From the human T2T-CHM13v2.0 reference genome, Homo sapiens, in NCBI RefSeq assembly GCF_009914755.1, contig NC_060928.1: a stretch of 64,000 nt of DNA. One strand, 5' to 3'. Position 1 is the first letter of the stretch. The number at the start of each line of letters is the position of its first letter. Positions 1 to 64,000 of this stretch are shown one piece after another. A program made the translations under genes and the position numbers. Below the pieces are notes generated by a model, which made no database searches, was not told the DNA's origin, and saw only the letters and a program-made list of their open reading frames with translations.

Positions 1-2420
1 CCACTTGTTTAATGAATATGCTGCATCATATAAATAACACCTTGTCCTCACAAGATTTGTCTCCATATGGTTCCATAAATGAGTCTACATATGCCATTCC
101 ACAGGAGACTTACCTGAATATCATGAATGGTGTCATATTTCAGGTACATATTGCTATAGGCAGATTGAATACTCAGTGACGGTGTAGACAAATCAGTCAT
201 GGTGAAACTGAGCTCATATTGGTGAGACCATGCATAGCCTCCATTCCTGCCACCATGTTCATTTTGTATACCACCATTGACAAATCATACAAATGGCTAG
301 GGAATTAGGCAGACTGACATCCCTAAGAGAGATCATCTTATCCATTTAATTATTCAAAGCACTCATTCACCACTTGGATGCCCTCTAATGGGCATTTACA
401 TGGGATACAAATATCTTCCCACTCTGTGCCCATGCTGAGAGGCCCATCACAGACATCTCCCCAGACCTTGTCACCACTCTTCTTATTTTGTTCTTTCCAG
501 TTCCTTAACCACTGGCCAATTCACCCTTTGTGCTATCTCCCCTTCCACATTAAATAGACACCCAAAAGACTGCCCAAAATTCTGCCTCCTGAGAACATTT
601 TCTTTCCTCACTATCTTTCAGTGCCACCCATGTGGGGCTGTAATGCAGTAGCTATCCATTTCTCTTAGAGGTCCACATGCCATCCATCCATAAGCCAGGC
701 CCATTCTTTCTTCTCCTTCAGCTGGTCATAGAGAATTCCCTCAACGAATTGGAGCAGTTGTCCAAGGGAAAAGCAAGAGAGTAGTAACAGCAGCTACCAT
801 GGAAGTCTGAGCCACTCACTCACGCAGTTTATTTGTGCCTCCAGACCCTTCTTGGCCCTGTCTCATATATAACATTTTCATTTTACACTGGAATGATATG
901 TGCATGTCTAAATTTATGACGCATATTTTATTATTTTCAAGTCAGGTGTTCAGTCTTTGACTCACCCAGCAGCAAACTAAAAGGTGTTTTTCAAGTCAAG
1001 AATAGTTGTCAGAAGAGGCCAAGTCTTATTCTAAACACCTGAGAGTCTCGCCCTGTAAGCCTGCCAGAAGCTCTCTATAACATCTCTGTCTGAAGCTAAT
1101 GTTTAGTGCCTTGAGTCTAACAGATCATAAGAGTGAAGCAGCCTAGACTTGCTGAAGAGCCTTTTGTGCTTTTCTTGGTGTGACCCTACTCAAAACTGGC
1201 AGCCTGACAGATTTTCCAGCAAATATTAGGAGCAGCATCCCCATATGTGGTATATGAAGCCTCCCAAATCCAAAGATGCTTACAAAATGCTGTGCCTCCT
1301 TCCTTGCAGTGAACCAGGCAAGATGCAGAAACTGATATCTCACTTTAGTAGGGATACCCCAAAGTACCCAAACAAGATGACTGGATACCTAATAACTTTG
1401 CCTATGTGGCAGGTCCTCTAGCACCCTCTAGCATTCATGTGTCTTACTTAAGGCATATAGGTTCTTGATAGTTCCTGCTCATACAGTCCAGTTGGCATAA
1501 TTTCATAAAAGTAATGGACTAGCATAAAGTTCTGTTCCCTCCAAAGCACATTATAAGAGAAATGGGTGAGTTGATGTAGATAGCCCTTAGGGAAGTCAGT
1601 AAAGTATCCTGCTATCCCTGCAACTTGAAAACAAACTGCTTCTTATTAACTTAGCTGATAGAGATGTCAAAAAGCATTTGCTAGATCAGTAACTACATAC
1701 GGGCCAAGGGCTATGTTTTATTTTGCTGTTTCAGTGAAGATACCACATCAACTGCAAGTGGCATTACCATCTTATATCTATGGTAATCTACAGTCATTGA
1801 CAAATGGTCCCCCCAAAATAATATATTAATAAAATTTTTCCCACTGTTATATGGACTCATTAGCCAAGGAATGAGAAGGTCGTTTGGTCAAATGAAAATA
1901 ACACCTGGCTAATTTTTTCTGAATGCTGGGCACTCTTGCTCAGAGAAGTGTTAATAACTTGTGGATTTCAGGGCTAGAGTGGGAATAAAGTAGTGTCCTA
2001 TTAGTGGTTGGTGGGGTATTTGAGACTTTGAGGTCAAAAGGAGATCTGGTCTTGCTCCAGGAGGGAGTTGGATTCCCTGAGTTTAATAGGATGTTTAGGT
2101 AGCAGTTTCCATAAAAAGCAGAATTCTGTGTCCTGTCCAGGGAAGCACCCTTGGAAACTGCCAAACTTCTGATTGGAGTGGCAATGTGGATGTGAAATAA
2201 AATCACTAAGCACCCTCACCTCACGCAGGGAAGGTCCTGATGGCTGAGCTCAGCATAAGTTGCCCGTGCAAAAGAACTTGGACAATTCGCATTTTAGTGG
2301 TGAGCAGGATGGACCAAAAACAGAGGCTGGTTCTTATGCAATCTCCAGAGTCCACAAAAAATCATTGCATTTGGATGTGCCACTGTCTAGACAGCCCACA
2401 GCAAAGGCAAATTACTTTAT
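1..2420 (-). mobile_element. Decayed ERVL-class internal region (pol: RT, RNase H, integrase)
   Basis: Minus-strand translations HGGRNGGYAWSHQ (~210-256), LSAWAQSGKIFVSHVNAH (~385-442), KQFVFKLQG..Y INSP-like (~1550-1643), MTVDYHR (~1775-1798) match ERVL pol motifs; frame-disrupted; end beyond ~1830 uncertain. Confidence 0.75.
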
Positions 2421-3235
2421 CCATCCAATAAGACCCTTAAAAGTACTTTTTTTTCTGGTGCGTATATTTATAAAGCACTTTGAAGCCTTGATATAAAAGT
2501 ACCCAGAAAGCAGAAGGGTAACCATAATCTAAGAATGAGTTTAAACCTGTGGAAGATCATTCAGGAGTGCACTTTGGAGAGTGAGCCAGGAACTAGCCTT
2601 TGTTTCCCTGCATGACTCTGTCAATCTTGCTTTCATGCTTCTTTCTTTAGCCTTTTCATAATAGTCTTAACAGTCATGTCAACACATCACTTATTACACA
2701 TTGTTAAAAAGGATTACTTCTGGGAGACTGTACTGAAAGGAGAAATTGATGCCTTTTGCAATTTCCTATTTCTATTCTTCTAGTAGAAAGTCAATAAAAT
2801 CTTATTTTAACAAAAACTAAAACTAAAATTTTCATGTAATGTTTTTACAAGGAACATTTTTTAAATCGTTCTTGCTATAAAAATAGTGCTGCTCACTCCA
2901 TCAGTTCTTAATTTAAAACAGATTTTCAACACTCTTAGAGAAGTAGAGTAATTTGCCCAAGGTCTGTGGCTTTCTTCATTATTCCAGCCCCAGCACAAGG
3001 AAAATATTCTCTGTTTGGCTCTTCCCAGTTGCATAATGGAGAAAAAACTATCAGGACAATTCTCTTCAGTATGAAGTGGGAAGCTATGTTTTATTAGATT
3101 TTTTGAAGACACTCAAGCGTTTCATCTTTTTGACAAAATCAGTGGTTCCTCTCTGGTTAGCAAAATAAATGGCAACTTAATTAACTCCATGAATGTTACA
3201 CTTGAAGTCTGCCTGTCCACACTTTCTTCTTAGGA

Positions 3236-3270
<35 letters not shown>

Positions 3271-3377
3271 ATACAAATCCCTAGGGAATTATTCTTATTT
3301 CAGATCACTGAAAACAGCACAAGCATATTTTTTAAGTGTAGAATTGTCCAAAAGAAATTCTATAAAAAGTGGTTTCT

Positions 3378-3657
3378 ATTTTTTTTGAGGCAGGGTCTTG
3401 CTCTGTTGCCCAGGCTGGAGTGCAATGATCACGGCTCACTGCAGCCTCCACTTCCCAGGCTCAAGCCATCCTCCCACCTCAGCCTCCCAAGTAGCTTGGA
3501 CTACAAGCACTCACCACCATACCTGGCTTTTTCTTTTTTTGTAGGAATGGAGTCTCACTATGTTGCCCGGGCTGGCCTCAAACTCTTGGGCTCAAGCAAT
3601 CCTCCTGCTTCTGCCTCCCAAAGTCCTGGGATTACAGGCATGAACCACTGCACCCAT
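3378..3657 (-). mobile_element. Alu (AluJ-like)
   Basis: ttttttgaggcagggtcttgctctgttgcccaggctggagtgca...gggattacaggcatgaaccactgc. Confidence 0.95.
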
Positions 3658-4469
3658 CCCTCTATTTTTCTAAATTGCCTTGCAAGATACTCATGGAAAT
3701 ACAAAAATGTTAAGGTCATGGCCACAAACTATACAAGGTCCATGTCCTCTATTAAAAAACAAAATGAAAACCAGGCATCAATGTCATTATATGGTACATT
3801 CTGGGAGAAGATTTAAAGAAAAACAAAAAGAGAGACAGAGAGACTGGAAATGCTTTTTAAATGCCTCTGGAAACATTGTTTCTCTACTGTACTCCCATTT
3901 GTTTTTACTTTTCCATTTGTGGCCTCATAATGATGTAACAGGATCTGGATACATCATTCACCAAAATGACAGGTGAAGGTTTTGCCATCAACATGAGCTC
4001 GTTCATCAGACAGCAGAAGCTGACTACATTTCTAGATCTGTGATTTTCAAAAGGTAAAAAAAAATAAAAAAAAGACACCCTTAAGAATATGATACTCTGG
4101 TGGTTTCTGCAGAAGATAAATGGTAGAGAAACGTGAAAACAATATTCTCTGTGATGTTTCCCAGAAAACCTAGAGGTCCAGTCTGGATAGCTCAAAGAGG
4201 AGTTTGTTAACACATTTACAGGTTTTGCAATGAGTCAATAGTCCAGGCCTATCCTCTAGGATACCAAAACATTAGGGCTACATATAAGCAAGTCTATAGG
4301 AGGTCATTTCTCCCAGGATTCAGTAAATCAAGGTCTAAGTGTTTTCTTTCTTTCCTTCAGCCAAAATGTGAAGGACTCTATAGGCCCTGAATGCAAATAG
4401 AAAGATACAACTAAAATCAGCATGATAAAAAGCATTAGTAGAGAAGCTATTGAATCTACTACTATAAAA

Positions 4470-5815
4470 AAGAAACTGAGACACCTGGGGGAAGGGGCGG
4501 CTGTGGGCGTCAGCAGACTTAAACGTTCCTGCCTGCAGGCTCTGAAGAGAGCAATCAATCTCCCACCACAGCACTGGAGCTCTGATAAGGGACAGACTGC
4601 CTCCTCAACTGGGTCCCTGACCCCCATGCCTCCTGACTGGGAGACACCTCCCAGCAGGGGTCGACAGACGTCTCATACAGGAGAGCACCAGCTGGCATCT
4701 GGCAGGTGCCCCTCTGGGAAGAAGATTCCAGAGGAAGGAACAGGCAGCAATCTTTGCTGTTCTGCAGCCTCTGCTGGTGATACTTAGGCAAACAGGGTCT
4801 GGAGCTGGAGTGGACCTCTAGCAAATTCCAGCAGACCTGCAGAAGAAGGTCCTGACTATTAGAAGGAAAATTAACAAACAGAAAGCAATAACATCAACAT
4901 CAACAAACAGGATGCCCACCCAAAAACCCCATCCGAAGGTCACCAACATCAAAGACCAAAAAGGTAGGTAAATCCACGAAGATGAGGAAAAACCGGCGCA
5001 AAAAGGCTGAAAATTCCAAAACCAGAATGCCTCTTCTCCTCCAAAGGTTCACAACTCCTCGCCAGCAAGGGAACAAAACTGGGCAGAGGATGAGTTTGAC
5101 GAATTGACAGAAGTAGGCTACAGAAGGTGGGTAATAACAAACTCCTCTGAACTAAAGGAGAATGTTCTAACTCAATGCAAGGAAGTTAAGAACCTTGATA
5201 AAAAGTTACAGGAACTACTAACTAGAATAACCAGTTTAGAAAAGAACATAAATGACCTGATGGAGCTGAAAAACACAGCATGAGAACGTCATGAAGCATA
5301 CACAAGTATCAATAGCCAAATCGATCAAGCAGAAGAAAGGATATCAGAGATTGAATATCAACTTAATGAAATAAAGCATGAAGACAAGATTAGAGAAAAA
5401 AGAATGACAAGCAATGAACAAAACCTCCAAGAAATATGGGACTATATGAAAAGACAAAACCTATGTTTGATTGGTGTTCCTGAAAGTAATGGGAGAATGG
5501 AACCAAGTTGGAAAACACACTTCAGGATATTACCCAGGAGAACTTCCCCAACCTAGGAAGACAGGCCAACATTCAAATTCAGGAAATACACAGAACATCG
5601 CAAAGATACTCCTCGAGAAGAGCAACCCCAAGACACAAAATCGTCAGATTCACCAAGGTTGAAATGAAGGAAACAATGTTAAGGGCAGCCAGAGAGAAAG
5701 GTCGGGTTACCCACAAAGGGAAGCCCATCAGACTAACAGCAGATCTCTCTGCAGAAGCCCTACAAGCCAGAAGAGAGTGGGGGCCATTATTCAACATTCT
5801 TAAAGGAAAGAATTT
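4470..5815 (+). mobile_element. L1PA (PA7/8-like) 5'UTR part plus disrupted ORF1
   Basis: ORF1 start ATGAGGAAAAAC ~4982, in-frame TGA 5281; ORF 5508-5837 reads ENTLQDITQENFPNL...IVRFTKVEMKE..LRAAREKG..LTADLSAE.LQARREW (L1 ORF1p). Confidence 0.95.
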
Positions 5816-5879
5816 TTTTTGTCAGACAAAAATTTAACTTTTTATGAGATTTCAGTTTTTGAAATACACAACTCTTATA

Positions 5880-5965
5880 GGTAACAAACCTGCATATTCT
5901 GCACATGTATCCCAGAACTTAAAGTATAATAAAAATTTTTTAAATTTAAAAAAGATAAAAATAAA
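5880..5965 (+). mobile_element. L1PA 3' terminal tip with A-rich tail
   Basis: gtaacaaacctgcatattctgcacatgtatcccagaacttaaagtataataaaaa. Confidence 0.9.
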
Positions 5966-7339
5966 TGTCAAATTTCAGTACAGACATTCTTTCTCTTCTT
6001 ATCTCACAAGTTATAAACACAATATTCCAATTTATAGTTAATAAAACCTTGATTATTTTAAAGGAAAAAACAATGAAGCTGAGTAAACAAGGTGAAATAT
6101 GGCCTGTTGGGGCACTTCTATCATGGCTTTAATTAAATATTGTCCTAAATGAACAGAAAAGAAATTTAATGAAGGTTCATAGTGTTAGCTATATATATTG
6201 ATAAATTATACATCCATATATATACATGGAGTATGTATTTTTGGAAGAGTAACCTGAAGAAAAAAGGCATACAGAGGCAGAATGATGGTGTGCTGAATGC
6301 AAATAAGAGCTATCTCACCTGTTTGGCCTTGATGTTGGAGGGGATACTCTCTATCATCCATGCAGCTTTCACCTGGTTAACTCCTGCTTCCCCTTTCAGG
6401 TTCGTTGTCTGATGTCCCCAGGTGAGGTTAGGTGTTGTGCTGTGTGCTCTGAGAGCAATGGCATGCTGGTAAATGTCTATAACTGGCTCTTTGAAGGAAA
6501 AAACCCTGATCTGCAGCAATTTCCATGGTGTGAATACTCACGCCATGGTTTATCTTGAGCTACCAACATGATGTCATTGAATGAAGAGTTAGGGAAATGT
6601 GTGCGGTAGCCAGCATTAAGAACAATTCCACCACACAACGACAGCCATAAAGAACCTCAGCAACAAGATCATCAGGAAATGATGGGGCATTTATTACCTT
6701 TGCTTTTTAGTATAATTTATCTAATTTATTTTTGATATAATTTATCTAATTATAAGTTTACATAACAATTTTTAATAATGTCTGTGTTTAAAATGAGCTC
6801 GCAAAATTCCCAGAAATTTAACAGTCAGCTCCCATAAACTGGCAGATGCTACCTCTTCCTCCTATCCCTGTTGCATAGCATCCTGTATTTATCTCACAAT
6901 AGCACTACCATGATTGATTTTAATTGCTTGTTTAATTGTCTTTCTTCCCTGATAGACTTTATTCTTGATGAGGGCAGAGTTTCCTTATACCTTACTATTG
7001 AGCTACCACAGTTCCTGACACATCATGTTTCAGAGTTTTGTTTTATAAACAAATGAACAAAATGGATAAACAAATGTCATGGGCACCAGCCCTGGTTTCA
7101 GCACTAGCTACCAAGAGCCAGCCTTTGTGTTACTGCCCAGAATGCACCAGCCGACTTTGCACTATGGATTGCATCTCAAAGAATTACTCAAATGTTACCT
7201 ATCAAAATTCAATGAATTAAGAAAGCTGTAACATACACAAATCAAAACACCATGTTGTACATTTAAAATATATACAATTTTAAAAAGAAAGCTATAACAC
7301 AACAGAATATAAGATAGAGTTTGGATGAATACTACTCAA

Positions 7340-7860
7340 TCCATCCATTTAAGAAAGCTTTTGAGGGCCCGTCATGCTCCAGGCACTAGTGATAAAGCAG
7401 TGAACCAAGGAGAAAATTTTCTACCAACATAGGCCTCACATCCTAGTGGTAGAGACAGGCAAAAAAATTAACTAACTAATTAATTACTGTCTTACAAAAT
7501 GCCAAGTAAGGATAAATTCTATGAAGAAACAGAGACAAAATAATAAAGACTGAGAAGTACGAAGATGATGGGGAAAGCCTTCTTGAGGAAGTAGCATCTG
7601 TGAAGACACTTGAGTGAGGTGAAGGAACCAGTCACGTGACCATCCGAGGGAATATTCCAGGCAGAACGGACCACAGAAGCACAGGTGATGTGGCACGTGG
7701 AGCCCAAGCAGGTTGGAGAAATAGGAAAGACATACATATGATTGGAGTGGGGTGCGTTAGAGGAAGAGTGTACATGAGGTGAGAGCATAACATGGGGACG
7801 GATTATGTAGCGACTTAAAGGTCAAAGAAAAGATTTGGTTTCACCTTGTGCATGTGATGC
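7340..7860 (-). mobile_element. L2 fragment
   Basis: atccatccattt...ccaggcactag...gggaatattccaggcaga pattern of the antisense L2 3' region. Confidence 0.65.
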
Positions 7861-7915
7861 TGTCAAATTGTCGGAAAAACAGTTTACAATATTTCACCAA
7901 AGCAGAATGAGTTAA

Positions 7916-7940
7916 GTGTGTGTGTGTGTGTGTGTGTGTG
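7916..7940. repeat. (GT)n microsatellite
   Basis: ~12 GT units. Confidence 0.95.
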
Positions 7941-8736
7941 AACTTTAATCACCACCCTGGGTGCAGTTAGCTAATATTTGTAATATTCTAAGCAGTAATT
8001 CACACACAGGCACAGTAAGTGTTTGGAAAACCATAATCAGCAGTACACATTTGAGAGTTGCTTTTAGCAAGTGCTTCAAATTTCCCCATCTAAATCTTCA
8101 CCAAAACGTTTAAAAAATAGCATCAGGGATATTAGAAATAACCTTACATTGCTGTGATTAGTAGTATTTAATAAATATAATTGGCTAGAAAGTCTATATA
8201 AACACTCTTTTCCTTGCAGGAAAAAGGTGTAAAAATCTGGCAGGCTCAACAGGACATGGCTGTGGCTCTGAAGTTCTGTTCATCAGGCCTGCGTCTCCCA
8301 ACCCCACCCCATCCCCTTCTGTCCTAAGTGCACACACATACACACACTTACATTTCATACAAGGCTGTTTACCGGATCCTAGTAGATGATTGGCTCATCC
8401 TACACTGAAATATTGACAAGGCTGCCTTAAAGTGGATCTTGTGGAATGACAAAAGGACAAAGGACTGAACGAGATTGAATAAGTGCTTTTATATCTGTTT
8501 GCTAATAGTTGCTTATATGTGTGGCAGAATTCTGAACATTCCCATACCCTACCAGGGAGTGAAGCTATGGGGACGAAGACGAATGGCACTCACCCACGTC
8601 TAATGGGAGTGGTATAATATGTGGAAAGCCTGAGGGAGTTGTTGGGCAGCATGGTAACATGCCTAACTGGCATTTTAAATTCTCATTTAGAGTAACCGTT
8701 ATTAATTTTTGAATATTTAAAAGTGTTCAGTAGTAA

Positions 8737-9053
<317 letters not shown>

Positions 9054-9344
9054 TCAAACTTCTTTATAAAATAGAACTAAACAATCATCCCCTTCTGAGG
9101 AGAAAACTTTGCTGAGGAACAGCAGACTTCAGTAGACTGATATGTGGGTGAAATGGGTGTTCTGCAGAAGGCCTGCGCTTTTGAGAACCCTAAATCCTTC
9201 CAGAACTAAAGATATTTCACATTTTAGTGTTTTTCTGTGAGCAAACTTAAGATTTGCTCAGTATGATGTTATTTACTCTGTTACTTCACACTTCACAGAG
9301 AACCTCTTTCTGTCACTATGAAGGCTCAAGTGATAAAAGGAGAA

Positions 9345-9905
9345 TGTTTCATGACTATTACTGCAAAACAAATAGTTATGCTAAAATATTTTTTACAATC
9401 CTGGAATCTCTGGGTCAGGAATTCAGGAAGGGCTGGGCTTGGTAGTTCTGGCTTGAGACTGCTCCCGCAGTTGCAGCCAAACAATGGCTAGAGCTGGTAT
9501 AATGAGGACTGCGCGCCTGGGTGATAACCAGGCACCACCACCCCCACTCTGTCCATTTGGTTTCAGAGTTTCTGCATGTGGTCTCTCTGCATGGGCTAGC
9601 TTGGGCTTCCTTACAGTACGGCACCTCAGGGAAGATGGACTGTTTATATGGCGGCTGACTTTTTTGAAAACATATGTGCCAAGAAAACATGATAGAAATA
9701 TGTATTTTTATGACCTCATAAATCACATAGCATCACTTTCAACCAACTCTCTTGGTCAAGGAAGTCACAGAGGCCCTCCGTCTTCGAGGAGAGTGGACTT
9801 CGAGTCCCCTTTAATGGGAGAGATGGCAACGTTACCCTGTAAGGAGAGCACACGTGGGATGCTGCAAGATATTGTTGCAGCCATCTTTGGAAAATATAAT
9901 CTAAC
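9345..9905 (-). mobile_element. Old MaLR LTR (MLT1 family)
   Basis: tctctgggtcaggaattcaggaagggctgggc...gcagccatctttggaaaatataatct. Confidence 0.7.
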
Positions 9906-9952
9906 GCAGGACAATATGGGTATGCTGCACACAGACTTGACATCAGTGCCAT

Positions 9953-10337
9953 CATCTTAGTCCGTTTGGGCTGCTATAACACAATCCCATAGACAGGGTG
10001 GCATGAACAACAGAGACTTATTTCTCACAGTCTGGAGGCTGGGAAGTCCAGGATCCGGGTGCCAGCATGGTTGAGTTCTGCTGAGGGCTCTCTTTCTGGT
10101 TCACAGATGGCCATCTTCTTGCCGTGTCCTGACTTGGTGAAGAGGACAGAGAAGGTGAGCTCAATCCTGCCTCTTCTTAAAACGGCACTAATCCCATCAT
10201 GAGGGATTAATCCATCATGAGGGCTCCACCCTCATGACCTAATTGCCTCTGAAAGGCTCCACCATTCCACTGGAAGTTATGGTTTCAACATGTGCATTTG
10301 GGGTGAGGGGAAGGACACAAACATGCAGTTCAAAACA
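9953..10337 (-). mobile_element. MaLR LTR (MLT1A-like)
   Basis: tcttagtccgtttgggctgctataaca...acacaaacatgcagttcaaaaca. Confidence 0.85.
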
Positions 10338-11486
10338 GCCATTATAACCTGTTTCAAGAAGGATCATAGTATAATAGTTCATATCCATTTAGCCTTCGCC
10401 ATGTTCTCAGCACTTGCTAAGTGCCTTATGTGCCTTATCTTGATCTTCACAACATTTCTATGAGGTAGAGATGACTAATTTCTCCATTTTTCTGAGGAGA
10501 AACTGGGTTTCAGAGAAATTAAAGTAGCTTGCTGTGGAATATCCCTACCAACTCAAATCATAATATCATTAAAATAAAGCTGTAAAAACAAAAACACAAT
10601 AAAAATATCCAGTTGATAAAAGGTTTCTCCCATACATAATTAGAAAAATATAAATAATAAGGAAAATAACTTTATATTTTTGTTCTGTTTTGTTTTAATA
10701 AAATTCTGTTCAGAAATGATCTGATGTATTGATAACTAATCCCTTCAACGTCTTCAGTTTTTATATCTACAGGCAGCGTATTGTTATAAGGTGTCATTAG
10801 TATTCAGAACGATAAAAACACTTTTTAATAAACCCTCCATTAGCTAGAATCCTATGTTCCCTGAGGACTGGAATTCACCATGGTTTTTCCCTAATTTCAT
10901 TTGGATTAGAAATTTTTGTCGCTTTTTATTCCTATGATCATACAACATAAAAAATGGAAAATTCAGAAAAACTAGACCTTTCCCACTAGCTGATAAATGT
11001 TTTGTGAAGAAAATGAATCCTATTTCCTTGTTCTGTTGAACTTTTCTTAGGGGAGTTTTATTAAAGAACCATGCCATTTAAAAGGAAATTTAACTCATCT
11101 TTCTAGCCCAGTTTACTCTTATCCTTAGGATTATATGTATAGGGAGAACTCTTCACAGGAAAACATTTTGTCCAGAAAATACCCTCTTCTCTCATCCAAA
11201 CTCCCTGAAGTCTACATATAATTATTGGAATCTTAACATGTTATTCACACTACTACTTCTTACAAAAAAAAACTCAGTTAAAATATTGACAAAGCTTCCA
11301 TAAAGTGGATCTTGTGGAATGAAAAAAGGACAAATAACTGAATGAGATTGAATAACTGCTTTCATATCTGTTTACTAAAACTTGTTTATACAAATGGTAC
11401 TTGATATTTAGAATTTCTGAAACAAACCTGAACTTGAATGGAGCACCCCAGCCCTGTGGAGTGGGAATGTCTTTAAGACTTAGGGT

Positions 11487-11796
11487 CAGCCAGGAGAGGT
11501 GGCTCACGCCTGTAATTCCAACACTTTGGGAAACCAAGGCAGGAGGATCACTTGAGCCCAAGAGGTTGAGACTAGCCTGGCCAACATAGCAAAACCCCAT
11601 CTCTACCAAAAGTACAAGAATCATCCAGACAGGGTGGCCTGTGCCTGTGGTCCCAGTTACTTAGGAGGCTGAGCGGGGAGAATCACCTAAGCCTGTGGAG
11701 GTTGAGGCTACAGTAAGCCATGATCACACCACTGCTCAATCGTGATAAAGCTTGAGCAACAGAGTGAAACCCTGTCTCAAAAAATAAACAAATGAA
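11487..11796 (+). mobile_element. Alu (AluJ-like)
   Basis: cagccaggagaggtggctcacgcctgtaat...ccctgtctcaaaaaata. Confidence 0.95.
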
Positions 11797-12561
11797 ACAA
11801 GATTTAGGGTTATTTGGTTAAAAAAAAAAACAGGAAAAAATCCTTGTTCATTTATTACTTTCAGTATCTGGGTAATGAGAGCAGTTTCACCAGTAATATT
11901 TACATGAGAGCACAATCAGAGGTAATATTAACGTTTATATGGGCACCAAATTGTGGAATAACCCAAAAGGAGATATGTAATTTCATTAGTACATCTCTCC
12001 CTGATCCTCATCCAAGCGGAATTCGTTGGATCCTCATTTGTTTATACTGTATCATTTTATCTCTTAACATATTGCATAGTAATCATTTCAAATCCTTGCT
12101 AGCCACTTACTTGTTTTGTAACCATAGGAAAAGTACTTAACATTTCTGTGCCACCATTTTCTCATCTGTACAATGGGAATAACAATAAAGTTATATCACA
12201 GAGTTGTTAGGATGTCTTCATGTTTGATAAATTAACCACTGATTATGTTTGTGTCTCTCTTCTGCACAAAACATTTAAGAAGAAAAGGAATTCAGAAGAA
12301 TCAAACAAGACTCACCAAGCAGTTAAATACCTAGAAGTTAATCATATCTTATTATAGAGAGATAAATTCAAAAATTCCAGCCCTAGTGACATTTTAACAG
12401 GGCCTTGATGATACATGCTAAGATATGCATAAAGGACAATATAATAACAATCAAAGATTTTCTTCCTGAACTGCTCTTCAACCTATGTTTATTTCCTTTG
12501 GCCCTTGGCCATCTTGTTTCATTCTCTTGCCTCTCCTAATGAATTTTTCATCTTGATTCAC

Positions 12562-13287
12562 TTTTGAACTGTTTTTTAGTTGTTAATGTTCTATTTCTTT
12601 TCCAAACCTTTCAGTAGCTTGCTGCTTCCTGAAACAGTGTTTCCTGATTTATATTCCTTTGGCATTGACCCAGATCTCCTTCCCTTCAGTGCCTCCCACC
12701 AACTACTGTGCACCTCCTCTTGCCATGTATGACCCTGACGGGCATGAATCACCTCTCTCCCTGCCTAAACCAGAAAGGGCTGGACAAGGAGCTAGCCAAT
12801 ATGTAAACCTATGTCAACCAGGATAGGGAGGTGAAATGCAAAATTTAAAAGAGTCATTTTATAACATTATGAGATTGGGGATAATTACCCACCCCTGCAA
12901 ATATTCTTTGATTTTAAAAAGGGTCAGGGGGAAGGAATATAAACGTGGATAGACCTTACAGTTTTCAAATGTTTGAAGACACAACTAAGAATTTTGACAA
13001 TTCCAGCCCCTTGTGAGAATTTGAAAAGCAGGAGTGTCTTACATCTGATATTCTTGTACAGTGAAAACAGCAGGGACATAAGAACCTGGCATAAGAACCT
13101 GTATGTCAGTCAGGGTCATACATGGCAAGAGGAGGTGCACAGTAGTTGGTGGGAGGCACTGAAGGGAAGGAGATCTGGGTCAATGCCAAAGGAATGTAAA
13201 TTAGGAGACACTGTTTCAGGAAGCAGCAAGCTACTGAAAGGTTTGGAAAAGAAATGGAATATTAACAAACTAAAAAACTGTTCAAAA
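12562..13287. repeat. Long inverted repeat: arms 12562-12739 and 13109-13287, 369-bp spacer
   Basis: Manual reverse-complement alignment: 6 mismatches and 1 indel in ~178 bp; inner 87 bp identical. Confidence 0.97.
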
Positions 13288-13937
13288 CAGTTCAGACATA
13301 GGTCAATTTCAGGTTCTATCACTAAGTAGCATATGACTGTGACTTTGACTGAGACCTGCTACAACCTCTCATCTGTAAAATATATTTAATAATATCAACC
13401 TTACAGGAATGTTGTAAAGATTAAAGATAATATAGACCAATTGCTCAATAAAGATGACTTGAGTAAATGAGTGCTGAGAGTGCCCTGGAATTGCAAGAAA
13501 AGTCCCCAAAAGGGTGGAATCGAAGGAGCAGCTATCAGGATGGGAGAGATTAGGGAAGGAGAGGTTTGGAGAGTCAACTGCATTTCTTTGGCTTATTCAT
13601 GTAAGGTAACTGGTATGGACTGGATAACCTTTTGTTTAAAAAGAATCCTGAAACCAGTGTATGACCAGCTGACAAGATACTTCCTTTTCTTTCAGATTAG
13701 TACCTCTACAAATTCTTATTGTAATGCAAGCGAGTAAACTCAAGAGAGAATATGTGAAAATGCAAAAGGAAAACCAACCTCAGCCAACCCCCAGCCATCT
13801 AATGGCCCTGTGAGAACTTCAGCACAAAGAGAATAAATCACATTTGTTCCCACTGCACACAAAGATTGATGGTAAAAAGAATCCTACCACAGAACTCATT
13901 TATATTATAGAAGAAACTGTAATGTCAAAACTCATCC

Positions 13938-14232
13938 TGGGGCAAAGCACAGTAATCCAAGCACTTTAGGAGGCCGAGGTGGTAGGATCAGTTGAGCCCA
14001 AGAGTTCAAGACCAGCCTGGGCAACATGGTGAAACCCCGTCTCTACAAAAAAAAAATACAAAAAATTAGCCGGACATGGTGAAGTGCACCTGTAGTCTCA
14101 GCTACACAGGAGGCTTGGGTGGGAGGATCACCTAAGCCTGGGAAGTTAAGGCTGCGGTGAGCCATGATCACCCCACTGCAGTCCAGCCTGGGCAACAGAA
14201 TAAGAGTCTGCCTCAAAAAAATAAAAATAAAT
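13938..14232 (+). mobile_element. Alu (AluJ-like)
   Basis: gtaatccaagcactttaggaggccgagg...gcctcaaaaaaataaaaataaata. Confidence 0.92.
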
Positions 14233-14380
14233 AACTTTCATCTGAAGTCTGAAAGTAGATATCATTTTGTGTTTAACATAGAGAGAGGTACTGAATAGAA
14301 AACAAAGTTGTTCTGCTTTAGAAATGGGACTAAAATTTGGGGATTGGGGGGTAAAACAAAAGAGGAGAAGACTTGGAAGC

Positions 14381-14787
14381 TGTTATGGGCTGAATTGTGT
14401 GTCTCCCAAAATTCATAGATTGAAGCCTTAACCTCCAGAATCTCATAATGTGACTATAATTTGAGATAGGGTCTTGAAAGAGGTAATTAAGCTTAAATGA
14501 GGTCACTTAAATGAGGGTGGCCCTAATCCAATCTGATTATGTCCTTGTAAGAAGAGATTAGGACACACAGACCCTAGGGATGTGTGTGCACAGTGGAAGG
14601 GCCAGGTGAGGGTGCAGAAAAAGGGCAGCCACTTGCAAGCCAAAGAGAGAGGCCTCAGGAGAAATCGAACCTGCCTACACCTTGATCTTCGACTCTAGTT
14701 CCAGAACTGTAAGAAAATATGTTTCTGTTGTTTCACAGAATACACCCAGTCTGCGTCCTTTGGTGTAGCAGCTCTAGCAGACTAATA
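14381..14787 (+). mobile_element. MaLR LTR (MLT1B-like)
   Basis: tgttatgggctgaattgtgtg...gcagctctagcagactaatac. Confidence 0.85.
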
Positions 14788-15336
14788 CTGGAGATGACAG
14801 GGAAAGGACGTGAGCAGGAGTGGGCAATGCAGTGACCAAGAGTGAAAGCAAACAAGTCTAAGGAGAGACAGCCAGTAAGAAATGGTGGATAGATGGCCAA
14901 TGGAGGCCACGGTAGAACCATGATGACTATTATTAAATTTTAACCTTTGGCTGGTAGTCAGTAATACTGTAATTCTACTGTACAACTCCAAAGCTTCAGT
15001 AATAGGATGCTATATATAAATATCTTGTGGGGGTTTGTGTGTTTGTTGTTGTTGTTGTTTTAGTCAATGAAGGAATCAAGGCATTGTCTAGAGGGGGGCA
15101 AAATGATTTAGAAAAAAGACTGCAGTTGCAAGAAGTGAGAGGGAAGTGAAAACTAAAACTTCAACAGCTACAGATACCAGAGCAAGAGGAGACTGTGGAG
15201 ACCTAAGTTATCCAGGCAGCTGCTCCTGGGACCACTGGTGCAACTGGACAGCATGGAATGAATGCCCTGAGAGATGCTTGGTTTCTGCCTCGAAGGGCCC
15301 AGAGGGATTTTGGCATGCCTGGAAAGTGAATCTTAA

Positions 15337-15622
15337 TTTAATTTTTAATTTTTTTAATTTTTAATTTTTTGAGACAAGGGTCTCGCTCTGTTGCCCAGGC
15401 TGGAGTGCCAGTGTTGCGATCGTGGCTCACTGCAGCCCCAATCCCCTGGACCTAAGTGATCCTCCCACCTCAGCCTCCCAAGTAGCTGGTACTATAGGCA
15501 AGCACCACCACACCCCGCTAATTTTTTGGTAGCAATGGGGTTTCACCATGTTGCCCAGGCTGGTCTCAAATTCCTCAAGTGATCTGCCTGCCTCAGCCTC
15601 CCACAGCAATGGGATTACAGGC
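15337..15622 (-). mobile_element. Alu (AluJ-like)
   Basis: Flanked by repeated gaaagtgaatcttaa (TSD). Confidence 0.92.
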
Positions 15623-16886
15623 AGAAAGTGAATCTTAAGTAGATAAGAAGAAAGGAAAATGTTTAATACATAGTTGTCATTTGGTGTACTACTTTACACT
15701 GAATCTCACATTAAAGTAAGACAATTAAATGTATCCACTGTGACTGAGCTCAGATTCCTTCTGAAAAGGTTCAGTGTAGCAGACAGTTAATGTTTGTCAG
15801 ATTTAACATTAGCAGAAAATAGGAGTTTAGATGCTATATGTTAAATCTGTGCTCTCAAATTTAACAGGTGATAACCCTGATTAGACTTAGTGTCTCAATA
15901 CTCATCGTTGCCTTGATATATTGCCATGTGATGAATAATAAATACGCTGATACATGATCAGTAATAAATACCTTGGCACATTAATGTGAAACATACTAGA
16001 AAGAATGAAAATGGACTGAAAAAATTCTTTCTTTGACATCCTAAATACTTCATTACCTCTAAAGCACATGTAACCGTCTTAACTAACATGCAAAACAAAT
16101 TACTGTGGAACGGGGCTACTTATTTTAACATTTCACTTTATTTTTTCAGCCAGCTAAAGAGGGATCTCTATGTAAGAAGAATAGAATTTTCCATCTAGTG
16201 AAGAGATTTTGAAGAATGATTTTTTTAAATTATTGAATTTGTAGTAATTATTATTCCAAACAACTGACTTTTGAGGGCTCAAATACTGATCTTTCTATAA
16301 TTGTAGTCTCGTCAGCTTCAGTTAGGTTCTCCAGTGTAATTCCTGACTTCTAAGATTGGGATTTGAATTATGCAATTTTTATCAATTCAGCAAAATGTAC
16401 ACATGTGCTGTGGTGAGGGTTTCATCTTTCTGAGGTTATGCTTATGGGCAGGGGAGAAAAAAAGATCTCCAATGGATAAACTGTCATTATAGCTTGGTCA
16501 TAGTGGACTTTCCTAGACTTCTTTTTTACTACTTAAACAGGAAGCTAAAGAGACAAGAACTTTCTTCACAAACCTGACTTCACATATTTTTTTAAAACTG
16601 CATAAACCAGAGCCAAAAATAACTGCCTGATAACTTCTTCTTTAACTCCAAGTTACTTTCCAAATTATACCTTTTTATAACAGGAAACAAACTATGTTGA
16701 TTGTATTTTGTACAGGAGTGTGCTTTCCATGATTTTCTAAAATAGACTAAAATAGAAATTTTCATAACAGCCTAATCTGAACATAAGTATTTTGCTATTT
16801 AACACTATGAACACAATAAGCTATTGTAATACATTTATTATAACATAATGTTGTATCATATATATGTGGTGTGTGTACATGTACAT

Positions 16887-16907
16887 AGAGAGAGAGAGAG
16901 AGAGCAA

Positions 16908-16941
<34 letters not shown>

Positions 16942-17212
16942 TCTCTGTCACCCAGGCTGGAGTGCAGTGGCGAGATCTCGGCTCACTGCAGCCTTGACAT
17001 CTCAGGATTCAAGTGGTCCTCCCACCTCAGCCTCCTGAGTAGCTGGGAATTCAGGCCTGTGCCACCATGCTTGACTAAGGGTTTTTGTATTTTTTGTAGA
17101 GACATAGTCTCGCTTTGTTGCCCAGGCTGGTGTTAAACTCCTGGGTTCAAGCAATTCTCCCACCTCGGCCTCCCAAAGTATAAGGATTACAGGCGTGAGC
17201 CACGGCACCCAG
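16887..17212 (-). mobile_element. Alu whose tail has decayed to (AG)n/(AT)n microsatellite
   Basis: (AG)n-(AT)n-(AG)n 16887-16941 followed by antisense Alu body. Confidence 0.92.
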
Positions 17213-20200
17213 CTGTGTTATATATTTAGTTGTCAGCTTTTTTACAATCAGCTTTCATGCTAGAATTCAAACTCTGAAGGCAGGGGCTTTGTTTGGTTTC
17301 ACCGCAGTTTCATTAACTGAATGAGTGAATTTCTGATTGTTACCTGCACATACTTACGTATCATGTTTCTTTTGTGCTGTAAAAATAACTAAATTAATTA
17401 CATCATAATATGAAGATGGAAAATACAACATTCCTGCTGTTTCATAATTACAAACCTTAACAGAATTAATCCAAAAAAATTGTATTACTCCTTTAAGCAA
17501 TACATTTCTTACTTACTGTTTCTCTAGTTTTGGATTCTATGATTTTCAAATACAAAGGAAAATAAATGGAAGAAATAATAATAAAGCTACTTGGTAAGTT
17601 CATAATTTCCCCATGGTGATGGGATAACAAAAAGGGTGCATTTTTCAAAAATGAGGAATTATCTTGTATTGGGTTTTATGTATGTTTTTAAATTGAAATG
17701 CATTTATGAACTTTCATATGTATTGTGAACAAAACCAAAATTTAAGTAGAAATATCTTTAATTGGCAATACATTTTATAATTTAAGCTTTTCAGTGGTCA
17801 GTAATTAAGTAAGAAACAGTTTTTATATTTTCTGCATTGGACAAAGTATGCTAAATGATAAGAGTAAATCTACTGTGTCTGGTCAAGCAATATATTCCAG
17901 GGAAAAAAAAAGGTACTTTTTAAAACCATTTTGACCAATGAAATTAGATGTAGTAGTCAGGCTCTTTTCTCCTCAGGAATGTTCACCAACTTCGAGTCAA
18001 ACCTGCCTGCATTCAGCTCCTCAAGTACACACCCCAGGTCTTTTATTTTCTTGCACATTGTGCACATACTGTTCTCTCTCTTCTGGAACATTCTTTTTCT
18101 TGCTTTTGTAGCAAACTCCCCTGAATTTTTTATGTCCCAGCTTATATGCATCCCCTCAGAGAGGCCTTCCTTGACCACACTATCTAAATAATCTAAGTAA
18201 TTCATTTGTAACTATTGAACCTAATTGTTTATTTGGATTTCTTTGTATTATTTTTTTTCCTCTCCTCCCTCTCCCCATCCAACTGAAAGGAAGAACAGAT
18301 GTTATTTCCCATGAAAAGGAGCATATTTCAAGCTTTATGGTAATTTAGAGGAGAAAGATAATACTTCTTTTGGGATGGCCAGGTAGGTTTTGCAGGACAC
18401 ATGCTGTTTCCTTCCACCACAATGGAATAAATAACATTCCTTCTCATGGATGCTAGCTCATACAACTAGTGTGACCACTGAGGGAAAAGGGAATAGTTAC
18501 CCATTGATTCCAGCTTCCTTTCCTCTATCAGCTGTGTGCAATTGCTGCCCATTTGTCAAAATTTCCTGCTTTCACTATGTTCATGTTTTCCTCTCCTTTG
18601 CTCATAAACTTGTGAACTCCCTAAAAGTTGTGATTAATAACATTTACCTTAGCTACTCTGAGTATTTGTAGAATACTCCCTTTGAGTATTTGTAGGATGG
18701 TGGAGAGTCTCATGGTAGGAGGGAGTCCAAGGTCAGTGATGTGGTAGCATTTCACTGGCTACATAAACAAAACCAGAAGAAAGACAGAGATTTGGGCTTT
18801 GGAGACCCCACAGCAACCCACCTCCCTTCGGGCCCAAGCCCATGATGGCCATTCACTCTCATTACTCTCACTTGCAACCTGTGTGTTTATTTCTAGTTCT
18901 ATAAATGTTGCTCTATAATTGTCTTTAATAAATGCTCTGTCACACTTGAGCAGGTGAGGGCATTAAACTAGCCAAAGGCCAGAGCTGTCTCCAAATTCTG
19001 GGGAGAAGGGGTTAGTGTCAAAACACAGCCTGTGTTTGGAATAAATTGTCATGGGTGTATCAGTGGGTTTGCTTTGAAGACGTAAAAGGAAAATGTGCGG
19101 CTGTTTCATGCTTCTTAGCTCAAAATCACAGTGATATACTTCTTATGTTTTCCAAGAAGAATCACATGACCAGCCTCACATTGGCATGCAAACTCATTTC
19201 CAGCCACATGAATCAAGCGAGATGGGAACACCAATGCATTTGAGTCAACAAAGGTTAACTTTGTTCTGGAGGGAAAAAGTGTTATCATAAATTCCCTGAA
19301 AGTGTGTACATGATTATTTACCATTTCCTAAACCTGAATACATTTATAAATAGTGCCATTTAGCTATTTTCAATTAAGTCTTTTGTTTCCAGAATTCTTA
19401 TAGGGGAAATCCTGCATGGACCTTACCAGCTATCAAAGTCATTATAGCAGAGCTTACAGCCTGCTACAAAATTGGTGTCCCAACAATGACAAAATGGACG
19501 TCCCCTCAAAAATGCAACTGGCAGCCTTTTTTGCTGGGTTGATATTTGTTAATGCAAAGATTGGCACCACTATTCATTGGAGGGAAGCAAGGGAGAGACA
19601 TAGAGACAGAGACAAACAAGGAAACAAAGTTTCTATCAATTGTTTTCTATCTAAACTATTTTTAAAAGTTGCATTTGCACTTCTCATGGAAAAGATGATG
19701 TAGCATAATTAGCACATGTGCTTATTTCCCTAAACAGCTCATAATTTTCCATCTGCAGAAAAATGTCATTTGACTTCAGTAAGCTGAAAACACTCAGGAA
19801 ACAAAGGGAACATAAGCTGAACGTTGACCACAGTTTTAGATTTGATATATCCCAATATATTGCCCATCTAAATGCAGTAACTTTAGTTTGTTGCAGATTC
19901 CCAAGTCCCAGTTATTCTGCATTCTCTGCTATTATAACATACAGTAGCATTTCTCATCACGTATGTGCAGATTGTGCCCAATTAAAAGAGTTTTATTTGT
20001 AAATGTTTTTCTATTGCTGCCAATTTGTCAAATTTCCTAGCTATAACTGGTTTTCTCTTCCTTGCTTGTAAGATGGAACACCTGATAAACTAACATGATT
20101 TCCTACATTTAATGTCATATATAACTTTATGCATATATCTAAAATGTATTTCCAATGCTTTGAATTTAGCACAAACTCTGGAATCTCAGGCATTGCTTCT

Positions 20201-20480
20201 GAGAGATAACATTCAACTTTCAGTGAGGCCTTACTAAGTTCCAGGCACTTGGAACTAAGTAATCTTTGTATGTGTGAGCTCATTTAATCTTTACAACAAC
20301 ATTCTAGAGGAGGTGCTGTTTCTGTCCCTATGTACAGAAAGGCCCAGAGAGGTTACAGAGGCCCAGAGAAAGTAAACAGCTTGCTCGAGGTGCCTCAGTT
20401 AGGAAGTGACCAATGCAACATTCGAACTAAGGCAGCCTGACCACAAATCCCTTGCTCCTAATGGTAATGCTATAATATAA

Positions 20481-21030
<550 letters not shown>

Positions 21031-21864
21031 CAGCCTCCATAACTGTAAGAAATAAATTCCTTTTCTTTATAAATTTTCCAGTTTCCGGTATTTTGTTATA
21101 AGCAACAGAAATGGACTAAGACATTAGTACATTCCCATTTTCTCTTCCACTTTTCTGTGGCTACACACAGTCATCCTTTCCCATCAGAGAGCTACTACTC
21201 AATCAAAAAAGTAGAAATTTTAGAACTCATGTAGTAGCTGGTCAGTCATCCAGTGATATTACATCATGGGGATAAGCTTCAAGGAATAGTGTGTTTAAAA
21301 TTGCAAAAGAAAATATATTAAATTAATGTGCAAAGGACCTTGACACAAATGCTCCATGCTTTGGGACATTTATTGAAATTTAGTTGCAGACTATTTCCTT
21401 ATTGAGTTTTGCTTTTCTGCTTTCCTGGAATATAGTCATAAAGCCAAATTTGACAAACTTACACTGGTAAATCACATTCTGCCAAATTACATTATTTCTT
21501 TATACTCCCACAGAGATGTTTAATGACTATTTAGAAGAACAGAAAAGATGATGAAGACTCAAAAAAAATGTAATGTTCAACTTTTATAAAGTATTGTAAA
21601 ATAATTTCTCAGTTTCAAAAATATTCTTACCTTAAGCACTCATTATATCTTATTTAAAAAAAAATTCTAGGATGTGTTAAAAACCACCCCCAAAACAGTA
21701 AAGTTTATAAGCTAATAGACATTCACAGCAACTTGCTCTCTTCTTATCCAATTGATACTTTCTTATCTTTAGTCAAAACAATGAACATTTATAACAACTT
21801 GGTCTGTTTTTACTAAATTTGGCACTTTCTTACCTTTAGTCATTCCCTTAAAAACTCCTATAAC

Positions 21865-22602
21865 AGGGTTCTCTGTCTATGGAGTAGCCATTCTTTTATT
21901 CCTTTACTTCCTTAATAAACTCACTTTCACTCTACGGACTTGCTCTGAATTATTTCTTGCATGACGTACAAGAACCCTCTCTTGGGGTCTGGATCCAGAT
22001 CCCTTTCTGGTAACATCTTTCTGGTGACCACGGAAGGTACTATAGTGAGGAAACCCCCAACTCAAAGGCTACCTTTGGGTAAGTGATGGAGTCCAGTAGC
22101 ATCTTCCTGGCAAACCCTGAAGGGACAATATTGAAGATACCCCGACCCAAGGGAAAATCATCTGTGTGTACCAATTGGCTGACTTTGGGTAAGTAGGGTG
22201 CATATACCTGGGTAAAGGATGGAATTGGGTTAGAGGCCCAATTTAGGGGAGTTACAGTCTCTCCTAAAACAGGGTGGGTAAAAGGCTCTTCTTAAGAAAA
22301 TGCAAGGATGCTTGACCAAACTTGGGTCTGAGGCCCAATTTAGGAAGGTTAGAGTCCTTCCTAAGATTTAGGGAGTTAGAGTCCCCTCTCAGTAAAGTCC
22401 CTGTGGCTAAGAATGGGTTTGGCACTATGGGATGTTAACTACTATCCTCTTTGGATTAATCTGCCTTGCACTCTTTGCTGATCGCTATGGGTAACAGAAT
22501 TAGGCATGTACAGGACCATGGGACATGAGGAGCTTTCTCCTCCCCAAAAGGGGAAACTTGAGAGCTGATGGGTCTGCTGGAAAAGATCCCTTCACTACCG
22601 AC
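21865..22602 (+). mobile_element. ERV1 relic: 3' part of a MER41-like LTR (to 22015), PBS and start of internal sequence
   Basis: ctatggagtagccattcttttattcctttacttccttaataaac...gaaccctctcttggggtctggatc...ggtaaca, then TGGTGACCACGGAAGG (tRNA-Arg-type PBS, 22022). Confidence 0.8.
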
Positions 22603-22647
22603 AGGTGGGAAATGCCATATTTTCCTTTGCTAAATCTGGCATCCCTA

Positions 22648-23046
22648 TTGTCTAAGTCCATTTGTGCTGCTATAACAAAATTCCTAAAACTGGATAATTT
22701 ATAAAGAACAGACATTTATTTATCAAAGTTCTGGAGGCTGGGAAGTCCAAGATGAAGGCACTGGCAGGTTTGGTTGTCTGGTGAGGGCTTCTCTCTGTTT
22801 CCAAGATGGTGCCTTGTTGCTGTATCTTCCAGAGGACAGAAATGCTGTGTTCTCACTTGGTATAAGGGAGAAGGGCACAAGAGGGGCAAAATTCTGTCAA
22901 ACTCTTTGATAAGGACACTTAATCCCACTTATATGAGGGCGGACTCCTCATGACTCAATCACCTAAAGGCCACAGCTCCCAATACTGTTGAACTGGGGAT
23001 AAATTTCAGCATGAGTATTGTAGGAGACAAACACATTCAAACCATA
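22648..23046 (-). mobile_element. MaLR LTR (MLT1A/MSTD-like)
   Basis: tgtctaagtccatttgtgctgctataacaaaat...acacattcaaaccatag. Confidence 0.85.
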
Positions 23047-23675
23047 GTACTTACCATAGGGTTAAATATAAATTTCTGTTTTATCATGGGTTAAAAAATG
23101 TCTTGGTGATCAGACATATTGAATGGTGATGGCCACCCAATAAGATGTGCTCGGTATCAGTGGAGAAACTAGTATTTATCATTCTTATAAATAATCTTTT
23201 AAACTTTTTAATAAATTATTTGAATAAAACAATTTGGTTTAAAAATAAATAACTTGGATAGAAAAATCTTGGCTGTTCAGGCAAACCATCTTCTGAGACC
23301 TGGTCCTGCAATTAAGTAAGTATATGCCATTGAAAAACCATTTATCCTCTACAACTTTGTATTAATAAAATGACCATAATTCCTTTCTTATTGTGTTGAG
23401 AAGAGGTAGATTCAATTGTGAAAGTTTCTTTATACCCATTCGTCTCTCACTCTGCTCCATAGGCATAATCATTGCTGACCATTGGATGTGTAGCATTCTC
23501 ACCATTTTGTGTACATTTTTATATGTGTGTGTATGTGCACATGTTCTTTTTTATTTACAAAAATTGAGTCATATTTTACATATTGTACTGAGACTTGCAT
23601 TTTCATTTAAAAGTCTTGGATATCTAAAAGCACTTTTATTTATTTAATTTTACTAAATAGGTAATACATATTCTT

Positions 23676-24231
23676 TGTGCTGGGCTGAGTCTAAAATAGC
23701 CCACCGTGATCCCCAATTTGTGGTATTCATGCCCCCATGTAATTCGCTCCCCTTGAGTGTGGGATGGCCTAACAACTTGTTCTAAGGAATCTAATATGGC
23801 AAAAATAATGGGATGACATTTTCATGATTAGGTAACACAAAATTTTGACTTCTGTTTTGCAAGCAGACTCCTCTATTGCCTTCTCAGCTTGTGTGCTTTG
23901 ATAAAGCGAGTTGTCATGTCGGAGAAGTAGGGATGCCTCCAGCAAACAGATAAGTGGGAACTGAGGCCCTCAGTCCAATAGTCCTCAAGGAACTGAATCC
24001 TGCCAACAACTATGTAAGCTTGGAAGCAGATCCTTCCACAACCAAGCCTTTGAATGAGACTGAACCCTGACTGACACTTTAATACCAGCTTCGTGAGACA
24101 CTCTGATACAGAGAACGTAGTTAAGCTGTGCCTGCATTCCTGACCCACAGAAACTCTGAGATAATATATGTGTGTTGCTTTAATCTGTTAAACTGGTGGT
24201 AATTTGCTACTCAGCAATAGGTAGCTAATGC
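23676..24231 (+). mobile_element. MaLR LTR (MLT1E/F-like)
   Basis: ctccccttgagtgtggg...gaactgaatcctgccaacaac...cagcaataggtagctaatgca. Confidence 0.85.
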
Positions 24232-24485
24232 ACACATTATACAAAATTTAAAAGCTATAAAAATTATTTCTCTGAAAATTTGTTTCCCTCCCATTCTTTC
24301 CTCTAGCCAATCAGATCCCTTTCCCAGAAGCAAACACAGTTACAAGCATCAATTTAGACAGTCAATCTGAAAGTACTTCAAATTTTTAAAGGACCATGCA
24401 TATTAAAGATACTGATATTATTCTTATTACAATTCAAAGATTTACAAATGATTCTAAGATCTTTGATTAGTGAAAGTGAGAACAT

Positions 24486-24699
24486 GAGACCAGCCTGGGC
24501 AACATAGTCAGACCTCATCTCTACCAAAAAAAAAAAAAAATTAGCTGGGCAAGGTGGCACATGGCCTGTAGTTCCAGCTACTCAGGTAGCTGAGGTGGGA
24601 GAATCTCTTGAGCCTAGGAGGTCAAGGCAGCAGTGAGTCATGACTGGGCCACTGCACTCCAGCCTGGATGACTAAGCAAGACCGTGTCTCAAAAAAAAA
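24486..24699 (+). mobile_element. 5'-truncated Alu
   Basis: gagaccagcctgggcaacatag...; TSD-like gaaagtgaga/gaaagtgagg. Confidence 0.9.
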
Positions 24700-25194
24700 T
24701 TTTTTTTTTAAAGAAAGTGAGGACAACAGGGATAACTACAGAACTATCCATAAGAGACTGTAAAGAAAAGGCAAAAAAATTAACAGGTAAGTAAAAGACA
24801 AGTGTCAGATAAGTTACATGTCAAATGCAAGTAGGATTATTTATACCTGGTACAAACTCAAAGTACAAGATTTTGTAAAAGGAACTGTTACTTATTACCA
24901 GAAAGGGATCAAAAGATCATTAAATACTTATCCCTAATATCATTGATTCAGTGACCCATGCCGACCATAACGCAAGGCATTATCAGGATGCATGAAAACA
25001 AAAGAGAAAGCATTGTATTGAATGGTTCAGAGCTATGCTCATGCATCTGACACAGTATATCGAACACAGTCCATTGCACCTCAAAACTGACTTGATGTAA
25101 CTAGAAATGACAGGGTAGGGATGAGGGTGAAGGATTCACTCATATACTTGAGCTAAAGAATAGACTAAAATTAAAAAGATATTTCATCTGGAAT

Positions 25195-25408
25195 AGAGGT
25201 GAGCAAACTTTTTCTGTCAGAGAGCAAATATTTTAGGCTTTGCAGGCCATATGGTCTCTATCACAACTATGCAACTTTACTGTTACAGCACTAAAGCTAC
25301 AACATAAATGACGCGTAAATGAATGGGTATGGCCATGTTCCAATAAAACTTCATTTACAAAAATAATCTATGAATGGATTTGGGCAAAGGGCTTTTGAAC
25401 TCCTGATC
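25195..25408. mobile_element. MER58A-like hAT-Charlie DNA transposon
   Basis: gaggtgagcaaactttttctgt...ttttaggctttgcaggccata...gttccaataaaacttcatttacaaaaa. Confidence 0.8.
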
Positions 25409-27155
25409 TAGAAAGATAAAGACAAATGATGCAAGCAGCTGAAGTCTTCTAGTTTCATCTGATTAGAAGCTTGAACACATCAGAAAAGAGCCAGCTGCCA
25501 AGAAGAAACCCACCTCCCCACCTCATAATGTCAATTCCAGTACTGCTTTCTGAATACATGGAATTGACTGTCATTGAGGGCATCTTTTTTTATTTGAACT
25601 AAATCTGCTCTAATCTTCATTCCTTGTGATTTTCTGCACTTTTAGAATTTAAGTTGTCTTAGAGCTGAAATGAAGCCACAAGTCAAGAACCATCCCCTTT
25701 TTTCTCAATGCCCTGCCTTCCTACCATCTCTCTTCCAGCTGGGAGAGTCTAGGACTGGAATCATAGTGCTAGATAGGAAATACTATTTTTAATAGAGGTC
25801 TCATTTTTATCTTTTAGGATTCTTATCACCCTTTTTTTTCAAAAATGCATTTTGGTTAACTGCATGGATACATACAATGTGTATTTTTAAACCATAACTG
25901 AAATTGATATTTTTATTTTGTTGTTTCAAAGCAACTAAAATTAACATTTACATGCCAATGTACAGAACTAAATGTTTTATATTTTGTGCAATATTTACTC
26001 CAACACTTAGCTTTCTTTTAGAATTCTTTCTGAATTCTTAGCTTTCTTTTAGTAAATTCCTCAACTGTTTACTCTATACTTTTATGTTTCATAAATTTTT
26101 GTTAAAAAAAAAAAACACTCAAATCCTGTGTGTGAAAGAAAGATCTACACACAACCATGTACCCGCTCAAACCTGGTACTATAGGATAAAAGTTTAATTG
26201 ATCTTATTTCCTAATCCTAATCTGCCTGTCCACCTGGTTAACACTCAGGCTAGAAGATAGGACCACAAAAAATAAGTCAGCTGCCAATTTTATAAAACTG
26301 CTGTGGAAGTAAAACATGTTTTAGAAAAATAGATTTACTGTATGTAGGATTTCTATCCTTCTTAAAAAGTAAAATTTTTATACTCATTTATATTCTAGTC
26401 AGCGATTACAAAATGTTTGTAATCTTTGTAATCATCATCTTTATAATCTTTGTAATGAAACTCTGTCACCCTTTTCCTTCTAAATTCAGAATAACATCAT
26501 CTCTACGATAAACCGGGTTCCTAAGAGACCAAGCTTGATGAAACAACATGTATGTTTTCAATCTTACTAGAGGTTAAGACACCACAATTTCACTTGTGTC
26601 TGAACCAACTCCTCGTAAACAAAAATAAAGCTGAAACCCCAGTCTGAGATGCTTTGGCACTGTCTAAAAACAGAAAAAGGCCACTTTACTGATCCCAGCC
26701 TCCACTTCCTCCCCAACCCAGACAAATGGGTGTACCCACTCTGCTGATATGTCACACATAACCTCTTTTGCTACTTCACTAAGAACTCTGGCTAACCCCT
26801 TAGCCCAGCTATGACCCACAGACCAAAAGACCACCAAAGGTTTAGGAATATCAGTGAAATAAATATACAGGAAAGGGTCAAAGCTTCAGCTCCCAACAAT
26901 AAACAGTTTCTGACATAAGCTACTGTTTCCTTTAATTATGGTCATCTCCATATGAGGATGGTAGAGTGCTTTAAAATTCTTCAGGTTTCCTAGAATTTAC
27001 CTCCCACACAATATTTGATCTGGTGAGAGGCAACTAAGACTAAAATTAATCTGTGAACACATCCTTACTAGTAAACGGAAGTCATTCAAAACCTTCAGAG
27101 AACATGACTTTAAGTTCTCAAATATAACTAGATGGGTTGATTTTAACTTGATCTC

Positions 27156-27156
<1 letters not shown>

Positions 27157-27194
<38 letters not shown>

Positions 27195-27299
27195 TTTTCA
27201 TAGAGACAGGGTTTTTGCCATGTTGACCAGGCTGGTCTTGAACTCCTAAGCACAAGCAATCAAAGTGCTGGGATTACAGACTTGAGGACCAAGCCTGGA
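27157..27299 (-). mobile_element. Alu monomer (FLAM-like) with (TTTA)n tail
   Basis: (TTTA)~10; TSD tttaacttgatctct on both sides. Confidence 0.9.
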
Positions 27300-28003
27300 C
27301 AATTTAACTTGATCTCTAACTGCCACTGGCTACTTGTTAGAAGGTCAAAAAGCAAAAGGTATCCAAAAAACAGGTGGCCTAACTAAGAAGTAAAAGCAAA
27401 TGATGCTGTGTGAACGATTCAGAAGTTGCGAGATGAATTTATCATTTAGTGGAAGGCAGCTGTAGCCTCTTTCTTCTCAGAAATAAGCCAACTTAACAAT
27501 ATTTAATTATGTGGTATAGGCAAGATAAAATTCAGGTTCCCAGATTCCCAACATGGGACACTATCCACTAAAACCTATACCACAGCTGATTCTCTTCTTG
27601 CAAAAGTGGGAAAAACAAAAACAGAGGATCAAGAGAAGCCCGCTATCCTAATCACTTATCTACTGATATTGCATACCATCTCCTTGTGGAAAAAATTAGT
27701 CACATACTTATTGTATAAAATAATCAACTTCAATTTTAACATATTAGTAACCTCGCATGAACTTATTCTGGCTTTTAGAAATGGGGGAGCAAAAATTAAT
27801 AGAAAATAGATACATATAAAGTTATAGCACCATAACTTAAATTCCGTTTCATGAGTCTAGTGACCTGGAACACAGACGATAAAATCCAAAAGCTATGAAC
27901 TGAGCAATATTATGCATATGGCATTGTGTTAATTAAGGTAACATCTGCTATCGTAACAGATGTCAGGCACTAAAGGCAATAGAAACTTATTTCTCATTCA
28001 TAC

Positions 28004-30100
28004 TGATGGCAACGGTGGGCCATCCGGAGCGGTTGCTGTCATCTTGCCAGCTGCAGCTGGGAGGCGCCAGCGGTGGTGGCAGGAGCGGCTGTGGGAGCAG
28101 TAGTGGCGGGTTGCGGGGGAGGGGGTACCCCTGTGCCCTATGTCCAATGTCTGGGAGGCAGCCGACTACGCCACCGGGACCCTAGCACTGCAGGGCAGGA
28201 CCTATCCCCAGGCCCAGAGCCTCCGTAGCTCAGCCCCTGGCCCCGCGTTGCTGCTGTCACCCTCTGCTGCTGCAGGGAGGATGTGTGGAAGAGGCAGACA
28301 GTCCCCGAAGCCCACAGCCCTGGGGGCCACCACGATGGGGCCAGGCCAAGTCGCCCATGGGCAGGGGAGCAGCTGTCAGGCAGAGAGGGTCCCCAAGGCA
28401 GAACTGGGTCCAGGGCAGTGTGACGCTTGCACACAGAGCGTGGTGGCCGAGCCAAGGCGCTGACCTGGGGTGTGCTTCAGGGCCCCATGGCTGGAAGTGG
28501 GAGCAGTGCCCGCTTCAGGACCCAGCCAATTTTTGCAGTGACAGCACCCACCCCACCAAGCCAAGTTCCTGCACGTCAGGAGAAGGCTCTGCACAGGGCT
28601 GACTGGGGCTGTGTCCAGGGGTTCCGTCCCGCATTGAGGTGATCACCGGGCCTGACACTCTCGACTGCCAGGCCAGGCCCTGATCCACTCCCAAAGGGTC
28701 CCCCTCAGACAAGGCTGTGAGCTGGGTGGGCAAAAGCCCCGCCCTCCCAGGAGCAGGACCTGGGAGTCTGTGCAGTCTGCACCCTAGGGGGCCTGTCTGC
28801 TCCTGCTGCCTGGTCTCTCCCCACTCCTGGCACCCACTCCAATCTTGGAGTGGGGTTGGGGCCAAGCCGGAGAGCTGTCACAGCCCAGCTGGCTGTGCGC
28901 ATGCTCCGGACAGCACTGACACACCAGCCCCCTGCCACCTCGGCCTCCTCCAGACTTTGGGCACTGATGAGTGTTGCGGGGAGGGAAGTGGAGGTGAGGA
29001 TGAGGGCAGCTCAGTGCTGGCTTGCAAGTGCCCCTTTGTGCAAGCAGCCTGGGTGCCATGGACAGCCACAGGAGGCAGACCGGCTCCTGGGCAGAAGGGG
29101 GCAGGTCCAGGTGAGGCCCCATTTTCAGGCCAGGGAGAGCCTGAAGGCTGGGGGCCAGGCTGCCAGTCCCACAGACTGGAGCGGAGACTCGTGGTGTCTT
29201 TTCCAGGCCTGCCCATGGTTGCCCATGGACCAATTGGTGTGCACTTCTTCACCTCTGAGGTCCATAAATGCCCTGGGCTCAGCAACACCAGGGCAGAGGA
29301 TGGAGAGATGAAGGGACAGCCAGCAGCAGAGAGGAGATACCCACTCTGCTGAGAACTGAACACTTTTCGGGATGACCTGCCTATATCTCTGATAGGAGCT
29401 GAACACTCGTCAGGACACCCTAGCTATGGAGAGGAGCTGCCCACTGTGGGTCTTCCCTGAGGTGTTCTGTTGCTCAATAAAACTCCTCTTCGTCTTCCTC
29501 ACCCTCCACTTGTCTATGTACCTCATTCTTCCTGGTCACAGGACAAGAACTCAGGACTTGTGGAATGGTGATGCTAAAAGAGCTGTAACACAAACAGAGC
29601 TGAAATATGCCCCTTGCTCGTTTTGTTGGTGGGCAAAGAGGAGAGAAGAGCTGCAGCCCTTCAGGGAGCCTAGACCTGGGATCTCCCTGAGCTAGGGCTG
29701 TGACTCCCTTTTTGAGACCCTGTGGTCCCTGGTGTCTCTGAGCCTCTGGGCACCACCACATTCCCTAGTATGAGCCAGGACAGCTGCCTGTGGGGCGCTG
29801 GTCCAGCCACAGCCTTGAAGAGAGCTGGCGCCCATGTCGGCACCTGGAGCTTCCTGCCCCGCAGCAGCAGCTGGCGTGTCTGACTGCACAGTGGCCAGAC
29901 TCTATGCTCATTCACACCCCATTGCCACTCCATGCCTGACTCGCGGCATCCCTTGGAGGCATGGGATCCAGGCCAGTAGCATGAGCTGAACACAGCCTGC
30001 CAGGCTGAGTGGGCAGAATGAGTCCAGTGGGCCAGAGGCAAAGGCACCACCGGCTGTATGTTTCTGGCCAAAAAAGCAACACTCCAAAGATCCTGTAACA
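28004..30100 (+). mobile_element. MER52-family ERV1 solo LTR (~2.1 kb, GC-rich)
   Basis: TG...CA termini (tgatggcaacggtgggccatccggagcgg ... aaagatcctgtaaca), 4-bp TSD ATAC, AATAAA 29476; splits an older MLT1 LTR (~27925-30430). Confidence 0.9.
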
Positions 30101-30975
30101 ATACGATATCTAATGCTAGGGTTCCAGATCAGCAGACAGCTCAAGTCATGTTCTCCCTGGGCTCTGCTATCCAAAATGCTTCAGTCCTCTTCATCTGGTG
30201 AAAGGGTAAGGAAGAAGACTATGGGGGAGGCACGCTTTTTGAAGTTTTTAGGCACTTCCGCCTGGAAGGGAAACATATCACTTTGTTTTACATTCCCTTA
30301 GCAAGAACTAGACATATGGCCACATCTAAATGCAAGGGAGGCTGAGAAATGTAGTTTCAGCTGGGCAGCTGCTTCCCAGCAACTACTCTGAAGACAACAC
30401 ATCTTTGGTGTACAGCCAACAGTACCTGCACAATTATTATGGTAGGTGCTACATAGAATTCAAATGTGGTAAGGCATAAGACCAACTATGAAACATGTCT
30501 TTCTGTAGAAATATGATACTTGTTAAAATACAATAAGCAATTTGTTCAAAGTTTAGAGAGTCAAGAAAACTAATATTTAAGATCATTGTATCTATTAAGA
30601 ATGAAGCTAATGATATTAACCCATAATCAGTAGGTGTGTGTTTTGAACTGGTGATTCACAGCTGTTTGAGATTAGCAGAGACATACTGACACTCTCCCAC
30701 ACTGTATGGCTCATGACCATAGCATGGCGTTAGCTGGGTGGCATATGTGAAAAAATTAAGCTTTTGTTCTTCTTAGATTTGAACTTGTTAGAGGCAAGAT
30801 TTTTGAAAATCCTTACAAAATTTCTCTCTTCGGTATCATTGGAACTTACAGCTTTTGTTGTATGGTTATTTGGGTTTTTGTTTTTGTTTTTTGTTTTTTT
30901 CTTTTCATTTTAACCAAGTTTGGTCAAATTTGGATGCTTATAATTTTGATTCACATCTTAGAAGTTAGTCTCTGG

Positions 30976-31287
30976 GGCCAGGCATGCGGGCTCGCGCTTT
31001 CAACCCCAAGACCACTTTGGGAGGCATTTTGGGAGCTGAGGCAGGAGGATCTTTGAGTCCAGGAGTTTGAGACCAGCCTGGGCAACATAGGGAGACCTCG
31101 TCTCTACAAAAATTTAAAAATCAGCCAGGTCTGGTGGTGCACACCTATAGTCTAAGCTACTGGGAAGGCTAAGGCAGGAAGAGCGCCTGAGCCTGGGAGG
31201 TCGAGGCTACAGTGAGCCGCGATCACACCACTGCACTCCAGCATGGGTGACTGAGCAAGATCTTGTCTCAAATAAATAAATAAATAA
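30976..31287 (+). mobile_element. Alu (AluJ-like)
   Basis: ggccaggcatgcgggctcgcg...tctcaaataaataaataaataa; TSD-like aagtt.gtctct. Confidence 0.93.
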
Positions 31288-32789
31288 GTTTGTCTCTAAA
31301 TATTAGCTCCTCAACTGAGCTGCATCTTAGCATCCTCTTGAAAGCTTTTCTTAACACTGATGTGTAGAACTAAACACTTCCTTCCCTGGAACCCTACTGG
31401 CCCTGTAAATATACACCTAATATTTATGCAAAGAGTAAATGCAATCAGGTAAACAGAAGTGACCGGCACATTAAATGGCTTCTATTATAGTTATGTGAAA
31501 AAATTGAGGTCATAATACCAAACTTATGTCATCGTTATGAATATTAGACAAAATGCATATTTTTAAATCTAGTACTTTACAGGTGTCCCATAAATATATA
31601 TACAATTACCATTATTGTTGTTATTATTGTTGTTATTATTTTGAATATCTCTCCTTTTAAAAGGCAAAGACAGAAGTTTTGGGCTCACTCTTTGTTACTG
31701 TAGAAAAAGTAAATGTTAAGGGCATAATAATTACCAGAAAATTCCCTTGTTTCTTAGGGAAAAAACAAGCAGCAGAAATTGCGTTAAGCATGAAATGGCT
31801 GAAAAGAGGGCAAACTGATTCTGGATGACTCGTGAACAATATCATTAGATACAAAGTGAAATTAATAGGTTATCTAGACTAATAAAATCCACAGATGCTT
31901 GGAAATGAAGGAGATGTGAATGCGGGAAAGAAAAATCTAAAAACATCTCCAGATTATGGTGAAGCCCTATATGCCTGACCTGTTTGGCAATAAAACTACC
32001 CCCAAAAACCACAAGAGGCATTTTCCAGGAAAGAGGCAAGCCAATCTCTTCAGTCAGTTTCTCCTCAATCCCCTACTCTGGGTAATGAAATCTGAAAGAA
32101 ATTCATGTGACCCATACTGGGAAAATGCCTCTAGAAAACCCATATTGTGGGAGGTAAGAATAAAAAATTCTCAGAACATGAAAGATTGATTTATTAAAAT
32201 TGTAGGTTGGGATTGATTTACCTCCTTTTTTTAAAAAAAAGTTTTATTTTTATTAGTAGTATTATAATAATGCTCATTAATTTTTATCTATAGTTTAAAA
32301 TATAGCAAAACACATGATATTTTACTTAAAAACATCATAACTCTTCGACTTCACCTGTCCCCTGGTCTATTAAAGACTCTTTGAGTTAAAATCTTTCTTC
32401 AGTGTGAACTTCTCTCAAGAGCATCTCTACTTCTACCATCTGTTTACTCCTCTTGTTGTAGTGTCAATATTTTATTCCTCATGAACTTGAAAAGGAAACA
32501 TAAATCACAAAATTTTAGAGCTGAAATGGACCTCTAAAATAATCCAGATTAACTCTATCAAGGAACTTGAGACCTAGACAAGAGAAAGGATATGCCAGAA
32601 CCCCATAGAAAAGAATTTGAGATGGGAGACAAGAAAATCTAGGCTCTTCAAATTCTGCAATGGCATTTTTAAAATGTATACATAAATTATTTTAAGAACC
32701 CAGTAGAAGCTCCAGCCTCTTGGAGTTTATACTAAACTCACATGCTACCTGGGCTACCATGGGATTAAACATTATTAAAATAATGCTCC

Positions 32790-33270
32790 TTCATTCACTT
32801 GTTCCTCTAAACATTTACAGAGCACCTAACAGGAAACTGTGGATACAAACATGAATAAATCCCAGTCCCTGACTGCTGGGAGTTTGCTTTTTAGCGTGAG
32901 GAGGACAAACATTTAAGGCAATAAACCTTCATCGGTGCTATGCTAGATCAAGTGCAGGCTGCAGAAGGAGTTAAAAAGTGGGAGTTGGTTATTTCTATTT
33001 AGACCAGAAAAGGTTTTATAGGGGATGCTTTGATGCATGATGTGCAAATATTTCAGAGACAGGTGCGGATGAGACTGGAGGGATATTCTAGATATAAGGA
33101 CCATGCAATGTGAGTAAAGGCATGGAGACCTGAAATAGAATGACACACTGGGGAACCCACATGGCTCTGCATGATTGTTTTAGGGAGTACAAGGAGAGAA
33201 GTTGGGCAGAAATAAGGCTGGAGAGACAGAAGAATGCCAGACCCCAGAGGACCTCATGTTATGTAAGAAA
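32790..33270 (-). mobile_element. L2 fragment
   Basis: ttcattcact...aacatttacagagcaccta...aaaggcatggag. Confidence 0.65.
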
Positions 33271-33352
33271 TAGCAATCACCTGGGCAGTCCTTTTTAGGC
33301 ACAGGAAGCATGCCTGAAGTTCTCAGGTGTAATTCACTCAAGCGGAACACTA

Positions 33353-33729
<377 letters not shown>

Positions 33730-36306
33730 TCAGCAAGAATAACTCAATTTATGTAAGAACTATATACATGTCATAATTGAGCTAAATTTCTTCACTGAAT
33801 AAATATTTTTGGCACATAATCTGCAGAGGGATTAGCATATCATGGAACTTACACTCTATGAGGAATTCAAACATTAAAGAAGAAATCAAATTTTAATATA
33901 GAATATTTTAAATTACAGGTTTAAGAAACATAAATGTTATGCTATGGGATAGGGGCATTAATGTAAACTATGCCTTGACAAGAATTGTCGAAACAAAAAA
34001 CCTTAGCCAAGTGTAACCAGAAAAATATCTGACTGAGCTGCTTTTGTTGTCTAGTTTTACTCCCCTTTCTTTTGATTTTGTTTTCTCTTTTGCACTGAAA
34101 TTGTCACCTTTTCATATCAACCTTATGATAGATTCTCTACCAAAAATTACTCAAACATCAGATTTTAAGCAAGAATTCTCATAAACCAATTTCGGAGAAT
34201 GATTTTCTCCCCTCAAATATATCTGCAAAATGACTGTCACTGACCGCTTATTGCCACAAAATGTCTTTTTCTGAACAAACAAGGTCCTCCTGCAGCTGCT
34301 AGACTTTCTATTTGTGCTTTTCCACCTTGTTCTATCTCCCTCTTTGGATCCTCTCTGATTACAGCCTCCTCTATTGTTCCCCAGGTTGTTATAGGTCTCG
34401 AGTTTATGCTGCTGTGGTTGATGTTGAGTGGGAAGGGGGACTTTCTGTTTGGATCCAATCCCAGAATACCCATCCCTTCAACTCCAATGTGGACACAGGG
34501 TCTCTACCATATACCTTCTCTACCCAGGGTGCTGCCAAGTTTACTGTTTAGCCACACCCCCTTAATCTCATTGGTTACTCAAGTTTCAAATTTCCTAGTT
34601 GATTTTCATGAACAAATGGGCTCCATGAGGGTAAGAATGGTGTCATTTAAGAAAAAAAAGTTAGTAATTTAAGTCTACCTTAAAAAAGTCTATCATTTAA
34701 AGAGCATTAGAATGTCCTCAGAGTTACTAATACTACTTTAATGAAGAAATAAATGCTAGATTCTTGAGTACAGGCAGATATTAGATATCAATATATGAGA
34801 TATACTCTGAATTCAAGCATAGTGCCTATGCATTGTATTCATAAGCAAAAACTATAAGGTCAGAATTCGTGTCATAGATGCAGGGCTGAGTGGGCAATCA
34901 CCAACAATTTATTGAGCACTTACTCCATAACAGTTCTATGTGTCTAAAGGAAAACTTTTTTTTATTTGTTTTAAATTGAAACTAATGTTTACCAATGGTA
35001 CGACCACTTTGTCAGGAGCTGACTTTTGTTGTCTAAGCTATTGAGCAATGGAATAAAAGAGTTTATGGTGTTTTTGTTTTTTTTTTTTTGTATTTCTGAA
35101 ATGCTCTAATTTCATGTCTGAACTTGAAAATAGCACCCTCTTATCATCCACCTTTGCTTGCTACCCTGTGATAAATAATGCCCCTTTTCCCAGTCTATAT
35201 ATGATGAATGGTGCTAGGCTTCCGATTAGCTTTAATTCCAAACTTCTTTATGACAGATTAGTGGTGTTACCAAAATATCAGAGTCATGTCTGAACCTTGA
35301 CTCAAGGGAAAAAAATAATTACCTGTGGAGCTGAAAACACTGAAATAGTTGGTTACACTTTACTAAGTAAAATATAATTAGAAATGTTCAAATAAACTGG
35401 AAGTGAGTTTAATAAAGTTGTCCACCAAAGTAGTGACATTGAACACTTACTTTTTATTATATGGGAATTTTCATGTAATTCAGGAAAAAGACCTTAAGGC
35501 TCTTTATTTGTTTCCATGTGTCCTCTTAGTGTGTATAATTTAAGATCACAAATTACTCTTTGCATTCTAGCTTGACAACTAAACTTTTTTTACTTTCCAC
35601 TCACAAGATTTATAGGGAATTTGTGCATTTTGACCTTTTGATTCTAACAACCAATCATTAGCCAATCAAGAATGGAAACTTTGGAAATATTACAGATAGA
35701 GCCACTGTGATTTAAATCATTTAACATGTTAATTCTGACAGAAAATCCTACTCAGAAAAAACAACCAGCAGCAGCATGTTTGAGTGCAAACAGCAAGAAA
35801 CATCCCAAAACATGACCTCCCCGATAGTCAGAATGACGCAGCATCCATTTCCTACTTTACAGAATTGCCTCCCATTATAAATCACTTTATCTTCTCAACT
35901 CCAAAGCATCCCAGACACATTCTTTACCCGTGAATTCACAAGCCTTTTCTCTGAGAGAGGCCTTGGGACTAGGAACTTTTTGAATGAGTGTAGAAGTCGG
36001 GAAGGAGACAATAGTGTCAACTTGGGATTGCCTAAGGCAACAACAGAGCAAAACAAGAACGCTTTGGTTCTCTGGGTCTCTGTCCCTGATTGCATAGCGG
36101 GTCATTGTTGGGAAATATTTCCTCACCTGGCATTCCAAGAAATGGAGAGCTCCACAGCTGTATATAGTCCTGTCATTAAATACAGGAGTGTTCTATCCCG
36201 CTGGAATTAAGAAAATTGGTAGAACCAGATTGTGGTCTGAAATCTTTTTTCAGAAATGCTGCCATCGTGTGGCACTGCGGAGCTATGACCAGAAGAGTCC
36301 TGTAAA

Positions 36307-36321
36307 GGGTCGTATGGTTCA
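36307..36321 (+). promoter_or_regulatory. DR3 vitamin D response element-like site (~-1.9 kb)
   Basis: GGGTCG tat GGTTCA = two RGKTSA-like half sites spaced by 3 nt; resembles reported osteopontin VDREs. Confidence 0.7.
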
Positions 36322-37369
36322 TCTCAAGATGGCTGGGCTCCAGCATAATCTATTCCTATAATTAATTCTAGCTTCATATTGAATCATTCCCGTGGGCACA
36401 GAGTAAACTACAGTAAATCCTGTGGAAATTTTGTTGTTTTTAGAATTTTCGGACTTCCCTCCACTAAATTGACAACATGACACGCTTATGCGGGTATGTT
36501 TAAAGGAAAAAAATAGTTTTTAGAAGCAGAAAAAAGAAGTCTATTTTGCAACTTTATAATCTGTGTGCTTTCTATTTTATAGAGATAGTCGTCATCTTAC
36601 TTATTAAAATGGGTGCTTATTACCTACAAACCAATCATATCAATTCATCTGGAATACATCCAATTTAAGGGAGACATATTTCCCCCTACCAAATGTTCAT
36701 GAAACCTATGAATTAGCTATACACTATCACTGCAAGACATTATTTAATCTATATTTATATTAAAAGTAATATTTGGCAAAAGGAAGCTGACACTTTAGGA
36801 CTAATAAAAACCACAATTACTTTTGCAGCAACCTAATAATAAATAGGACCATTTATTTTTCATCTCAATTACACACAAGTCTTAACAATAAAGGTGTAAG
36901 GTAAATAAATAGTGCAATCTGCATTTCACAACTGAGAAAGCAAATGAAGATAAGTAATCTCAAGGCAATATTAAATATTTTAAAAGGACCCAGAGCTCTG
37001 CTATCCCTGAATTCTGCTCTAATATTCGGACTTTCCCTGTAATTTTCTTTCATTCAGACACCTTTTAAATACCTAGTAAAGTGTTTTTTAATACAGAAAT
37101 TTTTAAAAATGTTTTTCTTTTTAAGTGGCCTACTTTACATACCTTGGGAGAAAAACTAGAAAAAAAGATGATTCCAAAATCGAATCTGTTCCTTTAGAAA
37201 TGTGCAAAATTTCCTTATTGATGCATACAATTTAAAGATCTTACGTCTACTCTCATTTTAATAACCTGTTCTTTTAAAGGACATTACAATTCGTGACTGC
37301 CTGCCCCTCTTAAAAATTTCATAATAGTTAACACACATATAGTCCTTAAGATACGCAGAGCATTTGCAT

Positions 37370-37590
37370 CTAATATGTGCTAAGCATTGCTAGTTTAACA
37401 TACTAATTCATTTAAACCCCTCAAAAACCCCATGACCTAGGTAATAGTATTGCATTTCATGGATGAGGGAACAAGGATAGGTAGGCTGGGCGATTTGCCC
37501 AAGGTTGCACAGGTCAGCAGTGACACAGCGGAATTCAGAACCACGGTCTGGCTCCTGAAGCAGCCCTCTCAAGCAGTCATCCTGCTCTCA
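37370..37590 (-). mobile_element. MIR in the SPP1 upstream promoter
   Basis: catttcatggatgagggaacaagg...cgatttgcccaaggttgcacagg MIR core. Confidence 0.75.
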
Positions 37591-37739
37591 GTCAGAAACT
37601 GCTTTACTTCTGCAACATCTAGAATAAATTACCATTCTTCTATTTCATATAGAATTTTATATTTTAATGTCACTAGTGCCATTTGTCTAAGTAACAAGCT
37701 ACTGCATACTCGAAATCACAAAGCTAAGCTTGAGTAGTA

Positions 37740-38199
37740 AAGGACAGAGGCAAGTTTTCTGAACTCCTTGCAGGCTTGAACAATAGCCTTCTGGCTCTTC
37801 AATAAGTACAATCATACAGGCAAGAGTGGTTGCAGATATTACCTTTATGTTACTTAAACCGAAAGAAACAAAAATCCATTCTATTTAATTTTACATTAAT
37901 GTTTTTCCCTACTTTCTCCCTTTTTCATGGGATCCCTAAGTGCTCTTCCTGGATGCTGAATGCCCATCCCGTAAATGAAAAAGCTAGTTAATGATATTGT
38001 ACATAAGTAATGTTTTAACTGTAGATTGTGTGTGTGCGTTTTTGGTTTTTTTTTGTTTTAACCACAAAACCAGAGGGGGAAGTGTGGGAGCAGGTGGGCT
38101 GGGCAGTGGCAGAAAACCTCATGACACAATCTCGCCGCCTCCCTGTGTTGGTGGAGGATGTCTGCAGCAGCATTTAAATTCTGGGAGGGCTTGGTTGTC
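37740..38199 (+). promoter_or_regulatory. SPP1: SPP1 proximal promoter
   Basis: TTTAAA box 38173-38178; RUNX2/OSE2 AACCACA 38060-38066; AP-1-like TGACACA 38122-38128; Sp1/GC box CCGCCTCCC 38135-38143; G-rich 38075-38103. Confidence 0.85.
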
Positions 38200-38289
38200 A
38201 GCAGCAGCAGGAGGAGGCAGAGCACAGCATCGTCGGGACCAGACTCGTCTCAGGCCAGTTGCAGCCTTCTCAGCCAAACGCCGACCAAG
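38200..38289 (+). other. SPP1: SPP1 exon 1 (non-coding 5'UTR); TSS approximate
   Basis: Begins ~25 nt after TTTAAA (38173-38178); ends CCAAG|GTACAG donor; joins exon 2 to give the osteopontin 5'UTR ...CCGACCAAGGAAAACTCACTACCATG. Confidence 0.9.
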
Positions 38290-39386
38290 GTACAGCTTCA
38301 GTTTGCTACTGGGTTGTGCATTCAGCTGAATTTCATGGGGAAGTCCAAATTCTAAGGAAAAATATTTTTAATTGTAATGCTGTTAAACAGACTTAAATTT
38401 TCTAGCCTTTTTAATAAGCAGATTAGATACATTGCAGGTCTCCTGTGGAACAAAGGTGTCTAGATATTTTGAATGCCAATCAAATTTAAAACTTAAAAAT
38501 ACTTCCACTGGGTCCTCAAAAGAACGGAAACCACCGATGCTAATCAGAAAATAGTAAAATTAAATTCCCCTTTGGAATAATTATACCTATATAATTTTCA
38601 GTGGGTGACTGTGCAGGAATTTAAAAGAAAAGGGATCTTTTATGCTAATTAAACCAATTACAATGCTATTTTTTAAATGATGTATCTCACTTTTAAGGGG
38701 AAGAAAACCCTTTCTGAATATGCCACTGCTAAATTTAGCTGTTAAAATATTCACCAAGATACCTGTATGACACTGTGTAGGCTTATTATTACAAATAGAA
38801 AAGCTGTTGGCTATTTTCAATGTTTTCCTTTGAATTTCAAATTTTTAGAACATCTTACTTAAATAACAAATTTCAGAGATAGTTTGATTTCACCTAAGTA
38901 GCACCTACTTGATAATTAAGCTAAAAGTCACATTTAAAGTACATGTTGGAAAAATGGATAAAGCAAATTTTTTTCATTTTTTTCTGTGAGTTTTTTCTTC
39001 TCTAAAAAATATTCCCATACTAGCTTATTAATATAATTAAGTTACTGTTGATCTGTTTGTAGGTTTAGAGAGCTAGATATATAAGGTAGTAATGGTATAA
39101 TTTCTGGAACTCTAAATTTTAAAGTTGAATAAATACAGACTTGCAAAATTTCTCTTTCCCTTGCCTAATAGTGAAAGATGGATAATAGGTGGCAATATAA
39201 ATATTAACTTGAAAGACTATAATACTAAAAAGAAAAGGCATCTCTAAGAAGTAGAAAAGATTCTATAGAAAATATATTTTATTTGTGATCATTTTGTAAT
39301 GTGGTAGTATAAAAAGGTATCACTGTTGTAACCTATGAAGATGTCAGCTATTCCTTATGAAATATTTTGCAGGAAAACTCACTACC

Positions 39387-39440
39387 ATGAGAATTGCAGT
39401 GATTTGCTTTTGCCTCCTAGGCATCACCTGTGCCATACCA
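39387..39440 (+). CDS. SPP1: Osteopontin exon 2 coding part: signal peptide MRIAVICFCLLGITCAIP (exon starts 39373)
   Basis: ttttgcag| acceptor, Kozak ACCATG, 18 codons, CCA|GTGAGT donor. Confidence 0.98.
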
Positions 39441-39549
39441 GTGAGTACAGTTGCATCTTAAAGAAAATTCCTGAAAATAACTGAATTGTGTGCTTCCATG
39501 TGCTAGGAGGACATTCTTGTAATCTTTCTTCATCTTTTCTGTTTCTAAG

Positions 39550-39588
39550 GTTAAACAGGCTGATTCTGGAAGTTCTGAGGAAAAGCAG
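39550..39588 (+). CDS. SPP1: Osteopontin exon 3: VKQADSGSSEEKQ
   Basis: ttctaag| acceptor, CAG|GTAAGC donor, 39 nt, SSEE FAM20C-type phosphorylation motif typical of SIBLING exon 3. Confidence 0.98.
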
Positions 39589-40209
39589 GTAAGCATCTTT
39601 TATGTTTTTATATAGTTAAATCATTTACTCAATTATGGCGAGAGGTGCAAGAAACGTATTTGCTGCGATATTACTTATCTTCTCAGTCAAATCCATTGGT
39701 TTACAAGTATTGATTGACTGCCTGCTATGAATCTAGGCCAGTACCAAGCACAGTATAGTTTTTAATAAATATAAGTTTATAAAACCAACCCAGATATTTT
39801 AAATATAATAATATCTAGGCATGTATGATGAGTTATCGCATGTAAGATAAGTTATATGAAGTTGTGTGACTTTTTTTCCATTAGTCCACATACTGATCTA
39901 AAAGCAGAAAATTCCAGCTTTTGCTTTGTTTAGTGGATTGCTAAGTTTAAAATTCACATTGGATATTAGTCAGAACTGTTTGTATGACCATAATATTCAC
40001 AATATTGTCTGAGATATTAGCTGAGAAGCCCATTGTGAAAAGAAAGTCTATGTGTGCTGTTTGTATCTATTGTGATTGTCAGCTGATGTTAGATCACATT
40101 TTCTAACCAAACATAAGACCAACCAAACTCTTTATTATAATTATTTGACCAGCACTAAAGATGTACCTACCCCTCCACAACAGATGAAACTGTGCCAGCC
40201 AAACAACAA

Positions 40210-40341
40210 ATGGGCATTGTCCCCAGAAGCTTGGACAAAAAGGCACACAGAGTTCAATTCCAGTTGAACAGAATAAAGGCCAAAATAGAGCTGCCTTGGG
40301 GGTCACTGCAATTAGACTGCTTAATGAAGACATTAAAAGAA
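40210..40341 (+). CDS. SPP1: Alternative intron-3 exon, coding part (OPN5-type N-terminus MGIVPRSLDKKAHRVQFQLNRIKAKIELPWGSLQLDCLMKTLKE)
   Basis: ATG 40210, 44 codons, phase-0 GAA|GTATTC donor in frame with exon 4; 44+283=327 aa, matching the recalled length of isoform 5. Confidence 0.7.
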
Positions 40342-40879
40342 GTATTCTGTGTTCGTTTGTGTGTGGAGGGGTGTGTGTGTCTGTTTTTCAACTGATTTGA
40401 AAATACAGGTGTTGAATCCTAATAATAAACCAGAAAAATTAACATCTCCAGAGAAGATAGAGGTCATACTATTTGAGGCAAGAATTAGCGTCTTTTTAAT
40501 AAACGAAAATATGGCAAAGATGCATTTTAGAAGGCACGTGGAGCTATAACAATTTAAGAAATACGTGAAGAGCTCAAGGCTCAGCCTTCTAGAATCCCAG
40601 AAACTTAAAGCTAGTAAAAAATTGGGGAAGTCTCTAAGGATATATGCCTGAAAATACACACTGGTTATCTGTGAGTGTTAGGATTACTGGGTGGTTTTTA
40701 GTCTATTCATTTTGCTTACCTTTATTTTCTTCATATTAGTTTTTAAAAATTATAAATGTAACTTATACATCCATTCTCTCTGAGCCTGTATTACATGTGT
40801 CATGAGAATAGATAGATAGATATGAAAAAGTGAAGAGAAAAACTCTGAACTCATCTGGTCTCACTGTTTTTCCGCCTTC

Positions 40880-41170
40880 TTTTTTTTTTTTTTTTTTTTT
40901 TTTTGAGACGGAGTCTCGCTCCGTCGCCCAGGCTGGAGTGCAGTGGTGTGATCTCGGCTCACTGCAAGCTCCGCCTCCCAGGTTCACCCCATTCTCCTGA
41001 GTAGCTGGGACTACAGGCGCCCGCCACCACGCCCGGATAATTTTTTGTATTTTTAGTAGAGACGGGGTTTCACCGTGTTAGCCAGGATGGTCTCCATCTC
41101 CTGACCTCGTGATCCACCCTCCTTGGCCTCCCAAAGTGCTGGGATTACAGGCGTGAGCCACTGCGCCCGG
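40880..41170 (-). mobile_element. AluY-like in SPP1 intron 3 with a small internal deletion
   Basis: Long T tail; ttctcctgagtagctggg lacks the usual cctcagcctccc block. Confidence 0.95.
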
Positions 41171-41569
41171 CTGTTTTTTCATCTTCTTAAAGCAAGGAAC
41201 CCCTTCTTTCAGCAAAACCTTTCGGAGAAGCCCAATACTAAGCTCCTCTGGTTAGAGCCAGCCATGAGAGAAACTCCAAGTACTTCTGACTGGTTCTCTC
41301 TCTACTCATCCACCCCTTAGGTGGCTGCAGAAGGAACTCTGTGCAACCCCCAGAGTTCTCATTCTCAGTGACAGGGAAATGTAATGATTGGCCCTGGATG
41401 ATTCAGCAGATCAGATGATACTTACTCAGAGCAATTTCCACTCCTTTGCAGTAGCATATTATCAGTATTTTCCAGATAAATAACTTGGCTAAAGAAAAAT
41501 CCATTTCATTTACATCTTTGGCACCTTACAGCAATAGAACTTTTGTGCAATGATTTTAATATTATATTT

Positions 41570-42030
<461 letters not shown>

Positions 42031-42149
42031 GAGAGTTCCTTCTTGTTCCATGGACTGGACACAATGAAGATTAACAGTAATTAAGGTCACTTCTGGTTTA
42101 GATGTGCTTTATCTGAGAGGAAAATTCAGCCAGCAAACATACAAAAAGA

Positions 42150-42385
42150 AAGCACAGTGTGAAGTTCGGTGTTAAGAGCTAGTTTGCCTGCGTTTGAACC
42201 CTGCCTGGCTCTGCCATTTCCTACCACTTAACTGCACTGTGGCTGAGTTTTCTGATCTGTAAGGTGGGAATAATAATGATACCTATCTCATAGGGGAATG
42301 AAAGGATCAAATGAGTTCATATTTGTAAAGCAATTTGAAAGAGTGCCTAGCCCACAGTAAGTGCTACATAAGAGTTTGTTAAATG
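42150..42385 (+). mobile_element. MIR in intron 3
   Basis: ggctctgccatttcctaccact...atctgtaaggtgggaataataatgatacctatctcatagg. Confidence 0.8.
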
Positions 42386-42533
42386 AATCTGCAAAAAAAA
42401 AAAAATTACAAAAAGGTACCTAAGGGTCCGGGTGACTATATGCTTCCATCAAGACTAGTGAAGAATGGTTGTTTTTTCCATTCATCCCTACATTTCTTTT
42501 TTTAATAATGATAAACATGCAACTTTTTTGTAG

Positions 42534-42614
42534 CTTTACAACAAATACCCAGATGCTGTGGCCACATGGCTAAACCCTGACCCATCTCAGAAGCAGAATC
42601 TCCTAGCCCCACAG
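42534..42614 (+). CDS. SPP1: Osteopontin exon 4: LYNKYPDAVATWLNPDPSQKQNLLAPQ (skipped in OPN-c)
   Basis: ttttttgtag| acceptor, CAG|GTATTT donor, 81 nt. Confidence 0.98.
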
Positions 42615-42880
42615 GTATTTTTAAACTTCTCATAATTAAACTACAGTGATGAAAGATAGCCACACTCAGGCCATTTGGGCTGCTCAGATGAATCCTGCCT
42701 GCCTGCTGGCAAACATGTGCTTAGGACATTGACTGATCTGCCATGTTGGCTTCTCTCTGTGTTAAGCCATCCACAGATGAGGCTGAAAAATAAAAACTGC
42801 TTTGGATTAAAAAGGTTAACTTTTGAATAAAAAAGCTAGGCATGTGTGATGCGCACTAACACGTGCCATTCCTTCTTCAG

Positions 42881-42922
42881 AATGCTGTGTCCTCTGAAGA
42901 AACCAATGACTTTAAACAAGAG
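42881..42922 (+). CDS. SPP1: Osteopontin exon 5: NAVSSEETNDFKQE (skipped in OPN-b)
   Basis: Consensus branch point CACTAAC 42854-42860, ccttcttcag| acceptor, GAG|GTAAGT donor, 42 nt. Confidence 0.98.
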
Positions 42923-43962
42923 GTAAGTTCTCATTTTCAATCAGAGGCCCATCATGCCTTGAAGAGATGAAAGAAGGCATTGCCTGGATTCTCTTCTGAT
43001 GAAATTTCATTAGCAAGTTTTCCAGCTAATTGGCAGTCTAAAACTTGCTCATAAATAAAACATGTATTTACTAAATATCAGAAATACTAGGTTTCCTCGG
43101 ATAAGTTTAGCATTACAGAAGATGTTTATTAATGCCTGTTATTTGAAACATTAATCTGCTTGCAATTTATTTAAGGTATTTTGTAGATATCTAATATCTA
43201 ATAAGCATCTAATTAATGCATATCAAAGCTAAGATTTTGCCTTTAGGAAAGTTTTCTTTCCTAATAAAATAGTTTATTTGACAACTATTCTTTTTATTAG
43301 GATCATTCATATATTTGCTAAGCAAAGAGTAAATTTATTTTCCTTAAGATTCAATTTGAATATACTAAGAATATTAAAGCAAGTTAGATAAATTACCCAA
43401 TATATTTGTCAATTTGAAATTTGATAGACATTAGTTGTTTAATTCAATGGGCAGTTTTGAGCTGCAGTTTATACACACATGCATAACAGAGTCACCTTTC
43501 AATTATCCATGTTAATAGGAAAGTGGTTATAGATTTTAGTACACACATTAAAATATGGATACTCTTCTCTTTTGATAAATCTCATTTCAAATAAAAAAAC
43601 CAGTCTCATAATTATGTATCTGTATCTATTACATCATTGAATTTAGTAAATAATGTTTAATATGTATAAGGAAAAACAATGTTATTGACATGAAGATTAT
43701 ACTCACATATTTGGCTTGAAAATATCTATAAAAATAATTTCTGTTGCAAAGTAAGAAATGTTCTTCAGAATGTTATTAATCCCTGTGTTAAAAGAGAAAT
43801 TGGAAGATGCTCACTTTAGCTCCTAAAAGCCATGGTATGTACTGTGAATGCAAAGATTCTGAAACTAAATAAAAAGAAAGATAGTAAAAGACTAATGTGC
43901 TATAAAGGCTAAGGGAAAATAAAAACCCATATATTAATTTTCCCGGCCATCTTAATTTTCAG

Positions 43963-44286
43963 ACCCTTCCAAGTAAGTCCAACGAAAGCCATGACCACAT
44001 GGATGATATGGATGATGAAGATGATGATGACCATGTGGACAGCCAGGACTCCATTGACTCGAACGACTCTGATGATGTAGATGACACTGATGATTCTCAC
44101 CAGTCTGATGAGTCTCACCATTCTGATGAATCTGATGAACTGGTCACTGATTTTCCCACGGACCTGCCAGCAACCGAAGTTTTCACTCCAGTTGTCCCCA
44201 CAGTAGACACATATGATGGCCGAGGTGATAGTGTGGTTTATGGACTGAGGTCAAAATCTAAGAAGTTTCGCAGACCTGACATCCAG
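43963..44286 (+). CDS. SPP1: Osteopontin exon 6: poly-Asp tract, ELVTDFP, RGD (44221-44229), SVVYGLR and thrombin site
   Basis: ttttcag| acceptor, CAG|GTAAAT donor, 324 nt; ORF track 43999-44325 shows DDDDDHVDS...[17 protein letters not shown]. Confidence 0.99.
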
Positions 44287-44356
44287 GTAAATCCTTTAAC
44301 AGACACACCTGATGGTTCTGACTAGCGCTCAAGTCTAGGAAACCACAGTTTGCATA

Positions 44357-44408
44357 TTCATTCATTCATTCATCCATTCATTCATCCATTCAGCAAGAAT
44401 TCATTCAT
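44357..44408. repeat. (TTCA/TCCA)n tract, probably L2-tail derived
   Basis: ttcattcattcattcatccattcattcatccattc. Confidence 0.85.
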
Positions 44409-44979
44409 ATTCTACTTTATGACCATTGAATACAAATCTTTTTCTGCTTGGCGGTTTTTGTAAGTCTACATAATTTCTCTCTAGATTTGATTCTCAAACA
44501 CAATTCTACTTTTTGAAATCCTGGATCACTTATTTTCAGATTAAAATAAATGGAAAACACCAATTATTTAAAAAAAATAATGGTCATGTTTTGAAGTTAA
44601 ATACCTAAGAGGAATTGTAGTTGCAAATTACACTGAATCCTTAGTCACAGAATCTGGATTTGACATAGCCTTGCCGTTTACTATTCTCTTTACTTTTTAA
44701 CTAACAATTCACTTCCTCTTTATGTAGGTTTCAATATAATGAAACCTACCTCATAGGTTTCATTACATATGTAAGTGATGTAGTTATTAAACTAAATGAG
44801 ATGACATATGTGAAAGGCCTTGGTAAAGTACTATACAAAGTAACATGCTAGTATTATTTCAGCCAGATTTAGACAATTTTTAGTATAAGATGACCTAAAA
44901 GCTAGAGAGTGGAAAAGGATTACCATATTCCCATCCCTAGCCGTTCATATAATTATTCTTCATTTGTGCCGTGATTCAG

Positions 44980-45384
44980 TACCCTGATGCTACAGACGAG
45001 GACATCACCTCACACATGGAAAGCGAGGAGTTGAATGGTGCATACAAGGCCATCCCCGTTGCCCAGGACCTGAACGCGCCTTCTGATTGGGACAGCCGTG
45101 GGAAGGACAGTTATGAAACGAGTCAGCTGGATGACCAGAGTGCTGAAACCCACAGCCACAAGCAGTCCAGATTATATAAGCGGAAAGCCAATGATGAGAG
45201 CAATGAGCATTCCGATGTGATTGATAGTCAGGAACTTTCCAAAGTCAGCCGTGAATTCCACAGCCATGAATTTCACAGCCATGAAGATATGCTGGTTGTA
45301 GACCCCAAAAGTAAGGAAGAAGATAAACACCTGAAATTTCGTATTTCTCATGAATTAGATAGTGCATCTTCTGAGGTCAATTAA
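44980..45384 (+). CDS. SPP1: Osteopontin exon 7 coding part, [10 protein letters not shown]...[10 protein letters not shown]
   Basis: gattcag| acceptor; ORF track 44971-45384; exons sum to 18+13+27+14+108+134=314 aa. Confidence 0.99.
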
Positions 45385-45898
45385 AAGGAGAAAAAATACA
45401 ATTTCTCACTTTGCATTTAGTCAAAAGAAAAAATGCTTTATAGCAAAATGAAAGAGAACATGAAATGCTTCTTTCTCAGTTTATTGGTTGAATGTGTATC
45501 TATTTGAGTCTGGAAATAACTAATGTGTTTGATAATTAGTTTAGTTTGTGGCTTCATGGAAACTCCCTGTAAACTAAAAGCTTCAGGGTTATGTCTATGT
45601 TCATTCTATAGAAGAAATGCAAACTATCACTGTATTTTAATATTTGTTATTCTCTCATGAATAGAAATTTATGTAGAAGCAAACAAAATACTTTTACCCA
45701 CTTAAAAAGAGAATATAACATTTTATGTCACTATAATCTTTTGTTTTTTAAGTTAGTGTATATTTTGTTGTGATTATCTTTTTGTGGTGTGAATAAATCT
45801 TTTATCTTGAATGTAATAAGAATTTGGTGGTGTCAATTGCTTATTTGTTTTCCCACGGTTGTCCAGCAATTAATAAAACATAACCTTTTTTACTGCCT
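45385..45898 (+). other. SPP1: SPP1 3'UTR (AU-rich)
   Basis: Runs from the stop codon to ~20 nt past the distal AATAAA; an antisense L1 tail starts immediately after. Confidence 0.85.
45792..45877 (+). terminator. SPP1: Tandem polyadenylation signals AATAAA 45792-45797 and 45872-45877
   Basis: Two canonical hexamers, each followed by T/GT-rich sequence. Confidence 0.85.
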
Positions 45899-45904
45899 AT
45901 ATAA

Positions 45905-46362
45905 TGTTTTTAAAGGTTTATTTTGGTTTCAATTGATACATAATAAGTGTACATATTTATGGGGTACGGTGTGATGTTTTGTTACATATATACATTGTAT
46001 AATTATCAAAGGGTAATTATATCCATCACCTGAAACACTTGTCATTTATTTGTGCTGAGAACATTCAATCCTCTTTTCTAGCTATTTTGAAGTATACAAT
46101 ACATTATTATTGACTATAGCCAAGCTACTTTGCAATAGAATACTAGAATTTATTCCTCCTAGCTAACTGTAACTTTGTACCCATTGACTAACCTCCCCTC
46201 ATCCACCTTCCCACTCTCCCAGCCGCTGGTAATCACTATTCTACTCTCTACTTCTATGAGGTCAACTTTTCTAGATTCCACATATGAGTGAGATCATGCA
46301 GTACTCTTCCTTCTGTGCTTGGCTTATTTAACTTAACATCCTCTAGGTTCGCCTATGTTGTC
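45905..46362 (-). mobile_element. L1MA-type 3' end, antisense
   Basis: aattgatacataataagtgtacatatttatggggtac...agattccacatatgagtgagatcatgcagta. Confidence 0.9.
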
Positions 46363-46384
46363 AAAAATACCAAGAGAAAACATG

Positions 46385-47488
46385 CACAAACTATACATCT
46401 AAGAAGGAATTAAAATCCAGAATACATAAGGAACTCAAACAACTTAATATCAAAAAAAAAAAGAAAAAAAAAGACAACTCAAATAATCCAATTTAAAATG
46501 GGCACAAATCTGAATAGACATTTCTCAAAAGAAGACATGCAAATGGCCAACAGGTATACAGAAAAATGCTCAACATCACTAATCACCAGGAAAATGCAAA
46601 TCACAACCACAATGAGATATCATCCCACCCAAGCTAAAATGGCTTTTATCAAAGAGACAAAAAATAACAGACACAGGCCAGGATTCGGGGAAAGAAGGAC
46701 ACTCGTACACTGGTGAGAACTGTAAATTAGTACAGCCACTATGAAAAACTGTATGGAGACTTCTCAAAAAAACAAAAATAGAACTACCATATTATTTAGC
46801 AATCCCACTGCTGAGCATATAACCAAAAGAAAGCAAATCAATATGTGGAAGAGATATCTGAACTTCAATGTTTATGGCAGCACTATTCACAATAGCCAAG
46901 ATGTGCAATAAATGTAAATGTCCCTCATGATGAATAGATAAAGAAAATGTGGTATATACACACAATGGAGTACTATTTGACCATAAAAAGAAATTAAATC
47001 CTGTCATTTGCAGCAACATGGATGGAACTGGAGGTCATTATATTAAGTGAAATAAGACAGGCACAAAAAGACAAATATCGCATGTTCTCACCCATATGTG
47101 GTAGCTAGAAAAGTGGATCACATAGAGATAGACTGTAAATTGGTGGTTCTACAAGAGGCTGGGGAGGGTGAGGGTAAGGGGCAGATGAAGAAAAGTTGAT
47201 TAATGGGTACAAATATACAGTTAGGTAGAAGAAATAGGATCTAGCATTTGACAGTACAGTAGGGTAACTATCAATAATTTACTGTATATACATTTGTTAA
47301 AAACCCTAAAAGACAAGAATTCAAGTGTTCCCAACATAAAGCAAAGATAAATGTTTGAGGAAATGGATATCTCAGTTATGCTCATTGGATCATTACACAC
47401 TATATGCACACACAAAAACATCATATGTGCCCCCAAAATACAGACAACTATTGCATATCAATTTTTTAAATAATCAATAAATTTAAAA
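46385..47488 (+). mobile_element. L1MA-type ORF2 end plus 3'UTR, sense
   Basis: ORF 46498 [33 protein letters not shown] (L1 ORF2 C-terminus); tail ~47480. Confidence 0.92.
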
Positions 47489-47824
47489 GGAAACTATAAA
47501 GATATTAGATAAATACATGAGTGAGTAACTTCACAGTCTGGGTGTGGAGAAACCTCTTCTAATGATGAGAAGACAATGCCATGCCATAGTCCTTGTAGAT
47601 ATCATTAGTCAGGTGCAGCAGCCCCTTAGGCTCCCAGCATACTTGCTGCAGTGGGCACTTCCTCACACTCACCTGCAGGTGATGGCTGGATTGATGGTGT
47701 TGTTCCCACATGCTTGGCAAGGGGCTTGGCACTGTGCTCAAATCCAAGGGCATGACCAAGTTACTCCTGGAATCACTTATTTGAATAGTGGCACTATTTA
47801 ACAACTATTCCCTGCATCACTTCT

Positions 47825-48400
47825 CTATTAGTCAGGGTTCATTCAGAAGACAGAAAAGAGACCAGTCATTTGAACAGGGAAAATTTAATTTAAAGAATTA
47901 TTAACTAGAAAGAGGAGAATAACCAGAGAGAATAAGAGAAATAAGAGAACATTAACAATACCATGGGGCTGAAAGTGCCCATATAAGGAACAACTTGCAA
48001 AAGGAGAGGCCCTCTCCTGAGATTCAGACTTCACTGGAAAGGGTACAGTCACAGCCCAAGGGATGGCAGAGAAGTCTGCTGTGTTATCCTGAGTCAGAGC
48101 TGGTCCACAGTGGTCCAACTGGTGGGCTCAAGTTGGAAAACAAGAGACTTCCCACAGGGGTTCCAGCAGACTGAGGCCAGCAAAGAAGGAAAACCATGGG
48201 GCAGGCCAGCTGAGCAGGAGGCTAGCTGGAGGGTGAGTGCCACAAGGTGCTCTGTGTGCACAGCAGTGTCCCTCCAGTGCCCTCTACTGACAAAGCTTGC
48301 CACTGTGCCAGTTGGCAAAGGAAGCACGTTCACAGGGTCCATCTCCAGCAGTATCACAGAGCAGGGCAGAGACAATGGATTTGGAGCAGGGAGGCACAAA
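47825..48400 (-). mobile_element. Old ERVL-class LTR
   Basis: tattagtcagggttc...gggaaaatttaatttaaagaattattaactag...ccctccagtgccctctactgacaaagctt. Confidence 0.55.
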
Positions 48401-49115
48401 ACTGACAGGGGAAAAGGCTGATTCCTCCTAGACAACAAGAGCACAAAAATGAGCCTGGGACATTTTTTCATGATAGGATGAAAGCAAGCACGAAAGGACA
48501 AAATGGGGTTATATCCAAGGGACCAAAGAGCAGACTTGCAAGGGGCTTCCATTGGCCAAAACTGGCGTAATTTGAGCAATAACAGAATAATGACAGTAAC
48601 GAATTATAACAAATTGAATTTTTAAAATTCCACTAGTATATAGTGATACTACAAAAGAGCATTAAAGAAGGAAAATTCTTCTTTACAGATGAATGCCAGC
48701 TAGTAATAAAACTAGAAGGAATGCTAACATTAAAAAATTATTTCATAACCCACAAGGAAATAATTGAGGAAGTGATCACTAATGAATGTTAAAATTATTG
48801 TGCAGAAGATGATTGAGAACATCTCACCTGGTCTCAGAGTATTCACCTGTTCTCAGAATATTACTCCACAATTATTTAATAATTCCAAAAGAAAGAAAGT
48901 GCTTTCAACCAGAGAGATTTGCAGTCACCGTCTTTAGCCAGTAATTAAATTTAATTTCACAAATGAGACTTGTAGATACATACCACCCAGTGTGAGGCAA
49001 TAAGAAATATGCAACATCATCTAGAAATTTTTGTAAAAAATGTTTACAAAATCAAATGACTAGAAAACAAGCAAATCCAGAATTTGAGCTACTCTATAAT
49101 AGAACTGGTCTGAGC

Positions 49116-49285
49116 TTTTTTTTTTTTTTATCTTTTGAGACGGATTTTCGCTCTTTCACCCAGGCTGGCATGAAGTGGCGAGATCTCGGCTCACTGCAAC
49201 CTCCCCCCGGCCCCGGGTTCAAGTGATTCTCCTGCCTCAGCCTCCCCAGTAGCTGAGATTACAGGCATGAGCCACCGCACCCGGC
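49116..49285 (-). mobile_element. Partial or deleted Alu
   Basis: ttttgagacggattttcgctct...attacaggcatgagccaccgcacccggc; TSD-like gtctga.cttttt. Confidence 0.9.
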
Positions 49286-49305
49286 AGTCTGAACTTTTTA
49301 AAAAG

Positions 49306-49480
49306 CAGAGTTGTTAGATAAAATACAGGATACTGAGTTAAATTTGATTTTCAGATAAATAACAAATTAGCTTTTAGTATGAGCACGGGACATTTTATGC
49401 TAAAAGATGATTCATTGTTTATTTGACATTCAGGTTAACTGAGCATCCTTTTCTAAATTTTCTAAATCTGCCAATCCTAC
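49306..49480. mobile_element. MER53-like hAT element
   Basis: agagttgttagataaaatacaggatac..agttaaatttgattttcagataaa ... aaatctgccaatccta. Confidence 0.7.
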
Positions 49481-49532
49481 AAAAAAGACAATTTGATGAG
49501 AGAAAAAGGGCAAGAGAGGAGATAGTATTCTA

Positions 49533-49988
<456 letters not shown>

Positions 49989-50164
49989 TTAAATGATATT
50001 GTGAAATTACTGATAATTTTCTTAGATGTGATCATTGCATTGTACATGAAAGTGAATGTTCTTACTCTTGAGAGAAGTATAATGAAATATTTAGGGATGA
50101 AGTGCCATGGTTTTTGTAATTTACTTTCCAGCGGTTCAGAAAATAATGACTGGGAGAGGAAATG

Positions 50165-50440
50165 TGAAGATGTAGGTTAGAGGTTACAAAGTAGCAGACA
50201 TGGGGAATAAGCAAGTCTAGAGATCCAGTGTACAACATGAGGACTACTATTAATAAAATTGTACAGTATTTGGGATTTCTGCTAAATGAGTAGATTTTAG
50301 CTGCTCTTGCCACACACATAAAAAAGGCTATCTATAGGAGATGATGGGTATGTTAATTTGCTTCACTACAGAAGCCATTTTACTGTCTATATGTATCCCA
50401 TAACATTATGTTGTATACCTTAAATATACACAATAAAATT
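50165..50440 (+). mobile_element. L1M 3' end
   Basis: gtctagagatccagtgtacaacatgaggactac...gttgtataccttaaatatacacaataaa. Confidence 0.8.
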
Positions 50441-52314
50441 TCTTTTTAGCTTTTTGGAAAGTGGCGACTGAGTCTGTGGGTGCTGCCCCAGGAGTGGGAG
50501 CTATCATACACCCTCCTCTTCCAATCCATGTTGCAACCAATAAAGCCTGTTTCTACAGTGTTAAAAAAAAATTCAACGGTAGGCTGTCATCAGGGGAAAA
50601 AAATTAGTAAGAAGTCAGAAAAAAGGTATACAGAAAGAGAAGAAACTATGGGGAAAAGCATATTATTCTTTTAACTTTTCTCAGGGTTTAAAAATGTTCC
50701 AAAAATTGGAAGTAGGAGGATAGAGCAGGGAGAACAGAAAAATGTACAATGAATAATGTCCATCAGATAGTGTCTCAGACATAGATATAAAAGTCTCAGA
50801 ACAATTCCCTCATTATTCACCTCACAAGATCATAAAAAAGGCATTCATAAATTTTTATAAATAAAAAAAGTGTCAAGACCAATTTCCCATCACCTATGCG
50901 TTTTTCAATAACCCTGTAGATACTCCCTTTGATGCAGGTCTTCTTTAGTCAAACAATCTTTTCATCCCTTGCCCATGGCAATGATATGGCCTAACTGTGA
51001 ATCAAAGTATTTGTCCTGGTTCCTGGCATAGCCTTTTCTCCTCTGCCACCCCCAGTTTTTCAAGTTTCTAGTAACAATTGCTCCAAATCCTGTTTGATTG
51101 CAATTATAGCATAACGGCCAAGTTTCCATGGGATTCAGCTTTGTCAGTGGAGCAAGGCAGAGGCAAAGAACTATAATGAGCAATTCTGATATTGACCTGT
51201 ACTGAGCATGCAAAAAGGACCTTAAAAACCTATTTGTAGACATTAAAGAAAAGATTATTTTCTACTTCACAATTTCATAAGGTAGTTTTTTATACTTCTT
51301 CAATTTAGTAGCTCACTTACTGAAGCATAATTATATTCTCCGCTCAAAACATCCAGAAAGCATGCATTCTCTAAAACATTGCAAGTTGAACTTCAACGTT
51401 ATTTCAATGCAGACTCTTTGACTTATCTATTTTATTCTAAATACCACAGTGACTCGTGTTTCACTAATCCAATGTGATTATTTTAATCCAGAGTGTAGAT
51501 GGATATTGCATATTAGATCCAAATTTCTGATAACATTCCCCCAAAGATGCAAACACGTAAGTCCCAAAGACCTATGTAGCTGAATCTGCTCTTCTAGTCA
51601 CATTGAAAGAGCATAGATCAGCAACCAGAAAGAGAAAAGAGCGGTGGCCTCTGAGGCTCCACCAAAAAAATGTGGGGCAGACCTAAGGGGAAATCTAAAA
51701 GTAGGGTGCCAAAGGTGTCCTTAGTATTACTGACATCATTTATAATGTATCGAGGTTTCATTTTGAAGTTATTGTTGAGTAAAAGAACAAAATTCTTGTA
51801 AGGAAATGATACCGCTAACTTTTTGAAGGTTGGGAGAAAGAGGGAGGGGAGGGCTTACTCTAGGTATAGCTCAAATACTTGAATTTCCCATACATCATCT
51901 TCTTTATCATTCCAGATACAGGCGGTGGAGAGGAAGCAGGGCAGGAGCTGACACCATGCAGAATGCAGCCAGGCTGGACCTCGCGGTGCCTCCTGAGACC
52001 CCTCGGGGGGTGGTGAGGGTCCAATAAATGACCCAAGTTCCAATCTCAGGGAACTAGAAGAAAAGCCAAACAAACCATCATAGGCAGAAGAAGGGAAATA
52101 GTAAAGATATCAGTGAAAACCAATGAAATTGAAAACAGGAAAGCAACAGAGAAAATTAAACAAAAGGCTGGTTTTTGTAAAAAAAAATTAATAAAATTGA
52201 AAATCTTCTAGTGAGATGGACACAGGTAAAAAGAGAGAAGACACAAATCTCCCATATCGGGAATTAAACAGGGGAGATCCCGCAGCCATTAAAGGGCTAA
52301 TAGAGGAAGACTAC

Positions 52315-52773
52315 TGTTATGAGGTGAATGTATTCCCCCAACCCAAAAAGAAATGTTAAAGTCCTAACCCCCAATATCTCAGAATGTGACCTTATTTGGA
52401 AACAGCGTCATTGCAGGTGGAATTAGTTAAGATGAGGTCATCAAGGAGCAGGGTGGGCTCCTAATCCAGTATGATGATGTCCTTATAGGAAGAGGCCATG
52501 TGAGGACTGAGACACACAGGGAGAATGCCATGTGACAACAAAGGCAGAGGTTGGAGTTATGCAGCTACAAACCAAGAAGTACTGCACGTTGCCAGCAGCC
52601 ACCAAAGCTAGAAAGAGACAAGCAAGGATTCTCCCCATGGGTCTCGAGGGAGCATGGCCCTGCTGACTCCTTGATTTCAGGCCCTGGCCTCTAGAACTGT
52701 GAGACAATACATTTCTGTTGTTTTAAACCACCCTGTTTGTGGTACTCATTACAGCAGCCCTGGAAATCCAATA
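52315..52773 (+). mobile_element. MaLR LTR (MLT1C-like) inside L1
   Basis: tgttatgaggtgaatgtattcccc...cagaatgtgaccttatttggaaac...cagcagccctggaaatccaatata. Confidence 0.85.
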
Positions 52774-53533
52774 TACTATGAAAAGCTTTATACTCATAAA
52801 TTCAACGACTTAGAAGAAATTGACCAACCCCTTAAAAACCATAAACTATCAAAACTCAATCAAGAGGAAGCTGATAACCTGGATAGCCTTATAAGTAGTA
52901 AAGAAATTCAATTCATAATTTAAAAGTTCCTAAAAAAGAAATCTCCAGGCCCAGATGGTTTCACCGGAGAATTTTACCAAACATTCACAGAAGAATTAAC
53001 ACTAATTTTACACACTGTCTGTCTTCCAGAAAATAGAAGAGAACACTCTCCAATACACTTTATGAGACCAGAATTACTCTGATATCAAAACCAGACAAAG
53101 ATAGCATCAAAAGAAAAAGAAAGAATAGCATAGATCGATATCTCTCACAAGTGTAGACACAAAAATGTTAGCAAATCAAATTCAACAATAGAAAGAATAA
53201 TGCATCTCCATCAAGGGGGATTTACTCAGGTATGCAAGTGTTGTTCAGTATTTAAAAATCAATATATTTTATTATATCAAGAAGCTAAAGAATAAAAACC
53301 ATGATAATATCAATAATGTGGCTAACGTATTTCACAAAATTCAACATCCATTCAAAATTTACCAAAATACAAAAACAAAAACACCCAGAAACTCTCAGGA
53401 ACAGAGGGGAAGTTCTTCAGCCTTATAAAGAGCATTTGGGAAAATCTACAGCTAACATCATTCTTAAGGACGAATACTTAAGGTTGAATGCTTTTCCTCT
53501 AAGATTGGGAAAAAAGCAAGAATGTCACCTCTT

Positions 53534-53843
53534 GGCCAGGTGCAGTGACTCACGCCTGTAATCCCAGCACTTTGGGTGGCTGAGGCGGGTGGGTCACGAG
53601 GTCAGGAGATCGAGACCATCCTGGCTAACATGGTGAAACTCCGTCTCTATCAAAAATACAAAAAATTAGCCGGGCGTGGTGGCAGGCGCCTGTAGTCCCA
53701 GCCACTCGGGAGGCTGAGGCAGGAGAATGGTGTGAACCCCGGAGGCCGGGAGGCAGAACTTGCAGTGAGCCGAGATCGTGCCACTGCACTCCAGCCTGGG
53801 CAACAGAGCAGAGGGAGAGTCCATCTCAAAAAAAAAGAAAGAA
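53534..53843 (+). mobile_element. AluY/Sc-like inside L1
   Basis: TSD aagaatgtca(c/t)ctctt at 53518 and ~53844. Confidence 0.95.
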
Positions 53844-54185
53844 AAGAATGTCATCTCTTACACTCTTATTCAACATAGCACTAGAAGTTTTATGAACTGT
53901 AATAAGGCAAGAAGAAGAATTAAAAGGCACACCGATTGGAGAAAAGAAAATGAAACTGTCTCTATTTTCAGATAACGTGATTATCTATGTAGAAAACTCT
54001 AAGAAATCTACAAAAACATTCCTAGAACTAAGAGTTTGGTAAGATTGCAAAATACAGATCAGCTCACAAACATCAACTGAATTCCTATATTGTAACAATG
54101 AACAAATGGAAACCAAAATCGAAAACACAATACCATTTACAATTGCTTCAAAGAAAATGAAATATGTAAGTGTCAATCTAATAAA

Positions 54186-54527
54186 GCAGTGACCTTTTTG
54201 GCACCAGGGACCAATTTCATAGAAGACAATTTTTCCATGAACTGGCAGGAGGTGGAGTGGGGAGGATGGTTTGCGGATGAAACTGTTCCACCTCAGATCA
54301 TCAGGCATTAGTTAGATTCTCATAAGGAACATGCAACCTAGACTCCTTGCAGGAGCAGTTCACAATAGGGTTTGTGTTCCTATGAGAATCTAATGCCACT
54401 GATCTGACAGGAGGTGGAGCTCAGGTGGTAATGCCAGCTCGCCCACCACTCCCCTCTCGCTGTGTGGCCCGGTTCCTAAGAGTCCACAGACCAGTACCGG
54501 TTTGTGGCCCGGGGGTTGGAGACCCCT
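54186..54527. mobile_element. MER1B-like hAT-Charlie element inside L1
   Basis: ctttttggcaccagggacc...gaaactgttccacctcagatcatcaggcattag...gggttggagacccctg; taataaag repeated at both ends. Confidence 0.85.
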
Positions 54528-55369
54528 GTAATAAAGCATGTACAGAATCTGTATAAAGAAAGTTACAAAATGCTAATTACAAAAAAGAAGACCTAAATAC
54601 TTGGGGAGACACAACATGTTCACAGATTGGAAGGCTCAACATAGTAAACAGGTCAGTTCTTCCTAAATTGAGCTGTATAGGTTTAACACAATTCTTACCC
54701 AAAAATCATCACCATTTTTTGTAGACATAGAGAAATTTACTCTAAAATTTATATGGGAAGGTAAAGGCTTTAAGAATAACCAAAACAATTTTGAAAAAGA
54801 ACTATAAATCACTCTTTATGATTTTAAGGCTTACTATGTAGCTACAGTAATCAAGAAAGGGTGGTACTGGCAGAAGAATGGAAACATAGATCAATGGAAC
54901 AGACTGGAGAACCCAGAAATATATCTACATAAACATGCCCAATTGTTTTTGACAAAAGAAGGAAAACAATCTAAAAAGGAAGAAGAGATGGTCTTTGCAA
55001 TAAATAGTGTCGGAGCAATTGAATATCCATAGGCAAAAACAAAAACAAAAACAAAACCCTTAACCTCACACTTTATACAAATATTAACTCAAACTGGATC
55101 AAAGACTTAAATGTAAAATATAAAACTGTAAAACTTCTAGAAAAAAAATAGAAGAAAATCTTCAGACCTAGGACTAGGCAAATAGTTCTTAGACTGCACA
55201 CCAAAGGAATAATCCATAAAAAGAAATAATTATAAATTAGACTTCATAAAAATTTAAACCTTTGCTCTGTGAAACTTCCTGCTAAAACGATGAATAGACA
55301 AATCACAGACCGGAGAAAATATTTGCAAACCACACATCCTGCAAAAAACTTTTATCTAGAATATAAAGG

Positions 55370-56758
55370 TCTACACACTACTCATAGTGCAGAATCCACA
55401 AGTTAAAGGGCTTAGTCTCACAAGACTGTCCTCACTTCAGACACCAGTCCTCACCAGTCCTGGGTCTCCAGGGTACCCATAACTAATGTCCAGCTTGGCT
55501 ACAAATTCAGGGGTTTCTATGACCTCCTTTCAGGTTTAATACTCTGCTAAAAACAACTCAGAAAAACATTTACTCATGTTTACCCGTCATATACTTTGGC
55601 TGTGTCCCCACCCAAATCTCATCTTGAGTTGTAGTTCCCATAATCCCATGTGTCGTGGGAGGAACCCAGTGGGAGGTAATTGAATCATGGGGGCAATTAC
55701 CCCCATGCTGTTCTCGTGATAATGAGTGGGGTCTCCAGAGATCCCATGGTGTTTGTTTTTTTTTTTTTTTTTAGACCGAGTTTCACTCTTGTTGCCTAGG
55801 CTGGAGTGCAGTGGCATGAGCTCAACTCACTGAAACCTCCGCCTCCCAGGTTCAAACAGTTCTCCTGCCTCAGCCTTCCTGAGTAGCTGGGATTACAGGC
55901 ATGTGCCACCACGCCTGGCTAATTTTGTATTTTTAGTAGAGACAGGGTTTCTCCATGTTGGTCAGGCTGGTCTCAAACTCCCGACCTCAGATGATCTGCC
56001 CACCTCAGCCTCCCAAAGTGCTGGGATTACAGGTGTGAGCCACCATGCCTGGCTGATCCGATGGTTTTATAAAAGGCATTTCCCACCCTTCGCTCTGCAC
56101 TTCTTGCTGCTGCCACGTGAGGAAGTACATGTTTGTTTCCCCTTCTGCCATGATTGTAAGTTTCCTGAGGCCTCCCCAGCCATGCTGAACTGTGAGTCAA
56201 TTAAACCTATTTCCTTTATAAATTACCCAGTCTCAGGTATGTCTTTATTAGCAGCATGCGAACAAACTAATACAACTGGTTTATTATAAAGGGTACAACT
56301 GAGGAACAGCCAAATAACATAGATGCATTAGGCAAGGTATGGGGGAAAGAGGGGTGTGCAGAGCTTCCATGCTCTTTCTGAGTGTACTACCCTCCCAGCA
56401 CCTTGATTTGTTCACCAACCTGGAAGCTTCCTGAAACCTATGCTTTAGGAGTTTTTAATAGAGGTTTTATTGCACAGATATGATTGTTTATACCATTGGT
56501 CATTCGTGATTGAACCCAATCTCCAGCCCCTCTCCCCTTTCCAGAGGTCAGAGAGACAGACTAAAAGTTTCAACTCTCTAATCATTGTTTCCTCTTTCTG
56601 GTTACCAGTCCCTGTCCTGAAGCTGTCCAGGAACCCTGGCCACCAGTCATCTTATTAGCAAACAAAAGATACTCGCCACTTAGGACAGTCCAAGTGTTTT
56701 AGGAGCTGTATGCCTGGAACCAAGGACAAAGATGAAATATATTTTTTATTAAACCACA
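55370..56758. mobile_element. MER21-like LTR inside L1
   Basis: cacaagactgtcctcacttcagacaccag...caaattcaggggtttctatgacctcc...ttcaccaacctggaagct. Confidence 0.7.
55587..56274 (+). mobile_element. THE1/MST MaLR LTR containing an antisense AluS (55756-56053)
   Basis: tttggctgtgtccccacccaaatctcatcttg ... ccagccatgctgaactgtgagtcaattaaacc...aaactaataca. Confidence 0.9.
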
Positions 56759-58004
56759 ATAAAGAATTCTCAAAAGTCAAAATTTAAAAATCAAACAATC
56801 CAATTAGGGAATGGACAATAGACATGCCCTGACATTTTAACCAAAGAGGATATATAGATGGGAAATAAACACATGAAGAGATGCTCAACATCTTTAGCCA
56901 TCAGAGAAAAGCAAGTTAAAATTGCAATAGCATATTACTATGACACATCTATCAGAATGACTAAAACTAAAATTAGTGACAACATCAAATGCTGGCAAGG
57001 ATGTGGAGAAACTGATCGCTCATACAGCTGGTAGGAATGTAATATAGCATAACGACTCTGGAAAATACATTGGCATTTTTTTTTAACTTAGACTTACCTA
57101 TGATCCACAAATTGCGCTCTTGGCTATATATCCTAGGGAAATGAAAACTTATTTATTTTCATACAGAAATTTGTATATGTTTAGAGCAGCTTTATTTGTA
57201 ATAGTCCAAAACTGGAACTATCCAAATGTACTTAAATGGGCAAATGCTTGAACAAACTGTAGCACTGTATGCACTCTATGCAATACTATTCAGCAACAAA
57301 AAGGAAGGAACTACTGATACACACAACTTGAGTGAACCTTGAGGAAATTATTCTGAGTGGAGAAAGCCAATTACAAAAGGACACATAGTGCATGAATTCA
57401 TTCATATAACATTTGTGAAATAATGTAATTATAGAGATGGAGAACAGATTAGTGGTTGTCAGAGACTAGAGATGGAGGAGATGTAACAGTGTGGCTATAA
57501 AGTTGTAACATGAGGTAGTTTTGTGGTGATGATACCTTTATTTTGATGGTGGTGACAGTTACACAAAGCTACACGTGCGATAAAATTGCATACAGCTATG
57601 CACACATGCAATAACTGAAACCTGAGAAAGCTCTATGGATTATACTGATGTCAATTTTCTGGTTCCAATATTGTACCTGGTTTTGTAAGATGTTAACACT
57701 GAGGAAGGGTTGGTGTAGGGTACACAGGACCTCCCTGTATATTTCTTGGTACCTTTCTGTAAATCTATAGTTATTTCAAAGTAAAAAGTTTAATTACAAA
57801 AAAAGATACATAACTAATCTCCCATCATACCGCCTTTTCTAATTTTCATTAAAATGCCCATGAAGACAGAGAATAAAGAAGAAGATTTACACCAATGAAT
57901 CATCTGAGTATATCCTAATCTCTCCTAACCAGAAGACAAAAAAGTGTAAGCAGATTTTTACTCCAGATTTCCCCAGATTTTGCTTAAGGTAAAAGAAATC
58001 AAGA

Positions 58005-58266
58005 AACAGGAGGAGGAGGGGGAAAAGGGGAAAGACGAGGATAAAGAGAAAAAGCAGCAGGAAGAGGAGGTGAGGGGAGAAGGAACAAAAGAAAGAGAGT
58101 CAAGGGTGATGTCATGCCTATAGTCCCAGCTACTCAGGAGACTGAGGCAAGAAGATCCTGTGAGCCCAGGAGGTCAAGGCTTCAGTGAGCTATGACTGCA
58201 CCACTGCATTCCAACCTCAGAAACAGAGCGAGACCATGTCTCAAAAAAAAAAAAAAAAAAAAAAAA
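58005..58266 (+). mobile_element. GA-rich low-complexity tract followed by an Alu right monomer (58105-58266)
   Basis: ggaggaggagggggaaaagggg...; tagtcccagctactcaggag...A-tail. Confidence 0.85.
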
Positions 58267-58609
58267 GAGGAGAGACGACAAAACCACTTCATACCTGCCC
58301 ACTGTCTGATGGCTAACTCAAAGATGAAGAACTTGTGCCAACAAGAAAGGTTTGCAGTAATTCCTCCACCTTCCATTAATGATCTGAAGGACAGTAATGT
58401 TCTGTACTGTACCGTTTCCCTGATATCTTTATTTATCAGAGCAGAGATGCCAAATCCCAGAACACAATTGAGCAGGAAATAGAGACGGAAATAAGCCTAC
58501 ATCAAATTCTAAAAACTAATTTTCCTGCAGATAAAGCAATATATGTGGATTAGAGATAAAAATAATCCTGGTAGCAGTATGTGCAAGGATTATACACATA
58601 CATTTTTGT

Positions 58610-58914
<305 letters not shown>

Positions 58915-61045
58915 CTACACACACATTTTATGTTGACAAATTCTTTATTTACTGAGACATTAGAAAATTACATGTCAAAGAGTGCTTAAAGATATCCATT
59001 AATGGAATTTAACAGAGGCTATATAGCTTGCAAAATATGAAGGACAAAATAAAGAAAACGATACATAAAGTGAAAACTAAATCATTGAATAACAAGAACC
59101 TATTTTTCAAGAGAAACACTGAAATAACAGAATGATGAAAGAAATCAATTGTAACAACAAATATAAATAGACGAAGCCTCTCTGTTAAGACAAAGATTCA
59201 CATGATGGAAAATAATAATAATAGATCCTACATCACTTATTGTTTCACTTTGCTTTAGGTGTTTTCCTTACAAATAAAGTAAAACATTTTTAAAGATTTG
59301 CAACATTACTGTTAAATAAGAAGTAAAATTTAGAAACAAATAACATGAAATGAAACAAAGAACTTATTCTACATTGTTAAAGATCCAATAAAGATATAAC
59401 TATCATAAACCACTATGCAGCAAATAACAGACCAACAAAATATTATAAACCAAAAACTATTAGAACCACAATGAATAATCAATAAAAACATACAAATAGT
59501 GAAAATTTCAACTTATTACTTGGAATCACTTAGATTCGCTAAGAAAATTGGTGACATACTCAGCAGAATAGTTTCACAAGGAGTCATACAAGACAGACCA
59601 GCCTTTACTCTAGGCTAGTTTGGTCCTACTACGGAGGCATTGTCCTTCTGAGTATTCTCTTCAACACCTCATACAGTATAAGATTTCTTCAATTCAGATG
59701 ACAAAAACTTGAGAAATTTCCCGGTCTATGTGAACATCAGGAATTTTTCCACCTGCTTCTTTCTGGTAGTTCTTTCCCTTGCCTCAGGTGGGTTCACCAA
59801 ACGCATGATCTGAAAACTCAAGGGAAACTCTGTGGAGGTAGCTGGAGCTCTTTCTCTGCACAATACTCTTTTTTTTAGTTCTTTGTGAATTCTGTCCACT
59901 TTGACTTTCCCCAAATTCTCAATGAACTCTGTCTTCTCAATTGAGTGAGACTGATAGCTTGAAATCTCTTTCTAGGGAATCAGTAGAGAAACCATAGGGT
60001 TTACTTCCTTTTTTTATCTTCTTTGAAAAATTACTGTTTATACTGCCTGTTGTCCCATGTTTCAGAACCATCCTTTATAAATTTTGTCTGTATTTTGTTT
60101 AAGTAAGAGGGTAAATCTGTCCGTGTTGCTCCATCAGAGCCAGGAACAGAAATCCTTTAAAAATAATTTTAACTTTAAAAAAGAATGAAAAATATAAAAT
60201 AAAATACATGACCATGGAAAAATGAAAAGTGAGCTGGCAGAATTCACAGGAGGAATTAAAGATTTTCAATAAATAATTAGGAAAAGAAAAGCCACCTTTA
60301 AAACCACAAAATCATGAATGGTACAATAATATGAAGGTCAAGATTTATAAAAATCCTATTAAAAATAAAAATAGAAAATGACAGAAAGAGAAATTAGAAA
60401 GGAGATAATACAGAAACATGACACAGTAGCTCAACATATGCATAATAGGTATTGCTAAATTTACAGAATTAATGAAACAGCAGATTATTTGAAATTATAA
60501 AAGAAGAAAACCTTGTTAAAATAAGTAAAAATTTGAATTTGCTGATTAAACATGCACAATATCTCCTAGGTAAATAATTATGCTGAATAATCAACAGAAA
60601 GATGTATCTGAGAGCAGGATAACAATAACAATAGTAATAATAATAATTTCACTAAACAGACATAACTTTTGGGCCAAATAATAATCATAATAAAATACTC
60701 ATCTACTCAGCCTGAGAGAAAAACAATGGGTTTAATCTGACCTCCTACTTTTCCCATAACAACATTTAATGGCAGAGGAAAGTGGAGGAATATTTAGAAA
60801 ATCCTAAAGAGGAGGAGAAAAGATTAAACTGAAAAATATAATGCCCAATCCATTCGTTTTATGTCTATGGTAACAGAAAGGCCTTCTTAATTTTAAACAG
60901 TTTTGGGGAATAATGAAGCATTAATGGGTTGTTCTTTGAAAACAAACCAAAAAAAAACACCTAATAAAAAATCTACTCCAGAAGGTTTAAATAAAGAGAA
61001 AAAAATTCAAGGAAGAAAAATTCATGTTAGTAAAGTACTGGTAGT

Positions 61046-61180
61046 AACTAACTATTGGGTACTATGCTCAGTACCTGGATGACATGATCTTTCATACCCC
61101 AAATCTCAGCATCACACAATATACCCAGGTAACAAACCTGCACATATACCTCTGAGTCTAAAATAAAAGTTGAAAAAAAG
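61046..61180 (+). mobile_element. L1PB/MA-type 3' tip
   Basis: actattgggtactatgctcagtacctggatgac...gtaacaaacctgcacatatacctctgagtctaaaataaaagttgaaaaaa. Confidence 0.9.
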
Positions 61181-61733
61181 AGAGAAAACTAGCTTTATTT
61201 TTAATGGTTTGCTTTAATGTAACAGCGGTGTGTTAACTCAGTACAAACATTGAAGGTGATCAGAAAACTCATGAATTTTTATTATAGGAACTGTGGAATA
61301 TTCTATATATATCTGAAACTTATAGTTACTTGTTTTAGGATATCCATAATAAAACTCTTTCATGTGGTTTTCTGGGTCATTGTTTTCAGGAATAAGCTTG
61401 GTGTATAATATTGAATGCTCTTAGAAGTTGGATCTGCATATTTTCTCTTTTATCTCTACAAATTAAACAATACTAGGAACTATCTTCTATAAAATATAAA
61501 TTTAACAATATGTTAATGACTATCTATAAAGATAATATACTTTTAAAAAAGTACTGGTAGTGAACAATGAAAAATTAAAATATATAAAATAAGTTATATT
61601 TACTGTTGTACCACAAAATGAAAGTTTATAGACTTTGGCAAATGTAAAAGATATTTATTTTAAAAGGTGTTTGTTGGTAAAAAGTTTACATTTGCTAATA
61701 TCCTTATCTTTAAGAAGAAAGGTCAAAGGCTAC

Positions 61734-62093
61734 TGTATTAGTCCATTTTCACACTGCTATAAAGCTACTATCCAAGACTGGGTAATTTATAAAGGAAAAA
61801 GGTTTAATTGACTCACAGTTCTACATGGCTGGGGAGGCCTCAGGAAACTTACAATCATGGCGGAAGGAGAAGGGGAAGCAAGGACCTTCTTCACCTGGTG
61901 GCAGGAGAGAGAAGTGAGGATGCAGGAAAAACTGCCATTCATAAAACCATCAGATCTCATGAGAATTCACTCACTATCACGAGAACAGCATGGGGGAAAC
62001 TGCCTTCATAATTCAATCACCTCCCTCCCTTGACATGTGGGGATTACAACTGGAGATAAGATTTGAGTGGAGACACAGAGCTAAACTATATCA
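61734..62093 (-). mobile_element. MSTA/THE1-like MaLR solo LTR
   Basis: TG...CA termini with 5-bp TSD GCTAC. Confidence 0.9.
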
Positions 62094-62589
62094 GCTACTG
62101 AAAAAAGTTGATAAATTAAAAAAAAATTAAAAATAAAAATAAAAAAAAAGTAGACAAGGCTTAATTTTGTTGATGAAACCTATGACAGACTTCTAGACCC
62201 ACCTTACTTTCAAATTCTTGGGCACTTAAAATAATTACTTAAGTAATATAAAGTGTACAGAAGCCAACAGAGAATATGTTTCTTTGCCTTAGTCCTCCAG
62301 TCCTACCCTATGTATAACGTGCCCCCAGCATATACCCTTTGTATACATAGGACTGTTGTCTTACCACAGAAACTAAGAACTAGAATTGTTGGATCAAATG
62401 GAATGCACTTTTTAAATAGTAATATATGCTGCCCAACTATCTTCCGAAAAGCCTTCACTACATTATTATAATCTCACCAAAAGCACATAGATGAGAATAC
62501 CTATTGCCTATATTTATTAACACTGAATGTTATTGATCTGTTGAATAAAAAGTTATCTTAATATAAAATTTCAAAAAAAAAAAAAAATT

Positions 62590-63490
62590 GAAGATAAGCC
62601 ACAGACTGAAAGAAAATATTTGCAAAAGACCTATCTGATAAAGGATTGTGATTCAAAATATACAAAGAACCCTTAAAGTTCAACAAGAAAATAAGCCACC
62701 CGATTGAAAAATAGGCCCAAAAGACTTACCAGGCAGGGTAGATACCATGACCACAAGGGTAGTTTTCCCTAGGGCAAGGCTTCTCTATTCCACTGAAGAC
62801 TTGCTGATCCCTGTGATTTCTCCAAATGTGGGAAACTCAACTGCGTAATTTGTGGTAGCAGCATACTGCATTCATGCTTTTCCCCAGTAAATAAAAGGAA
62901 AAAATGAGCCAACAACCTGAACAGACACCTTACCAAAGAAGATATACAGATGGCAACTGAGCATATGAAAAGATGCTCCACATATATGTCAATAAGGAAT
63001 TGCAAATTAAAACAACGAGATCCAATTGCCCGCCCATTTGAATGGCCAAAATCCAAAACACTGATAATGCTACTGCTGTTGAGGATGTGGAAAAAGAACT
63101 CTTATTTATTGCTGATGGGAATGCTGTAAATAATATTACAAAGACATGTGTACCTGTATATTCATTGCAGCACTATTCATAATAGCAAAGACATAGAGTC
63201 AATCTAGGTGCCCATCAATGATGGATTGGATTTTTTAAAACATGGTACTATACACTATGAAATACTATGAAGCTATGAAAAAGAATAAAATCATGTCCTG
63301 TGCAGCAACATGGATGCAGCTGGAGGCCATTAACCTAAACAAATTAACATAGTAACTGAAAGCCAAATACCACATGTTCTCACTTATAAGTGGGAGCTAA
63401 CCTTTGGGTGCCCATGGATAAAGATGGCAACAATAGACAGTGGGGAATACAAGAGGAGGGAGGGAGGGAAAGGGGCAAGGGTAAAGTTGA
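62590..63490 (+). mobile_element. L1 ORF2 end and 3'UTR fragments (host of the U1 copy)
   Basis: gaaaatatttgcaaaagacctatctgataaagg...ccaaagaagatatacagatggc...gcagcaacatggatgcagctggaggcc. Confidence 0.85.
62722..62887 (+). pseudogene. RNU1-36P: Full-length U1 snRNA retropseudogene
   Basis: Colinear with U1: AGACTTACCAGGCAGGGTAGATACCATG...CAAATGTGGGAAACTCAACTGCGTAATTTGTGGTAG...TTTCCCCAG, A-rich tail, inserted in an L1; symbol recalled from position near SPP1/PKD2. Confidence 0.9.
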
Positions 63491-64000
63491 AATAATTTTT
63501 TTAATTTTTTAAAAGGATATTTTTTGGCTCATGGAGTCCAGGGGTGGATCTAGCTTCAATTAGTTCTAACTCAGGGGTTCAAATGATGTCCTGAGAACCT
63601 AGTCTTTCTCTGTCTCTTTGATCTACTCTCTTAAAATACAGATTCCTAGGACCTAGCTGAGACATAATGAATCAGAATCCCTAGAAGTTAGACTCCAGAA
63701 TCTTTATTTAAAATAAAACAAAACAAAAAAAACTTCCCAGAAGAATGTCATAAAGCTCTTATTGGTTAAATGTTTTATCCATGTATAGCAAGCTAGTTAC
63801 AAGCTTCTTGCAGGCATAAACAACTTCTTTAGCATCCTAATCATATCTAAGATTGTACGAAGGGGACATAAAACAGGTACTCTGCAAAGTCTGGTAGATC
63901 TGGGAATGCTGGAAGCCTCATTCATGTTGGCATCAAAAGGTATTTGAAAAAAAATTGTGATAAGCTTTGGAAAAATCTGGGCTAGTGAAAATTGGATTTA

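What the first reader, a model, noticed from the sequence alone, without database searches (positions are those of the whole stretch)
12562..13287. Non-TE ~180-bp-arm inverted repeat whose mismatches are G-U compatible on the + strand
Seen: arms 12562-12739 and 13109-13287 are reverse complements with only 6 mismatches and one bulge (13269). Five mismatches are transitions and all five give G-U/U-G pairs in a + strand RNA (12588G:13260T, 12592T:13256G, 12641T:13207G, 12646G:13202T, 12652T:13196G); on the - strand they would all be A-C. The sixth is a T:T near the outer end. I recognise no transposon family in the arms. Inference: a + strand transcript would fold into a near-continuous ~178-bp duplex, long enough for ADAR, Dicer, PKR or MDA5, ~25 kb upstream of a cytokine gene. 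The 5/5 strand bias (about 1/16 by chance for either strand) hints at selection for pairing or at hairpin-biased repair, but is weak evidence alone.
Basis: partly seen in the sequence, partly recalled or inferred. Interest (0 to 1): 0.8.

Follow-up and report, generated by a model that had tools for sequence, protein, structure and literature searches.

The report
Single-copy inverted duplication upstream of SPP1
A 178-base stretch of human DNA and its reverse-complement copy lie 369 bases apart in the empty region before the SPP1 gene; the repeat is real and not a transposon, but nothing shows that it is transcribed or has a function.

Summary
The arms are 12562-12739 and 13109-13287, with a 369-nt spacer. 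They differ by six mismatches and one 1-nt indel. Five mismatches are transitions, and all five are G:T on the + strand. As RNA the + strand folds at -435 kcal/mol and the - strand at -401.

It does not look like a transposon. In the whole T2T assembly the arms match only each other, and the spacer and left flank match only themselves. A 28-mer of the arm with up to 3 mismatches occurs twice, once in each arm. No target-site duplication flanks the unit. The repeat ends abruptly.

Best reading: a locus-specific inverted duplication of primate age (3.4% arm divergence), made in one step by a replication or repair template switch.

The 5/5 G-U pattern has a two-sided p of 0.0625. Each wobble site changes about 1.6% of the stem energy, so selection for pairing is implausible. 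If the pattern is real, polymerase G·T misincorporation during copying explains it better.

Transcription, RNA editing and primate orthologues could not be examined. At 178 bp the stem is below the 300-bp MDA5 class. Interest is low to moderate.

The parts
12562..12739 (.). Left arm, 178 nt, pyrimidine-rich on the + strand
   Evidence: Alignment to the reverse complement of the right arm: 172 of 179 columns identical. Its only other match in the assembly is the right arm.
12740..13108 (.). Spacer (loop), 369 nt, not palindromic
   Evidence: Its only match in the assembly at E<=10 is itself. Its two halves show no inverted similarity: 177 of 500 shuffles score as well.
13109..13287 (.). Right arm, 179 nt, purine-rich on the + strand; carries the extra base at 13269
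12653..12739 (.). Inner 87 nt of the left arm, pairing without any mismatch with 13109-13195
   Evidence: The last difference is at 12652:13196. P that all 7 differences fall in the outer 91 of 178 nt is 0.009 one-sided. A permutation test on the longest perfect run gives P = 0.066.
12554..12561 (.). 8-nt word TGATTCAC directly before the left arm; repeated with one mismatch (TGAATCAC) at 12745-12752. Possibly a short direct duplication left by the copying event.
   Evidence: Best flanking direct repeat in the scan. A repeat this good turned up in 335 of 3000 random placements with the same slack, so it is weak evidence.
12745..12752 (.). Second copy of the 8-nt word, just after the left arm and its 6-nt extension
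13077..13101 (.). Perfect 13-nt tandem duplication (1.9 copies), ending 7 nt (13102-13108) before the inner edge of the right arm
   Evidence: Tandem Repeats Finder, score 50
13274..13294 (.). 10-nt tandem repeat (2.1 copies, 90% matches) lying across the outer edge of the right arm
   Evidence: Tandem Repeats Finder, score 35

Best explanation
This is a locus-specific inverted duplication, not a mobile element and not a pair of interspersed repeats. One segment of about 180 bp was copied in reverse complement to a place about 370 bp away. The most likely route is a single template switch during DNA replication or break repair: the growing strand leaves its template, copies the nearby sequence backwards, then returns.

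The arm divergence of 3.4% (95% interval 1.2-7.3%) puts the event, or the last homogenisation of the arms, in the primate lineage. The locus has probably drifted since then without function. It is intergenic, and the long spacer should keep the DNA stable.

Either strand, if transcribed, would fold into a stem of about 178 bp. The + strand version is more stable because all five transition differences are wobble pairs there.

A sub-claim, which I put at about 0.3: some or all of the differences were made during the copying itself. [quoted passage not shown] Errors made while a nascent + strand copied the other arm would show as G:T on the + strand and would cluster in one part of the copied tract.

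Shown: the anatomy, the uniqueness in the genome, the sharp ends and the fold energies. Inferred: the mechanism, the age, the neutrality and which arm is the copy.
For: 1. The arms pair exactly as described.

2. The sequence is unique in the 3.1-Gb assembly.
- The arm matches 2 places, which are the two arms (E up to 10).
- The spacer matches 1 place, and the left flank 12216-12561 matches 1 place.
- With a 1701-nt query, 41 of 44 matches were elsewhere in the genome. All 41 fell in window 12101-12214 (36) or 13365-13437 (5). None fell in the repeat unit. The same search therefore does find old interspersed repeats at 72-95% identity.
- A 28-mer of the arm with up to 3 mismatches gives 2 places, against 0 for the reversed control.

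3. No direct repeat of 6-15 nt with at most 1 mismatch flanks the whole unit within the scanned slack.

4. The ends are sharp. Beyond the arms the flanks show no inverted similarity, and 444 of 500 shuffles score as well.

5. Template switching is described as creating reverse-complement copies of nearby sequence in one event. Events in which the return point precedes the departure point look like one large insertion (passages of PMC7954356; PMC10710096). An 8-nt direct repeat with 7 of 8 identical flanks the left arm, and short tandem duplications sit at both edges of the right arm.

6. For the sub-claim: G-T is called the most frequently misincorporated mismatch (passage of PMC13315743), and BIR/MMBIR synthesis is described as error-prone (passage of PMC4352052). 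All 7 differences lie in the outer 91 nt.

7. There is no Rfam match in the unit at E<=1. There is no Pfam match below E = 0.1 in the 4 of 10 stop-free frames that I scanned.
Against: - No orthologue from another primate could be examined. The ancestral state, the date and the copied arm are all untested.
- The genome search is word-based and states that a missing match does not prove rarity. An ancient low-copy repeat family could be missed. No Dfam or RepeatMasker library was available.
- The 8-nt flanking repeat is as good or better in 335 of 3000 random placements. The junction hints also disagree on which arm is the copy: the flanking repeat points to the left arm, the tandem duplications to the right arm.
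- I saw no microhomology at the junctions (reading).
- A copied tract of about 180 nt and a jump of 370-720 nt are larger than the short-range events surveyed in the papers read.
- The clustering is marginal. P is 0.009-0.018 if framed as an end run and 0.066 for the longest run anywhere. It was noticed after looking.
- Seven errors in 91 nt would require a very low-fidelity polymerase.
- Neutrality is a default assumption, not a result.
Confidence: 0.65

Rival explanations
1. The inverted repeat is older, and arm-to-arm gene conversion keeps the arms alike. The perfect inner 87 bp would be the latest conversion tract, and the outer 91 bp (6.6% different) would show the true age.
For: All 7 differences lie in the outer half. 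The inner half has 0 differences in 87 nt, with a 95% upper bound of 3.4%. Arm-to-arm conversion is established for large human palindromes (my own knowledge, no call).
Against: - The arms are only 178 bp, close to the minimum length for efficient mammalian recombination (my own knowledge).
- Similarity stops abruptly at the outer ends instead of fading.
- The clustering is only marginally significant.
Confidence: 0.12
2. The locus makes a + strand hairpin RNA that is used (as an ADAR or Dicer substrate, or a PKR ligand), and selection keeps the stem paired. Only wobble-compatible changes would then survive.
For: - 5 of 5 transitions are G:U on the + strand, or 6 of 6 if the weak 6-nt extension is counted.
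- The + strand fold is 34 kcal/mol better than the - strand fold.
- The 87-bp perfect run and the 369-nt loop resemble edited non-repetitive dsRNAs, which are described as longer, with smaller loops and more than 30 contiguous pairs (passage of PMC11838218).
Against: - Two-sided p is 0.0625.
- There is no annotated gene here (table supplied with the finding) and no Rfam family.
- Each site is worth about 7 of 435 kcal/mol, too little for selection to act on.
- Long, highly paired dsRNAs are reported to be mostly intergenic and unedited, probably untranscribed (PMC11838218).
- Over 99% of predicted dsRNAs have low conservation scores (same paper).
- There is a T:T mismatch and a bulge as well.
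Confidence: 0.06
3. The unit is a non-autonomous DNA transposon, or a remnant of one, with long terminal inverted repeats. It would belong to a family too old or too rare for the search to find.
For: The architecture is right for one: two long inverted ends around a non-coding core in a 726-bp unit. The genome search can miss diverged low-copy families, as the tool's own caveat says.
Against: - There is no other copy of the arms or the spacer, and no near match to a 28-mer. By my own binomial estimate, not a call, this bounds a family at 80% identity to fewer than about 20 copies.
- No target-site duplication flanks the unit.
- The arms are 96% identical. Human DNA transposons stopped moving roughly 37 million years ago or earlier (recalled, no call), so their two ends should differ more.
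Confidence: 0.07
4. The repeat is an assembly or sequencing fold-back artefact in this one assembly.
For: Only one assembly could be examined. Fold-back chimeras do occur in long-read data (my own knowledge).
Against: Artefactual fold-backs are perfect and have no spacer (my own knowledge). This repeat has a unique 369-nt spacer and 7 differences between the arms.
Confidence: 0.02

Closest known systems
Template-switch mutations (four-point model; Loytynoja and Goldman; Walker et al. 2021, PMC7954356; Monttinen et al. 2023, PMC10710096)
   Same: These events make a reverse-complement copy of nearby sequence in one step and so create a hairpin-capable repeat where none existed. Events whose return point precedes the departure point look like one insertion (passages).
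   Different: The copied tract (about 180 nt) and the jump (370-720 nt) are larger than in those short-range surveys, which as far as I read searched about +/-100 nt around mutation clusters.
Non-repetitive predicted dsRNAs of the human genome (dsRNAscan catalogue, PMC11838218)
   Same: It is an intramolecular inverted repeat outside interspersed repeats, intergenic, with no editing known to me. The catalogue lists 497,429 non-repetitive predictions (4,597 edited plus 492,832 unedited) among 5,134,754 (Table 1).
   Different: This one is much longer and tighter than the typical member. The median unedited non-repetitive stem is 75 bp with 14 contiguous pairs. Here the stem is 178 bp with an 87-bp perfect run. 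I could not check whether the locus is already listed, because bioRxiv supplements are closed.
Inverted Alu pairs and other repeat-derived long dsRNAs (ADAR1/MDA5 substrates; PMC12695637, PMC7006430)
   Same: Two inverted copies a few hundred bases apart would pair within one transcript.
   Different: The arms are not interspersed repeats. The locus lies in no annotated transcript, and the stem is shorter than the 300-bp class. Immunogenic dsRNAs were 90% Alu and 8% other repeats, and were enriched in mRNAs.
Miniature inverted-repeat transposable elements and non-autonomous DNA transposons
   Same: Inverted ends around a short non-coding core.
   Different: It is single-copy, has no target-site duplication, and its arms are too alike for the age of human DNA transposons (the age is recalled).

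Membership tests
DNA transposon / MITE with terminal inverted repeats | Many dispersed copies in the genome | tested here: not met
   The arm matches only the two arms. The spacer matches only itself. A 28-mer with up to 3 mismatches gives 2 places, control 0. Caveat: the search is word-based.
DNA transposon / MITE with terminal inverted repeats | Target-site duplication flanking the whole element | tested here: not met
   No direct repeat of 6-15 nt with at most 1 mismatch, with the start scanned over 12556-12568 and the end over 13281-13293. No TA or TTAA at the ends (reading).
DNA transposon / MITE with terminal inverted repeats | Match to a curated consensus (Dfam/Repbase) | not testable with these tools
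   No transposon library is on hand.
Inverted pair of interspersed repeats (IR-Alu type) | Each arm is a member of a multi-copy family | tested here: not met
   In one search, 0 of the 41 matches elsewhere in the genome fall inside the unit.
Template-switch inverted duplication (four-point model) | Reverse-complement copy of sequence lying nearby, with sharp ends | tested here: met
   (the flanks show no inverted similarity; 444 of 500 shuffles score as well).
Template-switch inverted duplication (four-point model) | Ancestral or outgroup sequence lacks one arm, and the change is explained by a single event | not testable with these tools
   No other primate genome is held.
Template-switch inverted duplication (four-point model) | Junction footprints (short direct duplication or microhomology) | tested here: inconclusive
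   An 8-nt repeat with 7 of 8 identical flanks the left arm, but 335 of 3000 random placements do as well. Tandem duplications lie at both edges of the right arm. I saw no microhomology.
Hairpin-RNA / endo-siRNA / ADAR-substrate locus | A long intramolecular stem is predicted | tested here: met
   -435 kcal/mol, z = -34. The - strand also folds, at -401 kcal/mol.
Hairpin-RNA / endo-siRNA / ADAR-substrate locus | Transcribed, with small RNAs or A-to-I clusters from the arms | not testable with these tools
   No expression data. The supplied RefSeq table has no gene here.
Hairpin-RNA / endo-siRNA / ADAR-substrate locus | Evolutionary support for pairing (covariation, wobble-only changes) | tested here: inconclusive
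   5 of 5 transitions are G:U on the + strand, p = 0.0625. There is only one sequence, so no covariation test was possible.
MDA5-type long, highly paired dsRNA (over 300 bp and over 96% paired, as defined in PMC11838218 and PMC7006430) | Stem longer than 300 bp | tested here: not met
   The stem is 178 bp. Definitions from passages.

The most novel reading that the evidence does not exclude
The hairpin exists in vivo as a + strand RNA, and the five wobble sites are A-to-G changes at adenosines preceded by U or A, which is the ADAR neighbour preference. They would have been written into the DNA of both arms. The locus would then be a young, primate-born hairpin gene whose editing history is fossilised in the genome.

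The hint behind this: the + strand G at the five sites is preceded by T, T, A, T, T, while 5' T occurs at 19% of the 105 candidate adenosines. P for at least 4 of 5 is 0.0056. This was found post hoc among several contexts tried, and it is valid only if G is the derived base at all five sites.

A less exotic version of the same pattern is the WA-to-WG error signature of polymerase eta on a nascent + strand. That motif is recalled, not taken from a call.
Probability: 0.04. Interest if true: 0.8.

Novelty: new member of a known kind. Interest (0 to 1): 0.3.

Why it matters
If the reading is right, the locus is a clean, datable example of how one replication error creates a long hairpin-capable sequence from ordinary DNA. 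Such sequences are the raw material from which hairpin-RNA genes are thought to arise.

It is unusually large for a non-repeat inverted duplication. The strand-coherent G:T pattern could show which strand was being synthesised and how accurate the polymerase was, and primate T2T genomes can test that directly.

For immunity or SPP1 regulation it matters only if the region is transcribed, and nothing here shows that.

Tried and rejected
- Rfam at E<=1 over 11500-14500: 8 matches, none inside the repeat. Seven lie in the two flanking stretches that I take to be Alu (11500-11780 and 13995-14216), and one snoR64 match (14206-14287, E = 0.81) runs past the second.
- Coding potential: 10 stop-free frames of at least 50 aa overlap the region. 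I scanned 4 of the 10 against Pfam. There were 0 matches except one at E = 0.17, below the cut-off. I rejected a coding origin.
- Palindromy of the spacer and fading similarity beyond the arms: none found (the permissive blastn did not extend past 12562-13287 either).
- Target-site duplication around the whole unit: none.
- L1-type retrocopy origin of the left arm: considered because of the flanking 8-nt repeat. Rejected because there is no poly(A) tail beyond four A that are also in the source, and the site is not a TTTT/AA-like nick site (reading; the motif is recalled).
- CpG decay as the source of the transitions: none of the five sites is in a CpG context in either arm.
- I did not sample the genome for a base rate of similar repeats. 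At most 2 Mb could be fetched, too little for a rare class, so I relied on catalogue numbers from passages.
- I did not run a second near-match pattern test on the spacer.
- Supplements of the bioRxiv dsRNAscan paper, which might list this locus, are closed. I did not open the supplements of PMC7006430. That paper covers RefSeq transcripts only, so an intergenic locus would not be listed.

Full report
**1. Observation**

The arms are 12562-12739 (178 nt) and 13109-13287 (179 nt), separated by 369 nt.

- The alignment has 172 identical positions in 179 columns.
- The differences are a T:T mismatch at 12570:13279, one extra base at 13269 and five transitions.
- On the + strand all five transitions are G:T or T:G: 12588:13260, 12592:13256, 12641:13207, 12646:13202 and 12652:13196.
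- None of the five is in a CpG context in either arm.
- All seven differences lie in the outer 91 nt. The inner 87 bp (12653-12739 with 13109-13195) pair perfectly.
- Six further bases (12740-12745 against 13103-13108) match at 4 of 6. They add one G:A and one more G:T. I treat this extension as uncertain.

**2. Chance and folding**

| Molecule | + strand (kcal/mol) | - strand (kcal/mol) |
|---|---|---|
| RNA | -435.0 | -401.2 |
| DNA | -246.2 | -233.1 |

For the + strand RNA, 20 shuffles average -190 with sd 7, and 0 of 20 fold as well. For the - strand RNA, 0 of 20 shuffles fold as well. Both strands therefore make the long stem. The + strand is better by 34 kcal/mol as RNA because its five transitions are wobble pairs. 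Among 16 inverted pairs of at least 60 nt within 5 kb in the whole window, this is the longest and the only one at 90% or more. The next best is 89% over 74 nt.

**3. Is it a transposon or a pair of repeats?**

The whole T2T assembly that holds the window could be searched.

- The arm matches two places at E up to 10, and they are the two arms.
- The spacer matches only itself, and the left flank 12216-12561 matches only itself.
- A 1701-nt query (12100-13800) gave 44 matches: itself, the two arm-to-arm matches and 41 elsewhere. All 41 lie in window 12101-12214 (36) or 13365-13437 (5), at 72-95% identity. None lies in the repeat unit.
- From memory of their core motif, I take those two multi-copy stretches to be MIR elements. 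They show that the search can find an old, diverged family.
- A 28-mer from the arm with up to three mismatches occurs twice in 3.1 Gb, once in each arm. The reversed control occurs 0 times. By my own binomial estimate, a family at 80% identity would have to number fewer than about 20 copies to escape this test.
- No direct repeat of 6-15 nt with at most one mismatch flanks the whole unit.
- The similarity stops abruptly. The 200 nt outside the arms show no inverted similarity (444 of 500 shuffles score as well). The two halves of the spacer show none either (177 of 500).
- Rfam gives nothing inside the unit at E<=1. Four of the ten stop-free frames give no Pfam match below E = 0.1.

Caveats: the genome search is word-based and says itself that a missing match does not prove rarity. 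No Dfam library is available here.

**4. What it most likely is**

This is a single-locus inverted duplication. Six substitutions in 178 nt give 3.4% divergence (Poisson 95% interval 1.2-7.3%). From recalled values, that is about the human-orangutan level and below the human-macaque level. The copy, or the last homogenisation, would then date to the primate lineage, after human DNA transposons are thought to have stopped moving (recalled).

The known process that makes such a structure in one step is template switching in replication or break repair. The passages I read describe the following.

- The nascent strand copies nearby sequence in reverse complement and creates inverted repeats where none existed.
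- There is a class in which the return point precedes the departure point, so the event looks like one large insertion (PMC7954356).
- Such events have created thousands of hairpins in primates (PMC10710096).
- Inverted repeats and template switching are also discussed for human-chimpanzee microinversions (PMC8755829).

Possible footprints at this locus:

- The 8-nt word before the left arm (12554-12561) recurs with one mismatch just after it (12745-12752). This is what a return 8 nt upstream of the departure point would leave. However, a repeat this good appears in 335 of 3000 random placements with the same slack.
- A perfect 13-nt tandem duplication (13077-13101) and a 10-nt tandem repeat (13274-13294) sit at the two edges of the right arm.

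These hints disagree on which arm is the copy, and I leave that open. The tract (about 180 nt) and the jump (370-720 nt) are larger than the short-range events in those surveys.

**5. The G-U bias**

Five of five has a binomial two-sided p of 0.0625, or 6 of 6 if the doubtful extension is counted.

- **Selection for pairing is unlikely.** The five sites together change 34 of 435 kcal/mol, about 1.6% each. The stem also carries a T:T mismatch and a bulge.
- **Hairpin-directed mismatch repair does not predict that G:T is kept.** This is my own knowledge.
- **A mutational reading fits better, if the bias is real at all.** During the copying, the nascent arm is paired with the other arm of the same strand, exactly as in the + strand hairpin. 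Polymerase errors made then would appear as mispairs in that hairpin. G-T is described as the most frequently misincorporated mismatch (passage of PMC13315743). BIR/MMBIR-type synthesis is described as error-prone, with reduced fidelity and processivity (passage of PMC4352052).
- **This reading also accounts for the clustering.** All 7 differences fall in 91 of 178 nt: P = 0.009 one-sided and 0.018 two-sided. As the longest perfect run anywhere, P is only 0.066. It also fits the indel, which lies in a short T/A run (TT in the left arm against AAA in the right).
- **Weaknesses.** Seven errors in 91 nt is a very high rate, and both patterns were noticed after looking. I give this sub-claim about 0.3. 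The alternatives are ordinary drift plus chance, or drift plus a conversion tract over the inner half.

**6. A further post hoc pattern**

Suppose the G of each wobble pair is the derived base, so that the change is A to G on the + strand: two in the left arm and three in the right. The 5' neighbours of those five sites are T, T, A, T, T. Among the 105 candidate adenosines of both arms, 19% have a 5' T.

- P(at least 4 of 5 with 5' T) = 0.0056.
- P(5 of 5 with T or A) = 0.051.

From memory, this is both the ADAR neighbour preference and the WA motif of polymerase eta errors. Several contexts and both polarities were inspected, and the polarity is unknown. It is a lead for the orthologue test and nothing more.

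**7. Function**

No tool here gives expression, small-RNA or editing data. The RefSeq table supplied with the finding shows no gene between the upstream pseudogene and SPP1, whose start lies 24.9 kb downstream. The catalogues I read in passages set the context.

- dsRNAscan predicts 5,134,754 human dsRNAs, of which 497,429 are non-repetitive. Their median stem is 75 bp when unedited. 31,017 predictions are over 96% paired, and 2,018 are also over 300 bp. Of that long, highly paired class, 88% are intergenic and mostly unedited, probably for lack of transcription (PMC11838218).
- Long near-perfect duplexes are depleted from transcripts and weakly expressed (PMC7006430).
- Human immunogenic dsRNAs are 90% inverted Alu and 8% other repeats, and they sit in mature mRNAs (PMC12695637).
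- LIRBase keeps only arms over 400 nt, so it cannot list this repeat (PMC8728187).

This locus is therefore an unusually long and tight member of a catalogued class. It is below the 300-bp MDA5 class. If it were ever transcribed, its length would be ample for ADAR, Dicer or PKR (my own knowledge).

**8. Verdict**

- Best explanation: a primate-age template-switch inverted duplication without demonstrated function (0.65).
- Rivals: an older repeat maintained by conversion (0.12), an unrecognised transposon (0.07), a functional + strand hairpin RNA (0.06) and an assembly artefact (0.02).
- Novelty: a new member of a known kind.
- Interest: 0.3.
- Decisive step: aligning primate orthologues. That single analysis would date the event, identify the copied arm, polarise the mismatches and separate the mutational, neutral and RNA-selection readings.

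Noticed in passing
window 12101-12214 and 13365-13437: Two multi-copy stretches in the same orientation bracket the repeat at a distance. They have 36 and 5 matches elsewhere in the genome, at 72-95% identity. They share a core word (direct repeat D8). I take them to be MIR elements from memory of the core motif.
   Followed up: partly
window 11512-11796 and 13952-14231: Two stretches in direct orientation, 74% identical over 290 columns, lie about 0.8 kb and 0.7 kb outside the repeat. I take them to be Alu; the name is mine, from weak Rfam matches to SRP RNA and to microRNA families that I recall as Alu-derived.
   Followed up: no
window 12363-12401 and 12989-13028: Weak direct similarity of about 39 nt between the left flank and the right part of the spacer. 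Only 2 of 500 shuffles score as well, in one of four comparisons tried (also D6). It could be a trace of an older duplication or chance.
   Followed up: partly
window 13077-13101 and 13274-13294: Short tandem duplications sit at both edges of the right arm: a perfect 13-nt unit and a 10-nt unit at 90%. The second makes the first bases of the right flank repeat the end of the arm.
   Followed up: partly
window 58117-58263 and 58611-58757: The second-longest inverted pair of the window: 147 nt, 71% complementary, 347 nt apart. It lies just before the annotated lncRNA LOC124906434.
   Followed up: no
window 12943-13329 (+): A stop-free frame of 128 codons runs from the spacer through the right arm, and several frames of 50-80 codons lie in the arms. 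No Pfam match. Probably a side effect of the purine/pyrimidine-skewed composition of the arms.
   Followed up: yes
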